DNA from: Syntrophales bacterium
Lineage (GTDB): Bacteria > Desulfobacterota > Syntrophia > Syntrophales > UBA2210
Length of the DNA: 64,000 nucleotides
Direction: 5' to 3'
Assembly (NCBI GenBank): GCA_963666365.2
Contig: CAXXNF010000002.1
Coordinates: forward strand, 1,920,001-1,984,000
This document shows positions 1-64,000 of the stretch, piece by piece. Positions within the stretch are counted from its first letter, which is position 1; each line of letters starts with the position of its first letter. Below the pieces are notes generated by a model, which was not told the origin of the DNA, searched no databases, and saw only the letters and a list, made by a program, of their open reading frames with translations. A program made the position numbers and the translations under genes.

Positions 1-213
1 GTGCGGGGGTAAGCCGGTAATGTCCTTCCCATCAAAGACAATCCGACCGGATGTGGGTTTCATAACCCCCTGAACGGTGTTCAGGATCGTGCTCTTGCCT
101 GCCCCGTTCGATCCCAGGAGGGTTACAATCTCGTCAGGCCTGATTTCAAAGCTGACGTCATGCAGGACGGCGAGCGTCCCGTAGGATGCGCACAGATTTT
201 TTACTTCAAGCAT
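1..213 (-). CDS. livF: Branched-chain amino acid ABC transporter ATP-binding protein, LivF-like (5' part; runs off the window)
   Basis: Manual translation from ATG at 213: MLEVKNLCASYGTLAVLHDVSFEIRPDEIVTLLGSNGAGKSTILNTVQG (Walker A); overlaps the stop of the livG-like gene. Not in the ORF track. Confidence 0.85.
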   Translation of the reverse strand, partial: MLEVKNLCASYGTLAVLHDVSFEIRPDEIVTLLGSNGAGKSTILNTVQGVMKPTSGRIVFDGKDITGLPPH

Positions 214-952
214 AATTCCTCCACCCCTTGCCTAAGTATGCCTCGATTACCGCATCGTTATTCACAACCTCATCGGGTGTTCCTTCCGCCATCATCTGCC
301 CGTAGTGAATGGCTATGATCCGCTCCGCCGCTTCGACAAGCACCGCCATGACATGCTCTATCCAGAAGATCGTAAGACCGAACTGCTGCTTGGCCTTCAT
401 GACCATGCTGACTGCCCTGCTGGCCTCTCCCGGATTAAGTCCCGCCATAACCTCGTCGATAAAAAGGAGTTTCGGCGTTGTCGCCAGGGCCCGGGCGAGT
501 TCGAGCATGCGCAATTCGTAAAATGTCAGATCCCGGGCCAGAATATTTCTCTTACTGAAAAGACCGACAAATTCCAGATAATGGGTCGCCTCTCCCGCCG
601 CATCTTCAAAGCTCTGATTTACCCGTTCCTTGCCGCACAAGACAGCCGTAATCACGCTCATGAGCGCTGTCAATTCCGGAAAAGGCCGCGGGATCTGATA
701 GGTGCGCGCAAGGCCGAGGCGGGCTCGCTCGTAGGGCTTCTTCCGGGTGATGTCCTTTCCGGCCATGACAATTTTTCCGGCATCGGCCATGAGATAGCCG
801 CTCATGACATTGACCATGGTGGATTTTCCGGCGCCGTTGGGACCGATGAATCCCAGTGTTTCCCCTTCCCGTATCTCGAAGCTTACATCATCGATCGCCG
901 TAAGACCGCCGAACCGCTTGGTTATATTTGATACTTGCAAAAGTGCCGCCAT
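206..952 (-). CDS. livG: Branched-chain amino acid ABC transporter ATP-binding protein, LivG-like
   Basis: GPNGAGKST, ARTYQIPRPF, LLFIDEVMAGLN, EH switch, C-terminal VIEAYLG. Confidence 0.88.
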   Translation of the reverse strand: MAALLQVSNITKRFGGLTAIDDVSFEIREGETLGFIGPNGAGKSTMVNVMSGYLMADAGKIVMAGKDITRKKPYERARLGLARTYQIPRPFPELTALMSVITAVLCGKERVNQSFEDAAGEATHYLEFVGLFSKRNILARDLTFYELRMLELARALATTPKLLFIDEVMAGLNPGEASRAVSMVMKAKQQFGLTIFWIEHVMAVLVEAAERIIAIHYGQMMAEGTPDEVVNNDAVIEAYLGKGWRNYA

Positions 953-957
953 CGTCC

Positions 958-2004
958 CTACCTCCGCACGTGAATGGTTGGCATGTACTCCCGGTAGTGC
1001 CGCCTGCGATACAGGCCGAAAAGTCCCTCTCCCCTCGGGAGGATAAAGAGGAGTATCAGAAGTATGATCGGGAATGCAACCGGTTGGAACTGCCCCATCG
1101 TCCTGATGAGAATCATTTCAAGAAAGGCGACGAAATACCCGCCGACGACGCACCCGAACACCTGCGATCGTCCTCCTACCATGAAGACCAGCAGAATCTT
1201 AAGCATGTAGGTCATGGGCAGGTAGGTAATGCCGGCAAAGGTACCGAAATAGTGTGCCAGAAACCACCCCATAACACCAATCATCCCTGCGGCACCCACA
1301 AAGGTGAGGATCTTTACCTTACTGATGTTGACCCCAATGCCGTGGGCCACTTCCTCGTCGTCGTTCACCGTCGCCATGATCAAACCATAGCGAGATTTCA
1401 GAACCTTGTTGACAATCAGGAGATAGAGCAGCATGATCCCGGCCGATATGTAGGCGGCAGCGAGAAAATTGATTTTCGCATTGTCAAAGTTGACCAGCAG
1501 CTGGATCCCGAAAAGCCCCACATCACCCTTAAAAATTCCCGTATAGATGAAGGTTACTTCAAGAAATACGAGAGGGAGGAGGAGTGTCAACAGTACATAA
1601 TAAAGACCGCGCGCCATAATCACCAGGGGACTGAAAATTACGGCGGCAAATACCGATACAATAATCGCAAAGGGAAGCGTTGCCAGAGGCCCCCAGCCAA
1701 GATAGATACTTAAAAGGGCGGCAACATAGCCCCCCACGCCGACATAAAAATTGGGTCCGAAGTTGATTCGCCCGGTTCCGACAGTCATCAGGGCCAATGG
1801 TATGGCGATAGCCGCATAAATATTTGCCGATACCATTGTATTCACAAGACCGGGGCTCAAGAAATAGGCGAAGAGAGGAAAAAGAAGTAACGCGATGGTC
1901 CAGTATATGGTGTTCCGCCAGTACCGGGGTTCAAGCATCCAGTCCCACTTCTTCCCCTTATATCGAATAACAATCCGATCTCTCTTAATCTCAACGTCTA
2001 CCAT
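958..2004 (-). CDS. livM: Branched-chain amino acid ABC transporter permease, LivM-like
   Basis: Multi-TM protein with GRINFG, RGLYY and SRYG...DDEEVAHGIGVN motifs; operon position. Confidence 0.8.
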   Translation of the reverse strand: MVDVEIKRDRIVIRYKGKKWDWMLEPRYWRNTIYWTIALLLFPLFAYFLSPGLVNTMVSANIYAAIAIPLALMTVGTGRINFGPNFYVGVGGYVAALLSIYLGWGPLATLPFAIIVSVFAAVIFSPLVIMARGLYYVLLTLLLPLVFLEVTFIYTGIFKGDVGLFGIQLLVNFDNAKINFLAAAYISAGIMLLYLLIVNKVLKSRYGLIMATVNDDEEVAHGIGVNISKVKILTFVGAAGMIGVMGWFLAHYFGTFAGITYLPMTYMLKILLVFMVGGRSQVFGCVVGGYFVAFLEMILIRTMGQFQPVAFPIILLILLFILPRGEGLFGLYRRRHYREYMPTIHVRR

Positions 2005-2873
2005 AACGATTCACTCCTCGCGATTCCTTGGGGTCGTATCACCAAGATCACCATTACCAGGATCAGGGCCGACAGGTTCATGAATCTCGGTTCACCTACG
2101 ACAAAGCACATAATTGCGTGGGTGATGCCGATGAGAAAACTTGCGATTATAGTACCTCTGATATTTCCGAGACCTCCCAGCACGGCTATCAAAATGGCAA
2201 TCGTCATATACTGCCATCCCATAGCCGGCTCGACGGTCCAGACGGGGACAACCAGCAGCATGCCCACAATAACGGGGATGAGCACCAACATCATCGTCAG
2301 GGTATAGAGTTTCTCCACATTGAGACCGACAACACGGGAGCTTAAAATATCCTGAGAAAGGGCCCTGACGGCAAGCCCTGCTTTAGTTTTGATGAAAAAG
2401 AGGGCGAAAAGACCGGTCATCACAAGTGCAACGATGGATCCGATAATCAGCTGTTTTGAAATGGTGGCAGGACCGATCTCCCAGATTCCTTCAAGTATTG
2501 TCGTATCGAGATATACTCCTTCCTGGATGGGGTATCGCCAGGATGTCGCCTGTTCCACAATAAGGGCGACAAGAAGAAGGGCCGTCAGGAGCGTCATTTC
2601 ATCGTCCAGATACTTTCTGACCAGAAACGTGTAGATAAGATAGGACACAATGAATTGTAAAATCACCATCCCGATGATGGCAGGAACCAGGCTAAATCCG
2701 AACTCCCTCATGAAGAACCAGGTACCGTAGACGGTAAGAGGAAAAAGGTAGGCATAGCCGAGATGAAAAATTCTGAGAACACCGCAAATAAGAGAAAATC
2801 CGAGCGCCACAAGCAGATAGATGGCGCCCATTACAAAACCAAAAATGAGAATGAACAAGACCGTGTCAATCAT
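1998..2873 (-). CDS. livH: Branched-chain amino acid ABC transporter permease, LivH-like
   Basis: GAIYLLVALGFSLICGVLRIFHLGY, TKAGLAVRALSQD, VLGGLGNIRG. Confidence 0.85.
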   Translation of the reverse strand: MIDTVLFILIFGFVMGAIYLLVALGFSLICGVLRIFHLGYAYLFPLTVYGTWFFMREFGFSLVPAIIGMVILQFIVSYLIYTFLVRKYLDDEMTLLTALLLVALIVEQATSWRYPIQEGVYLDTTILEGIWEIGPATISKQLIIGSIVALVMTGLFALFFIKTKAGLAVRALSQDILSSRVVGLNVEKLYTLTMMLVLIPVIVGMLLVVPVWTVEPAMGWQYMTIAILIAVLGGLGNIRGTIIASFLIGITHAIMCFVVGEPRFMNLSALILVMVILVIRPQGIARSESLW

Positions 2874-3128
2874 TAAGCCCCAACTCCTTTCTGGAGGTAT
2901 TCTATTAACCCATCAAGGCCTAATCAGACCGCTCTTTTGCGGCACGCATGACTGATTACGCCCCGGGCACATCGCCATGTCCTGTTTCGTTACGCTCTAT
3001 ACTGCGCCATATCAGAAATTCCGGTTATGCTGTTTCGGTTATTATGTGATGTTGGATCTTTGGAGGTAGGCTCACCTTGAATTGCTTCACAATTCAGACT
3101 TGCCAATGCCAACCCATTGTGGATTCAA

Positions 3129-3158
3129 TGTATAGCAAGTCTTGAATTGATGTGTCAA
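3129..3158 (-). promoter_or_regulatory. Putative sigma70 promoter of the liv operon
   Basis: Minus strand TTGACA (3158-3153), 18-nt spacer ending in TGC, then TATACA (3134-3129). Confidence 0.5.
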
Positions 3159-3351
3159 GAAAAAATATAGAAAACACCAGAGACGATTCTATCAGCTTTT
3201 AAAATACTACAGACACAAGCGCAACCGGCAAATGCATGAGTTGCGGGTTCTCTTCACCTTATATTATGCTAAGGTTTTGGATGATGCGATATAGGGTATT
3301 TCTCCGGCCGGAGAACGTTCATATACTGTGTACTGGGAATATCCACCCGCA

Positions 3352-4008
3352 TTACGTTTCCAGGGAGGTCAGACCCTCGCGAATGGCATACTTCACCAGC
3401 TCCGATATGCTGTGGATGTTCAACTTCTCCATGATGTTCCGACGGTGGGTCTCCACCGTCTTCACGCTTACGTTCAGATGAAAGGCGATCTCCTTCGTCG
3501 TCATCCCCTCAGCCAAAACCTGCAGCACTTCACGCTCACGCTGCGTCAAATTAGTAAACACCGACGACTCCGTCCGGGGACTCTTCCCTATGTAGCGATT
3601 CACCACGATGCCCGCAATCTTCGGACTCAGGTACGTCTGATGGGACACCACTGAACGAATCGCACGCACAAGCTCCTCAAAGGCACAGTCCTTCAAAAGA
3701 TACCCCGAGGCGCCCGCCTCAAGCATCCCCGATACGAACCGACGATCCGAATACATCGACAGTGCAATTACCTTCACCCGAGGATTCTCGTGAATGATTA
3801 CACGGGTGGCGTCGATCCCGTTCATGTCGGGCATCGCAATGTCCATGATCACGACATCCGGCGAAAGATCCTGCGCCAAACGAACCGCACTGCGTCCGTC
3901 CTCAGCCTCCGCTACCACCTCCATCCCCGTCTCGCTGTCGATCAGCGTCCGAAGCCCGTCTCTCACTATCTTGTGATCATCCGCCAACAGTATCTTTACG
4001 TTACTCAT
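3352..4008 (-). CDS. NarL/FixJ family response regulator (REC + LuxR HTH)
   Basis: ILLADDH, DVVIMDIAMP, GYLLKD, LTQREREVL...KTVETHRRNIMEKL; start ATG 4008 overlaps the kinase stop. Confidence 0.93.
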   Translation of the reverse strand: MSNVKILLADDHKIVRDGLRTLIDSETGMEVVAEAEDGRSAVRLAQDLSPDVVIMDIAMPDMNGIDATRVIIHENPRVKVIALSMYSDRRFVSGMLEAGASGYLLKDCAFEELVRAIRSVVSHQTYLSPKIAGIVVNRYIGKSPRTESSVFTNLTQREREVLQVLAEGMTTKEIAFHLNVSVKTVETHRRNIMEKLNIHSISELVKYAIREGLTSLET

Positions 4009-6262
4009 CGCCCTTTCCCCTCTTGTCACGACGCCTCGATTCCGGGTGCATCTCCATCCGAACACGCGTACCCTTCCCCGGCGCCGACGTAATCTTAAAT
4101 CGCCCGCCCAAATAGTTCAAACGCTCACCGATACTGAACAACCCGAATCCCTGAGTCCAGTCCGTCGGAGATTTGATCTTCCGCACGTCAAAACCGATCC
4201 CGTCATCCTCAACCCCTACTGCAACATTCCTACCATTTTTCTTCACCCAAACCAAGACATGTTTCGCCTTAGCGTGCTTCGTCACATTCACCAAAAGCTC
4301 CTGAACACACCGAAACAGCACAAAGGCTCGGTCCTTGTCCAAACTCTCCTTGCCCGTCCCTCGCTTCTTGAAGGCAATGGTCAACCCGTATTTCTCCTGG
4401 TACTGCTCCGTCAACCACTCCAAGGCCGCCTCCAAACCCAGTATGTACAGCACCGGAGGACTCAAATCGAAGGTCAGCGATCGCGTGTCGCGGATCAGCT
4501 GGTCCAGCAACTGCACAATCTCTTCCAATGAACCCGAATGAGCCGTCGCCGACGTCTCCTTCTGAAGCGCCTCCACCTTCATCTTTGCCACCGCCATCGT
4601 CTGACCGATGCGGTCGTGAAGCTCCGTCGCCAACTGCTGACGCTCACGCTCTTCCGTACGCGTCAACTCCGATGATAAAAACCGCAGCTTCTCATAGTTC
4701 TCCGACAACTTCTGCTCCGCTTCCTTCGCCTCCGTCACATCCTGACCGAGAAGAAGCAAACCCAGCAGATCGCCCTCGCTGTCGCGAAGCGTCTTGTTGG
4801 ACCAGCTTATCAGACGCTTTGAACCACTACGGGCAATAATGGTATTGACCGCTTCACCTTTCGCCGGCATATCGTTAAGGGCAGCGCGAAAACTTTCTGT
4901 TGTCGAGGTCCATTCATTTTTTGGAATGAAATGCTTCATCCAGCCCTCACCCCGCATTTCCTCCAGCGGGTAGCCCACCAGTTCTTCCGTGTAGGGATTG
5001 TAGCGGACAATCCGCCCCCGGGTATCCAGGACCAGGACTACTGCCTGGGCCGTCTCGATCAGACTTTCGGCAAAATCGCGCTCCCTGACCAGGGCCAACT
5101 CCGCCTTTCGGCGCTCGGAAATGTTTTCGTATACCGCTACTGCCTTGCGGCTTCGCAGACTCGGCCCCAGTTTCGATGCGGTAAGGGTACAGAGATTTTC
5201 TTGGCCGTTGCGGTCAACGCACCAGATTTCGTCAAACCGTATCTTCCTTTTACTCGGGTCTTCATAAAAAGCCAGTCCCGTTTCTTCGTACTCGAGATCG
5301 CTTCGGTAAAATATTCGGCTGCTCTTACCGATAAGCTCTTCCGGTTTCCAGCCGAAGACCTGATACACGGCGTTGTTCGCAAAAATGATCCGCCTGTTTT
5401 CAAGACCTATCACGGCATGGGGAATCGTTTCAAGAATCGATGACTCAAGGGCCTCAAGCTCCTCCAGCCTTTCCCTCGCCTCGCGAAGCTCAGTCACATC
5501 CATTGCGTTTCCCAAAACTGCCCGGCGCCCGTCATAGTATATGGACGACACCACTCCCATGAGACGTCGCGCCTCTCCGTTCCTTGTAATGATTCTAAAT
5601 TCATAGGGTGAGGTGACTGCTCCCTGAAGCATCTTCTTTGCATGATCGCGGACCCTGCTTCGATCCCCGGGATGCACCATGAGGAGTCCATCCTTGCCGA
5701 TAACTTCGGTCCGTTGATACCCCGAATATGCCTCTACCATGGCGTTCACAAAGCAGATCTTTCCATCTTTGACGATGTACACACCCGTCTGCATCTTGTC
5801 GGTAAGGATCCGATAGAGTTCTTCCGCTCTTTTGCGCTCCGTAATATCCCTGAAAGAGGCAATTCGAATCGTCTTTTTCTCAAAGCTGACATTTTTCCCC
5901 TGAACCTCCATGGGAAATGATGATCCGTCTTTTTTCAAGGCGCGCACTTCGTAGGGTTTTTCATAGCCTTCCTCTACAAGCGTTGCCATCATATCGCGAT
6001 ATTCCGGTGCTATCAAACTTTCAACACTCATATTAATCAGTTCGTGGGGGGCATACCCCGTAATATCCGACAACACTTTGTTGGCATCGATGAGCCGACC
6101 GTCCATATGGACGCAAATACCCTCAAAGGAAGCAAAGTGAAATCTATTATAGACATCACCGCCACTCAATACCGCTCCCCAGGACCGATCGACGGCAGAG
6201 GCCGAGGATTCCAACGCATCGTTTTTCAGTTTCATATCAAGTTCTTCAGGCTTTCGAGCCAT
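4001..6262 (-). CDS. Cytoplasmic multi-PAS sensor histidine kinase (HisKA_3 + HATPase_c)
   Basis: About four PAS/PAC repeats (DITERK-type ends), ERQQLATELHDRIGQ H-box, QELLVNVTKHA, DDGIGF, GFGLFSI; no obvious TM segment. Confidence 0.92.
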   Translation of the reverse strand: MARKPEELDMKLKNDALESSASAVDRSWGAVLSGGDVYNRFHFASFEGICVHMDGRLIDANKVLSDITGYAPHELINMSVESLIAPEYRDMMATLVEEGYEKPYEVRALKKDGSSFPMEVQGKNVSFEKKTIRIASFRDITERKRAEELYRILTDKMQTGVYIVKDGKICFVNAMVEAYSGYQRTEVIGKDGLLMVHPGDRSRVRDHAKKMLQGAVTSPYEFRIITRNGEARRLMGVVSSIYYDGRRAVLGNAMDVTELREARERLEELEALESSILETIPHAVIGLENRRIIFANNAVYQVFGWKPEELIGKSSRIFYRSDLEYEETGLAFYEDPSKRKIRFDEIWCVDRNGQENLCTLTASKLGPSLRSRKAVAVYENISERRKAELALVRERDFAESLIETAQAVVLVLDTRGRIVRYNPYTEELVGYPLEEMRGEGWMKHFIPKNEWTSTTESFRAALNDMPAKGEAVNTIIARSGSKRLISWSNKTLRDSEGDLLGLLLLGQDVTEAKEAEQKLSENYEKLRFLSSELTRTEERERQQLATELHDRIGQTMAVAKMKVEALQKETSATAHSGSLEEIVQLLDQLIRDTRSLTFDLSPPVLYILGLEAALEWLTEQYQEKYGLTIAFKKRGTGKESLDKDRAFVLFRCVQELLVNVTKHAKAKHVLVWVKKNGRNVAVGVEDDGIGFDVRKIKSPTDWTQGFGLFSIGERLNYLGGRFKITSAPGKGTRVRMEMHPESRRRDKRGKGDE

Positions 6263-6559
6263 TAATGATCCTCCTCGCTGTCCTGTGTAACGGCCGTACT
6301 ATATCCTGATCATTACGAAACATCAAGAGGCAGACTGAACGGACGCCTTCAGGACTTTTTTCTTTACATGGAGAACCCGTTATTATATGAGATATCAGGC
6401 ATTTCAACGTATAGAATCATCCATAACCCTATTGTCGGATACCGCCGGGCAGGGTAACGGCATATCTGACATATTTACAGTCATGATCTTTCGAAAGGAA
6501 GACAACCGGGACACACCCCGATTAGAAGGCCAATAACCCAGAAGAGAGGAGAGGTATTG

Positions 6560-7468
6560 ATGTCAAAAATTGACTTTACAGGAAGAGTAGCAATTGTTAC
6601 CGGCGCCGGCGGCGGCATCGGAAGGAATCATGCCATTGAACTGGCAAAACGGGGCGCAAAAGTGGTGGTAAATGACATGGGAGGCGCCAGAGATGGAGTG
6701 GGGAGCGATGCCTCCGCGGCAAAAATGGTAGTCGACGAAATCAAGGCTGCTGGCGGCGAGGCCGTTCCAAACTACGACAATGTCGCCACTGCCGAAGGCG
6801 GTGAAAATATCGTCAAAACAGCCATCGACGCCTACGGAAAGGTCGATATTCTCGTGAATAATGCCGGCATATTGCGAGACAAGACTTTCAACAAGATGGA
6901 TCCGGAAAACTGGGATGCCGTTATAAATGTGCATCTGAGAGGGGCCTACTGCGTCACGAAGCCGGCGTTCCTGAATATGCGTGAAAACGGCTACGGCAGA
7001 ATCGTCATGACTTCATCCGTCGCCGGCGTGCTGGGAAACTTCGGGCAATCCAATTACGGGGCCGCCAAGATGGGGCTTATAGGTCTGACTCATGTGCTGA
7101 AACAGGAAGGGGAGAAATACGGGATCAAAGTAAATGTGCTCGTTCCCAATGCGGCCACACGGATGACCGAAGACGTGCTTCCCCCGGAGATATTTAAAAT
7201 GTTCAAGGTGGAACTCGTCAGCCCGCCAGTGCTTTATATGTGTTCCGAAGAATGTACTGATAGCGGTATGATCATTCATAATGTCGCTAATTATTACTCT
7301 CGTTTCGCCATCGTTATGGGACCGGGCATGGTCCTGGGCAGCGCCGATGCGATGCCCACACCGGAGGATATCAGGGATAACTGGGGTAAAATCTCGAACC
7401 TGGAAAATGCCCAGTATTTCGGGGGCGTGAACGATCTCTTTGCAAAATTGGGCTCGCTCTTTTCATAA
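6560..7468 (+). CDS. SDR family 3-hydroxyacyl-CoA dehydrogenase (MFE-2-like)
   Basis: TGAGGGIG, VVVNDMGG, NNAGILRD, YGAAK; GAGGAGAGG SD upstream. Confidence 0.88.
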   Translation: MSKIDFTGRVAIVTGAGGGIGRNHAIELAKRGAKVVVNDMGGARDGVGSDASAAKMVVDEIKAAGGEAVPNYDNVATAEGGENIVKTAIDAYGKVDILVNNAGILRDKTFNKMDPENWDAVINVHLRGAYCVTKPAFLNMRENGYGRIVMTSSVAGVLGNFGQSNYGAAKMGLIGLTHVLKQEGEKYGIKVNVLVPNAATRMTEDVLPPEIFKMFKVELVSPPVLYMCSEECTDSGMIIHNVANYYSRFAIVMGPGMVLGSADAMPTPEDIRDNWGKISNLENAQYFGGVNDLFAKLGSLFS

Positions 7469-7476
7469 CATCCTTC

Positions 7477-7513
7477 GGACTGTCGGCCGGGCCATTCGCC
7501 CGGTTGACAGTCC
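7477..7513. terminator. Strong hairpin between convergent genes
   Basis: GGACTGTCGGCCGGGC-CATTC-GCCCGGTTGACAGTCC, a 16-bp stem with G-U pairs and no clear U-tract. Confidence 0.45.
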
Positions 7514-7597
7514 TCATGGCCCCATTCTCGACGTGACGGCGGGAAACCTTCCAGTTCACCTTGTCATGGCTCACTGAAAGGAAACTGCCAAACGGCA

Positions 7598-8233
7598 CTA
7601 AGCGAAGGAAAGATCCAAGGGGCTGAAACGATAGGCGTCGGAATCGAAAAGGGCGCAGGCGCCACGCTCGATGGCGCCTACAGTAATGATGTAGTGTTTG
7701 TTTTTATCAAGATCGATTGACACACCGGGCTTGACAGGAAGCTTCTCTATTTTGTCACCACATATTTCAAGCACCGAACAGCGATGCGAATGCCCCCGGA
7801 ACAATATTCCGAAGGGCAAGGACCCATTCGCCATCATGCGGGGTAGATAATATCTTAGGGGCCGTCTCGTTGCTTCGGGCCATTCAAAGGGCGCCGAGTG
7901 CGCATAGACAACAGCCTCGCTACGAATCATATAGGGGAGGTTCTCGAGAAAGACACGCGTCGGCAGACTCAACTGATCGGGGTGGCTGACCGCAAACTCG
8001 GTCATTACCGCACACTCATTATTGCCTCTGACGGCCTCCACCCGCTCTCTCTCCAATATCTCAACTGCCCTTTCCAAAAATTCCGGGTGCAAAGAGTCAC
8101 ATATATCGCCAAGGTGAACCATTCGGGTGGCGCCCCGTTTTCTCAGAAAATCGATGGCCGCCGTCATAAGGGAAAGGTGGTTGTGACTATCGGAAATCAA
8201 TCCAATCACGTGATGTTGGGCGCTCCTTGTCAT
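7598..8233 (-). CDS. Metallophosphoesterase (YfcE-like)
   Basis: SDSH, HLGD, RGNNE, AHS, GHSH motifs. Confidence 0.8.
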   Translation of the reverse strand: MTRSAQHHVIGLISDSHNHLSLMTAAIDFLRKRGATRMVHLGDICDSLHPEFLERAVEILERERVEAVRGNNECAVMTEFAVSHPDQLSLPTRVFLENLPYMIRSEAVVYAHSAPFEWPEATRRPLRYYLPRMMANGSLPFGILFRGHSHRCSVLEICGDKIEKLPVKPGVSIDLDKNKHYIITVGAIERGACALFDSDAYRFSPLDLSFA

Positions 8234-8349
8234 GCACGAGTCTATAGCGCTCTTTTCTCATAAACACAAGAGGGTTCGGGAAGTCATAAGGTCTGGACCG
8301 CCTGAGTGTTTTTGTGATATAGGGGATATCACGAGCATGGAGGGACGAT

Positions 8350-9138
8350 ATGATGGATACAAATGACATCGAGGCAAAGATCGAGGCAGCGGCTGACGCC
8401 ATCGTTGAAGCCAAACGAATAGTAGTCTTCACAGGGGCCGGGGTCAGCACTGAATCGGGCATACCGGATTTTCGGAGTCCCGGAGGTATCTGGACCAAAT
8501 TCGATCCCGAAGATTTTACGATACAGAAATTTCTATCCAGTGAAGATTCAAGAAAAAAACAGTGGAAGGTGCTGATCGAGGGGGGACTGTTCGGTAAAGT
8601 GGCGCCCAATCCTGCCCACTACGCTATCGCGGAACTGGAAACGTTGGGGAAACTTGACTGTGTCATAACCCAGAATATCGACAATCTCCACCAGAGAGCG
8701 GGAAATTCTCCGGACATTGTCTTCGAACTGCACGGAAACATGCAGTGGATTATCTGTCTTCACTGCGGGAAGCGATATACCACCGAAGAAATAATCGATA
8801 CATTGAAATCGGGCGTCGAAGTGCCGGAGTGCGAACACTGTCACGGAATGTTGAAACCGGATGTGGTTTTTTTTGGCGAATCACTCCCCTACGAAACCTT
8901 GAATGCCTCCATAGAACACTCCAAACGCTCAGACCTGTTCATTGCCATCGGTTCTTCCCTCGTGGTCACACCGGCAGCCTACATGCCTTCATACGCGCTC
9001 GAATCGGGGGCAAGGCTGATCATTATCAATATCGGGGAAACATCCCTCGACGGGAAGGCTCATATCCTGATTGAGGGAAAAGCCGGGGAAATCATGGCAA
9101 AAATACTGCAAAAGGTGAATGCGCGCCTGTGTGCCTGA
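8350..9138 (+). CDS. cobB: NAD-dependent protein deacylase (sirtuin)
   Basis: GAGVSTESGIPDFR, TQNIDNLH, ELHG, CxxC...CxxC zinc site, GSSLVV. Confidence 0.92.
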   Translation: MMDTNDIEAKIEAAADAIVEAKRIVVFTGAGVSTESGIPDFRSPGGIWTKFDPEDFTIQKFLSSEDSRKKQWKVLIEGGLFGKVAPNPAHYAIAELETLGKLDCVITQNIDNLHQRAGNSPDIVFELHGNMQWIICLHCGKRYTTEEIIDTLKSGVEVPECEHCHGMLKPDVVFFGESLPYETLNASIEHSKRSDLFIAIGSSLVVTPAAYMPSYALESGARLIIINIGETSLDGKAHILIEGKAGEIMAKILQKVNARLCA

Positions 9139-9923
9139 TTGTCTTCGCATATAGATTCCACCGGGACTATCCTCTTATCATCGCCGCCAACCGTGATGAG
9201 TTTTACGATCGCCCCTCTGCCGCCGCTTCATTCTGGAATGAAGCCCCTCAGATTCTGGCCGGACGAGACTTGAAGGGGGGAGGGACCTGGCTTGGACTTA
9301 CTACCGACGGGAGGCTTGCCGCGATTACAAACTATCGCGATCCTGCGCGCCTTAAGGCAAGTGCCCCTTCGAGGGGACTTTTGATCAGCGATTATTTGCG
9401 CGAGTCCGGCACATCGACGGCCTATCTGAAAAAAATCCACCCATACTCGCAAGATTACAATGGGTTCAATCTTCTCATCGGAAACGTTGTGTCCCTCTAT
9501 CACTATTCTAATGTCACCGGGAAGACCACCCCCATTGCCCCGGGCATTCACGGATTGAGCAATCACCTTCTTGACACGCCATGGCCGAAAGTGACACGGG
9601 CAAAAACGCTTCTTCAGGGGCTTCTTTTACACCAACCCTCTCTGGACGTTGAACCGATACTTTCCCTTCTTGCTGACAGGGAACACCCGCCTGAAGATCA
9701 GCTTCCCGATACGGGCATCGGGCGTGACTGGGAACAAATGCTTTCTCCACTGTTCATAACCAGTCCTTATTACGGAACCCGTTCATCCACGGTTATCCTC
9801 GTCGACAAACACCACAGAGCGACCTTTGTCGAGAAAATCACGGAAGCGGGAGATATGCAGGGTACTGTTCATCGCTTCGCTTTTGACATTCCTTTCCTGC
9901 ACAGACGAGAGGATGAAAGGTAA
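9129..9923 (+). CDS. NRDE/TANGO2 family protein
   Basis: MCL start, AANRDEFY, GRD...GGTWLG, TNYR, SRG, LSNHLLDTPWPK, YGTRSST. Confidence 0.9.
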   Translation: MCLIVFAYRFHRDYPLIIAANRDEFYDRPSAAASFWNEAPQILAGRDLKGGGTWLGLTTDGRLAAITNYRDPARLKASAPSRGLLISDYLRESGTSTAYLKKIHPYSQDYNGFNLLIGNVVSLYHYSNVTGKTTPIAPGIHGLSNHLLDTPWPKVTRAKTLLQGLLLHQPSLDVEPILSLLADREHPPEDQLPDTGIGRDWEQMLSPLFITSPYYGTRSSTVILVDKHHRATFVEKITEAGDMQGTVHRFAFDIPFLHRREDER

Positions 9924-10360
9924 TGTCCGGAAGAGAGTATCCACAGCACCCGCGGGTTGGAGTAGGTGCGATAGTGATCAGAAACAACGCCGTCCTTCTT
10001 GTCAGAAGAGGAAACCCGCCGGGGAAAGATCTCTGGGCAATCCCCGGGGGCCGTCTTCGGCTCGGAGAAAGCCTCCAGGAGGCGGCGGAACGTGAAATAA
10101 TGGAAGAAACGGGAGTGCGCATACGGGCCGGCAGCCCTCTCTATACCTTTGACTTTATCGAAAGGGACTCTGAAGGCCGCATTCGTTACCACTATGTTAT
10201 CGTTGACCTTCACGCGGAGTATATGAGCGGTGAACCCTGCGGCGGCGATGATGCACTGGAAGCTCTATGGGTTACAGAGCAGGAGTTGAAAAGTTTGAAC
10301 CTGTCGGCAAATACCCTCGCCCTTTTGAAGATCTTACAATTCAGCCCCGGACCGGCATGA
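9923..10360 (+). CDS. Nudix hydrolase (ADP-ribose pyrophosphatase-like)
   Basis: Nudix box GGRLRLGESLQEAAEREIMEETG; TAATG stop/start overlap with the NRDE gene. Confidence 0.88.
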   Translation: MSGREYPQHPRVGVGAIVIRNNAVLLVRRGNPPGKDLWAIPGGRLRLGESLQEAAEREIMEETGVRIRAGSPLYTFDFIERDSEGRIRYHYVIVDLHAEYMSGEPCGGDDALEALWVTEQELKSLNLSANTLALLKILQFSPGPA

Positions 10361-10432
10361 CAGAAGATCATCCGGCCCGGCATGAAAAAGTCCTACTCGT
10401 CGATCCGGGGCGAGAGAATTCCCCCTCTACCA

Positions 10433-10460
10433 TTGAACCCTCGCCCCCTTGAATCTTTGA
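10433..10460. repeat. Degenerate 8-nt tandem repeat
   Basis: TTGAACCC TCGCCCCC TTGAATCT TTGA. Confidence 0.4.
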
Positions 10461-10470
10461 GCGCCTTCCA

Positions 10471-10902
10471 CTACAAACGGTAGATTTTATCTCCGGGCAG
10501 AATAACAAACCCCTTCTCCTGCAGCGCCTCTATGGCATCATCGGTACGATCGAACCTGAAGATAATGATCGCGTTTTCTCCACTCCTTTCGACAAAGGCG
10601 TAGGTATATTCCACATTAACACCTTTTTTCGAAAGTGTTTCCACGATGCTGTGAAGCCCCCCCGGCCTGTCGGGAATTTCAACGGCTACCACGGAAGAAC
10701 GCCGCACCGTGAATCCTTCTTCCTGCAATGTTTTTTCTGCGAGGTTCGTATCATTGACAATAAGCCTCAAGATGCCGAAATCGGAAGTGTCGGCGAGAGA
10801 AAGCGCACGAATATTAATGTCCGCATCCTTGAGAACCCTCGTGACATATTCAAGTCCCCCCGGTTTATTCTCCAAAAATATGGAAATCTGTTCCACCTTC
10901 AT
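10471..10902 (-). CDS. Tandem ACT-domain protein (PaaK-associated)
   Basis: MKVEQISIFLENKPG...LSLADTSDFGILRLIV...DRPGGL; GGGAGG SD before ATG 10902. Confidence 0.88.
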   Translation of the reverse strand: MKVEQISIFLENKPGGLEYVTRVLKDADINIRALSLADTSDFGILRLIVNDTNLAEKTLQEEGFTVRRSSVVAVEIPDRPGGLHSIVETLSKKGVNVEYTYAFVERSGENAIIIFRFDRTDDAIEALQEKGFVILPGDKIYRL

Positions 10903-10923
10903 ATCAACCTCCCGCATGCTCTC

Positions 10924-12225
10924 TTATATTTGCCGTTTATCCAGGACGCGCTGCGACTTTCCTTCGAAACGCTGCAGATGCTTCGGCTCCACCAGTTTCA
11001 CCGCTGCCGTGACGCCTAAATAATCTTTGATGTCTTTGGCAATACGTCTCTCAATTTGCTGAAGCGCCCTTACCTCGTCGGAAAAGATCTGCTCACTGAC
11101 CTCAACGCGAACTTCCAGCGTATCAAGCGTTCCTTCTCTGTCCACAATCAGCTGGTAGTGGGGCTCAAGTCCCTCAATCGCCAAAAGCACACTTTCAATC
11201 TGCGAGGGGAACACATTGACGCCCCTGATGATGAGCATGTCATCACTTCTTCCGGACACTCTCGCCATTCGAGTGAGCGTTCTCCCGCACCTGCAGGGGG
11301 CTTTTATCAACGATGACAAGTCCCGGGTTCTATATCTGATCAGCGGAAAAGCCTCTTTTGTAAGGGAGGTAAAGACCAGTTCACCGATCTCACCGTTTTT
11401 TACGGACTCTTCCGTAGCGGGATTGATCACTTCCACAATAAAGTGATCCTCGAACACGTGAAGGCCGCTTTTCCCCTCTATGCATTCCATGGCGACGCCG
11501 GGGCCTATGATTTCAGAAAGACCGTAAATATCGAGAGCCCTGATCCCAAGCCGTTCTTCAATTTCCTCTCTCATCTGCTCACTCCAGGGCTCGGCGCCGA
11601 GAATCCCGACCCTGAGACGCAGGGATTTCATGTCCACACCCATTTCCTCACCCTGCTCGACCAGATAAAGGGCGTAAGAAGGGGTACAGCATATTGCCGT
11701 AGGACCGAAGTCCTGGAGTATCATGACCTGCTTCTTCGTGCTTCCGCCCGACATGGGAATCACGCTGGCGCCGAGTTTTTCCGCGCCATAGTGGGCCCCC
11801 AATCCCCCCGTAAAAAGACCGTAACCATAGGCATTGTGAATGATGTCATTTTTTGTCAGACCGGCGGCAACAAATGATCTCGCCATCAACGTCGACCACG
11901 TATCAATATCGCGCTTCGTATATCCCACGACCGTAGGCTTTCCCGTGGTACCCGACGATGCATGGAGTCGAATCACGTTCCCCATGGGAACGGCAAAGAG
12001 ACCGAAGGGATAATTATCCTTGAGATCCTGTTTGGTAGTGAAGGGAAGCCGTCTGATATCATCCAGACTTTTAATATCCTCGGGGGTTACGCCTGCCTCG
12101 TCAAAGGCTCGGCGGTAAAAACCCACCGTGTGATAGACTCGCTCGGCCACCTGCTGCAACCTCTTTAATTGAAGCGCCTCCAATGCCTCCCGTGGCAATG
12201 TTTCAAACTCTTCATCGTAAATCAT
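10924..12225 (-). CDS. paaK: Phenylacetate-CoA ligase
   Basis: [54 protein letters not shown]. Confidence 0.9.
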
Positions 12226-12289
12226 TTCACGATCTCCTTTTTCACAGTATTCTCCTCTTTGTCCCGCTCACAGTGGTATTTGAAAAATT

Positions 12290-14098
12290 CTATTGACTGT
12301 ACATGGCGTCGATCTCTTTTCCGTATTTTTCCAGAACCACCCTCCGCTTAAGCTTCATTGTCTGTGTCAATGTCCCGTTTTCAAGAGAAAAATTCTCTTT
12401 AAGATATATAAATTTTTTGGGAATTTCATAATGGCCGTATTTGCCTTCAAGGCTGCGGGTAATCTCCGCGCCGATCAGTGCCTTGATAGTTTCGTTTTCA
12501 ACCATTTGGGCGGGGTCCGTCGGAAGTCCCTTTTCCCGGGCATATTTCTCCAGCACCGCGAAATCGGGGACAATCAGCGCAATGGTGTAGGCACGCGACT
12601 CCCCGAAGATCATAGCCTGTTCCACAAAAGGAACGAGCTTGATATCTTCTTCAAGTGAAACGGGAAAGACGAATTTGCCGTTTTCAAGCTTGAATTGCTC
12701 TTTAATACGTCCCGTAATAAAGAGATACCCATCCTCATCGAGCCTTCCGCGGTCACCGGTCCGGAATCCACCGTCCTCAGTCATAACTTTTTTCGTTTCC
12801 TCGGGCTTGTTGTGATAGCCTTTCATGACGTTGGGTCCGTAGACGATAATCTCTCCGTCATCTTTTTCCAGATCACCCAGACTTTTGTCGATTACCACCT
12901 TAATTTTGTCAATGGGTTTCCCCACACTTCCCAACCGGTTGTTCGAAGGTGAATTAATGGTCACTGCAGGCGATGTCTCGGTCAAACCATAACAATCGTA
13001 GGTGGGGATGCCGATATCGTGAAAAAAGTGCGCGATCTCGATATTCATCACGGCGCTTGCCGTGAGGGCGCCTTTGAGACGGCCGCCGAAGCGCGCCCTG
13101 ATTTTTGAAAAAACAATCTTGTCGGCAATCTTGAATTTCAGATTCGTCCAGGCGCTCGATTCGCCTTTTGCGGCAAGCGCTCTTTTTTTCTTTGCGCTCT
13201 CCACACCCATGACAAACAATTTTTTTGCCACCCCGCCCTCTTCATTCATGCGCGCCCACAGACCGTCATAGACACGATTGAAGATACGGGGAACGGCAAT
13301 CAGAAATGTCGGCTTGACTTTTCCGAGATCTTCCGCAATGGTGTTCAGGCTCTCGGCCAATCCCATGGAAGCGCCGAGTCGAATGAAAGAATAGAGATCC
13401 GCCGTCTGCCCGTAGGAATGAGCCCAGGGCAAAATCGGCAGTGAACGTTCATTTTCATCGAATTCCGGATAGAGCTTTGTGGCCGCATGAGCGTTGCTCG
13501 TAAAATTACCATGACTCAGCAGCACACCCTTGGGTTCCCCTGTCGTCCCGGAGGTGTAGATCAGCACGGCGATATCATCGGCGTCAGGATGCAGTGAAGG
13601 TACAGGATTCTGCGCTCCACTTTTTTCCAGCGCCTTCATTGTAGCTTCGCCTTCCCCTTCAATAAGATAGATGTGTGCCAGTGTTGGGATATCTTTTTGA
13701 AATTCCTTTACTTGCTCATATATTTCCGGTTTCGATACAAAAAGTATCTTCAGAGCGCTGTCAGCGATTATATACTTCCATACCTGAACCAACTCGGCTT
13801 CGTACATGGGGACATAACGGGCGCCGAGACCGTATACGGCAAAGGCGATGACGGCCCATTCTTCCCGGTTGTTTGCGATGACCCCTACGGCATCGCCCTT
13901 TGTCACGCCCAGTGACGCGAGACCTCCTCGAAGATTATCCACCCGCTTGGCAACCTCTCCATAAGTGCTCCATAGATATTCTCCATCGGGGCCTTTCGTT
14001 CCAAAAAGAGGATTGTCATTGTACCGCGACACGCTTTCTTCAAACAAATCGACCAAATTGTCAGGTTTATCCAGTGTATACACAAGTTCCCTCCTCAT
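12290..14098 (-). CDS. Long-chain fatty acid-CoA ligase (AMP-forming)
   Basis: YTSGTTGEPKGV, YGLTETSP, FRTGD, GRIKE, LTQTMKLKR. Confidence 0.9.
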   Translation of the reverse strand: MRRELVYTLDKPDNLVDLFEESVSRYNDNPLFGTKGPDGEYLWSTYGEVAKRVDNLRGGLASLGVTKGDAVGVIANNREEWAVIAFAVYGLGARYVPMYEAELVQVWKYIIADSALKILFVSKPEIYEQVKEFQKDIPTLAHIYLIEGEGEATMKALEKSGAQNPVPSLHPDADDIAVLIYTSGTTGEPKGVLLSHGNFTSNAHAATKLYPEFDENERSLPILPWAHSYGQTADLYSFIRLGASMGLAESLNTIAEDLGKVKPTFLIAVPRIFNRVYDGLWARMNEEGGVAKKLFVMGVESAKKKRALAAKGESSAWTNLKFKIADKIVFSKIRARFGGRLKGALTASAVMNIEIAHFFHDIGIPTYDCYGLTETSPAVTINSPSNNRLGSVGKPIDKIKVVIDKSLGDLEKDDGEIIVYGPNVMKGYHNKPEETKKVMTEDGGFRTGDRGRLDEDGYLFITGRIKEQFKLENGKFVFPVSLEEDIKLVPFVEQAMIFGESRAYTIALIVPDFAVLEKYAREKGLPTDPAQMVENETIKALIGAEITRSLEGKYGHYEIPKKFIYLKENFSLENGTLTQTMKLKRRVVLEKYGKEIDAMYSQ

Positions 14099-14349
14099 TC
14101 TCCTTGAGGATCTTCCTTTGAGGTCGATCCTCCACGTTAGCAGTCAGTTGCCCTATCCGACACCCCATTGTAAGTTCACTGCATATCATTTTTACTACAG
14201 CACCGGCAGATCTTGTAATTAAAACTTCTTTTTGAAGTATCAAAATATTCAGCAGAATACAAGCAGTAACGCTTTTTGGAACCAGAGGAAAAACACTTGA
14301 CATTCCGTACGGTATAATTTATTTAAATTTTTATTTAAACTTTATAGTA

Positions 14350-14363
14350 TAACTATTTAGTTA
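14350..14363. promoter_or_regulatory. Putative TetR operator
   Basis: Perfect inverted repeat TAACTA-TT-TAGTTA in the AT-rich region upstream of the TetR gene. Confidence 0.55.
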
Positions 14364-14407
14364 AAATAAATGCGCCCTATTGAAAAATCAAATCTGAAAG
14401 TGATGAG

Positions 14408-15058
14408 ATGACTCACGAATCGATTACAGAAAAACGTCTTGAAACAAATCGGCGCATCCTCGATGCAGCAAAGGATGTTTTTGCGGAAAGTGGATTTGCC
14501 GGTGCCCGTATCGATGAAATCGCCCTTCGTGCAGGGGTGAACAAGGCAACGATTTACTATCATATCGGCAACAAAAAAACGCTCTATGCCGAAACCATTC
14601 ATGAGGTGTTGGAAAATGCCACCGAAAAGATTGCACTGGCCATTGGCAAATCGAGAAATCCCGAGGAAAAGCTCTATCATTACATCCACACCATTGCCCG
14701 TACGATTGACGACAACCCCCAGATGGCGCCGATCATATTGCGGGAAATTGCTTCTGGGACACAAAATATACCCGATATTATACCCAGAGATATGGCGCAA
14801 ATAATAGGAATGCTCTCGGAAATCCTTGAAGAAGGACTTCAGAGGAGTATTTTTGTGAAAACGATGCCCGCCGTCATTCACCTTATGATTATCGGATCAC
14901 TCCTCCTCTATAAGGCCGGGACAAACATTCGACGACAGCACAGGGAACTGTCCCTTGCATTTAATGAGAACGATTCGGAAAATCCTGCAAGGTTTATCAA
15001 CGAGGTGGGAAGACTTATCGCTCGAGCCTTAGCCGGACATGCTGAATTCTCCAGCTGA
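14408..15058 (+). CDS. TetR/AcrR family transcriptional regulator
   Basis: ILDAAKDVFAESGFAGARIDEIALRAGVNKATIYYH. Confidence 0.92.
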   Translation: MTHESITEKRLETNRRILDAAKDVFAESGFAGARIDEIALRAGVNKATIYYHIGNKKTLYAETIHEVLENATEKIALAIGKSRNPEEKLYHYIHTIARTIDDNPQMAPIILREIASGTQNIPDIIPRDMAQIIGMLSEILEEGLQRSIFVKTMPAVIHLMIIGSLLLYKAGTNIRRQHRELSLAFNENDSENPARFINEVGRLIARALAGHAEFSS

Positions 15059-15093
15059 GATTCTTCATTGGTGCCGACCGGAGCTGAAACGTA

Positions 15094-16266
15094 ATGGCAA
15101 TAAAAAAAATGATGATCGGCATAGTTTTTATATGTCTTTTAATGGTCGTTGCCCTTCTTGTCTATGTGGGGCAATGGCAAAAAGGGAGAAGCAGTCTCTA
15201 TTATTCCGGGACATTTGAAGCGACTGCAGCCCACCTGGCCTTTCAGACCGCAGGAAAAATCGTTCGGGTCCATGTGGATGAAGGACAGAGGGCAGAAAAA
15301 GATCAACTCCTCGCGGAACTTGACCGCAATGAATTACAGGCCAGATACGATCAGGCTGCAGCAAAGCTTGCACAGGCCCGTCTTGTGCTGGAACAGAGGA
15401 GGATGCTTCTTGATCTTTACCGCCGGACGCTGCCCGCCGAGGTAGAACGTGTCAAAGCAGCGGCCAAGGCGGCGGCCTTTCAGCTTGCCGAGCTTCGGGC
15501 GGGTACCCGTGCACAGGATATTGAACGAGCCCAACAAACCATGCTCGCCGCCCGCGCCGTCAAGGAGGACGCGCAAAAAAATCGGGACAAATACGACATT
15601 CTGTTTCAAAAAGGGATTATCTCCGAAAAAGAATGGGATGCCGTGAACTTGAGATATGAAACGACCCTGCGTGATTACGAGCGGAGCAGAGAAGCCTACA
15701 ATCTTGCGAAAGAAGGCGTCCGCAAAGAAACGATTCAGGCTGCCCAGGCGCGGCTGGCGGAAGCCGAGGTTGCAGTAACACAGTCCCGAAGCAATTTGAA
15801 AAGGATAGATGTGGCGGAAAAGGATGTCGACGCCGCCCAAGCGCAGGTTAACTTGGCCGAAGCGTCACGCACACAGGCACAGATAGCTCTCGGGTACACC
15901 CAGTTAAGGGCGCCCTTCGCAGGGATCATCACATGCCGCAGTATTGAACCGGGCGAGTGTGTCACAGCCGGAGAAGAGGTACTGACCTTATCCGATCTTT
16001 CGACAATGGATCTCAAGATTTTTGTTGACGAAACCCGCATAGGCGCGGTCAGACCCGGACAAAAAGTGGAGGTCCGCGTAGACAGCTTCCCCGGAAGATC
16101 TTTTGACGGCAAGGTCACTTTCATTTCTCCGGAAGGTGAATTCACCCCCAAAATTATTCAAACACAAAAGGAACGGGTGAAGCTGGTCTACCTTGTGAAA
16201 GTATCGCTTCCAAATTCCGATCTGTCACTAAAGCCGGGAATGCCGGCAGATGCATGGCTTAAATGA
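15094..16266 (+). CDS. HlyD family periplasmic adaptor (YbhG-like)
   Basis: N-terminal TM, lipoyl-like halves, long coiled coil, EFTPKIIQT...RVKLVY, LKPGMPAD. Confidence 0.88.
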   Translation: MAIKKMMIGIVFICLLMVVALLVYVGQWQKGRSSLYYSGTFEATAAHLAFQTAGKIVRVHVDEGQRAEKDQLLAELDRNELQARYDQAAAKLAQARLVLEQRRMLLDLYRRTLPAEVERVKAAAKAAAFQLAELRAGTRAQDIERAQQTMLAARAVKEDAQKNRDKYDILFQKGIISEKEWDAVNLRYETTLRDYERSREAYNLAKEGVRKETIQAAQARLAEAEVAVTQSRSNLKRIDVAEKDVDAAQAQVNLAEASRTQAQIALGYTQLRAPFAGIITCRSIEPGECVTAGEEVLTLSDLSTMDLKIFVDETRIGAVRPGQKVEVRVDSFPGRSFDGKVTFISPEGEFTPKIIQTQKERVKLVYLVKVSLPNSDLSLKPGMPADAWLK

Positions 16267-16284
16267 TTTTCACCATCGAATGAC

Positions 16285-17085
16285 ATGAACAGCGCACATC
16301 ACACCACAGGGGACAGTAATCGAAAGGTGAGCAACGAAGCCTTTATCACCATCGACGGCCTCTCCATTTGTTTTGGTCATCTTAATGCCCTGACGCATGT
16401 CTCACTGTCCATAGAGAAAGGCGCCATATTCGGTGTAGTGGGCTCAGATGGCGCGGGAAAATCGACATTGCTGCGTACAATGGCGATGATGATCAGGCCC
16501 ACGAAGGGAAATATTATCATTGGGGGACGAAATACCGTTGAACATCGGCGGGAACTCAAGCCCTTAATCGGCTATATGCCGCAACGCTTCGGACTCTATG
16601 CCGATCTCACCGTAATTGAAAACGTGAATTTCTTTATGGACATATTTGATATCCGAGGAATTGACCGGAGAGAGCGCATAGAACGATATCTGGGCTTTTC
16701 GAACCTGCTTCCCTTCGTCGACCGGCAGGCAGGCAATCTGTCCGGTGGGATGAAACAGAAATTGGGACTTGCCTGCGTGCTGGTTCATGAACCGCAGGTG
16801 CTTATCCTTGACGAGCCCACCAACGGCGTCGACCCCCTCTCACGAAGAGAATTCTGGGATATTCTCATACAGATGCAGGCCGAAGGCATGACCATCGTGG
16901 TGTCCACTGCCTATCTCGACGAGGGAGAAAAATGCGACCGCCTTGCGCTTCTGCATCGTGCGGAACTCATTGATGTTGTATCTCCCCGTCGGCTGCGCGA
17001 GGGGTTCCCCACCCTTGAGGATGCCCTTATCGATCGTCTTACGGAGGCAGACGAGGAGTTGAATCATGACAGTTTCAAACGATGA
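16285..17085 (+). CDS. ABC exporter ATP-binding protein (like the YbhF N-half)
   Basis: GSDGAGKST, GYMPQRFGLY, LSGGMKQKL, LDEPTNGVDP. Confidence 0.88.
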   Translation: MNSAHHTTGDSNRKVSNEAFITIDGLSICFGHLNALTHVSLSIEKGAIFGVVGSDGAGKSTLLRTMAMMIRPTKGNIIIGGRNTVEHRRELKPLIGYMPQRFGLYADLTVIENVNFFMDIFDIRGIDRRERIERYLGFSNLLPFVDRQAGNLSGGMKQKLGLACVLVHEPQVLILDEPTNGVDPLSRREFWDILIQMQAEGMTIVVSTAYLDEGEKCDRLALLHRAELIDVVSPRRLREGFPTLEDALIDRLTEADEELNHDSFKR

Positions 17086-17821
17086 CGTCATCGCCGTGGA
17101 AGAACTTGTCAAAAATTTCGGGGACTTTACGGCGGTAGATCACATCAGCTTTTCCGTGCGCAAGGGAGAAATATTCGGATTTCTCGGCGCCAACGGTTCG
17201 GGCAAATCGACAACCATCCGCATGCTCTGCGGCATACTGACCCCCACTTCCGGTACCGGTCATGTGGCCGGGCACGACATCTTCACTGCGCCGGAGCGCA
17301 TCAAGCAATCCATTGGATATATGTCGCAGAAATTCTCCCTCTATGATGAGCTGACACCCTATGAGAACCTCCGTTTTTACTTGGGCGTATACCGCATACC
17401 AACCCGCAACTGGAAGGTACGTATAGAATGGGTGCTGGAAATGACCCGTCTTTCTTCGGTGCAACACAGGTTGACAGGGGATCTTCCCCAAGGTTGGAAA
17501 CAGCGTCTCGCCTTGGGGTCATCGCTTTTGCACAAACCGAACATACTGTTTCTCGATGAACCCACCTCCGGCGTCGACCCGGTTACCCGCCGACATTTCT
17601 GGAATTTTATCGGCGATCTCGCCAATGAAGGCGTGACGGCCTTCGTCACCACCCATTACATGGATGAAGCGCAAAACTGCAACCGAATTGTGATGATCAA
17701 TCAGGGGAAAATAGTCGCATCCGGCTCTCCGGACACAATAATACGCGAGGCCTGCCCGGGCAGCCCGGATGTTGACCTTAATGATGCCTTTATTGCCATC
17801 ATGTCGCGGAAAAACCAATGA
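17066..17821 (+). CDS. ABC exporter ATP-binding protein (like the YbhF C-half)
   Basis: GANGSGKST, GYMSQKFSLY, LPQGWKQRL, LDEPTSGVDP, THYMDEA. Confidence 0.88.
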   Translation: MTVSNDDVIAVEELVKNFGDFTAVDHISFSVRKGEIFGFLGANGSGKSTTIRMLCGILTPTSGTGHVAGHDIFTAPERIKQSIGYMSQKFSLYDELTPYENLRFYLGVYRIPTRNWKVRIEWVLEMTRLSSVQHRLTGDLPQGWKQRLALGSSLLHKPNILFLDEPTSGVDPVTRRHFWNFIGDLANEGVTAFVTTHYMDEAQNCNRIVMINQGKIVASGSPDTIIREACPGSPDVDLNDAFIAIMSRKNQ

Positions 17822-18951
17822 AGATACGAATCGTTGCAGCCGTGGCGCGAAAAGAATACTATCACTTGATCCGGGATTTTCGAAGTCTTTATCTTGCCTT
17901 TGCCATTCCGATCATCCTAATTTTACTTTTCGGGTATGCCCTCAGTCTCGATGTGGAAAATATTAAAACGGTCGTAGTTGATCATGACCGAACGGACCTG
18001 AGCCGCGATTTTCTCCGTAAGTTTGAAGCATCCCCCTATTTCCAGATTGCCGCCTTTCTTCCGAACAGCGCAGCCGCTGCAAAGGCGCTCGATCACGGAT
18101 ACGCCACTATGGCGCTCATCATTCCCCCCGGATGGACCGCGGAGATACGCGCTGATCGGGAGTCCCCCCTGCAGATGCTTCTTGATGGAAGCGATCCCAA
18201 TTTCTCAGGCATCGCCCGTACCTACATCACCTCCTTTGTCGAAAGCTACAACAGCGGTCTCCTCAAGGACTTTCTCAACCGTCGGGGCATTAGGGAGCTT
18301 CACAGTCCCGTGGAAGGAAGAGTCCGCCTGTGGTTCAATGAAGACCTGGAAAGCAGAAACTTCATCGTTCCCGGAATTATTGCCGTCATCATAATGATTG
18401 TAGGGGCCATTTTGACCTCGCTCGTCATTGCCAGAGAATATGAAAACGGAACAATGGAAACAATCCGCTCGCTTCCCCTCACCGCCTCGGAATTTCTCAT
18501 CGGCAAATCCGTACCCTACTTCTTCATCGGGCTCGCAGATGTGCTTGTCGCTGTCTTTATGGGACAGGTACTCTTTGGGGTGGTCATGAAATCGAGTTTT
18601 TTGCTCATGATATTGGCCTCCTCCCTGTATCTCATGGTGGCCCTTGCCCTGGGATTGCTCATTTCCTCCCTCACCAAATCACAACTGGTGGCAAACCAGG
18701 GCGCCATTCTTATCACCTATCTGCCATCACTGCTGCTTTCCAATTTTGTCTTTCCCGTCTCCAACATGCCGAAGCCTTTGCAGATGCTGACCTATGTAGT
18801 TCCCGCCACCTATTACGTCGATATCCTGGGGGGCATTTACCTCAAGCACCTGGGACTGGCGGACATGTGGCCGAGCTACTCTGTCATGGCGGTTATGGCA
18901 CTGGCGCTTATGCTGCTCAATGTCGTCGCTCTCCGCAGGGAGGGCTTTTAG
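17818..18951 (+). CDS. ABC-2 permease (YbhS-like)
   Basis: AREYENGTME, FIVPG, multiple TM segments. Confidence 0.85.
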   Translation: MKIRIVAAVARKEYYHLIRDFRSLYLAFAIPIILILLFGYALSLDVENIKTVVVDHDRTDLSRDFLRKFEASPYFQIAAFLPNSAAAAKALDHGYATMALIIPPGWTAEIRADRESPLQMLLDGSDPNFSGIARTYITSFVESYNSGLLKDFLNRRGIRELHSPVEGRVRLWFNEDLESRNFIVPGIIAVIIMIVGAILTSLVIAREYENGTMETIRSLPLTASEFLIGKSVPYFFIGLADVLVAVFMGQVLFGVVMKSSFLLMILASSLYLMVALALGLLISSLTKSQLVANQGAILITYLPSLLLSNFVFPVSNMPKPLQMLTYVVPATYYVDILGGIYLKHLGLADMWPSYSVMAVMALALMLLNVVALRREGF

Positions 18952-18952
18952 T

Positions 18953-20074
18953 ATGAGCTGGCTGAGAATACGGGAACTGGTCCGCAAGGAATTCATCCAG
19001 CTTTTTCGAGATCCGAAGAACCGGCGCGTGCTGATTATTGCTCCCATAATGCAGCTCATGATATTCGGCTATGTGGTCAACTATGATATCCGCACCATCA
19101 ATGTGGCCTTTCTCGACTATTCCCGGACACCGGAAAGTCGAAGATTGATTACCGCCTTTACGGGAAACGGCATTTTTCAGATAGTCGCAGGGGTCGCTGA
19201 TAACAACGCACTGGAAGCGCTGCTGCTGAAGGGCCGGTTGGATCTGGGGATCACGGTGCCGCCGGATTTTGCCGGAACGATCCAGAAAGGCAGAACCGCC
19301 TCGATTCAGGTTCTGGTCGACGGCAGCATGAGCAACATGGCCTCGCTGCGCATCGGCTACGCCCTGCAGGTGCTGGAGCGCTTTAACCGGGAACGGATGA
19401 GTGAACTCTATCCCATGCAACTCACCTACGGGCAAATCGACGGCCGTCTTCGTACCTGGTATAATCCCAATCTGGAAAGCCGGTACTTCTTTGTGCCCGG
19501 CATCGTCGCCTTTACGGTCGTGTTGATTTCGCTGCTTTTAACCTCTATTGCGATCATTAAGGAAAAAGAGGCCGGAACCATGGAACAGCTCATTGTAACA
19601 CCCCTGCGGCCCGTTGAACTTATCGCAGGGAAAACCATTCCCTATGTGCTTATATCCATCATCCAGATGCTCATCGTCACGCTTCTGGCACTCTACTGGT
19701 TTGAAATCCCCATGAAGGGAAATGTGCTGTTTCTTTTTTTCGCCACCTGTCTCTTTCTGATCAGCTCGATGGGGCTCGGTCTTTTTATCTCCACCGTCTC
19801 TTCAACACAGCAACAGGCAATGATGACCACCTTCTTCTTCATTCTTCCCATGTTCATGTTGAGTGGTTTTGTATTTCCTGTCGCCAATATGCCCATGGCT
19901 GTCAGATGGATCGCCTATTTGAACCCCCTCACGTATTTCCTCATAATTATAAGGGGAATTTTCCTTAAGGGCGTGGGATTCACTGTACTTTGGCCCCAGA
20001 TTGCCGCCCTCGTCGCCATTGGCTTTGCACTCTTTACGGGCTCGATCCGGCGCTTCAGAAAACGGCTGGATTAA
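18953..20074 (+). CDS. ABC-2 permease (YbhR-like)
   Basis: KEFIQLFRD, WYNPNL, KEKEAGTMEQLIVTP; start ATG 18953. Confidence 0.85.
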   Translation: MSWLRIRELVRKEFIQLFRDPKNRRVLIIAPIMQLMIFGYVVNYDIRTINVAFLDYSRTPESRRLITAFTGNGIFQIVAGVADNNALEALLLKGRLDLGITVPPDFAGTIQKGRTASIQVLVDGSMSNMASLRIGYALQVLERFNRERMSELYPMQLTYGQIDGRLRTWYNPNLESRYFFVPGIVAFTVVLISLLLTSIAIIKEKEAGTMEQLIVTPLRPVELIAGKTIPYVLISIIQMLIVTLLALYWFEIPMKGNVLFLFFATCLFLISSMGLGLFISTVSSTQQQAMMTTFFFILPMFMLSGFVFPVANMPMAVRWIAYLNPLTYFLIIIRGIFLKGVGFTVLWPQIAALVAIGFALFTGSIRRFRKRLD

Positions 20075-20095
20075 AAAAATAAAGGAGGAAACACT

Positions 20096-20839
20096 ATGAA
20101 GGTACTCTACGATCCGGAATTCAATCTCTCCTACTGCACCGATCCTGCTGCCGCCATCGGCCGCATGGAATCTATCGTGAGCGTTATAAAGGAGAAGGTA
20201 ACCTTTGTGGAAGCAATGCCTGCAGACAAAACCGACATCGCCGCCTGCCATTCCGATCGCCACATCGAGCAGGTCAGGCGAATCGGGCTTTATGATATTG
20301 CCGCGCTCGCCGCTGGAGGCGCTGTGCAAGCGGCGTTCACGGGACTGACGGAACCCTGCTTTGCCCTTATCAGACCCCCGGGACATCACGCATCCCATGA
20401 CAGTGCCTGGGGCTTTTGTTTCTTCAACAACATGGCCATCGCCCTTTCAAAATTAAAAAGGGAGAAACGAATTACAAGGGCCTTTATTCTCGACTTCGAC
20501 CTTCATTTCGGCGACGGCACCGTTAATATTCTGGGTAATGCCGGATATGTGGACATATTCAACCCCAGCGAATCTGATGCCGGAAAATACCTGCTGCAGG
20601 TCGAAAGAAATCTGCCCGACGACGTCGATATTATCGGCATATCCGCCGGGTTCGACAACCATAGGGAAGACTGGGGCGGCCTTCTCTCGACCGATGATTA
20701 CCGCGAGATGGGACGCATGGTGCACCGTGCCGCCGAAAAAAGCGGGGGAGGAAGCTTCGCCATTCTCGAAGGGGGGTACAATCACCGTGTAGTAGGCCAC
20801 AATGTCATGGCCCTCATCGAGGGGATGGAGGGTAAATAG
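20096..20839 (+). CDS. Short histone deacetylase family (Zn-dependent deacylase) protein
   Basis: RPPGHH, GFCFFNN, DFDLHFGDGT, SAGFD, LEGGY; AAGGAGG SD. Confidence 0.88.
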   Translation: MKVLYDPEFNLSYCTDPAAAIGRMESIVSVIKEKVTFVEAMPADKTDIAACHSDRHIEQVRRIGLYDIAALAAGGAVQAAFTGLTEPCFALIRPPGHHASHDSAWGFCFFNNMAIALSKLKREKRITRAFILDFDLHFGDGTVNILGNAGYVDIFNPSESDAGKYLLQVERNLPDDVDIIGISAGFDNHREDWGGLLSTDDYREMGRMVHRAAEKSGGGSFAILEGGYNHRVVGHNVMALIEGMEGK

Positions 20840-20847
20840 CAACACAA

Positions 20848-22224
20848 CTACTTGCCGATACAGAAATTTGCAAAAATTCTGTCGAGCACCTCGTCGTCGA
20901 TGCTCTCACCGGTTATGCTGTCCAGACACGCGATCGCCTTATTCACGTCGCAGGCCGTCAACTCCGGAGACAAACCCTCGTCCAGAGACCGGACCGCTCT
21001 TCCGACTGCCTCCGTCGCTTCTTCCAGTGCCAGCTTATGGCGCAGATTGGTGAGCAATACCTCCGATTCGTATGCTTCATCAACCTGTGTATGCCGATAG
21101 ACCCCATCCTTAAGGGCATCGATACCTGCGCCTGTCTTTGCCGATATGAACACAGGCTCGATTTCGGGAAAGATTTCCTTCACTCTGTCAAGGCTCGAAT
21201 GAAGGGGAAGATCGATCTTGTTGACCACGACAATTTTTCTCTTAGCCCTGTGTTTCTCGATAATCTCTCGATCGTCTTCGGAAAATTCCCGGTGGCCGTC
21301 CAATAGGATCAGCACAAGGTCTGCCTGAGCCGCCCTCTCCCAGGCATACTTCACTCCTTCCCTCTCCAGTGCTTCTCCAGCGATTCTGATACCCGCCGTA
21401 TCGGTAAAACGAACGGGAATACCCTTGATCCTGATCTCCGCATCTATAAAATCTCGTGTGGTTCCCGGAATATCCGTCACAATCGCCCGGCGTTCACCGG
21501 CAAGGCGATTGAGCACACTCGATTTCCCCACATTCGGTCTTCCCATGATTACGACATTAACGCCGTCTCGGTACATCCTGCCCCTGTAATAGGTGGCTGC
21601 AACCTCTTCAATGGAATGCCGGACACGTTGCAGAATAATGCCGGGCGCTTCCTGCGATAGACCGATATCATCTTCTTCCGAAAAATCAATTGAGGTTTCC
21701 AGATGCACTGCCGCATCCAAAAGAAATGACCGAAGGTCTTTAATTTTTTCTGTTAAGGTTCCCTTGAGGGTGGCTGTGGCCTGTCGCACACCCCGTTCTG
21801 TCTTCGCAGCGATGAGATCGGCAATTGCCTCGGCCTGGGCAAGGTCAATTCTGTTGTTGAGAAAGGCACGCCTGGTAAACTCGCCTGGATCGGCGAGCCG
21901 CGCCCCCGCCATGCAGGTTTCCTGCAAAACGGCCTGGAGAATGAGGGGGTTCCCGTGGCAGTGTATTTCGAGTACATCTTCTCCCGTATAAGAATGAGGC
22001 GCCTTCATGAGTGAAATTAGCACCTCATCTATCACGGTTTCACTTTTTGACGCGACCAAGTCTCCATGGTAGAGCCGATGGCTTTCAAACTCGTCCACTC
22101 TGTTCCTGGCCCTGAAGAGGGCGCGACAGATCCTCTCAGACGCAGCGCCGCTTATTCTGACGATCCCTATGCCGCCGGCGCCTGCCACCGAGGTTGCAAT
22201 GGCTGCAATTGTGTCTTCCTGCAC
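20848..22224 (-). CDS. mnmE: tRNA modification GTPase MnmE
   Basis: DTIAAIAT, SYTGED, GEFTRRAFLN, GRPNVGKSS, GTTRD, DTAG, NKID, terminal FCIGK. Confidence 0.96.
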   Translation of the reverse strand: MQEDTIAAIATSVAGAGGIGIVRISGAASERICRALFRARNRVDEFESHRLYHGDLVASKSETVIDEVLISLMKAPHSYTGEDVLEIHCHGNPLILQAVLQETCMAGARLADPGEFTRRAFLNNRIDLAQAEAIADLIAAKTERGVRQATATLKGTLTEKIKDLRSFLLDAAVHLETSIDFSEEDDIGLSQEAPGIILQRVRHSIEEVAATYYRGRMYRDGVNVVIMGRPNVGKSSVLNRLAGERRAIVTDIPGTTRDFIDAEIRIKGIPVRFTDTAGIRIAGEALEREGVKYAWERAAQADLVLILLDGHREFSEDDREIIEKHRAKRKIVVVNKIDLPLHSSLDRVKEIFPEIEPVFISAKTGAGIDALKDGVYRHTQVDEAYESEVLLTNLRHKLALEEATEAVGRAVRSLDEGLSPELTACDVNKAIACLDSITGESIDDEVLDRIFANFCIGK

Positions 22225-22295
22225 AGTACGACGCCTCTAACGGCAGGGGTGAGGACGCCGGTTTTTGCGAAACCAAACCATTACCGGCACCGGAA

Positions 22296-23024
22296 TTATC
22301 CCTTTTTATGGGGAACGATTATAATTTTTCTGAAGGCGCCCTCGCCTTTGCTCTTCGTCAGTAAATCTTTATCGTTCTGGAGCGCAAGGTGGATAATTCT
22401 GCGGTCATGCGCATTCATAGGGTTCACGGTCACCGGTTTTTTGATGCGCTTTGCCTTCTCTCCCAGCTTTCTGGCAAGCGACACCAGCGACTTTTCTCTT
22501 TTGGCCCGATAATTCTCCGTGTCCAGGATCACACGTTTTCGCTCTTTACCGTTTTTATTGAGCGCCTTGTTCACGATATACTGCAGCGCATCAAGCGTCT
22601 GCCCACCTTTCCCGATGAGCAAACCACTTCCGTCGCCTTTGATATCGAGAGTGACATACTCATCCACTTCGGTGGCAACAACGGGAAAGGGAAACCCCAT
22701 CCTTTCGAGGATACCCTCGACAATTTCCCTGCTCTGGGATGCCGTGTCCCTGTCATCGAAATTCTCCCGGGAGAGCGTCTCGCCTTGGGGAAGAGGCTCG
22801 GGCACAGGAGCTGTATCACGGAAAGGGTCATCGAAATCCACAGTAACAGACATCAGGCTTGCCTTTATCTTCGCCTTCTTCGCGCCCAAAATACCCAGGA
22901 ACCCTCCCGATCCCTCTGTAATAATTTCAATATTCAGCTTTTCCCTGGCAACATCAAATGCGCTGCACGCCTTCTCTATTGCCTGATCAATAGTTTTTGC
23001 TTCAATTTCCAGATATTCTTTCAT
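22296..23024 (-). CDS. jag: Jag/EloR (KhpB) RNA-binding protein
   Basis: Jag_N, KH (LLIGKGGQTLDALQY) and R3H (RRIIH) domains. Confidence 0.92.
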   Translation of the reverse strand: MKEYLEIEAKTIDQAIEKACSAFDVAREKLNIEIITEGSGGFLGILGAKKAKIKASLMSVTVDFDDPFRDTAPVPEPLPQGETLSRENFDDRDTASQSREIVEGILERMGFPFPVVATEVDEYVTLDIKGDGSGLLIGKGGQTLDALQYIVNKALNKNGKERKRVILDTENYRAKREKSLVSLARKLGEKAKRIKKPVTVNPMNAHDRRIIHLALQNDKDLLTKSKGEGAFRKIIIVPHKKG

Positions 23025-23040
23025 CTTTACTGCCCTCGAC

Positions 23041-24666
23041 TTAATTCCGCTTGTTTATATAGTACTGCTGCCCAATGCTCAAGATGTTGTTAAACAGCCA
23101 GTAAATAACGAGCCCCGCCGGGAAATTGAGAAATAGAAAGGTAAAAATGACAGGCATCCACAGCATTATCTTCGCCTGCATCTCGTTTCCTGCCGGAGTG
23201 GGGCTCATCTTCTGCTGTAGAAACATCGTAGCCCCCATAATGATGGGAGTGACATAATAGGGATCTTTGGCTGAAAGGTCCTGAATCCAGAAAAAGAAGG
23301 GGGAATGTCTGAGTTCGATCGAATAGAGCAAGGCCCTGTATAACCCGAAGAACACCGGTATCTGTATCAACATGGGAAGACAACCGCTCATGGGATTCAC
23401 TTTGTGCGCCCGGTAAAGCGCCATTGTTTCCTGCTGAATTTTCGCCTTATCATCTTTATATTTTTCCCGGATCTTGAGCATCTGGGGCTGCAGCTTCTGC
23501 ATGCCCTTCATGGACCGGTAGCTGATTGTTCCCAGCGGCCAGAAAATAATTTTAATTAAAATGGTGATAATAATGATGGCGACGCCGTAATTGTGTACGT
23601 ACTGTTCCACAAAGTTCAGCGCTTTCAGAAGAGGAAGGGCAAGCCATTTGATCCATGATCCGAAATTAATTGAATTTTCAAGCCCTACGCCCTGGGCCTT
23701 GAGGTAGTCATAATTTTTAGGCCCGAGGTAGAGGTCATACCGATATATGCCGGTCTGATGGGGCGGTATGATGTTGTTCGGTCCCTGCAGGGCGACAGAC
23801 GCGATGTTCTTATCGTTTTTTGACATGATGAGATTGGTAAGTGACGGCTGCTGCGATATCATGGAAGCGATGAAATACTTACTTTCAAATCCCCCCCAGA
23901 GGACATCGGGACCGAAGAGCTTCGGTTCATCAAGCTTCTTCACCTTTTCCGATTTGAAATCACCCTTTTCGAAACCCACAGGCCCCTCATGGCTGTAACG
24001 ATCGGTATCGGCATCGGGGTCGGCATATTCGTTCCATACAAGCCGCGCATTCTGATGCAGCGTGGTATCGGATAAATTGATCACCCTCACTTCCAGAGCG
24101 AAGGCATAGGTATCAGGATAAAAGGTATATATCTTCTCCACCTTGATCTCGCCCGGATAGGACCATGAAAAGACGATCGTTCCCTCGCCGATCATTTTAG
24201 TGAGATCGAGACTTTCTCTATTCGGTTCATAGAGCGAATCGGCGGGGATATCGAGATTGGAATCGGGGAATGTAACCGTCAGCGGATACTCCATATCCCC
24301 TCGAAGCGCTACAAGTTCAATGCGCTCCGAATCTTTTTCCATGTTTTTTTTATAATCGTTTAACCGAAAGGATTTGAGAGCCCCGCCTCTGGTGGAAAAT
24401 ACCGCATGATAGAGTGAAGTGGTCACAGACACATCTCTGCTTCCCCTGGAAGAATCTTCCTCTTTCACAAGCGATTTCTTCGTATCGGCAGTCGCAGGCA
24501 CTTCCACAACTGCGCCTTTCTCGTTCCGTTCCTGTGGAAGAACGGTCGTCCCCTCTTCAATTTGAGGAGCGCTTTTTTCTTCAGGGCCCGGTTTCATAAA
24601 TAAATACTGGTAGCCCATCACAAGAATCAGTGACAACACAATGGCAAGAACCGTTTTCTTGTCCAT
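23041..24666 (-). CDS. yidC: Membrane protein insertase YidC
   Basis: YLGPK, NYGVAIII, GCLPMLIQIPVFF, WIQDLSAKDPYY, GLVIYW. Confidence 0.96.
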   Translation of the reverse strand: MDKKTVLAIVLSLILVMGYQYLFMKPGPEEKSAPQIEEGTTVLPQERNEKGAVVEVPATADTKKSLVKEEDSSRGSRDVSVTTSLYHAVFSTRGGALKSFRLNDYKKNMEKDSERIELVALRGDMEYPLTVTFPDSNLDIPADSLYEPNRESLDLTKMIGEGTIVFSWSYPGEIKVEKIYTFYPDTYAFALEVRVINLSDTTLHQNARLVWNEYADPDADTDRYSHEGPVGFEKGDFKSEKVKKLDEPKLFGPDVLWGGFESKYFIASMISQQPSLTNLIMSKNDKNIASVALQGPNNIIPPHQTGIYRYDLYLGPKNYDYLKAQGVGLENSINFGSWIKWLALPLLKALNFVEQYVHNYGVAIIIITILIKIIFWPLGTISYRSMKGMQKLQPQMLKIREKYKDDKAKIQQETMALYRAHKVNPMSGCLPMLIQIPVFFGLYRALLYSIELRHSPFFFWIQDLSAKDPYYVTPIIMGATMFLQQKMSPTPAGNEMQAKIMLWMPVIFTFLFLNFPAGLVIYWLFNNILSIGQQYYINKRN

Positions 24667-24694
24667 TCATAACCTCCAAGTTTTTCCTCTACAA

Positions 24695-24934
24695 CTACTC
24701 TACGGGATCGAAACCACCGGCACTGAAGGGATGACATCGAAGCACGCGCTTGAGCCCCAGCAACGATCCCCGCAGGGGACCATAACGCTTAACGGCCGTC
24801 AGCGCATATTCGGAACATGTGGGATAATAACGGCAGGCAGAAGGGAATAGTGGCGATATACACATCTGGTAAAATCTGATACAAAAAATCAGGACCATTT
24901 CTACCAATTTTACAAGGATTACCGTTTTTCGCAC
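24695..24934 (-). CDS. yidD: Membrane protein insertion efficiency factor YidD
   Basis: [22 protein letters not shown]...GGFDPV. Confidence 0.92.
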
Positions 24935-25263
24935 ATCACCTCTAATTCTTTACACACCACCTGGTAATTGAGCAACGATATATCCTTTTTTGCTATGACC
25001 ACGATATCCGTCGAAACAGGGAGCCTGTCTCTATTCAAACGGAAAAATTCTCTTACTAGACGTTTAATTCTATTGCGCGCTACCGAATTCCCCACCTTTT
25101 TACTTGCCGTTATTCCAAGCCTCGTTCTTCCCCGGCAATTAGGGTTTACCAGTACAATAAAACTCTTTGAGTGAACCCTGGCGCCTTCCTTGTAAATCGA
25201 CTGGTAATCGCTTCGTTTTCGGATTCTCTGTTCTTTTCCGAATGATTTGTTTTCCATGTTCAT
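24919..25263 (-). CDS. rnpA: Ribonuclease P protein component
   Basis: [25 protein letters not shown]; start may be 25257. Confidence 0.94.
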
Positions 25264-25305
25264 TGCAGGTGGACAGAGACTTCGGCCGTCTCTATCCGCC
25301 CAAGG

Positions 25306-25443
25306 CTACACGGCAAGTCTTTTACGTCCTTTGGCCCGCCTTCTATTCAGTACCTGCCTCCCCCATCGTGTTGACATTCTTGTGCGGAAACCATGTGTCC
25401 GTTTCCTTTTTACATTGCTGACGTTTGTAAGATTTTTTTTCAT
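25306..25443 (-). CDS. rpmH: 50S ribosomal protein L34 (45 aa)
   Basis: Manual translation [45 protein letters not shown]; canonical position upstream of rnpA; below the ORF-track size cutoff. Confidence 0.93.
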
Positions 25444-25475
25444 AATGTATGAACTCCGAGTGAAATCAAGGCGTG

Positions 25476-25504
25476 ATTCGACCACAAGAGCATTCTTTTG
25501 TCAA
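25476..25504 (-). promoter_or_regulatory. Putative sigma70 promoter of the rpmH operon
   Basis: Minus strand TTGACA-17 nt-TCGAAT. Confidence 0.35.
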
Positions 25505-25630
25505 GAGTTAATATATGTACTTTTACACTGGTTACTTTTACGCTTGCATAAAGGGGCATCTCATTTTAGAATCACCCGTATTTTTCAGGGCGGTGCGATA
25601 TAACTTCACAAAAAAGGCAGCTCACGTAAA

Positions 25631-26407
25631 ATGAAACAGAAGCTTCCCCTGTCTGTTGCGATCATCACAAAGAATGAATCGAAAAATCTACCCGATTGCC
25701 TGGCCAGTGTGAAATTTGCAGATCAGATGGTGGTGGTCGATTCGGGAAGCAGCGATACCACTGTTGATATCGCAACTTCTTTCGGCTGTACGGTGTTCAT
25801 CGAACCATGGCGAGGTTTTGGTTTACAAAAGCAGTCTGCTCTCGATAAATGCAACAATCCATGGATACTTCTCCTTGATGCGGACGAGCGTATTCCCGCG
25901 GATACCGCCCCCGTCATAGAACAAATAGTGATGAAGGCGCCGGGCGTCATAAGGGGGTATCGCTTCCCCAGACGAAATTATTTTAAAGGCCGGTGGATCA
26001 AGCATCTCGGTTGGTGGCCCGATCCTGTAACTCGATTGTTTCAGAGAAATTACGGCCGAATGTCGAGGGCGCTGGTGCATGAATCGGTGGAAATCGACGG
26101 TCCGGTAAAAATGCTCGACGTTCCCATCGATCATTATACGGAAAGCAGTCTTTCCCAGATACTTCTCAAAATTGACCACTATTCGACACTGGGCGCGAGC
26201 GAAGCCCATCAGGCGGGAAAGCACTCATCCGTATATTCGGCATCCTTTCGCGCACTGCTCGTCTTTTTACAAAACTACCTGCTCAAAGGAGGATGTTTGG
26301 AGGGGAAACAGGGATTGACTCTTTCCATAACGGACTCGGTCAACAAGTTCTTCAAATATGCGAAGCTGGAGGAACTCAATGCCGCTTCGAAAAACCCCGC
26401 ACCCTAA
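25631..26407 (+). CDS. Glycosyltransferase family 2 (WaaE/KdtX-like)
   Basis: SVAIITKNE, VDSGSSD, LDADER, VHES. Confidence 0.85.
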   Translation: MKQKLPLSVAIITKNESKNLPDCLASVKFADQMVVVDSGSSDTTVDIATSFGCTVFIEPWRGFGLQKQSALDKCNNPWILLLDADERIPADTAPVIEQIVMKAPGVIRGYRFPRRNYFKGRWIKHLGWWPDPVTRLFQRNYGRMSRALVHESVEIDGPVKMLDVPIDHYTESSLSQILLKIDHYSTLGASEAHQAGKHSSVYSASFRALLVFLQNYLLKGGCLEGKQGLTLSITDSVNKFFKYAKLEELNAASKNPAP

Positions 26408-26424
26408 CCCTGATCGAATTCCCA

Positions 26425-27369
26425 ATGGATATATCGTTCATCATAGTAAGCTGGAATACGCAACACCTTCTCGAAGCCTGTCTGCACTCAATATATGACA
26501 CCGTGCAGGATGTTGCCTTTGAAGTGATCGTAGTCGATAACGGCTCACAGGACGGCAGCGTGACCTTTATGAAAGAGTATTTTCCTTCGGTCAGGATCAT
26601 TGAAAATAGCAACAATAGAGGCTTTGGCGCTGCAAATAACCAGGCCTTCGCAATAATGAAAGGGCGCTATGCCCTCCTTTTGAACACCGACGCGATCCTG
26701 ACTCCCCACGCAGCAGCACATCTTTTTTCCTTCATGGAATCGACCCCTGATGCCGCCCTGGCCTGCGGCCAGCTTCTGAATGCCGACGGAACGAAGCAGA
26801 ATTCAATCGCCGTCGCGCCAAGCCTTGCAACCCTTCTTTTCAACACGGCAGTTCTTGAATACCTTTTTCCGAAGCGGTTTCCGAGCAAGCGCTATACCCA
26901 TGCGAAACCCATCGAAATCGAATCCGCAGTGGGCGCCTGTATTATCGTGCGAAGGGACGCCATCGACGATATTGGCCTATTTGATGAAAGGTATTTTTTC
27001 TTCTTTGAAGAAACGGACTGGATGTGGCGCATGAGAATCGGAGGATGGAAACTCTATCATGTGCCTTCCGCCCGCATCTACCATCTGCAGGGACAGAGTA
27101 TCGGGCCGAGCATTCGTTCACGCATTGAATTCTACCGTTCGCGCTACCAGTTCTTGAGAAAATGGGAAGGACCCCTTTACAACGCCTTTGCCGGAGCAAT
27201 TATTTTCTGCCGCCTGACGATAAATCTGCTCTCCATGACCATCGGCTGTGCGGCCACCCTGTGGCGGAAAAAAAATGTCAGGGACAAGCAGCGCCTTTAC
27301 GGACAGCTTTTCCTGTGGCACCTGAAGGGATGCCCCGTATCATATCATGGTGACCGGAAGGAGCAGTAA
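26425..27369 (+). CDS. Glycosyltransferase family 2 (WbbL/rhamnosyltransferase-like)
   Basis: MDISFIIVSWN, VDNGSQDG, NRGFGAANN, LLNTD, FDERYFFFFEETD. Confidence 0.85.
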   Translation: MDISFIIVSWNTQHLLEACLHSIYDTVQDVAFEVIVVDNGSQDGSVTFMKEYFPSVRIIENSNNRGFGAANNQAFAIMKGRYALLLNTDAILTPHAAAHLFSFMESTPDAALACGQLLNADGTKQNSIAVAPSLATLLFNTAVLEYLFPKRFPSKRYTHAKPIEIESAVGACIIVRRDAIDDIGLFDERYFFFFEETDWMWRMRIGGWKLYHVPSARIYHLQGQSIGPSIRSRIEFYRSRYQFLRKWEGPLYNAFAGAIIFCRLTINLLSMTIGCAATLWRKKNVRDKQRLYGQLFLWHLKGCPVSYHGDRKEQ

Positions 27370-27372
27370 CCA

Positions 27373-28479
27373 TTGATCGTAAAAGGGAAACGCATTTCGC
27401 TGGAAGGCATTAAAAAGATTCTTGTGATCCAGCTCGGCGACATAGGCGATGTCGTGTGGGCCACGCCGACCTTTCATTCCCTTAAAAAGGCCTACCCGAA
27501 GGCATCGATGTACGTCCTTCTTCGGCACGGTGCGGGATCATTGCTGCAGGCGGACCCCGCCATTGAAAATATTTTCGAAGTCCCCGCTCCCAGAGATAAT
27601 TTTCACGATACCGCTGCAGAACAACTGCACCTTATCAGGCAACTGCGCTGTGAACATTTTGATGTGCTGTTCGATCTTCGCGCCGATGAGCGGGGCGCCA
27701 TTACGGGATTTCTCTCCGGCGCCTCCCACAGAGTCGCCCGATATTTTCAGGGACCGGGGGTCCCCTTCTGGAGAAACGTCCTTTTTACCCATCTGGTGCG
27801 TGCACCCGTCTCTGCGCCAAACAAGCAATCCTACGGCGCCGCAGAACAGTCTCTCAGTCTATTGCGGGGATTCGGCATTGCCGCATCAACCACATTGCCG
27901 AAACTCTGGGTGTCGGCAGTCGACGAGCAGAAGGTTGCAGGCATTCTTGCCGGAAAGGGCATCACGGAGCGGACGCGCTGGATCTCCATGAACCCTTTCT
28001 CAAGGTGGCCCTACAAGGAGTGGGACCTTCAAAAATGGGCGACTATCATTGAATGGCTTTTTGCAGAACGGGGGATTGTCACGGTTCTTGTAGGCGCGGG
28101 CAACGAAAAAAAGAGGGCTTCTGAAGTCGCTGCGCACTGCAAAAACGTGGCTGTGAATCTCGTGGGGGCAACCTCGCTGGGCGAACTCGCCGCCCTCCTT
28201 TCAAAAAGCATGCTTCATGTAGGCGTTGACAGTGCAGCGCCCCATATTGCAGCTGCGACGGGAACACCGACAGTCACCATTTACGGCCCTTCATCCTGGA
28301 AGGACTGGGCGCCCGTAGGGGAAACTCATCATGTCATTGTCCCCTCCGATCCCTGCGCACCTTGCCATCAAAAAGGATGCGAGGGATCGGGGCGAAGCCG
28401 CTGTCTCGAACACCTTGGGATCGACAGGGTTAAAGACGGCATTCACCATGCCCTGGCCGACATTGGCCGGCCTTTCTAG
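27373..28479 (+). CDS. Glycosyltransferase family 9 (heptosyltransferase III-like)
   Basis: LGDIGDV, GVDSAAPHIAAA, IYGPS, C-terminal CxxC. Confidence 0.85.
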   Translation: MIVKGKRISLEGIKKILVIQLGDIGDVVWATPTFHSLKKAYPKASMYVLLRHGAGSLLQADPAIENIFEVPAPRDNFHDTAAEQLHLIRQLRCEHFDVLFDLRADERGAITGFLSGASHRVARYFQGPGVPFWRNVLFTHLVRAPVSAPNKQSYGAAEQSLSLLRGFGIAASTTLPKLWVSAVDEQKVAGILAGKGITERTRWISMNPFSRWPYKEWDLQKWATIIEWLFAERGIVTVLVGAGNEKKRASEVAAHCKNVAVNLVGATSLGELAALLSKSMLHVGVDSAAPHIAAATGTPTVTIYGPSSWKDWAPVGETHHVIVPSDPCAPCHQKGCEGSGRSRCLEHLGIDRVKDGIHHALADIGRPF

Positions 28480-28667
28480 CCGCCGTTGCGGGAACTCTCC
28501 GCCAGAGGTTTTGCCTCATCGATAAGCATAATAGGAATGTCATCGCGTATTTCATATACAAGCCGGCACCTTGTACAGATCAAGCCATTGTTTTTTTCAT
28601 CGAAGATCACAGCCCCCTTACATTGCGGGCAGGCAAGGATGTCTAAAAGCTCTTTTTTAATCGTCAT
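28476..28667 (-). CDS. Trm112/YcaR family protein
   Basis: LLDILACPQCKG...YEIRDDIPIMLIDEA. Confidence 0.9.
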   Translation of the reverse strand: MTIKKELLDILACPQCKGAVIFDEKNNGLICTRCRLVYEIRDDIPIMLIDEAKPLAESSRNGG

Positions 28668-28784
28668 GCCGCTCTTCCTCCTTCTATGATTTCTATGATA
28701 TGGAAGGCAATGCAGTCGTCCCCTTCATTTGCATTGACGGATAAGGGGAGATCACTCATCTGCATCCCCACCCTCTTGAATCGT

Positions 28785-29822
28785 TTATTCCTTGGTCAGA
28801 AGACGCGTGACTGCTTCAAACACCGCTTCTACCGTGATATTTTTCATACAGCTCCTCGTTTCGCACGACTTCAGGAAACAGGGACTGCAGGGCATTCCGG
28901 CGCTGACAATCACGTGCCCCTTTCCGTAGGGCCCTGTTCTCAAAGGATCGGTCGGGCCAAAGAGGCCGATCGTCGGGGTTCCCACCGCAGCCGACAAATG
29001 CATGGGACCTGAGTCCGTGCTTACCACAATATCCGCCATCTCATAGAGACAGGCAAGTTCCCGAAGCGTGGTGTCGCCTGCTACATTGACGGCTCGATGC
29101 GTCATGCGCGAAAGAATATTGTCGATAACTCTTCGGTCTTTTCCACCCGTAAAAACCACCTTTTTTTTGAGTTCCGAAATAATCCGGTCAGCCAAAGCGG
29201 CACACTTCTCATCGTCCCAGAGTTTTGTTTCCCAGAGAGCAACCGCATTAACAGCCACAAATGATTCGCCCTCTTCAATGCCGTTGTGTTGCAAGAGGAG
29301 CCGCGCCCGTTGTCGTTCTCTACCCGTGAGAGCCAGTGTAAAAACCGGTTCTTGTACGCTGAACCCCAGATACCTGACAAAATCCATATAACGATCGACG
29401 GCATGTTTCCCCATATCTTCAGGAACTTTTTCTCCATAAAAAAGACCGCTCAGCTCCTGCATGCTTCTGTATCCTATTTTTCTTTCGGCACGGGAAAACC
29501 CCATGATAAGGGCGCTTTTTAAAAGACCATGAAAGTCTATGGCTATGTCGTATCTGCGGTCTCGCAGCGTTGAAAGAAATGATCTGATTTCTTCGACTGT
29601 CCGACCTATAGAATTCCCTGTTTTCAGGTTTTTTACCCACCGTTTACGATATGAGACAAGCACACGGTCGCAGGCGGGATGATCCATAATGAGGTCGGAG
29701 GCGCCCTCCTCCACAACCCATGTGATGTGGGCATGGGGATAGACACTCCTCAATGCCTGAAGCGATGGAATCGTGTGGAGTACGTCACCGATTGCACTCA
29801 ATTTTATCATGAGGATGTTCAC
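28785..29822 (-). CDS. Glycosyltransferase family 9 (heptosyltransferase I-like)
   Basis: KLSAIGDVLH, DFHGLLKS, DSGPMHL, FGPT. Confidence 0.85.
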   Translation of the reverse strand: MNILMIKLSAIGDVLHTIPSLQALRSVYPHAHITWVVEEGASDLIMDHPACDRVLVSYRKRWVKNLKTGNSIGRTVEEIRSFLSTLRDRRYDIAIDFHGLLKSALIMGFSRAERKIGYRSMQELSGLFYGEKVPEDMGKHAVDRYMDFVRYLGFSVQEPVFTLALTGRERQRARLLLQHNGIEEGESFVAVNAVALWETKLWDDEKCAALADRIISELKKKVVFTGGKDRRVIDNILSRMTHRAVNVAGDTTLRELACLYEMADIVVSTDSGPMHLSAAVGTPTIGLFGPTDPLRTGPYGKGHVIVSAGMPCSPCFLKSCETRSCMKNITVEAVFEAVTRLLTKE

Positions 29823-30384
29823 TGTCTTTCACCTTCATAATCCACCGCACCGCATCCAGCACATCATCAGCCACGTAGGCGGTCGTCGGCGGAGGCACAA
29901 CACCGCCCCCATAGCCGGTCCTTACGAGAATACCCGCAGCCCCTGCATTATTGGCTGCTTCCACATCTTTTGCCATATCTCCGACCATAAATGATCGTGA
30001 AAGGTTTATATTAAGATCCTCGGCAGCCTGAATGAGCATACCCGGTTTCGGTTTTCTGCACGGGCAATCAAGTTTGTACGGTCCTCTTCCCTCCTCGGGA
30101 TGATGGGGACAGAAATAGAATCCATCGATCCGCGCATCTTCAACTTCAAGAAGTTCGGCGAGCTTTTCATGAAGCGACACTACAAACGCTTCATCGAAAT
30201 ACCCCCGCGCAATGCCTGACTGATTGGTAATAACCACCGCCTTCATTTCCATTTCATTGACCATGCGGATGGCTTCCCCCACACAGGGATACAGTTTAAG
30301 TCGGTCAATACTCGCCAGGTACCCCACATCTTCGTTTAAGGTGCCGTCTCTGTCGAAAAAGACCGCTCTGTTATTCTTTTTCAT
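29785..30384 (-). CDS. gmhB: D,D-heptose 1,7-bisphosphate phosphatase
   Basis: DRDGTL, TNQSGIARG, CPHHP, CRKPKPGM, MVGD. Confidence 0.93.
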   Translation of the reverse strand: MKKNNRAVFFDRDGTLNEDVGYLASIDRLKLYPCVGEAIRMVNEMEMKAVVITNQSGIARGYFDEAFVVSLHEKLAELLEVEDARIDGFYFCPHHPEEGRGPYKLDCPCRKPKPGMLIQAAEDLNINLSRSFMVGDMAKDVEAANNAGAAGILVRTGYGGGVVPPPTTAYVADDVLDAVRWIMKVKDSEHPHDKIECNR

Positions 30385-30415
30385 AGCGCCCCATTACACC
30401 ATTTTCACCTCTATA

Positions 30416-31486
30416 TCACTTGCAATGAAACTCCTCACGCAACATTGTCTCCGCCTTATGGTACACTTCGTCGATGGAAATCAGATTCATGCACCTGAAA
30501 TCCTTTGGACAGGTTTTTTCGAGGCAGGGACTGCACTCCACGTGTTTGTAAATAACCACGCTTCTTTTTCCTGCAGGCGAGGTCGTGTTCGGATTGGTGG
30601 ATCCGAAGATCGACACAAGGGGAATTCCCAGGGCGCCGGCTACATGCATGAGTCCAGAATCGTTGGAGATAAAAAGACGGCATCGCGACATGAGGGCGAT
30701 TGCCTCGGCGAGAGAAGTTTTTCCGGCAACATTCAGAAGCGGTCGTTCTGCATGTGCTTCGACAATTTCGGCCTGCCTCCTGTCACCGCCGCTTCCGAAA
30801 AGGAGCACCCGGCAGGAAAACTGTTCTATCAGTCGATCGGCCACGGCGGCATACCTTTCAGGGCGCCACATCTTCGCAGGACCGTAGGCGGCGCCCGGCG
30901 CCATTCCCACCAGGAGATCCTCCTCGCTGACGCCCTCTTTCTTCAGCAGGTGCAAACTTTTTTCAAGACTTGTTTCATCCGGCTGTATGGACGGTTCGCC
31001 GGGATCGCAGTCGAAACCGCATGCCTTTACCATCTCGAGATAATATCGTGACTGGTGCACGGTCTTGACCCCTCTCCTTACCTTGACCGGGCGGGTAAGC
31101 AGCATGCCCCGGCCGTCGGTGCGGTACCCTGCCCTGACCGGTATGCCGGCCAGACTGGTAATAATCGCCGCTTCTATGGCATTTTGGAGAAGGAGTGCTG
31201 CATCGAATCCCCTGGATTTCAGATCCATCGCAAGACGCCACTTGCCCATAAGGCCGTCATGAACACCGGGACTTCTGAACAGGATCACCTCGTCGACATC
31301 GGGGCATAGACGATAAAGATCGGCAACCCAGGGTTTTGCCAGCACAGTGATCTTTGTATCGGGGCTGGCCCCTTTGACGGCTGAAATAGCCGGCAGGCTC
31401 ATAATCACGTCTCCGATCCAGTTTGTTCCCCGAACCAGCATGTGACGAGACTCGAGAAGCGCTTTTTTATTTACAGTGGGTCTCAT
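30416..31486 (-). CDS. waaF: Lipopolysaccharide heptosyltransferase II
   Basis: NWIGDVIM, PGAAYGPAKMW, NDSGLMH, FGST; ATGA overlap with the upstream acyltransferase. Confidence 0.88.
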   Translation of the reverse strand: MRPTVNKKALLESRHMLVRGTNWIGDVIMSLPAISAVKGASPDTKITVLAKPWVADLYRLCPDVDEVILFRSPGVHDGLMGKWRLAMDLKSRGFDAALLLQNAIEAAIITSLAGIPVRAGYRTDGRGMLLTRPVKVRRGVKTVHQSRYYLEMVKACGFDCDPGEPSIQPDETSLEKSLHLLKKEGVSEEDLLVGMAPGAAYGPAKMWRPERYAAVADRLIEQFSCRVLLFGSGGDRRQAEIVEAHAERPLLNVAGKTSLAEAIALMSRCRLFISNDSGLMHVAGALGIPLVSIFGSTNPNTTSPAGKRSVVIYKHVECSPCLEKTCPKDFRCMNLISIDEVYHKAETMLREEFHCK

Positions 31487-32373
31487 GGCCGCACCTGCAG
31501 TTCCTTTGTCTTCCAGCGCTGGTGAATCCACAGCCACTGTTCAGGATATTTTCGCACTACATCTTCGATAACTCGGGTAAAGTTCTGCGTATTGATGATT
31601 ACGTCGCGATTTTTGTCGCCCGTTTTAACCACCGGTACAGGATTCTCCACAATTAGACGATATGTACCCGAGGGCGCACGCACCATAAACGCGGGGACAA
31701 CGGGGATGTCGGAACGAAGCGCCACCAGGGCAAGACCGTCGGTTGTGCATGCAGGTTGACCGAAGAAATCGACAAATACGCCTTCCTGCCACGCCATATT
31801 CTGATCGATCAGTATTCCCACGACTTCTCCCTTTCGCAGACGCCTTACAATGGGCAACATGGCACGCTCTTTGGGAAGCACTTCATTTCCCTTGGAAGTT
31901 CTGATCCATGCCAAAAGATTCTCAAGAATGGCACTGTCCAAAGGACGATATATCACGGCGACCGGCCGTGCCAGAATTGCCAGCGTTGCCGCTAAAAGCT
32001 CCCAGTTGCCATGATGCCCCGTAAAGAGGATAAGTGGGCCGTCACCGGGCAACCTGTGAAGGTTCTCATCTATTGTATCTATGTCGACCAACTTTGAAAT
32101 ATTAGCCCTGGTCAATGCCGGAATTTCAAATGTTTCCGCGGCAACCAATCCGAGATGGCGATATACGGCCTTGGATATTTTAATAATTTCTGAGATCCCC
32201 TTTTCCGGAAAGGCACGGGCAAGGTTAGAAATCGTGATGATCCGGTGTTTCAGCGAAAGGTGATAGAAGGCGGCTGAGAAGCATGTGAATAGTCTTCTTC
32301 TTGCCTCGAGAGGAATCGCGGTCACCATCGCCATGATGATCCCTGTTGCAAAGGTCTTATTTACTGGTTCCAT
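31483..32373 (-). CDS. Lipid A late acyltransferase (LpxL/HtrB family)
   Basis: HHGNWE, LIDQ, VDFFG, PEQWLWIHQRWK. Confidence 0.88.
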   Translation of the reverse strand: MEPVNKTFATGIIMAMVTAIPLEARRRLFTCFSAAFYHLSLKHRIITISNLARAFPEKGISEIIKISKAVYRHLGLVAAETFEIPALTRANISKLVDIDTIDENLHRLPGDGPLILFTGHHGNWELLAATLAILARPVAVIYRPLDSAILENLLAWIRTSKGNEVLPKERAMLPIVRRLRKGEVVGILIDQNMAWQEGVFVDFFGQPACTTDGLALVALRSDIPVVPAFMVRAPSGTYRLIVENPVPVVKTGDKNRDVIINTQNFTRVIEDVVRKYPEQWLWIHQRWKTKELQVRP

Positions 32374-33452
32374 TTATATGATACTGTCTCTATAAATTCG
32401 TCGAGAGCGTCCCCCATATCCATTTCAATCCTGAGCAGACAAATCTGCGCATAAAATCGGGAAAACCGCTTCAATCGCACCCCATCTTTTTCTGTGGTGA
32501 CAATCAGTTCTACCGATGCGGCTTGGGCGGTTTCAAGAATTGTCCTCACATCATCCTCACCATACCGATAATGATCGGGAAATGAAAGAAAACGGACGGC
32601 ACTGCCGCAGATTATTTCAATAGTGCTTCGAAATCGCTCCGGATAGGCGATCCCGGCAAAGGCCAGAATTCGCTTTCCCTGCAGGGAGGAAAGGGAATGA
32701 ATCGTCCCCTTTTCCCCTTCGAGAATATTCAGCGGCCTTCGTGCTCCCCTGAAAATAGGTATTGCCGGACAATGCGCTGCTATTGTCGCATTGCCCCCTG
32801 CTGGAGACCGGCCGGCGCCTCCCCCATCGGTCATCACGATAATATCGGCCCTTTTCAGCGACCGGAGCGGTTCTCGCAATTCTCCCCTGGGGAGCATCAA
32901 CCCATTGCCGAAGGGCGCCTCCTCATTCACCAACAGGATATCGACATCACGGTGGAGAGATCGGTGTTGAAAGGCATCGTCCAGAATAAGAAGATCGGCG
33001 CCGAATCGACCAATGGCGAGTCTTCCTGCGCGGAATCGACTCTTCCCCGTGATGACCGGCACCCCCTCGAGGGACTCCGCTATCAGCACCGGCTCGTCAC
33101 CGGCCGCTTCCGGACCTGCAAAAATGCGTTCTCCGTCTGAAACTACGGTAGTGCCCTTGCTGTTTCGTCCCCCATACCCCCTGCTGAGAACGGCAGGCCT
33201 ATATCCTTTCTCAGACAATCCTTTGGCCAGGGTGATCACCATTGGTGTTTTTCCCGTACCTCCGGCGGTGATATTTCCCACACTGATCACGGGACAGGGA
33301 AGACGTTCAATTTTTGATATGCCGCTATCGTACCCGGAGTTTCTCAGCCTGACTGCTCCCTCATAAAAAAAGGATGCCATGGTCGCCAGGCCGTACCACC
33401 CCCTCTTCCGGGCACTGATTCCCTTCATTGCGCGATCTCTGAGCGGCGCCAT
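32361..33452 (-). CDS. lpxK: Tetraacyldisaccharide 4'-kinase
   Basis: VGNITAGGTGKTP, LSRGYG, GDEP, LDDAFQH, TTEKD; start uncertain. Confidence 0.93.
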   Translation of the reverse strand: MAPLRDRAMKGISARKRGWYGLATMASFFYEGAVRLRNSGYDSGISKIERLPCPVISVGNITAGGTGKTPMVITLAKGLSEKGYRPAVLSRGYGGRNSKGTTVVSDGERIFAGPEAAGDEPVLIAESLEGVPVITGKSRFRAGRLAIGRFGADLLILDDAFQHRSLHRDVDILLVNEEAPFGNGLMLPRGELREPLRSLKRADIIVMTDGGGAGRSPAGGNATIAAHCPAIPIFRGARRPLNILEGEKGTIHSLSSLQGKRILAFAGIAYPERFRSTIEIICGSAVRFLSFPDHYRYGEDDVRTILETAQAASVELIVTTEKDGVRLKRFSRFYAQICLLRIEMDMGDALDEFIETVSYKWNQ

Positions 33453-33503
33453 TACCTACCGGACCCGTGACCGCGGATTTTCAATGGACACACTGCCTTT
33501 GCA

Positions 33504-35252
33504 CTAGTGGTATTCATGGCCGCCCTTCCCATTGGCTTCGAACTGCATGACATAGAGTCTGAAATACTCGCCCCTTATTTTCATGAGGCTCTCGTGATCG
33601 CCTTCTTCTATAATCTTTCCATTGACAAGCACCACAATACGATCGGCATGACGGATGGTGGAAAGACGATGTGCGATTACCAGCGTTGTCCTTCCCTTCA
33701 TGAGAGTCTCGAGTGCCTCCTGAACTTCCATCTCCGCCTCGGTATCGAGCGAAGACGTTGCCTCGTCCAGGATAAGAATAGGGGCATCCTTCAGAATCGA
33801 TCGTGCGATGGATATCCGCTGACGCTCACCTCCCGAGAGCCGCACTCCCTGCTCGCCTATGACAGTATCGTACCCTTGGGGGAGCTTCATAATGAACCCG
33901 TGTGCATTGGCGGCCTTGGCGGCCTTGATGATATCTCCTTCGTTTGTGTGTATATCGCCATAGGCGATATTATTTCTTACGGTATCGTTAAAGAGAATCA
34001 CCTGCTGGGTCACAATCCCGATCTGATCCCGAAGCGACTTGACCGTCACCTCGCGAATGTCAACGCCGTCAATAAGAATCGCCCCTTCACTCACTTCATA
34101 AAATCGGGGGATCAGATTTACCAGCGTTGATTTACCGCCGCCGCTCATCCCCACAAAGGCCACGATTTCTCCCACCTTTATCCCAAGATTGATGCCGTGC
34201 AGCACCGGCTCATTGCCGTCATAACTGAAGGTCACGTTTTTTATTTCTATCTCTCTGGATATGCCGGGCAATTTCACTGCCCCGTTTGCATCCCTGATTT
34301 CGGGAACATTGTCCATTATTTCGAACACTCTCAGGGCGCCTGCGATTCCCTGCTGGACGGTAATATTGACGTTTGCCAGCCTTTTGACCGGTTCATAGAG
34401 AAAAAGAAGGGCCGTGATAAATGAAAAAAATGTTCCCGGCGTCGAGGTCCCCTGGATCACCTGATACCCGCCATAGAATACGATGACGGCCACGCCCGTA
34501 TATCCCAGAAGTTCCATGAACGGACTCGATATGGCCCGTATCGACACGGATTTCATGAAAAGTTTGTAAAGTTTCTCATTCTCCTTCGCAAACCGTTTCC
34601 CCTCGTAGGCTTCCATGCCGAAGGCCTTGACAATTCTGGTGCCGGCAATGGCCTCCTGCAACAGATTCGTAAGCCCGCCCAGTGTCACCTGCGTGCTCGA
34701 AGCCACCTTTCTCATCTTTTGCCCGAACTTCACAATGGGAAGCACCGTAAGGGGGAATACCACCATGGCGATGATGGCTAATTTCCAGTCACGATAAAAA
34801 ACAACGAAGATAAGACCGACAAGCGTCACGCTGTCTTTGAGAATGCTGGTGACCGCCTCGGATACCGCTGTTTGAACGAGACTCACATCGCTGGTGATGC
34901 GCGACATAAGGGTCCCCGTGGGATTTTTATAGAAAAACGCAAGGGACTGTCTCTGTATGTGGTTGTAAAGCTCATTCCTAAGATCGGTCACGATCCGAAG
35001 TCCGATGAAATTCATCAGAACGGTCTGTCCGTAGGTGCATATCCCGCGGATCAGGGCCACCGAAATGATCGCCGCGAAGACCCAAAAAAGCATATCGGCA
35101 TTCTTGTCAACAAAGACATCATCAAGCACGGGTTTGACAAGCAGGGCTAGGATGGATTGCGTTGCCCCGACGGCCAGCATGCACACAATGGCGAGGATGA
35201 ACTTCGAGATATAGGGTTTCACCATTCTAAGCAGGCGCATATATATGTTCAT
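33504..35252 (-). CDS. msbA: Lipid A export ABC transporter MsbA
   Basis: Fused TMD-NBD with GMSGGGKST, LSGGERQR, LDEATS; lpxB-lpxK context. Confidence 0.9.
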   Translation of the reverse strand: MNIYMRLLRMVKPYISKFILAIVCMLAVGATQSILALLVKPVLDDVFVDKNADMLFWVFAAIISVALIRGICTYGQTVLMNFIGLRIVTDLRNELYNHIQRQSLAFFYKNPTGTLMSRITSDVSLVQTAVSEAVTSILKDSVTLVGLIFVVFYRDWKLAIIAMVVFPLTVLPIVKFGQKMRKVASSTQVTLGGLTNLLQEAIAGTRIVKAFGMEAYEGKRFAKENEKLYKLFMKSVSIRAISSPFMELLGYTGVAVIVFYGGYQVIQGTSTPGTFFSFITALLFLYEPVKRLANVNITVQQGIAGALRVFEIMDNVPEIRDANGAVKLPGISREIEIKNVTFSYDGNEPVLHGINLGIKVGEIVAFVGMSGGGKSTLVNLIPRFYEVSEGAILIDGVDIREVTVKSLRDQIGIVTQQVILFNDTVRNNIAYGDIHTNEGDIIKAAKAANAHGFIMKLPQGYDTVIGEQGVRLSGGERQRISIARSILKDAPILILDEATSSLDTEAEMEVQEALETLMKGRTTLVIAHRLSTIRHADRIVVLVNGKIIEEGDHESLMKIRGEYFRLYVMQFEANGKGGHEYH

Positions 35253-35265
35253 GAACGCGTTCTCC

Positions 35266-36456
35266 CTAATGCCTCGCTGCCAACCCATGGGATTCTCTTA
35301 TCAGTGCACAGGCGAGTGCGGCGGCCCTTGCCGCAGCGCCGGCAGATCCCAGTTTTTTCCTCACATCCCTCAACCCGGATGTGATGGCCTTCCTTCGTTC
35401 GGCATCAGTCATAATCTTTACAATCTCGCGGGCCATTTTTGCCGGCTCAGCATCTCCCTGTATGAACTCCGGAACGACTTCCTTCCCGGCAATGAGGTTA
35501 ACCAGTCCTATGTGATCGACATTAATCACTGTTCTACCCAGCAGGTATGAAAAGAGAGACACCTTATATACGATAATCATCGGGATTTCAAGGAGTGCCG
35601 CCTCCAGAGTGGCCGTTCCCGATGCAACCATGGCGGCATCCGAAATTCCCACGGCATCATATGTGTCATGCTGCACCACCGTGATGTCAAACGAAAAGGT
35701 CGCCATTATTGACCGAACCAGGTCAGGAGAAATCCCATCAGCCAGAGGGAGAACGAACTGGGAATCGGGTATCTTCTCCGCAATAATACGGGCGGCGCAA
35801 AGCATTGAGGGAAGAAGATTCTCCACCTCCTTTTCTCTGCTGCCGGGAAGCAGCGCCACCGTGGCCTTCTGGGGGTGTAATCCAAAACGCTCGAGCGCCT
35901 CCTCTCTGGGGTACTTTCTCCGTACCGCATCGAGAAGGGGATGCCCCACAAAGTGCACATCCAGGCCTGTCGGCTCGTAGCAGGCGGCTTCGAAGGGGAG
36001 AATAACCGCCAGACGATCCACATATTTTTCAAGAAAGTAGATTCTTTTCCTTCTCCATGCCCACACTTGAGGACTGATATAATAGAACACAGGTATGCCG
36101 GCATTTTTGGCGAATTTTGCAAGGGGCATGTTAAAATCGGGATAATCGATCAGGATCACCAGATCGGGGGGCGCCTCTTTGAGCATTCTCTTTATCTTGC
36201 GACGCACACTAAGAATAAACCCCAGTTTTGCAAAAACCTCAGTAAGCCCCACAACGGCCATCTGGGATGAATGGGCAACAAGACGGACACCGGCTTTTCG
36301 CATCAGATCGCCGCCGATTCCGAAAAACCTGATCCCTGAGTCAAGAGCGCGCATCTCGAGGACAAGATTCGATCCGTGGAGATCACCCGATTGTTCTCCC
36401 GCGACAATCAAGATGTTTTTACTATGGGAAGAAGTTCCCTCCCTTTCAGGATGCAT
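35266..36456 (-). CDS. lpxB: Lipid-A-disaccharide synthase
   Basis: AGEQSGD, IDYPDFN, YISPQVWAWR, VGHP, LPGSR, SGTATLE. Confidence 0.95.
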   Translation of the reverse strand: MHPEREGTSSHSKNILIVAGEQSGDLHGSNLVLEMRALDSGIRFFGIGGDLMRKAGVRLVAHSSQMAVVGLTEVFAKLGFILSVRRKIKRMLKEAPPDLVILIDYPDFNMPLAKFAKNAGIPVFYYISPQVWAWRRKRIYFLEKYVDRLAVILPFEAACYEPTGLDVHFVGHPLLDAVRRKYPREEALERFGLHPQKATVALLPGSREKEVENLLPSMLCAARIIAEKIPDSQFVLPLADGISPDLVRSIMATFSFDITVVQHDTYDAVGISDAAMVASGTATLEAALLEIPMIIVYKVSLFSYLLGRTVINVDHIGLVNLIAGKEVVPEFIQGDAEPAKMAREIVKIMTDAERRKAITSGLRDVRKKLGSAGAAARAAALACALIRESHGLAARH

Positions 36457-36541
36457 AGGGAATCACATACCACACAGAGAGCGCTGTCTCGTGAGATCAA
36501 AAGAGACCTCCGTCGCTGTGCGTATCTTTGATCGCGCCCTC

Positions 36542-37510
36542 TTATTCAGGCGCTTGCTGAAATGTACCAATGATCTTCCTTTCCTCTTCGATCCTGTGAA
36601 TAATACGAAGCGCCAGATCAAGCGACTTTCTCGCTTCTCTACCTGAAACAAGCGGCTCCTTCCTGATAATCACCGATTCGATGAAGTCCCGTAATTCGGC
36701 TTCCAATGGATCGACCTGCCGCACTTCCACATCGTTGCACCCTATCTCTTTTCTCCCATCACTGCGAGTATTCATTCCCAGCGATACCAACTCTCTGGCG
36801 GCACAATCGACGGAGTGATATCCATCAAGCCCGAAAAAACGTATTTTTTGCATTTTTTTTGCCGATATGCGGCTTGCCGTAATATTTGCCACGCACCCGT
36901 TCTCGAAGGCCGCCCTGACATTTGCAATATCAACCTTGTCTGAGAGGACCGACACCCCCACAGCATCAATTCTCTTAATCGGGGATTTAACGAAATGGAG
37001 AATGATATCAATGTCATGTATCATCAAATCGAGGATGACATCCACATCAGTCCCTCTGTTGAAGAATGAGTGAAGTCTGTGTGATTCTACAAAGAGGGGT
37101 TGCAGAGACAGCGCGGTGAGCGCTGCAATGGCGGGGTTGAATCGCTCCACAAACCCCACCTGCAGAATGCATTCATGTCTATCGGCACGGGCAATGAGAT
37201 CATCGGCCTCTTCCAGGGTGGAGGTAAGCGGCTTTTCCACCAGCACATCGATGCCCGCATCAAGAAAATCCCGGGCAATTTCGTAGTGGCTCAGTGTGGG
37301 GGTCGCAATACTCACCGCATCTACCCGGCCGAAAAGCTCCCGGTGATCGGTAAATCCCTCACACCCGTGTTTTTGGGCTGCTTCCCGCACCTTTGCAGGG
37401 TCTGTATCGACGACTCCTTCAATGGTACAGGCTTCTATTTTTTCATATTTCTGCAGATGATAGGTCCCCAGATGTCCGATGCCTACCACGCCGATGCGCA
37501 CATTCTTCAT
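36542..37510 (-). CDS. Gfo/Idh/MocA oxidoreductase, probable UDP-GlcNAc 3-dehydrogenase (GnnA-like)
   Basis: GIGHLG, VEKP, VGFVERFNPA, DLMIHDID, ANITASRIS; lies between lpxA and lpxB. Confidence 0.75.
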   Translation of the reverse strand: MKNVRIGVVGIGHLGTYHLQKYEKIEACTIEGVVDTDPAKVREAAQKHGCEGFTDHRELFGRVDAVSIATPTLSHYEIARDFLDAGIDVLVEKPLTSTLEEADDLIARADRHECILQVGFVERFNPAIAALTALSLQPLFVESHRLHSFFNRGTDVDVILDLMIHDIDIILHFVKSPIKRIDAVGVSVLSDKVDIANVRAAFENGCVANITASRISAKKMQKIRFFGLDGYHSVDCAARELVSLGMNTRSDGRKEIGCNDVEVRQVDPLEAELRDFIESVIIRKEPLVSGREARKSLDLALRIIHRIEEERKIIGTFQQAPE

Positions 37511-37552
37511 CGCATACTCTCAGTGAAGCACTCCCTTTTGCCTGTTGGCCTG

Positions 37553-38326
37553 TTATCGAATAATGCCTCTTTCCGAATTTTCTATGAATGTCAAGAAATG
37601 AACGACTTCTTCGCTGTCCGCCAGTTCCTGCTTTGCTTTCGCAATCGCCTGGGAAAGCAACAGAGAGGAGCGGTATACAATGCGGTAGGCCTCTTTAAGG
37701 GCCTTGAGCGATTCCGCCGAAAATCCCCTTCTCTCGAGACCTATCATGTTCAGCCCATAGATTTTGGCACGGTTTCCCGAGACCACGACGTAAGGAGGCA
37801 CATCGCGCGTCACCGCCGAAGCGCCGCCGATCATCGCATGGCATCCAATGCGGCAAAACTGATGCACACCCGACAAACCCCCTATAGTCACAAAATCCTC
37901 CACATGAATATGGCCGGCAAGATTTGCGGCATTCGCCATTACGATATTATTCCCCAATTTGCAGTTGTGGGCAACATGGCAATAGGCCATAAGAAGATTG
38001 TTGTCACCGATGCAGGTCATGCCGATATCGGCAGCGGTCGCCCTGTGTATGGTGACAAACTCACGTATTATATTGTTATTTCCAATAATTACTTTACACT
38101 TTTCTCCCTTGAATTTGAGATCCTGCGGCGCCGCCCCGATTGACGCAAACTGAAAGATCCGACAATTACGCCCAATCTCGGTGGGACCTTCTATGACCAC
38201 ATGGGGACCGACTGCCGACCCCTCGCCAATTGTCACTTCAGGCCCCACAACACTGTAAGGACCTATTTCAACGTCTGAAGCTATCTCTGCCTCCGGCGAT
38301 ACAATCGCCGATGGATGTATACTCAT
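37553..38326 (-). CDS. lpxA: Acyl-ACP--UDP-N-acetylglucosamine O-acyltransferase
   Basis: Hexapeptide repeats, [28 protein letters not shown]. Confidence 0.95.
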
Positions 38327-38333
38327 GGATACG

Positions 38334-39386
38334 TTACCTCTCGTTCATTTCGTCAACAGTTTTTTCAATCGCGTTGATCCGCTGCAACAATGAAAGCATA
38401 TTTTTTCTCATTTCGGGAAGTTTCGGAAGGGTTGCCTGCATTCGAAGCCAATCACGATGAGGCATCTGCCCATACCCCGACACAACGGCGCCGGGAGCAA
38501 CATCCTTATGGATTCCTGATTTTGCGGCAATCATGGCATAATCGCCCACGGCGATGTGGCCGACCAACCCGGCCTGCCCCCCTATAAGGACGCCTTTTCC
38601 TATCTTGGCACTGCCCGATATGCCTACCTGTGCGACAACAATTGAATTTTCACCTATTACCACATTGTGGCCGACCTGCACCAAGTTATCGATCTTCACA
38701 CCCCGCTTGATCCAGGTCTTTCCCAGTGTTCCTCTGTCAATGGTTGTGTTCGCGCCTATTTCACAATCGTCGTCAATCTGCACAATTCCCACCTGAGGAA
38801 CCTTGACGTTGCCTTCACCGGGGCTTGCAAACCCGAATCCGTCGCTCCCCACCACTACGCCGGCATGAAGAATCACCCGTTTTCCTATCAGGCATCTCCG
38901 GTAAACGGACACATGTGAATAGAGGATGGACTCCTCACCTATTACGGCGCCCGTTCCCACAGATACGCCGGGGTAAAGCACCGCACCTTTTTCGATACGG
39001 GCCTTATGCCCCACGTAGGCTCCGGGATAAATGGTTACCGATTCGGCAACATATGCATCATCCGCCACATAGGCGTTGTCGCTCACTCCGCTAAAATCGA
39101 CCTCATCCGGATACATGAATGATAAGATCCGGGCAAGGGACACATAGGGATCATCGACAATGACAAAATTCTTCCCTGCGGCCGATACGCCTGGAGATAC
39201 CAGTATCGCCGAGGCCCTCGTCGTTTCGATTCTGCTGCGATATTTCGGATTTGCCACGAATGTGAGATCGCCTTCACCGGCCTCATCAATTCCACAGACG
39301 TGACAGACCTTCACCTCGGGGTCCCCTTCGATCCTTCCCCCAAGATGGGCGGCAATCTCTTTGAGCGTCAGTTCCACAATGTGCAT
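38334..39386 (-). CDS. lpxD: UDP-3-O-(3-hydroxyacyl)glucosamine N-acyltransferase
   Basis: [29 protein letters not shown]. Confidence 0.95.
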
Positions 39387-39567
39387 TCACCCTCTTGTGT
39401 TCACAAACCCTTGAAATTCTTTCCTGCGGTACCCATGTCCAGGATCTCTTCCCCGGCATTTCAAATGCACAGACTCCAGCACAGGCCCTTTTCGAGAACC
39501 GATGAACCGGCATGCGAAAGTGACCGGCAACGGAATCAACCACAGCCCTGACCGGCACCAACAGCAG

Positions 39568-40095
39568 TTACTTCTTTGATGAACGGTATGATTTATTAAA
39601 CTGATCGATAACACGGTCCGTAATATCATTCTGAGCGGAATTGTAGAAAAGACCGCTGGTGCCGACATCGAAAATTGCGGAATAGCCCTCTTTCTTACCG
39701 ATGTCATTAAGAACCTTCTGTATATCCGGAATAAGCCCCTGTGTTACCTGCTGATCCCGCAACTTCATTTCATCATTGGCATCCTCTATAAACCTCTTAT
39801 AATCCCTGAATTTCTTCTGATAGCTCAATTCTTTTTCTCTGTAGGCGGCTTCCGTCAAGACGGAGCGTTGTTTTTCAAGGTGGCCCTTCATTTTTTCCAA
39901 TTCTGTTTCTTTTTCCTTAATCTGAGCTTTTTTTGAATCCACATATTGTTTCAGGTTCTGCGCCGCCTCTTTTCCCGCCTCGGATTCAAAAAGAATCTTC
40001 TTTATATTCACGAAAACAATTTTCTCTGCCGCAAAGGCGGTTGTTCCACCCACAAGAAACGACACCACAACCAACATGCACAGGACTTTTCTCAT
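39568..40095 (-). CDS. skp: OmpH/Skp periplasmic chaperone
   Basis: Signal peptide, helical body, DITDRVI C-terminus; lies between bamA and lpxD. Confidence 0.88.
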   Translation of the reverse strand: MRKVLCMLVVVSFLVGGTTAFAAEKIVFVNIKKILFESEAGKEAAQNLKQYVDSKKAQIKEKETELEKMKGHLEKQRSVLTEAAYREKELSYQKKFRDYKRFIEDANDEMKLRDQQVTQGLIPDIQKVLNDIGKKEGYSAIFDVGTSGLFYNSAQNDITDRVIDQFNKSYRSSKK

Positions 40096-40142
40096 TCACT
40101 TATTCCTCTCATTATAAAATATTTTTAAAAAACGCTTCGCTA

Positions 40143-42785
40143 TCACATCGCCATACCGATCGTAAATTCCCATCTGTTTTTCGCTTCATCATCCTTGGGA
40201 TCGAGCACATGTCCCCACTCAAGACGAAAAGGCCCCAAGGGGGAATTCCAGCGAATGCCGACACCTGCGGTTTGCCTCAAGTCATTCAGATGGTATCCGC
40301 CGCTCCATGCGTTTCCCGTATCGAAAAAGACCACGCCTCGAATACCGGCATCCTCAATCAGAGGGAAAATCAGTTCCGAATTGAATACCAGCATGGTGAC
40401 CCCACCCAGCACCTCACCCGTAGTCGGATCCCGCGGTCCTACATCCCTAAGTCCCCGTATGGTATTTATCCCTCCGAGATAATACCGTTCATAAATGGGA
40501 ACTTCCTTTCCTCCATGCCCGCGAATGACCCCCATTTGGCCGCCGATTGCGAGCACATTGTCCCAGGGAAGCGGGAAATACAACCGTGAATCCACCCGGT
40601 AGCGCATAAAACTGGCGTCTCCCTGAAAGATTGAACCGGTGTATTCAAGGGAAATGGTATGTTTTGATCCCCTGGTGGGAAACATCCAGTCGTTTTTCGT
40701 GTCTCTTATGAGGGATATCGTAACACCGCTGGAAGTTATTTCCCCTTCCTGTTCCTTTACAAATCGCGACGCGTAGGACGCTACGTTTCTTATATTGTTA
40801 AATGCAAATTCATACTGGACATAGCCGCTCACACGCTCAAAAAGGTGATACCCCAACGAGACGCCGAAGCCCTGGGTATCGACATCGTAGGTATCGTATT
40901 CCTTTGCCATATCCCAGGCTTTGAACTTGCTCCAGAGAGGAATGTCGAAAAGCCATGGTTCGACAAAGGATAATTCGTAATTCGTGGTGCTCGACCCCAG
41001 ATGGGCGTTGAGACTCAGCGTCTGGCCCTTCCCGAAGAGATTCCTCTCCTGAACCTGGGCCATGAAAACGGCGTTTTCCTGTGCGCTGTAGCCGGCGCCG
41101 ACACTGAAAAGACCGGTGGACTTTTCCTTCACATGGACGTCGATGTCCATGAGAGACTCTTCGGGGCCTTTTCCCGTTTGAAAATTTACCTCCTCAAAAT
41201 ACCTGAGCTGATTGAGGCTGTTGTAACTTCGCTTCAACTTGTCTCTGTTGTAGAGTTCTCCCTCCACCACCTGAAGTAATCGCCGAATTACCTTGTCACG
41301 TGTCCTGCTATTGCCGGTAATCGCGATTCTGTTGATATAGGTCAGATCACCCTTTTCAATGTGATAGGTGACATCCACTTCCCGCTTCTCTTCATTGGCG
41401 CGCGTTTCGGGAAGCACACTTGCATATGCATAGCCTTCATTGTTGCAGGCCCCCATCAAATAGTCCATATCATGGACGATAGCTTCACGATCGAAATGGC
41501 CGGTCTGGGCTATCTGCAGTCCTTTCATCAGTTCTGACCGGGGAATTGACAGCATGTCGCCGGTAATATCCACACGTCCCACTCTGAATTGCTTCCCCTC
41601 AATGACGGGAATGGTGACGTATATCCATTTCTCATCAGTCCTGATTTCCGGATCGCCGACCTGCGCATTGATATAGCCGTTATTGTGATAAAAGGCGGTC
41701 AGTTTTTCGATGTCTTTCTTGAGTTCATTGCGGTTCAGCAACCCTGAATCAGTAAGAAAATGAAAGATGCCCCACTCGGACACTTCCATCATACCTCGAA
41801 GCTCCTTATCCGTATATACCTTATTCCCCTCAAAGGAGATGTTCTTGATATAGGGCCGTTTGTGCTCGACAATGGTAAACACCACCGACACATCTTTTCC
41901 TTCTTCCCCCTCTGCAGCGTAGGTCACTTCCGCATTAAGATATCCCTTCTCTTTGTAAAGATTTTTTATGTGTTCGGCATCGGTCTTGACTTTCTCAGGG
42001 TTATAGATTTGACGAGGTTTAATCGTCACCACTTCATCAATGTCGTCGCGATTAATCTTTTTGTGCCCTCGAATCTCCACATTGTGAATCAAGGGACGTT
42101 CCTTGACGATGAAGGTCACCGTTTTCCCGTCGGAGGAGTCCTCAACAGTAGTTCTCACATCCTCGAAAAAACCCATCTTAAAGATCGTTTTAATGTCGGC
42201 TGAAAGGACATTCTTTGAAAATAGCGTGCCCTTAGTGCTCTTAATGACATTGTAAAGGGCACTTTCCTCCACCCTCCGGTTACCGGTAAATTTCACCTGT
42301 GCAATTCTCTGATGCGCAAACAATCGAAATAAAATCTCTCGCACCAGCGAAGAGGAAATTGTGTGTATGCTTTCCAGACCCGTCCCCTGGGCATAAATAT
42401 CGCGAATCGACGTATTGTGTTCCACATCAAAGACCTGGACATCGGCACTTATCAGATTTCCCAGGCGGGTAAGGCTGCCCATGAGGACAAAATCGGCGCC
42501 GATTCTCCTCCCCAACGCGGCCGCACTGTGTTGATCTACCAGCGAAAGATCAATCGAATCCTCCAATTGACCGATATCGACAATCTTCACGTACTGTTGT
42601 TTCAAAAGTTCCGTAGTGATTTCGTTTGTAATATGACTTTTCAGATACTCGGTATCTGACTTGCTGTGAATCTCAAAGGGGAGGACGACAATTGTTTTCG
42701 GTGCATCGGCAAGGATCGCCCGGGGAAATAACAAAAGCAGCGCCAAAAGGGCGATTGTCCCGCATTTCGAATAATTAGAAGTCAT
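40143..42785 (-). CDS. bamA: Outer membrane protein assembly factor BamA with an extra N-terminal domain
   Basis: POTRA repeats (GN...), GAGYS, NLFGKG, IRG, WNSPLGP, terminal WEFTIGMAM. Confidence 0.94.
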   Translation of the reverse strand: MTSNYSKCGTIALLALLLLFPRAILADAPKTIVVLPFEIHSKSDTEYLKSHITNEITTELLKQQYVKIVDIGQLEDSIDLSLVDQHSAAALGRRIGADFVLMGSLTRLGNLISADVQVFDVEHNTSIRDIYAQGTGLESIHTISSSLVREILFRLFAHQRIAQVKFTGNRRVEESALYNVIKSTKGTLFSKNVLSADIKTIFKMGFFEDVRTTVEDSSDGKTVTFIVKERPLIHNVEIRGHKKINRDDIDEVVTIKPRQIYNPEKVKTDAEHIKNLYKEKGYLNAEVTYAAEGEEGKDVSVVFTIVEHKRPYIKNISFEGNKVYTDKELRGMMEVSEWGIFHFLTDSGLLNRNELKKDIEKLTAFYHNNGYINAQVGDPEIRTDEKWIYVTIPVIEGKQFRVGRVDITGDMLSIPRSELMKGLQIAQTGHFDREAIVHDMDYLMGACNNEGYAYASVLPETRANEEKREVDVTYHIEKGDLTYINRIAITGNSRTRDKVIRRLLQVVEGELYNRDKLKRSYNSLNQLRYFEEVNFQTGKGPEESLMDIDVHVKEKSTGLFSVGAGYSAQENAVFMAQVQERNLFGKGQTLSLNAHLGSSTTNYELSFVEPWLFDIPLWSKFKAWDMAKEYDTYDVDTQGFGVSLGYHLFERVSGYVQYEFAFNNIRNVASYASRFVKEQEGEITSSGVTISLIRDTKNDWMFPTRGSKHTISLEYTGSIFQGDASFMRYRVDSRLYFPLPWDNVLAIGGQMGVIRGHGGKEVPIYERYYLGGINTIRGLRDVGPRDPTTGEVLGGVTMLVFNSELIFPLIEDAGIRGVVFFDTGNAWSGGYHLNDLRQTAGVGIRWNSPLGPFRLEWGHVLDPKDDEAKNRWEFTIGMAM

Positions 42786-43443
42786 TCAGTGTACCATCCT
42801 TCAGACCCACTGTTCGGTCCATTCGTACAGCCAATTCCATATTGTGCGTTACGATTATCAATGTGGTTCCCCGTTTTTGATTGAGTTCCAGGAGGAGGTC
42901 CTCGATTTTCCGCCCCGTTTCCCTGTCCAGATTGCCCGTTGGCTCATCAGCAAGCAATACTTCGGGTTCCATCATCATCGCCCTGACGACGGCAACCCGC
43001 TGTTGCTCCCCTCCGGAAAGTTGTCCGGGTTTGTGCGATAACCTATCACCAAGTCCCGCTTCAGTCAAGGTAATCTCGGCTTTTCGAAGGGCGTCCCTTT
43101 TCGACATTCCTCCGATAATAGCCGGCATCATTGCATTTTCCAGTGCCGTAAATTCGGGAAGCAGATGATGGAACTGGAACACAAAACCGATTTTTCTGTT
43201 TCTGAATTCCGCCTTTTTTCTTGCATCCCCCTGGAATACATCAACCCCATTATAGTACACATCGCCGCTCGAAGGGTGATCGAGAAGCCCAAGGATCTGC
43301 AGAAGCGTAGTTTTTCCTGATCCGGAAACCCCAAGAATCGACAGGGTTTCATGGTCGGCAATCTCAAGATCTATTCCCTTCAGAACGTCGACACCATTTC
43401 CGTCCATCATAAACGTCTTTGTAAGACTGCGAATTTCTACCAT
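42775..43443 (-). CDS. lolD: Lipoprotein-releasing ABC ATPase LolD
   Basis: GVSGSGKTT, FQFHHLLPEF, LSGGEQQR, ADEPTGNLD. Confidence 0.92.
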   Translation of the reverse strand: MVEIRSLTKTFMMDGNGVDVLKGIDLEIADHETLSILGVSGSGKTTLLQILGLLDHPSSGDVYYNGVDVFQGDARKKAEFRNRKIGFVFQFHHLLPEFTALENAMMPAIIGGMSKRDALRKAEITLTEAGLGDRLSHKPGQLSGGEQQRVAVVRAMMMEPEVLLADEPTGNLDRETGRKIEDLLLELNQKRGTTLIIVTHNMELAVRMDRTVGLKDGTLNDF

Positions 43444-43455
43444 GATCACATGTCC

Positions 43456-44718
43456 TTACTCATATCGCAAGGCTTCCGCGGGATCAAGCCTTGAAGCCTT
43501 CCACGCAGGATATATCGATGCCGCAAAACATATTACCATGGTAAGCACGACAATCATCCCCACATCGTCGAAATTGACCTGAGAAGGAAGCTCACTCAGA
43601 TAATAGACATCCTGGGGGAGCACCTTGAACCCGAAGATCCTTTCTATAAAGGCCGTCGTTGCCTCGAGATTTAAGGCAATGAGAATTCCTACGGCACACC
43701 CGAGCAAGGTTCCCACGGCGCCGATTACCAGGCCCTGTATCATGAATATCTTCATGATGCTCGGTCCGGTGGCGCCCATTGATTTCAAAACTCCGATATC
43801 ACGGGTTTTTTCCATGACCGACATGATAAGCGTGATAATTATGTTAAAGGCCGCCACCAGGACAATCAAGCTCAATATGATAAACATGACCCGCTTTTCC
43901 AGCCTGAGTGCCGAAAAGAGATTCTTGTTCATTTCCATCCAGGTCCGCGCCTGGAAGAGATATCCCAGTTGCGCTTCAATTGCATCGGCGATTACATCCG
44001 CACGGTCCGCATGTGAAACTTTTATCCCGATGCCTGTGACCGCGTCCCCCATGTTAAGGAATTTTTTGCAATCTTCCAGTGACATCAGGGCAAGCGAAGC
44101 GTCATATTCATAAAATCCCGATTCAAAGATTCCCATCACGCGAAATGTCTTAAGCCTCGGCACCGTACCCATGGGGGTAGAAACACCCATGGGAAGAATA
44201 ATCTCCGTTTCGTCACCTTCATGCAGGCCCAGATTGCGGGCCAGTTCCCTTCCCACGACCAGGGGGGGCAATGCGGATTTGTCGTGATCTTTTCCTTCAT
44301 TGTCGGAAAAGTTGATATCCCCCTCCACTATCTTTCCTAACGTCATAACGGAAAGGGCGCTATCAGGGTCTATTCCCCGAAGCTGCACACCGCTGACCCG
44401 ATCATCCTTTTTCACCATGGCCTGCCCATAGACGAAGGGGGTAGATGCGGTGACACCCTCAACTCCGTTCACTCTCCTCATGACTGCGTGGTAATTTTTT
44501 ATGCCGCCATCGAAGTGCATGAGGACAATATGTGAGTTGACGCCAAGTATTTTTTTACGAAGTTCACCCTCAAATCCATTCATGACCGCAAGTACGATTA
44601 TCAGTGCGGCAACGCCAAGCAATATGCCTGCTGTCGAAATGATAGTATTGATTGAAATAAAGGTTTGCTTTCTCTTCGCTCTGAGATAGCGGAACCCTAT
44701 GAAGAACTCATAGCGCAT
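43456..44718 (-). CDS. lolE: Lipoprotein-releasing ABC permease LolC/E
   Basis: LAVMNGF, ALRLEK, VAAFNI, EKTRDIG, PAEALRYE. Confidence 0.9.
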   Translation of the reverse strand: MRYEFFIGFRYLRAKRKQTFISINTIISTAGILLGVAALIIVLAVMNGFEGELRKKILGVNSHIVLMHFDGGIKNYHAVMRRVNGVEGVTASTPFVYGQAMVKKDDRVSGVQLRGIDPDSALSVMTLGKIVEGDINFSDNEGKDHDKSALPPLVVGRELARNLGLHEGDETEIILPMGVSTPMGTVPRLKTFRVMGIFESGFYEYDASLALMSLEDCKKFLNMGDAVTGIGIKVSHADRADVIADAIEAQLGYLFQARTWMEMNKNLFSALRLEKRVMFIILSLIVLVAAFNIIITLIMSVMEKTRDIGVLKSMGATGPSIMKIFMIQGLVIGAVGTLLGCAVGILIALNLEATTAFIERIFGFKVLPQDVYYLSELPSQVNFDDVGMIVVLTMVICFAASIYPAWKASRLDPAEALRYE

Positions 44719-44834
44719 TCTTACACCTTACCGCCGACCCCCGGAGTTTTGCGGTTTCATCTGCACCGCAACAGTCGCCAAAAGAGGATACGAAGATCCA
44801 GTAAGCGCAGGTCGCTTGACAGCTCTGCCACTGG

Positions 44835-46325
44835 CTACCCTTTCTGGCTCTTCGAGCGCATGTGCGGAAATAAAATGACATCTCGAATTGACGGCGAATC
44901 GGTAAAAAGCATCACCAGACGATCGATCCCAATTCCTTCACCCGCCGTCGGAGGCATCCCGTACTCCAGGGCCGTAATATAATCTTCATCCATTGCATGC
45001 GCCTCTTCGTCTCCGGCTTCCTTCCGGGCAAGCTGCGACAGAAAACGTTCCCGCTGGTCATCAGGATCATTGAGTTCTGAAAAGGCGTTGGCAATCTCCC
45101 TTCCATAGATGTAAAGTTCGAAACGATCAGTATAGGCGGCGTCGGCAGGGTTTTTCCTTGAAAGAGGAGATACTTCTATAGGATACTGTGTCACAAAGGT
45201 CGGCTGAAGCAACTTTTCTTCAACCGCCTGTTCGAAGATCGCCACAATGATCTTGCCTAAAGGGTCCTCGTCATCAACAGCGGCGCCCAGCTCCTTTGCC
45301 GCATTCAGCGCCCTATCACGATCTTCGAGAACCGAAGGATCTAAATCCCTGTATTTTAGAATGGCCTCTTTCACCGTCAGTCTCTGCCAGGGGGGAGTCA
45401 AGTCTATCTCCGTCCCCTGATAGGTAAACGTCAAAGAACCGAAAAGTTCCCGAGCGACGAACATAAGGAGTTCTTCGGTAAAATTCATAAGATCTTCATA
45501 GGTTGCATAGGCCTGATAAAACTCCATCATAGTAAACTCGGGATTGTGAAAAATGGATATCCCTTCATTCCGAAAATTGCGATTGATTTCAAAGACCCGT
45601 TCCAGACCGCCTACCACAAGACGTTTCAGATAGAGTTCAGGGGCTATTCGCAGGTAAAGATCCATATCAAGCGTGTTATGATGCGTCTTGAAGGGCCGGG
45701 CCGCCGCGCCGCCCGCAATGGGGTGCATCATAGGCGTTTCCACTTCAAGAAAATCCCTGCTTTCCATAAACTGTCGTATTAAGCCGATAATTCTGCTTCT
45801 TGCGTAAAATGTCTCCTTTACCTCGAGATTCATTATAAGATCCAGGTATCTCTGGCGATATCGCGCCTCAACATCGGTCAAACCATGCCACTTTTCGGGC
45901 AGTGGTTTCAGAGACTTCGACAGAAGTCGAATCTCATCGGCCTCAATCGTCAATTCGCCCGTATGTGTCTTAAAGGGACAACCTGCGACATAGACCACAT
46001 CCCCCACATCGAATTTTTTAAAAAGGGAATACCTGTCATCTCCCACCTTGTCTTTTCTGATATAGACCTGAAGCCTGCCCTTTCTGTCCTGAACACTTAC
46101 AAATGACGCCTTGCCGAATACGCGCCGGGCCATGATTCTACCCGCCAATTGAAACCGCTCCGTCACCTCATGAAGCGCCTCACTGTCCATATCGGCAAAA
46201 CGGCGGATGATTTCGTCGGTCGTGGAAGTCACTGTCACATCATTGGGATAAAGTTCAACCCCCATCGATTTCAGATTTTCTATCTTTTCTCTTTTCGTTT
46301 TCAGCAGCTCGCTTTTCTCTTCCAT
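44835..46325 (-). CDS. lysS: Lysine--tRNA ligase (class II)
   Basis: RYRQRYLDL, GGAAARPF, LRIAPELYLKRL, FRNEG, YGMPPTAGEGIGIDRL; start ATG 46325. Confidence 0.97.
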   Translation of the reverse strand: MEEKSELLKTKREKIENLKSMGVELYPNDVTVTSTTDEIIRRFADMDSEALHEVTERFQLAGRIMARRVFGKASFVSVQDRKGRLQVYIRKDKVGDDRYSLFKKFDVGDVVYVAGCPFKTHTGELTIEADEIRLLSKSLKPLPEKWHGLTDVEARYRQRYLDLIMNLEVKETFYARSRIIGLIRQFMESRDFLEVETPMMHPIAGGAAARPFKTHHNTLDMDLYLRIAPELYLKRLVVGGLERVFEINRNFRNEGISIFHNPEFTMMEFYQAYATYEDLMNFTEELLMFVARELFGSLTFTYQGTEIDLTPPWQRLTVKEAILKYRDLDPSVLEDRDRALNAAKELGAAVDDEDPLGKIIVAIFEQAVEEKLLQPTFVTQYPIEVSPLSRKNPADAAYTDRFELYIYGREIANAFSELNDPDDQRERFLSQLARKEAGDEEAHAMDEDYITALEYGMPPTAGEGIGIDRLVMLFTDSPSIRDVILFPHMRSKSQKG

Positions 46326-46405
46326 TCGCTCCAATCCCGGCTTAAATATTGAAAAAGAGTACCTATATTTTTTTACCGCTTTAGTCAAGACATTTGAGAA
46401 AAGGA

Positions 46406-46434
46406 TTGACAAAAAATAATGCTGATACTAGCAT
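46406..46434 (+). promoter_or_regulatory. Sigma70 promoter of the hldA-yicC-gmk operon
   Basis: TTGACA (46406-46411), 17 nt, TAGCAT (46429-46434). Confidence 0.6.
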
Positions 46435-46477
46435 GCAACGTTGCGTTTCACGGACATAACAGACAATTGGAAAAATA

Positions 46478-47470
46478 ATGAAACAACATCCCACAAGACA
46501 ACGGGCCCTCGAAATAATCAGACGTTTTTCTTCCGCGCGCGTCCTCATTATCGGCGACATCATGGTCGACCATTTCATCTGGGGCAAGGTTTCAAGAATC
46601 TCTCCGGAGGCCCCTGTACCGGTCGTGCTTGTATCGAATGAGAGTCAGCTTCTCGGCGGGTGCGCCAATGTGTTAAATAATGTATGTTCCATGGGTGGAC
46701 AGGCCTACATAAGCGGCGCTATAGGCGATGATGCCATGGGACAGTGGGTGATAGATGAACTTGGCAAAGTAAAGGTCGATGCAGGAGGAATAATCAGGAA
46801 GAAAGATCGGCAGACCCCTGTAAAAACGAGGATAATCGCCCATCGCCAGCAAGTCGTTCGTTTTGACAGGGAAAACAAAAGGCCCCTCGGCATCGACGAC
46901 ATACGGGAGATCATTGCCTATGTCGCGTCGGTGAAGAATAAAATCGGGGCAATTATCGTTTCCGATTATAACAAGGGATTTGTATCTGAAGCACTGCTCG
47001 ATGAAGTCCGCCGCATTGTGGAGGGAACCTCCATTGCCCTGTGCATAGACCCCAAGCAAAGCGATTTTTCGTTTTACAGGGGATGCGATATGATCACGCC
47101 AAACCAGAACGAAGCGGCTCAGGCCCTGGGCAGGGAACTTACCTCCTTCGAGGACGTGATCGAGGGGGGGACGGCGCTGATGAAGGACTATGGCTTCAAG
47201 TCACTGCTCATTACGCGAGGTGAAGAGGGCATGGTCCTTTTTGAAAGGAGCAAAGGCATCACACATACTCCCATCTCTGCCGTCGCCAAGGAGGTCTATG
47301 ATGTGACAGGAGCCGGTGATACAGTGATCGGGATTTTCGCTCTCGCCGTTGCTGCAGGTGCTTCATTTAAAGAAGCGGCAGTGCTTGCGAACCATGCCGC
47401 AGGCATTGTAGTCGGCAAGGTGGGAACGGCAACTGCCTCCCAGCAGGAATTGGTGAACCTACTGTCATGA
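46478..47470 (+). CDS. rfaE1: D-glycero-beta-D-manno-heptose-7-phosphate kinase (RfaE domain I/HldA)
   Basis: RISPEAPVPV, SDYNKG, DPK, TPN, DVTGAGDT. Confidence 0.92.
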   Translation: MKQHPTRQRALEIIRRFSSARVLIIGDIMVDHFIWGKVSRISPEAPVPVVLVSNESQLLGGCANVLNNVCSMGGQAYISGAIGDDAMGQWVIDELGKVKVDAGGIIRKKDRQTPVKTRIIAHRQQVVRFDRENKRPLGIDDIREIIAYVASVKNKIGAIIVSDYNKGFVSEALLDEVRRIVEGTSIALCIDPKQSDFSFYRGCDMITPNQNEAAQALGRELTSFEDVIEGGTALMKDYGFKSLLITRGEEGMVLFERSKGITHTPISAVAKEVYDVTGAGDTVIGIFALAVAAGASFKEAAVLANHAAGIVVGKVGTATASQQELVNLLS

Positions 47471-48018
47471 GTAACCCCAGCAATCCCAATCCGGTAAAAT
47501 TGGTGTCGAGCATCTTTTCAGCCGATACGCATCTGATCGTCGCAGTGGTAAATGAATTGTCGGCAATGTTCGGAATGATCGATTACATCAGTGAATTGAT
47601 CCCCTTCGAATATACAGACTACTATGTGAAGGAAATGGGGCCTCGACAGAAAAGACGCTTCGTTTCATTTGAGAATCTCCTTTGCCCCGATACTCTACCC
47701 GCGATCAAGCTATCCACAAATGCACTAGAAGAAACCTTTTCCGCTATGGAAAAAAGAAAAATCAACATAGATCCCGGATATATATCGCTGGGCAATCTTG
47801 TACTCGCCACAGGAAAACCTTTTGCCCACAGGCCCTATCTGGGGAGTGGAATCTATGCCGACTTGACCCTTGTGTACCAAAGAGGCGGGTTCCATCCCCT
47901 AGAGTGGACATATCCCGATTATCGCGAATGCGGGATGCTGCGCATGCTTGCCGGTATCAGGGGAAAGTATCTCATTCAGTTGACACAATCGAAGAGGGAG
48001 GCACTACAGACAATATGA
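47467..48018 (+). CDS. DUF4416 family protein
   Basis: TDYYVKEMG, NIDPGY, LATGK, WTYPDY. Confidence 0.75.
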   Translation: MSNPSNPNPVKLVSSIFSADTHLIVAVVNELSAMFGMIDYISELIPFEYTDYYVKEMGPRQKRRFVSFENLLCPDTLPAIKLSTNALEETFSAMEKRKINIDPGYISLGNLVLATGKPFAHRPYLGSGIYADLTLVYQRGGFHPLEWTYPDYRECGMLRMLAGIRGKYLIQLTQSKREALQTI

Positions 48019-48899
48019 TAACAAGTATGACCGGTTACGGCAGGGCTGAATCAGCGCTGGAGGGGAAACGGATAGTCGCAGAGATTAAGTCTCTAAACCA
48101 CAGAAATCTGGAGATAAGCGTCCGGTTTCCTAATGTGCTGAGCCCGCTGGAAGTCCCGATCAAGAAAAGAATCAGCGAAAGGATATCACGGGGAAGGGTG
48201 GAAATTTCCATCCGCTTCGATGCCGATCAGGGGGGCGCCGACAGTGACAGCCTCTTTGTCAACATGCCTCTGATGCGCAACTATTACGAATTGCTGACCG
48301 CCATTAAGGAAGAATTCGGGCTCGCAGACTCTATCACCCTGGAGCTGCTCGCAAATGTAAGAAACGGCATATACGCAGCGGAGGCTCAGATTGACCCGGA
48401 AAACGCGTGGCCCGTCATCTGCGGTGTAGTCGACGGCGCCGTAGAAGCCCTGATTGACATGAAAAAGGTCGAAGGCACGCTCCTCTACGCTGATTTTACG
48501 GAACGGATAAATCTGATCAAGCAGTACCTGGACTCGCTGAAACCGAAGGCGCCGCAGGTGGTGCAGGAATACAAAGCACGGCTGTCGGAAAGGCTTGAAG
48601 AACTCGCCGGCGGGGTGCAAATTGATCCGCTGCGTCTCGCGCAGGAAATTGCAATTATGGCGGATAAGATCGACATCACCGAGGAGATTGTTCGCCTTGA
48701 CAGTCACATGCACCAATTGAGGAATCTGCTGGAAAGTCTCGAACCCGTGGGAAGAAAGATGGATTTTCTTTTTCAGGAGATGCATCGTGAAATAAATACC
48801 ATAGGTTCCAAAAGCAGCGATCTCGATATATCGCGCAATGTAATTGAAATAAAAACGGAACTTGCAAAACTACGGGAACAGGTTCAGAATATCGAATAA
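48015..48899 (+). CDS. yicC: YicC/YloC family endoribonuclease
   Basis: MITSMTGYG, SLNHR, RGRV, GRKMDFLFQEMHREINTIGSK, REQVQNIE. Confidence 0.93.
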   Translation: MITSMTGYGRAESALEGKRIVAEIKSLNHRNLEISVRFPNVLSPLEVPIKKRISERISRGRVEISIRFDADQGGADSDSLFVNMPLMRNYYELLTAIKEEFGLADSITLELLANVRNGIYAAEAQIDPENAWPVICGVVDGAVEALIDMKKVEGTLLYADFTERINLIKQYLDSLKPKAPQVVQEYKARLSERLEELAGGVQIDPLRLAQEIAIMADKIDITEEIVRLDSHMHQLRNLLESLEPVGRKMDFLFQEMHREINTIGSKSSDLDISRNVIEIKTELAKLREQVQNIE

Positions 48900-48919
48900 A
48901 TGAGAGGGGTTTCGACGCC

Positions 48920-49531
48920 TTGCCTGATAATAAAAGAGGATTTCTTATGGTTGTTTCCGCGCCGTCGGGCACAGGGAAGACCACTCTATGCAAACGGCTT
49001 CTCAAGGGACAGCCTGATTTGCGCTTTTCCATATCCTACACCACGCGTCCTCAAAGGGCGAGAGAAGTAAACGGAAGGGACTACCATTTCATCTCAGAAG
49101 CAGTATTCAGGGAAAAACGCCGGCTGGGCGAATTTATAGAAACCGAAGAAATTTTCAATAATTTCTACGGTACCTCGGGAAAGGACATAGAGGACTGTCT
49201 GGCAGCGGGGAAAAACATACTTCTCGATGTAGACACAAGGGGCGCAGAACACATAAAAGCAGTCTATCCTGAAGGCGTGTTTGTCTTTATTCTTCCCCCC
49301 TCGCTTGATGCGCTCAAGGAGCGGCTGACCCGAAGAGGATCAGAGGATGAAGCGACAATGAAAATCCGGTTGAAAAGAGCCTATGACGAAGTTCACGAAA
49401 ATCATTGGTATGATTATATAATCATTAATGATATACTCAGCTATTCATTAAAGGCTCTCGAATCCATCTATATAGCGGAAAAATGCAGGAGATTCAGACA
49501 ATTAGAGATTATAAACCGAGTGATACTGTAA
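48920..49531 (+). CDS. gmk: Guanylate kinase
   Basis: SAPSGTGKTT, SYTTRPQR, DYHF, YGTS. Confidence 0.94.
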   Translation: MPDNKRGFLMVVSAPSGTGKTTLCKRLLKGQPDLRFSISYTTRPQRAREVNGRDYHFISEAVFREKRRLGEFIETEEIFNNFYGTSGKDIEDCLAAGKNILLDVDTRGAEHIKAVYPEGVFVFILPPSLDALKERLTRRGSEDEATMKIRLKRAYDEVHENHWYDYIIINDILSYSLKALESIYIAEKCRRFRQLEIINRVIL

Positions 49532-49549
49532 AAAGGAGGCATGTAATTA

Positions 49550-49822
49550 ATGGCACGAGTCACCGTTGAAGATTCACTAAAACAGGCAAAAAACAGGTTC
49601 GCCCTGACCATCCTGACGGTTCAGCGCGTCCGGCAGCTTTACAAAGGTTCAGCGCCGCTTTCGGAGAAAAAAAACAACCGGGAGGTGGTCACGGCCCTGA
49701 GGGAAATAGCGGAAGGAAAGGTTGCCTACTCACATCCGGAATATCTAAATCGACTTAACGAGGGGCTGAAACAGATTCCCCATGAATCGGAATTTATAGG
49801 CAGTGAAGATGAAATCGAGTGA
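49550..49822 (+). CDS. rpoZ: RNA polymerase omega subunit
   Basis: MARVTVED, NRF, ALREIAEG; AGGAGG SD. Confidence 0.94.
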   Translation: MARVTVEDSLKQAKNRFALTILTVQRVRQLYKGSAPLSEKKNNREVVTALREIAEGKVAYSHPEYLNRLNEGLKQIPHESEFIGSEDEIE

Positions 49823-50582
49823 CAGAGGAAAGGATCACCTGATCTTTGCCCTCGACGTGGGGGACGATTTCGAAAGCGCCCTTGAATGGGTGGCGCTATT
49901 GAAGGATCACGTGGGTATTTTTAAAGTAGGGAAAGAGGCTTTTACCCGTTTTGGACCGCCCCTCGTAGAAGAAATACACGCTCTGGGCGCCGGCGTGTTT
50001 CTTGATCTTAAATTCCACGACATACCCAATACGGTGGCGCGGGCGGCGGAAGCAGCCACCAGACTAAAGGTGGAAATGTTCAATGTTCATGCCCTCGGCG
50101 GCGCCGCTATGATGAAAAATACTGCAGAGGCGGTTCGTGCCGCCGCCGAAGCGACCGGAATCATTCCCCCCGCCGTTCTTGCCGTCACCGTTCTTACGAG
50201 TCTCAACGATCGTGATCTGGGAGATCTCGGGTTCCAGTGCACCACGGGGGTTCTCGTTCCCCGGCTCGCAACGCTGGCTCAAGAGGCGGGCCTTACAGGC
50301 GTCGTGGCGTCGGCGCAGGACGTTCCCGCGTTGCGCAGGACCTGCGGAGATGACTTCGTGATCGTCACCCCGGGTATTAGACTTGTGGAAGAAGTTGCGG
50401 GTGATGACCAGAAAAGGACACTGACTCCCAAAGAGGCCATTGCGGTCGGCGCCGATTTCATTGTCGTGGGTCGACCGATACGAAGGGCAGACGATCCTGT
50501 CGCCGCAGCCGGAAAAATTAATATCGAAATAGAGGAAGGACTTGCGGCAAGGAACAAGAGACTGTCAGATCGGGGTAAATAA
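49809..50582 (+). CDS. pyrF: Orotidine-5'-phosphate decarboxylase
   Basis: ALD, FLDLKFHDIPNTV, VTVLTS, TPGIR, DDQKR, VGRPI. Confidence 0.95.
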   Translation: MKSSDRGKDHLIFALDVGDDFESALEWVALLKDHVGIFKVGKEAFTRFGPPLVEEIHALGAGVFLDLKFHDIPNTVARAAEAATRLKVEMFNVHALGGAAMMKNTAEAVRAAAEATGIIPPAVLAVTVLTSLNDRDLGDLGFQCTTGVLVPRLATLAQEAGLTGVVASAQDVPALRRTCGDDFVIVTPGIRLVEEVAGDDQKRTLTPKEAIAVGADFIVVGRPIRRADDPVAAAGKINIEIEEGLAARNKRLSDRGK

Positions 50583-50591
50583 AGGACATCC

Positions 50592-51347
50592 ATGCAGGTG
50601 ATCTACGGCATCCATCCAATCCTTGAATCACTCAAATCAGGCGGTGAAGGGATTGAAAGAATCATCCTCGCGAGGGGAAAAAAAAGCGACGCCGTTAAGG
50701 AAATTCTCGCCATCGCGGGAAGGAAGGACATTGCGGTTAAATATGATGAGCGCGCTGCTCTTGACAGACTCGCCGCGGGGAAGCGTCATCAGGGAATTGT
50801 CTGCCTTTGCGAAGAGTTCATCTATACACCGCTGGAAGAAGTAATTTCACAGTGCACACATTCAGAAAGCGGCGGTCTCATACTGATCCTCGATTCAATT
50901 CTTGATCCGCAGAATCTGGGATCTTTGATTAGAAGCGGCCACTGTTTCGGTGCGAAGGGCATTATCATTCCGAAGAATCGCGCCGCACCCGTCACTCCCG
51001 CCGTTATGAAGGCATCAGCAGGGAGCGCCGGTCACACGGCAATATCCCGTGTGGTAAACATAGGGGCTGCAATCGATACGCTCAAGGAAGAGGGGTTCTG
51101 GATATACGGCGCCGATGTAGCGAAGGGACAGGACACGCGGAATTTTGATTATCAAGGACGGGTGGGCCTTGTGCTTGGCAGCGAGGGAACCGGTCTACGC
51201 CCCCTGGTCAAAGGCAAATGTGATTTCCTGATTACCATGCCCATGGCAGGCAGGATCGACTCTCTCAATGTGTCGGTAGCGGGAGGAATACTTATGTACG
51301 AAATTATGAGAAACAAATGTTCATGCGTATCCCCGAGTATTCTTTAG
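50592..51347 (+). CDS. rlmB: 23S rRNA (G2251-2'-O)-methyltransferase RlmB
   Basis: HQG, DPQNLGSLIRS, KASAG, GSEG, SLNVSVA. Confidence 0.9.
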   Translation: MQVIYGIHPILESLKSGGEGIERIILARGKKSDAVKEILAIAGRKDIAVKYDERAALDRLAAGKRHQGIVCLCEEFIYTPLEEVISQCTHSESGGLILILDSILDPQNLGSLIRSGHCFGAKGIIIPKNRAAPVTPAVMKASAGSAGHTAISRVVNIGAAIDTLKEEGFWIYGADVAKGQDTRNFDYQGRVGLVLGSEGTGLRPLVKGKCDFLITMPMAGRIDSLNVSVAGGILMYEIMRNKCSCVSPSIL

Positions 51348-51372
51348 GAACGTGCAGTAAGGAGGTTTGCAT

Positions 51373-52581
51373 ATGCCCGAATATATCTGGGTGGGGCTGA
51401 CAAAAAGGAAAGAGGAAAAAACAGGCGAAATAGAGGCCCCCGACGAAGCAGCAGTAAGAATTCAGCTCAGGCGACAGGGCATCAGGCCGAGCAGCATCAA
51501 GAAAAAACCCAAAGACCTCCTTGAGAATATTCCTTTTTTTCAGGAAAAGGTCAAAGAGAAAGACGTAGTCATTTTTGCACGACAGTTCGCCACAATGATT
51601 AATGCCGGCCTTCCCATTATTCAGTGCCTTGACCTGCTGTCGGCCGAGGAACCGAACAAGACCTTCAAAAAAATCGTTCTCACGATCAAGGATGATATTG
51701 AAGGAGGGTTGTCACTTTCAGAATCGATAGCGAAGTATCCCGATGTGTTCGACGATCTTTTTGTCAACCTCGTGGCCGCCGGCGAGGCAGGGGGTATTCT
51801 GGACCTGATTCTCAACAGACTTTCCAATTACATGGAAAAGGCCATGAAGCTCAAGTCCAAGGTCAAGGGCGCCATGACCTACCCTGCAAGCGTCCTCGTC
51901 ATCTCCATCGGCGTCGTCGTGCTTTTGCTTTATAAGGTGGTCCCGGTATTCGTTGACATGTTTTCCGGAATGGGATCGGCGCTTCCGGCGCCCACGCAAT
52001 TTCTTGTAGATGCCAGTGAGTTCGTCCAGAGCTATATAATCTATATGGCAGCCGGCGCGGCTGTTCTTATCTTTGCTTTTAAACGGTACTACAAGACACA
52101 ACGGGGAAGGCTTCAGGTGGACAGTCTTGTGCTCAAAGCGCCGGTCTTCGGCGATCTGCTCAAGAAGGTCGCGGTGGCAAAGTTTTCGCGCACACTGTCG
52201 ACAATGATCAGCAGCGGCGTTCCTATCCTGCAGGGCCTTGAAATCGTCAGCAAAACAGCGGGGAACAAGGTCGTCGAGAATTCCCTTATGGCAACACGAA
52301 AAAGCATCAGCGAAGGGAAAACAATTGCAGAACCTCTTGCAGCAACGGGAATCTTTCCCTCAATGGTGGTCTCAATGATCGGAGTGGGAGAAAACACTGG
52401 CGCCCTTGACGCAATGCTTGCAAAGATCGCCGATTTTTATGACGACGAGGTTGACGCTGCGGTAGACGCACTCACCTCTCTTCTGGAACCTTTTATGATG
52501 GTGTTTCTGGGAGGGGTTGTGGGCGGCATGCTGATCGCACTCTACCTTCCCATTTTCTCCATGGCCGGCACCGTAGGGTAA
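51373..52581 (+). CDS. pilC: Type IV pilus platform protein PilC (GspF family)
   Basis: FARQFATMINAGLP, AGEAGGIL, AMTYP, VGENTGALD, LLEP, YLPIF. Confidence 0.9.
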   Translation: MPEYIWVGLTKRKEEKTGEIEAPDEAAVRIQLRRQGIRPSSIKKKPKDLLENIPFFQEKVKEKDVVIFARQFATMINAGLPIIQCLDLLSAEEPNKTFKKIVLTIKDDIEGGLSLSESIAKYPDVFDDLFVNLVAAGEAGGILDLILNRLSNYMEKAMKLKSKVKGAMTYPASVLVISIGVVVLLLYKVVPVFVDMFSGMGSALPAPTQFLVDASEFVQSYIIYMAAGAAVLIFAFKRYYKTQRGRLQVDSLVLKAPVFGDLLKKVAVAKFSRTLSTMISSGVPILQGLEIVSKTAGNKVVENSLMATRKSISEGKTIAEPLAATGIFPSMVVSMIGVGENTGALDAMLAKIADFYDDEVDAAVDALTSLLEPFMMVFLGGVVGGMLIALYLPIFSMAGTVG

Positions 52582-52627
52582 GGCATCTCCCGCCGCCCCC
52601 ATGGCCGTTGCGCAGGAAAGAAAAAAA

Positions 52628-52704
52628 TGGTCGGGATGGCGCGATTTGAACGCGCGACTCCTGCGTCCCGAACGCAGTGCCCTACCAGGCTGGGCCACAT
52701 CCCG
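52628..52704 (-). tRNA. tRNA-Pro (anticodon CGG)
   Basis: CGGGATG acceptor stem, D-arm GCCCAGCCTGGTAGGGC, anticodon arm CTGCG-TTCGGGA-CGCAG, TTCAAAT T-loop, encoded CCA; 77 nt. Confidence 0.96.
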
Positions 52705-52790
52705 ACACGGAAGTTCCAATTATATAATTTATCGAAAAAAGTCCATAAAAAAATGGATGTAAAAGAAATTGCATGATAGAAGGCTTCGCA

Positions 52791-52819
52791 TTGTCAGTCA
52801 TGTTGTTTCGTGATATAGT
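52791..52819 (+). promoter_or_regulatory. Sigma70 promoter (extended -10) upstream of the DUF1178 gene
   Basis: TTGTCA, 17 nt ending in TGA, then TATAGT. Confidence 0.6.
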
Positions 52820-52849
52820 GTTTATAAATTTCTAAGGGGTAATAATTTC

Positions 52850-53266
52850 GTGATAGTTTATGATCTTACCTGCCAGGATAACCATATATTTGAGGGATGG
52901 TTCAAAGATCGTGCAGCCTATGAGAAACAGAAGGAGAAAAAGCTGATCGTCTGTCCCGTGTGCGGAAGTCTGGACATAGAAATGGTTCCATCGTCCGTGG
53001 CTATCGTAGGAAAGGGTTCGCATGAAAGAGAGGTGACGCAACCCCGGGACCGGACGCCCGCGATGAATCTGAAGATGCTGAGCGATTTCATTGACAAACA
53101 CTTTGACAATGTGGGGGACCATTTTGCTGAGGTCGCCCTGAAAATGCACCGTGGCGAAGAAGAAAAGAGAAACATAAAAGGGTACACCACAAAGACAGAG
53201 GAAGAAACGCTTAAGGAAGAAGGCGTACAGTTTATAAAAATCCCCACACCCAAATTTGACAGTTGA
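52850..53266 (+). CDS. DUF1178 family protein
   Basis: YDLTC..H.FEGWF, CPVCGS, NVGDHFAEVA. Confidence 0.85.
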   Translation: MIVYDLTCQDNHIFEGWFKDRAAYEKQKEKKLIVCPVCGSLDIEMVPSSVAIVGKGSHEREVTQPRDRTPAMNLKMLSDFIDKHFDNVGDHFAEVALKMHRGEEEKRNIKGYTTKTEEETLKEEGVQFIKIPTPKFDS

Positions 53267-53335
53267 TCCGTTCGGGAGTAGAGGAATACATCGCCAGGGG
53301 TTTCGCATGCGACCACCTTTTATTTATGTGCGGCC

Positions 53336-55644
53336 ATGAAAGAACAGCACCATACCATCCTCGATCTGATCGGAAACACGCCCCTTGTGCAGATCAATGC
53401 ATTGAATCCCTATGTACAGGTCAAAATCTATGCAAAACTGGAAGGCGCCAATCCGGGAGGTTCCATAAAAGATCGTACCGCCCTCTATATGATTGAACGG
53501 GCCGAGGAGCGAGGCGTTCTCACAAAAGGCAAGGTCATAATCGAGGCAACCAGCGGCAACACGGGCATCGGACTGGCCATGGTGGCCGCAGCGAAAGGAT
53601 ACCGCCTGATTCTCGCCATGTCGGAGGCGGCAAGTGAGGAACGTAAAAAAATCCTCAGGGCCATGGGCGCCGAGCTTCTCTTCACGCCGGCACATCTGGG
53701 AACCGACGGCGCGATCGAAAAGATCTACGAGATGCTCCGCCGGTTTCCCGATAAATACTTCATGCCCGATCAGTTCAACAGTCCCGACAACGTTATGGCC
53801 CATTATTACGGCACGGCGAAGAAATATGGCGGCAAACGGAAGGAACCGTGACCTCGGTGATTGCCACATTGGGAACATCGGGCACTGCAATGGGACTTGC
53901 CAAAAGGCTCAAGGAATTAAACAGTTCGGTCAGAATCATTGGCGTGGAACCCTATCTCCGGCATAAGATACAGGGACTCAAAAATATGAAGGAGTCCTAT
54001 CGCCCCGGCATCTTTGAAAGAAACCTTCTGGACGAAAAGATACACATTGCCGATGAAGACGCCTTTGAAACGGCAAGAAAACTGGCGAGGACGGAAGGAC
54101 TTCTGGTCGGCATGAGTTCCGGCGCTGCCATGCACGTCGCCCTGGAACAGGCCGAGAAGATGCAGGAAGGGGTGATTGTCGCTATTTTCCCGGACCGCGG
54201 TGATCGTTATCTGAGCACGGAGCTCTTTTCCGACAAAGAAGAAACCTCACTTCAGATATACAACACAATGAATCGGACGAAGGAATCATTCAGACCCATC
54301 AGTCAGAAGCGTGTACTGATGCACTCCTGCGGTCCCTCCGTGCACGATGTTCCCCACATAGGCACCTACAGGCGGTTCATCGTGGCCGATGTGATCATGC
54401 GATATTTGAAACAGAAGGGCTTTCAGGTACTTCATGAAGTCAATATCATCGACATGGCCGACCGGTCAATAAAAGGCGCCGAACAGGCAGGCATCCCCAT
54501 TGAAGGATACACAAAGCAATATATTCAGGCTTTTTTCGATGATGTCGTCACGCTTAATATCAGCAGTGACATACTGTACCCCAAGGCAAGCGAAAATGTG
54601 GACTCGATGATCACCCTGGCCGAACAGCTGGTGGAAAAGGGGTTCGCCTACGAGAAACTGAGGTCCGTATATTTTGATATATCCAGGCTTGACGACTACG
54701 GGCTTCTTTCCAATATCGATCTTGGCCGCGTCCGCCACAGGCACACAATCGACCAGGATGAGTACGAAAAAGACAGCCCCGTTGACTTCACCCTGCTCAA
54801 GCGATCGACGCTGGCGGAGCTGAAAAAAGGCATCTATTGCAAGACGAAGTGGGGGAATGTCCGCCCCAGCTGGCATCTTGAATGCGCGGCCACTGCCCGC
54901 AAATATCTCGCCGATACGTTCGATATATTCGTATCCGGAGCCGATATCATATTCCCCCACTGCGAAAACGTGATGGCCATCGGGAAAGCAGCCACCGGAA
55001 AAATCCCGGCGACATATTGGATGCATGCGGAAATCGTAATGCGCCAAGGAAAGAAAATGTCCCGTTCTCTCGACAACACCTTTACGATCGGCGATCTTAT
55101 CGAAAAAGGGTATTCAGGAAAAGACCTCCGATATTTTCTCCTCAGTTCGCATTACCGGAAACCGCTCAATTTTTCTTTCGGCGCCCTCGACACGTCAAGA
55201 AATACGGTGCGAAGGCTCAATAATTTTATTCAGAAACTTATCCGCGCCGTCCCCGGAAAAGAACAGGCCGAACTGGATCAGCATGTATATGACGTCAGAA
55301 AGGCCTTTTCCGAAGCAATGGACGACGATTTTAACATCTCCGGCGCCCTTGCGGCGATATTCACTTTTGTCAAGACCATCCATTCGCTGCTTTCGGAACA
55401 ACGGCTTTCAAGAAACCAGATCGAGACGGTGATAGAAGTGCTGAAGAAAATCGACGATGCACTGGGCATCATGGATTTTCAGGAATCGACCCTCGAAAAA
55501 GACATTCGGGATCTGCTGAAACAGCGTGAAGGCGCACGAAAAGAGGCACGCTGGGAGGAAGCGGACCGAATTCGCCGGGAGCTGGCGGAAAGAGGGGTCA
55601 GACTTCAGGACACGCCTGAGGGAACCTTCTGGAGCATGGAGTGA
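53336..55644 (+). CDS. Cysteine synthase (PLP)::cysteinyl-tRNA synthetase-like fusion, interrupted by a 1-nt frameshift near 53818
   Basis: ORF 53336-53851 has IGNTPL, NPGGSIKDR, ATSGNTG, DQF. The -1 frame continues EEIWRQTEGTVTSVIATLGTSGT, then GMSSG and PDRGDRYLS, then CysRS-like YNT, CGP, WHLEC, FPH, KMSRS, HYR, DDFN, ADRIR. Confidence 0.85.
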
Positions 55645-55774
55645 ACAATCACTGTAATGATGGGGCTGAGGGTTCAATTGAACCGGCCTTTGGTGCATAT
55701 AGGCTTCCCCGAGCTGCCGTAAAAGGCATAATGTGTTTTGGCGGCTGCACGTACCAGGAGAGGAGAAACATATC

Positions 55775-56167
55775 ATGAAGCTTAGCGAGTACTTTGAAAC
55801 GGCGGAAGGCCTCGGCATTCTTTCAACAGCCGATTCATCGGGCAGGGTCAACTCAGCCGTGTACGGAAGGCCCCATGTCATCGATGAAGAAACAGTTGCC
55901 TTCATTATGGCCGAGCGCCTGACCTATTCCAATCTTCAGTCAAATCCCTCCGCCCTCTATCTTTTCAAAGAAGCGGGAGAGCACTACCTGGGGAAAAGAC
56001 TCTATCTGACCAAGACAAAAGAAATCAGTGATCAAAATATGATCGATGAGATCAGAAGAAGGCCGCATTATCGGCATGATTACAAGAAAGACCCGGGCGA
56101 CCAGAAGCATCTCGTCTATTTCCATATCGATCAAGCGCTTCCGCTGGTGGGAAGCGCTGCTCTCTGA
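55775..56167 (+). CDS. Pyridoxamine 5'-phosphate oxidase-like (flavin split-barrel) protein
   Basis: GILSTADSSGRVNSAVYGRP, NLQSNP; AGGAGAGGAG SD. Confidence 0.75.
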   Translation: MKLSEYFETAEGLGILSTADSSGRVNSAVYGRPHVIDEETVAFIMAERLTYSNLQSNPSALYLFKEAGEHYLGKRLYLTKTKEISDQNMIDEIRRRPHYRHDYKKDPGDQKHLVYFHIDQALPLVGSAAL

Positions 56168-56172
56168 ACTGG

Positions 56173-57519
56173 ATGAATACAAAGAGAATTCGTACATTAC
56201 AGGAAGGTGCTGCGAAAAAGGGGCCGGTTCTTTACTGGATGAGCCGGGATCAGCGCGCATTCGACAACTGGGCGCTCGTCTTCGCGCAAGAAGAAGCAAT
56301 AAAGAAGAAAGAAGCACTTCTGGTTGTGTTCTGCCTGGTTCCCGAATTCCTCGATGCCGCATCACGGCAGTATGTGTTCATGCTCGAAGGGCTTCGCACT
56401 ATCCAGGGGACCTTGAGTGAGAAAGATATACCCTTTTGTCTTCTCAGGGGATCGCCACAGATTGAAATTCCCAAATTTATAGCAACTCATACAGTGGGGA
56501 CACTCATCACCGATTTCGACCCTCTGAAAATCAAGCGCCGGTGGAAAAAAGCAACCATGGGAAAAATTCAAATCCCCCTGTATGAAGTCGATGCCCACAA
56601 TATTGTTCCCTGCTGGTGCGCCTCATCGAAGCAGGAGTTTGCCGCCAGGACCTTTCGCCCCAAAATCACGAAGCTCCTTGCTGAGTTTCTCGATGCCTAT
56701 CCGCCCCTTCTTCGCCATCCCTTCCCCTGGCAAGAGAAGTCCTCCTCACCACAATGGAGTGAGATCGAAGGCCCCCTCGGACCCGGACAAGGCACATCAT
56801 CGGAGGAGTGGATCATTCCGGGAGAGCACGCGGCGCGGGCTGCACTGAAACACTTTATTGCCCGGGGTCTTGCCGTCTATGACGAAACACGGAACAATCC
56901 CACAAAAGCCGGCCAGTCGGGTCTTTCCCCTTTTCTTCACTTCGGGCACCTTTCCGCCCAGAGAACGGTTCTGGAGATAAAAAAGTCGCCTTTGGCTGAA
57001 TCGACAAAGGCGCCCTTTCTGGAAGAGCTGGTGGTGAGACGGGAACTTTCCGACAACTTCTGTTATTATAACGATCGCTACGACAGTGTCGAAGGATTCC
57101 CCGATTGGGCAATAAAGACGCTTCGGAACCACAGGGAAGATCGAAGGCCCTATGCCTATTCACTTTCACAGCTTGAAGGCGCCGGCACCCACGACGAGCT
57201 CTGGAACGCCGCTCAAATGGAAATGGTGAAAAAAGGAAAGATGCACGGATACATGCGCATGTACTGGGCAAAAAAAATTCTCGAATGGACGGGATCCCCC
57301 GAGGAAGCCTTCGAAATCGCCCTCTATCTCAATAATCGCTATGAACTTGACGGGCGTGATCCCAACGGCTATGCGGGATGCGCCTGGTCGATCGGTGGCG
57401 TCCATGACCGGGCCTGGTTCGAACGGCCCCTGTTCGGAAAAATCCGCTATATGAGTTATAACGGATGCAAATCGAAATTTAATGTCAATGACTACATCAG
57501 ACAAATCAAGGATCTGTAA
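56173..57519 (+). CDS. phrB: Class II CPD photolyase
   Basis: YWMSRDQR..DNWAL, VDAHNIVP, SPFLHFG, RRELSDNF, MHGYMRMYWAKKILEW, DGRDPNG. Confidence 0.93.
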   Translation: MNTKRIRTLQEGAAKKGPVLYWMSRDQRAFDNWALVFAQEEAIKKKEALLVVFCLVPEFLDAASRQYVFMLEGLRTIQGTLSEKDIPFCLLRGSPQIEIPKFIATHTVGTLITDFDPLKIKRRWKKATMGKIQIPLYEVDAHNIVPCWCASSKQEFAARTFRPKITKLLAEFLDAYPPLLRHPFPWQEKSSSPQWSEIEGPLGPGQGTSSEEWIIPGEHAARAALKHFIARGLAVYDETRNNPTKAGQSGLSPFLHFGHLSAQRTVLEIKKSPLAESTKAPFLEELVVRRELSDNFCYYNDRYDSVEGFPDWAIKTLRNHREDRRPYAYSLSQLEGAGTHDELWNAAQMEMVKKGKMHGYMRMYWAKKILEWTGSPEEAFEIALYLNNRYELDGRDPNGYAGCAWSIGGVHDRAWFERPLFGKIRYMSYNGCKSKFNVNDYIRQIKDL

Positions 57520-57534
57520 AGGAAGGAACAGATA

Positions 57535-58152
57535 ATGAGCAAAAAGGACAGAAAAATAATTCTGATTGCCCAGTGCCTCGTCAACCCTTACTGCAGGGTG
57601 CATCTTCTGGGCCAGAATTTCCCCCTCTCCCATGAATTGATGGACTATCTTATGGACAGACGGGTCGGCGTCATTCAATATCCCTGCCCCGAGACAACGG
57701 CCATGGGTCTCATGCGCAATCCCCAGGGCCGCCAGCAGTACGACAATATTTTTTTTCGCAGGCACTGCAAGGAACTTCTCTCCATTCCGATTCTCATGAT
57801 TAAGGAATTCCTTTCACAAAACTACCGGCTCACGTGCTTCATCGGTCTGGAAAACAGTCCCACCTGCGGAATCCACTGGGGGAAACACAAGGTTAATCGG
57901 TACCAGACGGAATCGCCGAATCCTGTGGAAACGCCCGATTCGAGGGACCCCGTGCTGATGGGAATCATGGCGGAAATTCTATCGGAAGAACTCTCACAGG
58001 AAGGCATACTGGTCCCATTCCTGGAATTTCCGACAAAAGAGCCGCCCGATTCGCCCAAACGAAAGGCCTTCTGGGACGATCTGAAGAGAACCGTGGAGCC
58101 TCATCTCTTTTCATCAGCCGAGACGACATCGAACGACACTGAAGAAGAATAA
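57535..58152 (+). CDS. TudS/DUF523-related putative Fe-S desulfidase
   Basis: AQCLVN, YPCPE and SPTCG cysteine motifs typical of the DUF523/TudS fold. Confidence 0.6.
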   Translation: MSKKDRKIILIAQCLVNPYCRVHLLGQNFPLSHELMDYLMDRRVGVIQYPCPETTAMGLMRNPQGRQQYDNIFFRRHCKELLSIPILMIKEFLSQNYRLTCFIGLENSPTCGIHWGKHKVNRYQTESPNPVETPDSRDPVLMGIMAEILSEELSQEGILVPFLEFPTKEPPDSPKRKAFWDDLKRTVEPHLFSSAETTSNDTEEE

Positions 58153-58156
58153 CAGC

Positions 58157-59020
58157 GTGACAATGGTTGACAGAACAGATCCAATCCACCGCAGGATATC
58201 GGACTTTCAAACAAGAGTGTACGATCATTACGAAAGGGAGGGCCGTGACCTTCCCTGGAGAAAAACCACCGACCCTTACAAAATCCTTGTCTCGGAGGTG
58301 ATGCTTCAGCAGTCCCAGGTATCCCGCGTCGTTGAAAAATATCAGATGTTTATCCGTCTTTTTCCCGATCCCGAAAGCCTCGCACATGCACCCCTCCATA
58401 ACATCCTCTCCGCTTGGCAGGGAATGGGCTATAATCGCCGCGCCCTTTCACTGAAAAAATCGGCTCAGCGGATCAGGGAATTCCATAGCGGCATGGTGCC
58501 CGAGGATGAAGAATCGCTCCTTTCGCTTCCGGGAATCGGTGTAGCAACGGCGAGGGCAATTCAGGCTTTCGCCTTTAACAAGCCGGTTATTCTGATCGAA
58601 ACCAACATCAGGGCGGTATTTATTCATCATTTTTTTCCCGAACACACCAAAGTTCCCGATTCCGCAATTTACCCGCTTGTCGCACGTACGCTCGACACCA
58701 CGGATCCTCGAAAATGGTACAACGCATTGATGGATTACGGGGTCCATCTGAAAAAGATGTACGGCAACCCTGCACGTCTCAGCGCTCACTATCGACGGCA
58801 GGCGCCCTTCAAAGGATCGATTCGCCAGGTGAGAGGCGCAATCCTGCGCGGCATTCTCGAAAAGAAGACGATATCAGAAAGCGACCTTATGGAAACGCTT
58901 TCCCTCGAATCGGATCAATTGAGCCATATTCTCAAAACACTCGAAGCGGAAGGACTAATTGTCAATCGAGGCGGTCTTATTTCCATTGCACACAGATCAG
59001 CTCGACGAATCACGCCTTAA
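58157..59020 (+). CDS. HhH-GPD A/G-specific adenine glycosylase-like protein (MutY-like, no Fe-S motif)
   Basis: RDLPWR, VSEVMLQQSQV, WQGMGYNRRA, LPGIGVATA, ETN, ALMDYG. Confidence 0.85.
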   Translation: MTMVDRTDPIHRRISDFQTRVYDHYEREGRDLPWRKTTDPYKILVSEVMLQQSQVSRVVEKYQMFIRLFPDPESLAHAPLHNILSAWQGMGYNRRALSLKKSAQRIREFHSGMVPEDEESLLSLPGIGVATARAIQAFAFNKPVILIETNIRAVFIHHFFPEHTKVPDSAIYPLVARTLDTTDPRKWYNALMDYGVHLKKMYGNPARLSAHYRRQAPFKGSIRQVRGAILRGILEKKTISESDLMETLSLESDQLSHILKTLEAEGLIVNRGGLISIAHRSARRITP

Positions 59021-59079
59021 CGCTGGCTTTTTTATAGTCTACATCCCGGAATGTATACTTTGTAAAAGGAGTTTTCCCT

Positions 59080-59682
59080 ATGATTTCAAGAATTGATCAT
59101 GTTTCAATTGCAGTGAAGGATTACGAAAAGGCATCCAGGTTTTTTCAGGTACTTCTCGGCGCCATACCCGGCGCCCATGAAGAGGATCCATCGATGCAGT
59201 ATCTTTGGCAGATCTTTTCTCTGGGTGATCTTTCCCGTCTGGAACTCATGAAAATGACGGGGGAAAATAGTTTCCTCAAAAATTTCCTTGCCGGCAGGGA
59301 AGAAGGGGGCGTCCACCACATCACCCTTGAAACGCCGGACATCGAAAAGGCGCGCCGTACCCTGGAGGAACATGATATCCCCTATTTTGGATTCAGGAAA
59401 CTGGGTGAACGATGGAAAGAACTATTCATTCACCCAAAGAACGCCTTCGGCGTGCTCATCCAGATCGCCGAGTTCAATCCCGACGACTGGCTTGCGCACG
59501 CGGTTAAATTTCCCGGGGACCGGCGTTTTACGGTCACAAAGAATGGCCCTGGGTGTGCACTGACGTTTGCACATCCCGGGGGCGGCAAGGTGTCCTTTAA
59601 GCTCTCCCGGGAGGAAGCTCATCGTCTGATTGACGATCTCAGGAAGACGTTTGACGAGAGCGTCTCCGTGAAGGAAAAATAG
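59080..59682 (+). CDS. VOC family protein (methylmalonyl-CoA epimerase-like) with a C-terminal extension
   Basis: IDHVSIAV, LELM, GVHHI, FIHPKNAFGVLIQ. Confidence 0.78.
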   Translation: MISRIDHVSIAVKDYEKASRFFQVLLGAIPGAHEEDPSMQYLWQIFSLGDLSRLELMKMTGENSFLKNFLAGREEGGVHHITLETPDIEKARRTLEEHDIPYFGFRKLGERWKELFIHPKNAFGVLIQIAEFNPDDWLAHAVKFPGDRRFTVTKNGPGCALTFAHPGGGKVSFKLSREEAHRLIDDLRKTFDESVSVKEK

Positions 59683-59691
59683 CTCCGGTTC

Positions 59692-60822
59692 ATGGCTGAT
59701 TTCAGTTTCGACATAACGGTAATCGGTGCGGGGGTTGTCGGGCTTGCCGTCGCGGAAGCTCTTTCGGCCCGTTATAGAAACATCCTCCTGATTGAGAAAC
59801 ACCACTCTTTCGGCATGGAAACGAGCAGCCGCAACAGCGAGGTCATTCATGCCGGAATCTACTATCCGATCGATTCGCTCAAGGCGCGATTTTGTCGAGA
59901 GGGAAACCGGCGTCTTTATGAGTTCTGCACTGCCCGCACCATCGGCCACCGAAGGACAGGAAAGCTTATCGTCGCCGTAAGCGAAGATGAAATCGAATCT
60001 CTTGAAGCACTTCGCATCCAGGCCGCCGAAAACGGCGTTTCCGATCTTTGCTTTCTCGACAGCCGGGAAATTGCGCGTTCAGAACCTGAAATCAGCGTCA
60101 AAGAAGCCCTTTTTTCACCTTCCACAGGCATTATCGATTCCCACGCCCTGATGCGCTCCTTTCTTGCCCGCGCCGAATCACAGGGCACAACCGTTGCCTT
60201 CAATACGGAGATGACCGCCATCGATTTCGATGGAAGTGCCTACGAAATTCAAACGAACGGTGGAGAGTTCCGTTTTAAAACGGGCATCCTGATCAACAGC
60301 GCCGGGCTCTCGGCCGACAGAATCGCCGCAATGGCCGGCATCGACATTGATGGAGCGGGATACCGGCTGAAATATTGCAAGGGCAACTATTTCACCGTTT
60401 CACCAGCCCCGAAGCTTCATCACCTGATCTACCCCGTTCCCACCGGCGACAGAGAGGGGCTCGGCATTCACGCGACGCTCGATCTCGGAGGACGAGTCCG
60501 CTTCGGACCCGATACCGAGTACATCATGGATATTGACTACGCCGTTCATGAAGAAAAAAAAGACGCCTTTTATCAATCCATCCGCCGGTATCTGCCGGGA
60601 ATCACAGCAGAGCTTCTGACTCCCGATATGAGCGGAATACGACCGAAGCTCCAGGGGCCCGGCGAGCCATACAGAGATTTTATCATCCAAGAGGAACGCC
60701 ATAAGGGCTACCCCGGTCTTATCACTCTTAACGGAATCGAATCTCCCGGACTTACCGCCTCGATTCCCATTGCGGAATATGTAGTGTCTCTGGTTGAAAA
60801 ATTCCTTGATTATGGCCGGTAA
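59692..60822 (+). CDS. FAD-dependent oxidoreductase (L-2-hydroxyglutarate oxidase LhgO-like)
   Basis: IGAGVVG, TSSRNSEVIHAGIYY, LGIHATLD, FGPD, GIRPKL, GIESPGLT. Confidence 0.85.
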   Translation: MADFSFDITVIGAGVVGLAVAEALSARYRNILLIEKHHSFGMETSSRNSEVIHAGIYYPIDSLKARFCREGNRRLYEFCTARTIGHRRTGKLIVAVSEDEIESLEALRIQAAENGVSDLCFLDSREIARSEPEISVKEALFSPSTGIIDSHALMRSFLARAESQGTTVAFNTEMTAIDFDGSAYEIQTNGGEFRFKTGILINSAGLSADRIAAMAGIDIDGAGYRLKYCKGNYFTVSPAPKLHHLIYPVPTGDREGLGIHATLDLGGRVRFGPDTEYIMDIDYAVHEEKKDAFYQSIRRYLPGITAELLTPDMSGIRPKLQGPGEPYRDFIIQEERHKGYPGLITLNGIESPGLTASIPIAEYVVSLVEKFLDYGR

Positions 60823-60851
60823 GACACGCATATCGACAGCGTTTTCCTGTA

Positions 60852-61925
60852 TCAATGGTTCTCATGATTATTACCGCTTCCATCGATTGTCACTGTCTCC
60901 CCATGCATCAGCACCATAAATTCGTCATCGGGAACTCCGGCAGTCTCCTTTGCCTTGGCCAGTCGCTTCGGCGGTTCGTCGAGGGGTTCGTCGGTAAGGA
61001 TAAAGGTCCCCCAATGCGTGGCCACCGATTTCCTTGAACGGATATCTTTGTGGATACGAAGCGCTTCTTCCGGCGTCACATGCTGGTTCTTCATGAACCA
61101 CCGCGGCTCGTAGGCGCCTATGGGAAGCACCGAAAGATCGAACGGACCGTAAGTGCTGCCGATTTCCTTATAAAGGGGCGAATATCCCGTGTCTCCGAGA
61201 AAAAGCAATCGAACACCCTTCGTCTCGGCAATCCAGCCGGCCCAAAGGGTTCCGTTTGTAGAAAAAATCGTTCTTTTGCTCCAATGATGCATGGGTACAC
61301 AGACAATCCTGGTGTGATTATGTCGATACTCATCTCCCCAGTCCATTTCCACGATGCCCTTGATCCCCTGGTTTTCAAACCACTCCTTCAGGCCACAGGG
61401 CACGAAGAAAACCGTATTCTTACCGTTCGGCCGTGCGTCCAATCTCTCTATGGATCCCTTGTCCAGGTGATCGTAATGGTCATGTGAAATCAGCACAATA
61501 TCTATGGCAGGCAAATCGTCCAGAGATATTCCCGGTGGAGTCAGCCGCTTGGGTCCGATCCACTGAAACGGCGACGCTCTGTCCGAAAAGTGCGGATCCG
61601 TCAGGATATTCACTCCTCCCATCTGGATAAGAACGGTTGAATGGCCGATCCAGGTGATGGTGGTGTCCTTTCTGTTCGATCGCAGGTACGATGGATCGTT
61701 GGGGGCAAGGGGGAAATTATGGCTTTCCGGATCGGGCAGATTCAATGAGAGCCGGGTTACGCGCCATTTCAAAAAATCAATAAATCCAGGCTTCTTGAAG
61801 GCATAAACGTTCTCGTACTTCTCTTCTCTCAGGCGGCATTGAGATTGTCCATCACGAGGCAAGAAGAAGCAATTGATCGAAAAAGCAAGAAGCGGGACTA
61901 TCATGCTAACCAGTTTACAATTCAT
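60852..61925 (-). CDS. Exported MBL-fold hydrolase (NAPE-PLD/RomA-like)
   Basis: WIGHS, TDP, SHDHYDHLD, HHWS, GDTGY, PIGAYEPRW, HWGTF. Confidence 0.88.
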   Translation of the reverse strand: MNCKLVSMIVPLLAFSINCFFLPRDGQSQCRLREEKYENVYAFKKPGFIDFLKWRVTRLSLNLPDPESHNFPLAPNDPSYLRSNRKDTTITWIGHSTVLIQMGGVNILTDPHFSDRASPFQWIGPKRLTPPGISLDDLPAIDIVLISHDHYDHLDKGSIERLDARPNGKNTVFFVPCGLKEWFENQGIKGIVEMDWGDEYRHNHTRIVCVPMHHWSKRTIFSTNGTLWAGWIAETKGVRLLFLGDTGYSPLYKEIGSTYGPFDLSVLPIGAYEPRWFMKNQHVTPEEALRIHKDIRSRKSVATHWGTFILTDEPLDEPPKRLAKAKETAGVPDDEFMVLMHGETVTIDGSGNNHENH

Positions 61926-61958
61926 GATCGCAAGGCGGTTTTAAAAATATCCTGCCTT

Positions 61959-62411
61959 TCATAATGTAGGAACGAATTCGTGTACCTTCTGAAACTTGCT
62001 TACCACCACGTACGACTGCACCGTTACTTTTATAAGGACTTGTGAAGGAGACATGAGAAATTCATCCAGATGGGGGTGTTTTGTCCGATAGAGATCGATG
62101 AGTGACTCCTTTTCATCCAGTTTCACCTCGCACGCCTTTCCAATAGCAGTCACGGCAATGGCTTCCCTGATATCCGATTCTCTGTTCGTTCTGCTGTCGA
62201 TAAGCAAGGCAACTTGAGAGTTTTTTTCAAGATTCGCATATTTCCGGGTCGATTGACTCGTGACAAACACGATATGTTTCAGATCCTCCGTAGCGGCAAA
62301 GGACATAAGACTCGTGTAAGGCTGGGATCCCTCCTGCGTTGCAAGAACGGCAAGCCGCTGGGTGTCGAACAACTCCTTCAGACGGGCCTTGACATCAGAA
62401 ACACTTTCCAT
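61959..62411 (-). CDS. Pyridoxamine 5'-phosphate oxidase family protein
   Basis: LAVLAT...PYTSLM, TRKYANL...VALLIDSR; GGAGG SD. Confidence 0.82.
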   Translation of the reverse strand: MESVSDVKARLKELFDTQRLAVLATQEGSQPYTSLMSFAATEDLKHIVFVTSQSTRKYANLEKNSQVALLIDSRTNRESDIREAIAVTAIGKACEVKLDEKESLIDLYRTKHPHLDEFLMSPSQVLIKVTVQSYVVVSKFQKVHEFVPTL

Positions 62412-62583
62412 TGAACACCTCCATATACCGATATCATGATCTGCTAAGGAGTGCACCTCAGCCAGGTATTCGATGCACTCCCTCAGTTTTTATACACTCC
62501 TTCCGGCTTGGTAATAAAAAAGTGCATACATTCTTATTCGCAAAAAAATTACGTCTGCTCCGTCCGGCAATCGAAAACCGACC

Positions 62584-63042
62584 CTACATCCACTGAGCAA
62601 AATGCTGTTCGTACTGTTCCTCCAGAATTTCCTTATGCCTGAGTTCCTCCTGGGCAAGTCCCGAAAAGAGCGCCTCCACGTTCGTTCCTCTATAATTTTC
62701 AAGAAGGCCGGCATACAGATCATAGGCGGAGCGTTCCATTTTCATCGCATACTGCATGACATCCTGGGGATCGCTCTGAGCATTGATAGGACTTGCAACC
62801 ATGTAGTCACTGAAACTGATTTCATTAATAGCCTTCTTCCCCCCGATCGAAGCTATATTTCCGCTATTCATAGCATTTTCAATGAGTTCTTTATGCTTCA
62901 GTTCCTGTGCTGCAAGTTCCTCGAGAAGTTTCTTTGCGGCCCTGTCTTTCACAATGTTCTGAAAGGCAGTGTACAGCGCATTCGCGCTTTTCTCTTTGTC
63001 AATGGCAAAGAGCATTGCATCTTCCAAAGACTCGAATCTCAT
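62584..63042 (-). CDS. Ferritin-like/rubrerythrin family protein
   Basis: Two E...ExxH di-iron halves (AIDKE...QELKH; AMKME...EELRH). Confidence 0.85.
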   Translation of the reverse strand: MRFESLEDAMLFAIDKEKSANALYTAFQNIVKDRAAKKLLEELAAQELKHKELIENAMNSGNIASIGGKKAINEISFSDYMVASPINAQSDPQDVMQYAMKMERSAYDLYAGLLENYRGTNVEALFSGLAQEELRHKEILEEQYEQHFAQWM

Positions 63043-63275
63043 TGTTCCCTCCTTCGCACAAATGTGAAATTTTAATCCTTTGCAACTAATTATTTATAAT
63101 AGCTGATATGTGGGGTTTTATCAATGAATCATAGTAAAAGTTCAAGCATTCGAGTGAGAGGCACTGCAACGGAGACAACCGTCCACAGACTGTAAAAACA
63201 CATAGGCCTTTAAACTTCAGGTGAATTTATGCCGGAAGAAAATGTGATTGCCTGGCTCTATTCAGAAAAGGACAC

Positions 63276-63307
63276 TCGAACCCTTGGCCACTGGAACCCT
63301 CGCATCC
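63276..63307. repeat. Degenerate 8-nt tandem repeat
   Basis: TCGAACCC TTGGCCAC TGGAACCC TCGCATCC. Confidence 0.4.
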
Positions 63308-63321
63308 GTGACCGCTGTGTT

Positions 63322-63978
63322 TTACCTGCTTACCGTTACACCTACCCGTTCACAATATTTGAAGACCGGACAGAGGCTGCAAAAGGGCGACACAGGTCGG
63401 CAGACAGTTTTGCCGAAGGCAATCATCACGGAGTTGAATTCGATCCAGTGCTCCCGGGGAAGCCTTTCTCTCAGAGCAAATTCCGTTTTTTCAGGATCAG
63501 CGGTTCTGACATATCCAAGCCTGTTTGAAACCCGATGCACATGGGTATCGACACAGATGGCTGGAATACCGTATCCCAGAGAAACCACCAGATTCGCCGT
63601 CTTTCTCCCCACCCCCTTGATACTGACAAGGGTATCGATGGAATCGGGGACTTTCGAATCGAAGCGGTCGATCAACTCGTGACAGACATGGAGAATCGTT
63701 CTGGCTTTGTTGCGGTAAAAACCGACAGGGTAAATCGCCCCGGCGATATGGGATTCGGAAAGACGTACCATTTCACCCGGGGTCGATGCCAAGGCGAACA
63801 ATCGCTGATCGGCCTCTCTGGTCACCTCATCTTTTGTGCGCAAACTGAGAAGTGTAGAAATGAGAATGCGGAAGGGGTCGTATCGCTTTTCAGAGAGATC
63901 TGCTACAATAGGCAGGTCTTCTTGTATGACGGCCTCTTTGATGAGCCCGATAACTGCTACGATGTTCTGCTCCTGCAT
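63322..63978 (-). CDS. nth: Endonuclease III
   Basis: LSLRTKD, GFYRNKA, GVGRKTAN, VDTHVHR, C-x6-C-x2-C-x5-C. Confidence 0.92.
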   Translation of the reverse strand: MQEQNIVAVIGLIKEAVIQEDLPIVADLSEKRYDPFRILISTLLSLRTKDEVTREADQRLFALASTPGEMVRLSESHIAGAIYPVGFYRNKARTILHVCHELIDRFDSKVPDSIDTLVSIKGVGRKTANLVVSLGYGIPAICVDTHVHRVSNRLGYVRTADPEKTEFALRERLPREHWIEFNSVMIAFGKTVCRPVSPFCSLCPVFKYCERVGVTVSR

Positions 63979-64000
63979 GGGCTCTACACAAAGAACGCTA

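Follow-up and report, generated by a model that had tools for sequence, protein, structure and literature searches.

Background

Two second copies derived from the cysteinyl-tRNA synthetase (CysRS), known as MshC and CysRS*, have been described as having acquired new roles (PMC9437257 and PMC5389517, both in excerpt). The CysRS* of the Desulfobacterales, in the account given by the same excerpts, charges the SelC* tRNA and is devoid of the anticodon-binding domain (PMC9437257, PMC5389517). The aminoacyl-tRNA synthetases have another paralogue in HisZ, a relative of HisRS that is the regulatory subunit of ATP phosphoribosyltransferase (excerpt of PMC9437257), and SepRS is related to PheRS and not to CysRS (excerpt of PMC8762117).

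The CysRS paralogue considered here is joined to a cysteine synthase of the CysM type and is encoded in a Syntrophales genome, within the stretch of 64,000 nucleotides that was analysed as a whole and is referred to below as the window. Fusions of CysM and CysRS are widespread in syntrophic and sulfate-reducing bacteria and are unstudied there; a literature search, the coverage of which ended at the subscription journals, found no paper on such a fusion. The databases name the protein 'cysteine--tRNA ligase', despite its second-copy status and non-canonical catalytic residues.

Architecture of the locus

The product of the locus is one protein of 769 aa that consists of a CysM-type O-acetylserine sulfhydrylase and a full-length paralogue of CysRS. 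A profile search of the window (Pfam, NCBIfam) returned, in this order, two PALP halves, tRNA-synt_1e, DALR_2 and CysS_C, all on the forward strand. The fusion is unbroken and 769 aa long in close relatives, Syntrophus aciditrophicus has an intact orthologue too, and both domains occur in a single protein in each of the 120 homologues among the matches listed.

Residues 1-161 of the cysteine synthase (53336..53818, frame 1; PALP 144 bits; TIGR01136 ~210-212 bits, profile positions 2-154) include the PLP lysine motif SIKDR at 53462-53476 and the TSGNT loop at 53549-53563, and residues 162-300 (53818..54234, frame 2; TIGR01138 154.6 bits, profile positions 152-290) include GTSGT at 53872-53886, the HKIQGLKN motif and MSSGAA. 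The linker between the two modules is ~10 residues long, with its centre (SDKEETS; TELFSDKEETSLQIYNTM) at 54235..54249 and pLDDT values of 70-76 at model residues 291-310. The catalytic body of the CysRS paralogue, which comprises the Rossmann fold and CP domain, occupies 54250..55197 (PF01406 269.4 bits); an earlier sequence-only reading had placed the beginning of the CysRS-like module near 54250, and the TIGR00435 match starts at exactly this position. Within the catalytic body are found CGP (54328-54336), HIGT (54355-54366), NIIDMADR (54442-54465), DFTLLKRSTLAELKKG, RPSWHLEC (54862-54885), DIFVSG, FPHCENV (54952-54972) and KMSRS (55054-55068), with DFTLLK lying inside 54784-54831. The DALR_2 helical domain (55303..55470; PF09190 43.2 bits) is followed by the CysS_C anticodon-binding domain and the stop codon (55492..55644; PF23493 34.4 bits), and residue mapping located the equivalents of E. 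coli R427, W432, D436 and R439 (AR...W..ADRIR; RKEARWEEADRIR) at 55537-55575. Every motif that the sequence-only reading had listed was recovered in its place by a motif check.

The frame break in the window sequence

In the window, ORF A (53336..53851) terminates in ...AHYYGTAKKYGGKRKEP*, and the remainder of the fusion lies in the -1 frame, in a stop-to-stop frame of 629 aa at 53755..55644. Comparison with reads and relatives traced the break to the absence of one G behind 53817, in the part that encodes the cysteine synthase (53817..53818, forward strand; GCG|GAA GAA), where the relatives read GCN GAA GAA. The extra G behind 53817 is present in the independent Logan contigs of 4/4 public runs, at a depth of 3.5-9. 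The contigs of runs X10, X11 and X12, which represent at most 3 samples and possibly include the source of the window DNA, are otherwise identical to the window over 53400-54300; run X1 represents a relative with 37 differences from the window, and it carries the G as well. Because the contigs of all four runs contain the extra G, the gene is most likely intact, and the break most likely reflects either an error of assembly or a rare variant. A programmed frameshift was ruled out since the read contigs restore the frame. The sequence-only reading had the synthase running in frame into the CysRS-like module, and the two do belong to one gene, but the window sequence itself is interrupted by the missing G. 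The only further short open frames, of 486-624 aa, were those in G005, G009, G048 and G065; the frame in G005 was checked to end at a contig end, and coordinates indicate that the other three probably do likewise. The fusion frame in G057 measures 697 aa.

A second copy beside the canonical synthetase

The fused CysRS-like domain is a paralogue and not the translational CysRS of the cell. The source genome also encodes a canonical cysS, which scores 566.5 bits against TIGR00435 as compared with 388.9 bits for the fused copy. A separate cysS was found in 5/5 carriers from other orders, and a full-length match to the canonical CysRS in 76/81 Syntrophales genomes. The canonical match is cut by a contig end in G022, G029, G048 and G075, and the best one in G056, which has no fusion, had an E-value of only 1.5e-46. 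The only carrier with no match to a canonical cysS is G078, which is 87% complete.

The sequence-only reading had asked whether the genome has a separate cysS or sepRS/sepCysS, and the answer for the source genome, which is 94% complete, is that the canonical cysS is present, that TIGR00470 (SepRS) gives 0 matches and that the best score for TIGR02539 (SepCysS) is 23.7 bits against a cut-off of 365.25. A cysE-like/cysK pair exists in this genome besides the fusion. Aragorn predicted a single tRNA-Cys(GCA) and one tRNA-Sec, and a second tRNA-Cys as private partner of the fusion was thereby rejected. The possibility that the third of the CysRS-like paralogues contains a TGA in frame was considered and likewise dismissed, the ORF being intact and the TGAs lying outside it.

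The cysteine synthase half

Judging by its motifs and profile scores, the N-terminal segment of 300 residues is probably an ordinary working cysteine synthase. The PLP lysine K45 (SxKDR) is invariant in 87/87 fusions, and SxKDR, T/SSGNT and GTxGT are kept in 25/25 alignment rows that include the CysM half, with one row reading SVKER. The TSGNT loop of such enzymes holds the free carboxylate of the substrate, and GTxGT is their glycine-rich phosphate loop. Because of the frame break, the two CysM halves of the window score separately, at 209.6 and 141.2 bits, below the TIGR01136 cut-off of 344.15; the CysM domain of intact Syntrophales relatives reaches 354-383 bits against the cut-off of 344. 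In 34/64 Syntrophales carriers the fusion is the sole match to TIGR01136 (E<=1e-50), and since it is thus the only synthase detected in about half of these carriers, it is probably central to the cysteine supply of syntrophs and sulfate reducers.

The CysRS-like half: pocket, ATP loops and anticodon reader

The fused CysRS-like domain scores ~388 bits (387.9-388.9) against TIGR00435, above the cut-off of 340. In the numbering of E. coli CysRS, which is used throughout, we take Cys28, Cys209, His234 and Glu238 to be the zinc ligands and Thr68 to be the contact of the substrate amine. The thiol-selecting core is kept in an alignment of 120 relatives, with C28 in 116/120, W205 in 120/120, C209 in 119/120 and H234 in 120/120, so that the Cys, Cys and His ligands which the sequence-only reading had described as retained are conserved; H206 and D229 are likewise kept.

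The neighbours of these residues and the ATP motifs are a different matter. The class I signatures of the window are non-canonical, with HIGT instead of HIGH and KMSRS instead of KMSKS, and the substitutions noted from the window next to the zinc ligands and in the ATP motifs proved to be real and fixed across the 120 relatives. H40, at the fourth position of HIGH, is replaced by T, S, N or G (His in 0/120), and K269, the second lysine of KMSKS, by R in 120/120. In the amino-acid pocket, T68 is I or V in 118/120 relatives (Thr in 1/120; I in the window), H235 is C in 119/120, and E238 is V, T or I (Glu in 0/120; V in the window), with Y33H, Q241I and S242G as further fixed changes. An insert, RSTLxELKxG, is conserved after DFxLxK. 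With the Glu ligand gone and a new Cys beside His234, zinc coordination would be expected to be altered. H37, G39, K266-M-S and S270 are nearly invariant among the 120 relatives, a constancy that one would not expect of a module without any catalysis and that favours retained ATP chemistry.

The anticodon-binding end, which the sequence-only reading had called intact, is so by the four anticodon-reading residues of E. coli CysRS named in the available part of PMC13449415 (R427, W432, D436 and R439): among Syntrophales-type fusions they are found in 64/66, 66/66, 66/66 and 66/66, respectively. The fusions from other lineages have lost KMSKS in 18/21 cases, and several are also without HIGH; Desulfovibrio is one of the carriers of a form with dead motifs. 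These 18 KMSKS-less fusions still keep all of the CysM motifs, and they retain D436 in 18/18 and R439 in 17/18, with R427 in 14/18 (Lys in the other 4) and W432 in 10/18 (Phe or Tyr in the other 8).

Spread, phylogeny and selection

A full-length fusion was detected in 47/121 genomes sampled across the phylum. The family counts, like the structure model described below, are based on the relative P0001, which is 97% identical, and not on the broken reading of the window. In a FastTree tree, which is unrooted and has long branches, 38/39 fused CysRS-like domains, that of the window included, are separated from 21 canonical CysRS by a branch with a support of 99. One fusion, P0123, whose CysRS motifs are canonical throughout, falls among the canonical CysRS, which means that a synthase has in nature been linked to a genuine CysRS.

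Since synonymous sites are saturated (pS 0.67-0.91), dN values were compared instead of ratios. In five genome pairs, each of which was used for both proteins, the CysRS-like part has a dN of 0.28-0.36 and the canonical CysS one of 0.24-0.32; dN/dS was computable for two CysM segments alone (0.09 and 0.12). The paralogue is under strong selection, its protein evolving about as slowly as the housekeeping CysRS. The sequence-only reading had called for a search for homologous fusions, and the pocket substitutions of the window are shared by the 120 relatives and thus not unique to it; the decay that unique substitutions and a dN/dS near 1 would have signified is contradicted by their fixation and by a dN close to that of the canonical CysS.

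Structure model and docking of the halves

The model of P0001 has a pLDDT of 90.3 and a pTM of 0.74. Its CysM half superimposes on E. coli CysM (2bhs_A) with a TM of 0.96 on the target and an rmsd of 1.7, and its CysRS half on 1u0b_B with a TM of 0.84 over 491 columns. Docking of the CysM and CysRS-like halves gave a score of 0.35, the best of 3 controls being 0.00; the docking mark is reached by 116/157 solved complexes and 2/215 mismatched pairs, and at scores of 0.60 or under by only 18/157 solved complexes plus both of the passing mismatches. At least 89% of contacts are common to the runs, and the partner pLDDT is at least 87. Support for the predicted docking of the two halves is weak.

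Gene neighbourhood and regulatory signals

The fusion is preceded, at a distance of 69 nt, by a gene on the same strand for a zinc-ribbon-like DUF1178 protein of 138 aa (52850..53266; PF06676 138.7 bits). By comparison of coordinates, a DUF1178 gene immediately precedes the fusion, in the same orientation, in 61/64 Syntrophales carriers, and tblastn found it in 5/5 fetched Syntrophales loci with an upstream flank, after exclusion of L100, where the contig end falls inside the gene. The same search found none in 24 other loci (L020-L043), of which 18 are full-length fusions outside the Syntrophales, and no neighbour is shared beyond single orders across these 18 loci and the window. In 5 loci of the Desulfobacterales type, the fusion is followed by a gene for an unknown protein of ~330 aa. 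The neighbours in the window are housekeeping genes, none of them linked to sulfur and none biosynthetic toward a small-molecule product, and they offer no clue to the function.

A promoter-like site, TTGTCA-17-TATAGT with TG (10/12 matches), is located at 52791..52819 on the forward strand, upstream of the DUF1178 gene, and might possibly be the start of a DUF1178-fusion transcript, a weak assignment given that the scan of the region returned 5 sites where 3.7 were expected from shuffles. Counts in the promoter and terminator scan were generally near the shuffle expectation, and Rfam detected one tRNA only, and no leader RNA, in the whole window.

Proposed function and its rivals

The reading that we prefer, at a rough probability of 45%, is that the protein is a cysteine synthase whose attached module binds tRNA-Cys, and probably cysteine as well, and would couple cysteine synthesis to tRNA-Cys. 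Binding is proposed because the CysRS fold, the zinc/tryptophan thiol core and the four readers of the GCA anticodon have been kept. The module, as a sensor, regulator or docking module, would most likely tie the fused synthase to tRNA-Cys or cysteine status, by a logic that would resemble that of HisZ with HisG or of the HisRS-like domain of GCN2. The ATP loops of the Syntrophales branch are altered but fixed (HIG-T/S/N, KMSRS), so that some adenylation or charging may be possible in that branch. A channelling of newly made cysteine or a sensing of tRNA had been offered as an alternative in the sequence-only reading, and either is in keeping with the evidence. A more specific version, which we put forward only tentatively, is a tRNA-Cys-gated synthase in which the module would recognise the single tRNA-Cys by its GCA anticodon, perhaps sense whether it is charged, and switch the fused CysM on or off, while in the Syntrophales branch it may also load new cysteine through a remodelled Cys3-His zinc site. 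If true, this would be the first instance of a pseudo-synthetase that recognises its cognate tRNA and controls, in cis, an enzyme of amino-acid biosynthesis.

It is also conceivable, although we hold it to be rather unlikely, that the protein is a bifunctional enzyme whose CysM half hands cysteine to an active, low-turnover CysRS half for the charging of tRNA-Cys, with the benefit that free cysteine would be kept low or charging secured under cysteine scarcity. The persistence of HIG-T/S/N and KMSRS (120/120) along with C28, W205, C209, H234 and D229 speaks for such an enzyme, as do the TIGR00435 score above the cut-off, the intact anticodon-reading residues, the short linker and the natural pairing of a synthase with a canonical-motif CysRS in P0123. 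However, the carriers tested (apart from G078) keep a canonical cysS as well, none of the 120 relatives has the second His of HIGH or the second Lys of KMSKS, and hydrophobic residues have replaced T68 and E238, the presumed amine and zinc contacts, throughout or almost throughout this set. The fusion moreover persists with dead ATP loops in most sister lineages, and channelling into charging is therefore not the common function of the whole family. The clustering of the fixed changes around the amino-acid pocket (T68I/V, H235C, E238V/T/I, Y33H, Q241I, S242G), with the change in zinc coordination that they would bring, might instead indicate that the remodelled pocket activates another thiol compound, such as cysteine persulfide, S-sulfocysteine made by CysM or a cysteine analogue without a free amine, or that it gives cysteine to a non-tRNA acceptor in the manner of MshC. 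S-sulfocysteine is a compound that CysM enzymes are able to make, and MshC, in the excerpts available to us, offers the precedent of a CysRS paralogue turned ligase (PMC2922099, PMC9437257). Such a change of substrate appears improbable to us, given that the protein, unlike MshC, has preserved its anticodon-binding domain along with the contact residues, that the MshC model TIGR03447 scores 162.1 bits against a cut-off of 485.1 and that no biosynthetic neighbours hint at a small-molecule product.

The sequence-only reading had favoured an O-activated serine that is loaded on the tRNA and sulfhydrylated there, as in a one-chain counterpart of SepRS/SepCysS. The union of a PLP beta-replacement enzyme with a module shaped for binding tRNA-Cys, and the altered amino-acid pocket, would suit the loading of O-phosphoserine or O-acetylserine on tRNA-Cys and its conversion to cysteine by the fused PLP half, but the proposal is not supported and we regard it as very improbable: the zinc/tryptophan thiol core is kept in at least 116/120 relatives; the TSGNT loop, likewise kept, binds the free carboxylate of the substrate, which an aminoacyl ester lacks; the sister lineages retain the fusion with their ATP loops destroyed; the genome already has the cysE-like/cysK pair and a canonical CysRS; and neither SepRS (0 matches) nor SepCysS (at best 23.7 bits, cut-off 365) was detected in it. 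A decay of the gene, or of its CysRS half, into a functionless remnant with a genuine frame break would account for the frameshift at 53817/53818 in the window sequence, but is scarcely credible when the contigs of 4/4 runs restore the frame, zero stop codons occur over the 607 codons past the break, dN lies near that of the essential CysRS with synonymous sites saturated, and a full-length family extends over 47/121 genomes across the phylum.

Should the preferred reading hold, with a tRNA-binding module that controls or feeds the synthase, the fusion would represent a novel means by which amino-acid synthesis is matched to translation, and the widespread annotation as 'cysteine--tRNA ligase' would have to be corrected.

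Comparison with known systems

The fused half resembles the canonical CysRS (E. coli CysS; 1LI5, 1LI7, 1U0B; TIGR00435) in its succession of Rossmann body, CP, DALR_2 and CysS_C, and in keeping C28, W205, H206, C209, H234, D229 and the four anticodon residues. It differs from it in being a second copy that scores ~180 bits below the CysS of the same genome and falls in a separate tree group, in its HIGT, KMSRS, T68I, H235C, E238V and RSTLxELKxG insert, and in the attached cysteine synthase. The CysM enzymes of E. coli (2BHS) and Salmonella (2JC3; TIGR01138) are the top matches of known structure to residues 7-301 of the fusion (251-252 bits), with which they share the PLP lysine, TSGNT, GTxGT and MSSGAA, whereas the C-terminal module of ~465 residues is peculiar to the fusion. 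The CysM subgroup to which the fusion belongs is marked by H(K/R)IQGLKN and has unfused members in many phyla.

As in the case of HisZ and HisG, the fusion ties a paralogue of an aminoacyl-tRNA synthetase to the enzyme that makes its amino acid, here in one ORF, and as in HisZ the aminoacylation motifs have been lost in its sister lineages (KMSKS in 18/21). HisZ is a class II paralogue and a separate subunit without an anticodon-binding domain, and the analogy is for this last reason a loose one; unlike HisZ, the fusion is covalent, keeps its anticodon reader and has, in the Syntrophales branch, ATP loops that are altered rather than lost. With SepRS/SepCysS the fusion would share a link between the formation of cysteine and tRNA-Cys, and it shares the use of a PLP enzyme, SepCysS being of a different PLP fold type from CysM. 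From CysRS* it is distinguished by its anticodon-binding domain and its attachment to CysM, and from MshC by its DALR_2 and CysS_C domains and by the low TIGR03447 score, the match to that model of 411 positions stopping short of CysS_C, near residue 563 in the frame of 629 aa. If its module does control or feed the synthase, the fusion would constitute a third kind of CysRS paralogue beside MshC and CysRS*.

Integrity and distribution of the fused gene

As deposited, the window region from 53336 to 55644 is not a single open frame when analyzed for ORFs. The N-terminal half of a cysteine synthase lies in one ORF of 171 aa (53336..53851), which goes out of frame past ...AHYYGTA; the remaining half of the synthase and the entire CysRS-like part lie in a second ORF of 629 aa in the -1 frame (53755..55644, stop to stop). 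P0001, the nearest relative with an intact gene (769 aa, 97% identity), has AHYYGTAEEIWRQTEG at the break point, and six Syntrophales relatives have GCN/GGN GAR GAR there; the window therefore lacks one G after 53817. When contigs of four public sequencing runs were compared with the window over 53400-54300, the additional G was present in every one, with depths between 3.5 and 9. Three of the runs (X10, X11 and X12, at most three samples, which may include the source of the window DNA) showed no further difference, and the fourth, X1, represents a relative and shows 37 differences. Since the contigs of all four runs carry the base, we conclude that the fusion gene is intact and attribute the break to an error in assembly or a rare variant. 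The sequence-only reading had the synthase running in frame into the CysRS-like module, which fails for the window as deposited, one G short, and holds for the run contigs and the relatives; every motif that it listed was found in its place. The single base missing at 53817/53818 of the deposited assembly is present in independent contigs, and apparent frameshifts elsewhere in this genome of two contigs may be similar errors.

Homologous fusions, for which a search had been proposed, are plentiful. The best 120 matches in a large protein collection, Syntrophus aciditrophicus among them, all carry both domains, are mostly 769-771 aa long and are labelled 'cysteine--tRNA ligase' by the source databases. 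Across 81 genomes of Syntrophales, the fusion accounts for 64 of the matches listed. Full-length matches occur in 47 of 121 genomes sampled across the phylum (our own count), and full-length fusions are also present in MAGs labelled Desulfobacterales, Desulfobulbales-type, Caldimicrobium, Desulfovibrionales, Polyangiaceae and others. A full-length canonical cysS is found in 76 of the 81 Syntrophales genomes and a separate one in all five genomes tested from the other lineages with fusions; a contig end truncates it in G022, G029, G048 and G075, the match is only weak in G056 (E 1.5e-46), and no match besides the fusion is found in G078 (87% complete). A search with TIGR01136 at E<=1e-50, which may leave aside other kinds of cysteine synthase, matched nothing but the fusion in 34 of these 64 carriers; the window's genome has a separate cysK beside the fusion. 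As judged from such searches, the synthase half appears not to be a spare. No paper on a CysM-CysRS fusion was found in the full texts covered, a body that excludes subscription journals and supplements, and in the passages covered a 2022 review gives only MshC and CysRS* as CysRS paralogues (PMC9437257).

Genome content and gene neighbourhood

The window's genome (4.0 Mb, 2 contigs, 94% complete) encodes a separate canonical cysS (566.5 bits, vs 388.9 for the fused copy), a point that the sequence-only reading had proposed to check, and a canonical cysK (431.5 bits) preceded directly by a cysE-like gene (163.7 bits, under the cut-off of 210.65). The search for sepRS and sepCysS in the same 94% complete genome gave no match to TIGR00470 and a best score of only 23.7 bits to TIGR02539. 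Aragorn called one tRNA-Cys(GCA) and one tRNA-Sec; it also called a tRNA-His with anticodon ATG beside the normal GTG one, which could be a spurious or unusual prediction. Outside the window lies a third CysRS-like gene, shorter than the other two (locus L003, G000:C1:1256930-1258220, minus strand; 299.3 bits, under the cysS cut-off). Its intact ORF of ~430 aa has HIGN and KMSKS, reads GRPSWNIQD in place of the CysRS sequence GRPGWHIEC, so that H206 is N and C209 is D, and lacks both the DALR and the anticodon domain. Genes like it are found in further genomes of the order, and a candidate counterpart is the CysRS* described for Desulfobacterales (PMC5389517, in part).

The neighbours of the fusion are housekeeping genes, in the order pfkB, yicC, gmk, rpoZ, pyrF, SpoU methylase, a T2SS-F protein, tRNA-Pro(CGG) (52628-52704, minus strand), DUF1178, the fusion, photolyase and others. 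On either side of the photolyase gene lies a plus-strand ORF, of 144 aa (55733-56167) and 205 aa (57535-58152), neither with a Pfam match at E<=1e-4. The zinc-ribbon-like DUF1178 gene (52850-53266, plus strand) is the immediate upstream neighbour of the fusion, in the same orientation, in 61 of 64 Syntrophales carriers (coordinates compared by hand), with no DUF1178 match in the other three; it is present in Syntrophales genomes that have no fusion and was not found in the flanks of 18 fusion loci from other orders. The adjacency may reflect inherited gene order and not a functional link. In five loci with Desulfobacterales-type fusions (L022, L023, L024, L027 and L038) an ORF of 320-363 aa begins 13-185 nt past the fusion; that of L027, the sole member scanned, had no Pfam match.

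Conservation of the two halves

Pfam and NCBIfam place PALP in two pieces, followed by tRNA-synt_1e, DALR_2 and CysS_C, and the synthase half is nearest to CysM (251-252 bits against the E. coli and Salmonella proteins of solved structure). An AlphaFold model of P0001, built on an alignment of 87 fusions (mean pLDDT 90.3, pTM 0.74), matches 2bhs_A in its N-terminal part (TM 0.96 on the target) and tRNA-bound E. coli CysRS, 1u0b_B, in its C-terminal part (TM 0.84 over 491 columns). In the window the two parts are joined by a short linker, TELFSDKEETSLQIYNTM. With the halves docked as separate chains, the score was 0.35 against 0.00 for the best of three controls. Of 157 solved complexes 116 attained that mark, as did 2 of 215 mismatched pairs; just 18 of the 157 complexes, and both passing mismatches, attained it at 0.60 or under. 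The runs agreed in at least 89% of contacts with partner pLDDT of at least 87, and the modelling lends weak support to docking of the halves with each other.

Among 120 relatives, each at least 61% identical to the query and numbered as E. coli CysRS by phmmer alignment, H37, G39, W205, H206, D229, H234, K266, M267 and S268 are kept in all, C209 in 119 and C28 in 116. Other positions have changed: Y33 to H, Q241 to I, S242 to G and K269 to R in all 120, H235 to C in 119, E238 to V (111), T (5) or I (4), T68 to I (109) or V (9), and H40 to T (75), S (35), N (9) or G (1). The separate canonical CysS of this genome keeps the standard residue at the main pocket and signature sites (H40, T68, H224-G227, H235, E238, Q241 and K269). 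Comparison of the window with five Syntrophales genomes gave dN of 0.28-0.36 for the CysRS-like part, 0.24-0.32 for canonical CysS of those genomes and 0.18-0.27 for the two CysM pieces, with synonymous sites saturated (pS 0.67-0.91). Substitutions unique to this sequence with dN/dS near 1, named beforehand as a mark of decay, are not the pattern found: the pocket changes are fixed in the 120 relatives, not signs of decay, and dN is near that of canonical CysS.

In sister lineages (representatives at 50% identity plus loci from other orders) the architecture is the same and the CysRS-like half is found in every state of wear. P0123, a fusion of 768 aa, is fully canonical in this half (HIGN, TDVEDK, HHQNE, KMSKS), and KMSRS occurs in P0121, L037 and the unfused P0138. 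KMSKS is lost in 18 of 21 non-Syntrophales fusions (e.g. KVDEQ, KMSAE, KADDA), HIGH is lost as well in several, and in Desulfovibrionales-type proteins C28 and C209 are also gone. The CysM motifs are whole in all 25 rows that include this half. The anticodon residues of E. coli CysRS include R427, W432, D436 and R439 (PMC13449415, in part). In the 18 KMSKS-dead fusions these sites hold R (14) or K (4), W (10) or F/Y (8), D (18/18) and R (17/18), and in 66 Syntrophales-type fusions they are kept in 64, 66, 66 and 66. An unrooted FastTree tree with long branches is divided by a branch of support 99 into one set with 38 of the 39 CysRS-like domains from fusions plus P0138, and another with 21 canonical CysRS, P0123 and the third paralogue; P0123 would be either an ancestral form or the product of a separate fusion event.

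Possible roles of the CysRS-like half

All the fusions share a CysM that looks competent and a body of CysRS shape in which the anticodon readers persist; aminoacylation chemistry is not common to them. For this reason we favour, at a probability of about 0.45, a module that would bind tRNA-Cys, and probably cysteine, and would tie the synthase to tRNA-Cys or cysteine status. Its main rival, a working second CysRS supplied by the synthase half, seems to us rather unlikely. The ATP loops of the Syntrophales branch, though altered, are invariant, which argues for the retention of some nucleotide chemistry there. The one-chain counterpart of SepRS/SepCysS put forward in the sequence-only reading, in which a different substrate would be converted on the tRNA, is very improbable, since the thiol-selecting zinc/tryptophan core is still kept, the CysM TSGNT loop is intact and the fusion persists in lineages with a dead ATP site. 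The coupling of the synthase to tRNA-Cys or cysteine status would follow a logic similar to that of HisZ with HisG, as outlined in part of the 2022 review (PMC9437257); unlike HisZ, the fusion has kept its anticodon domain.
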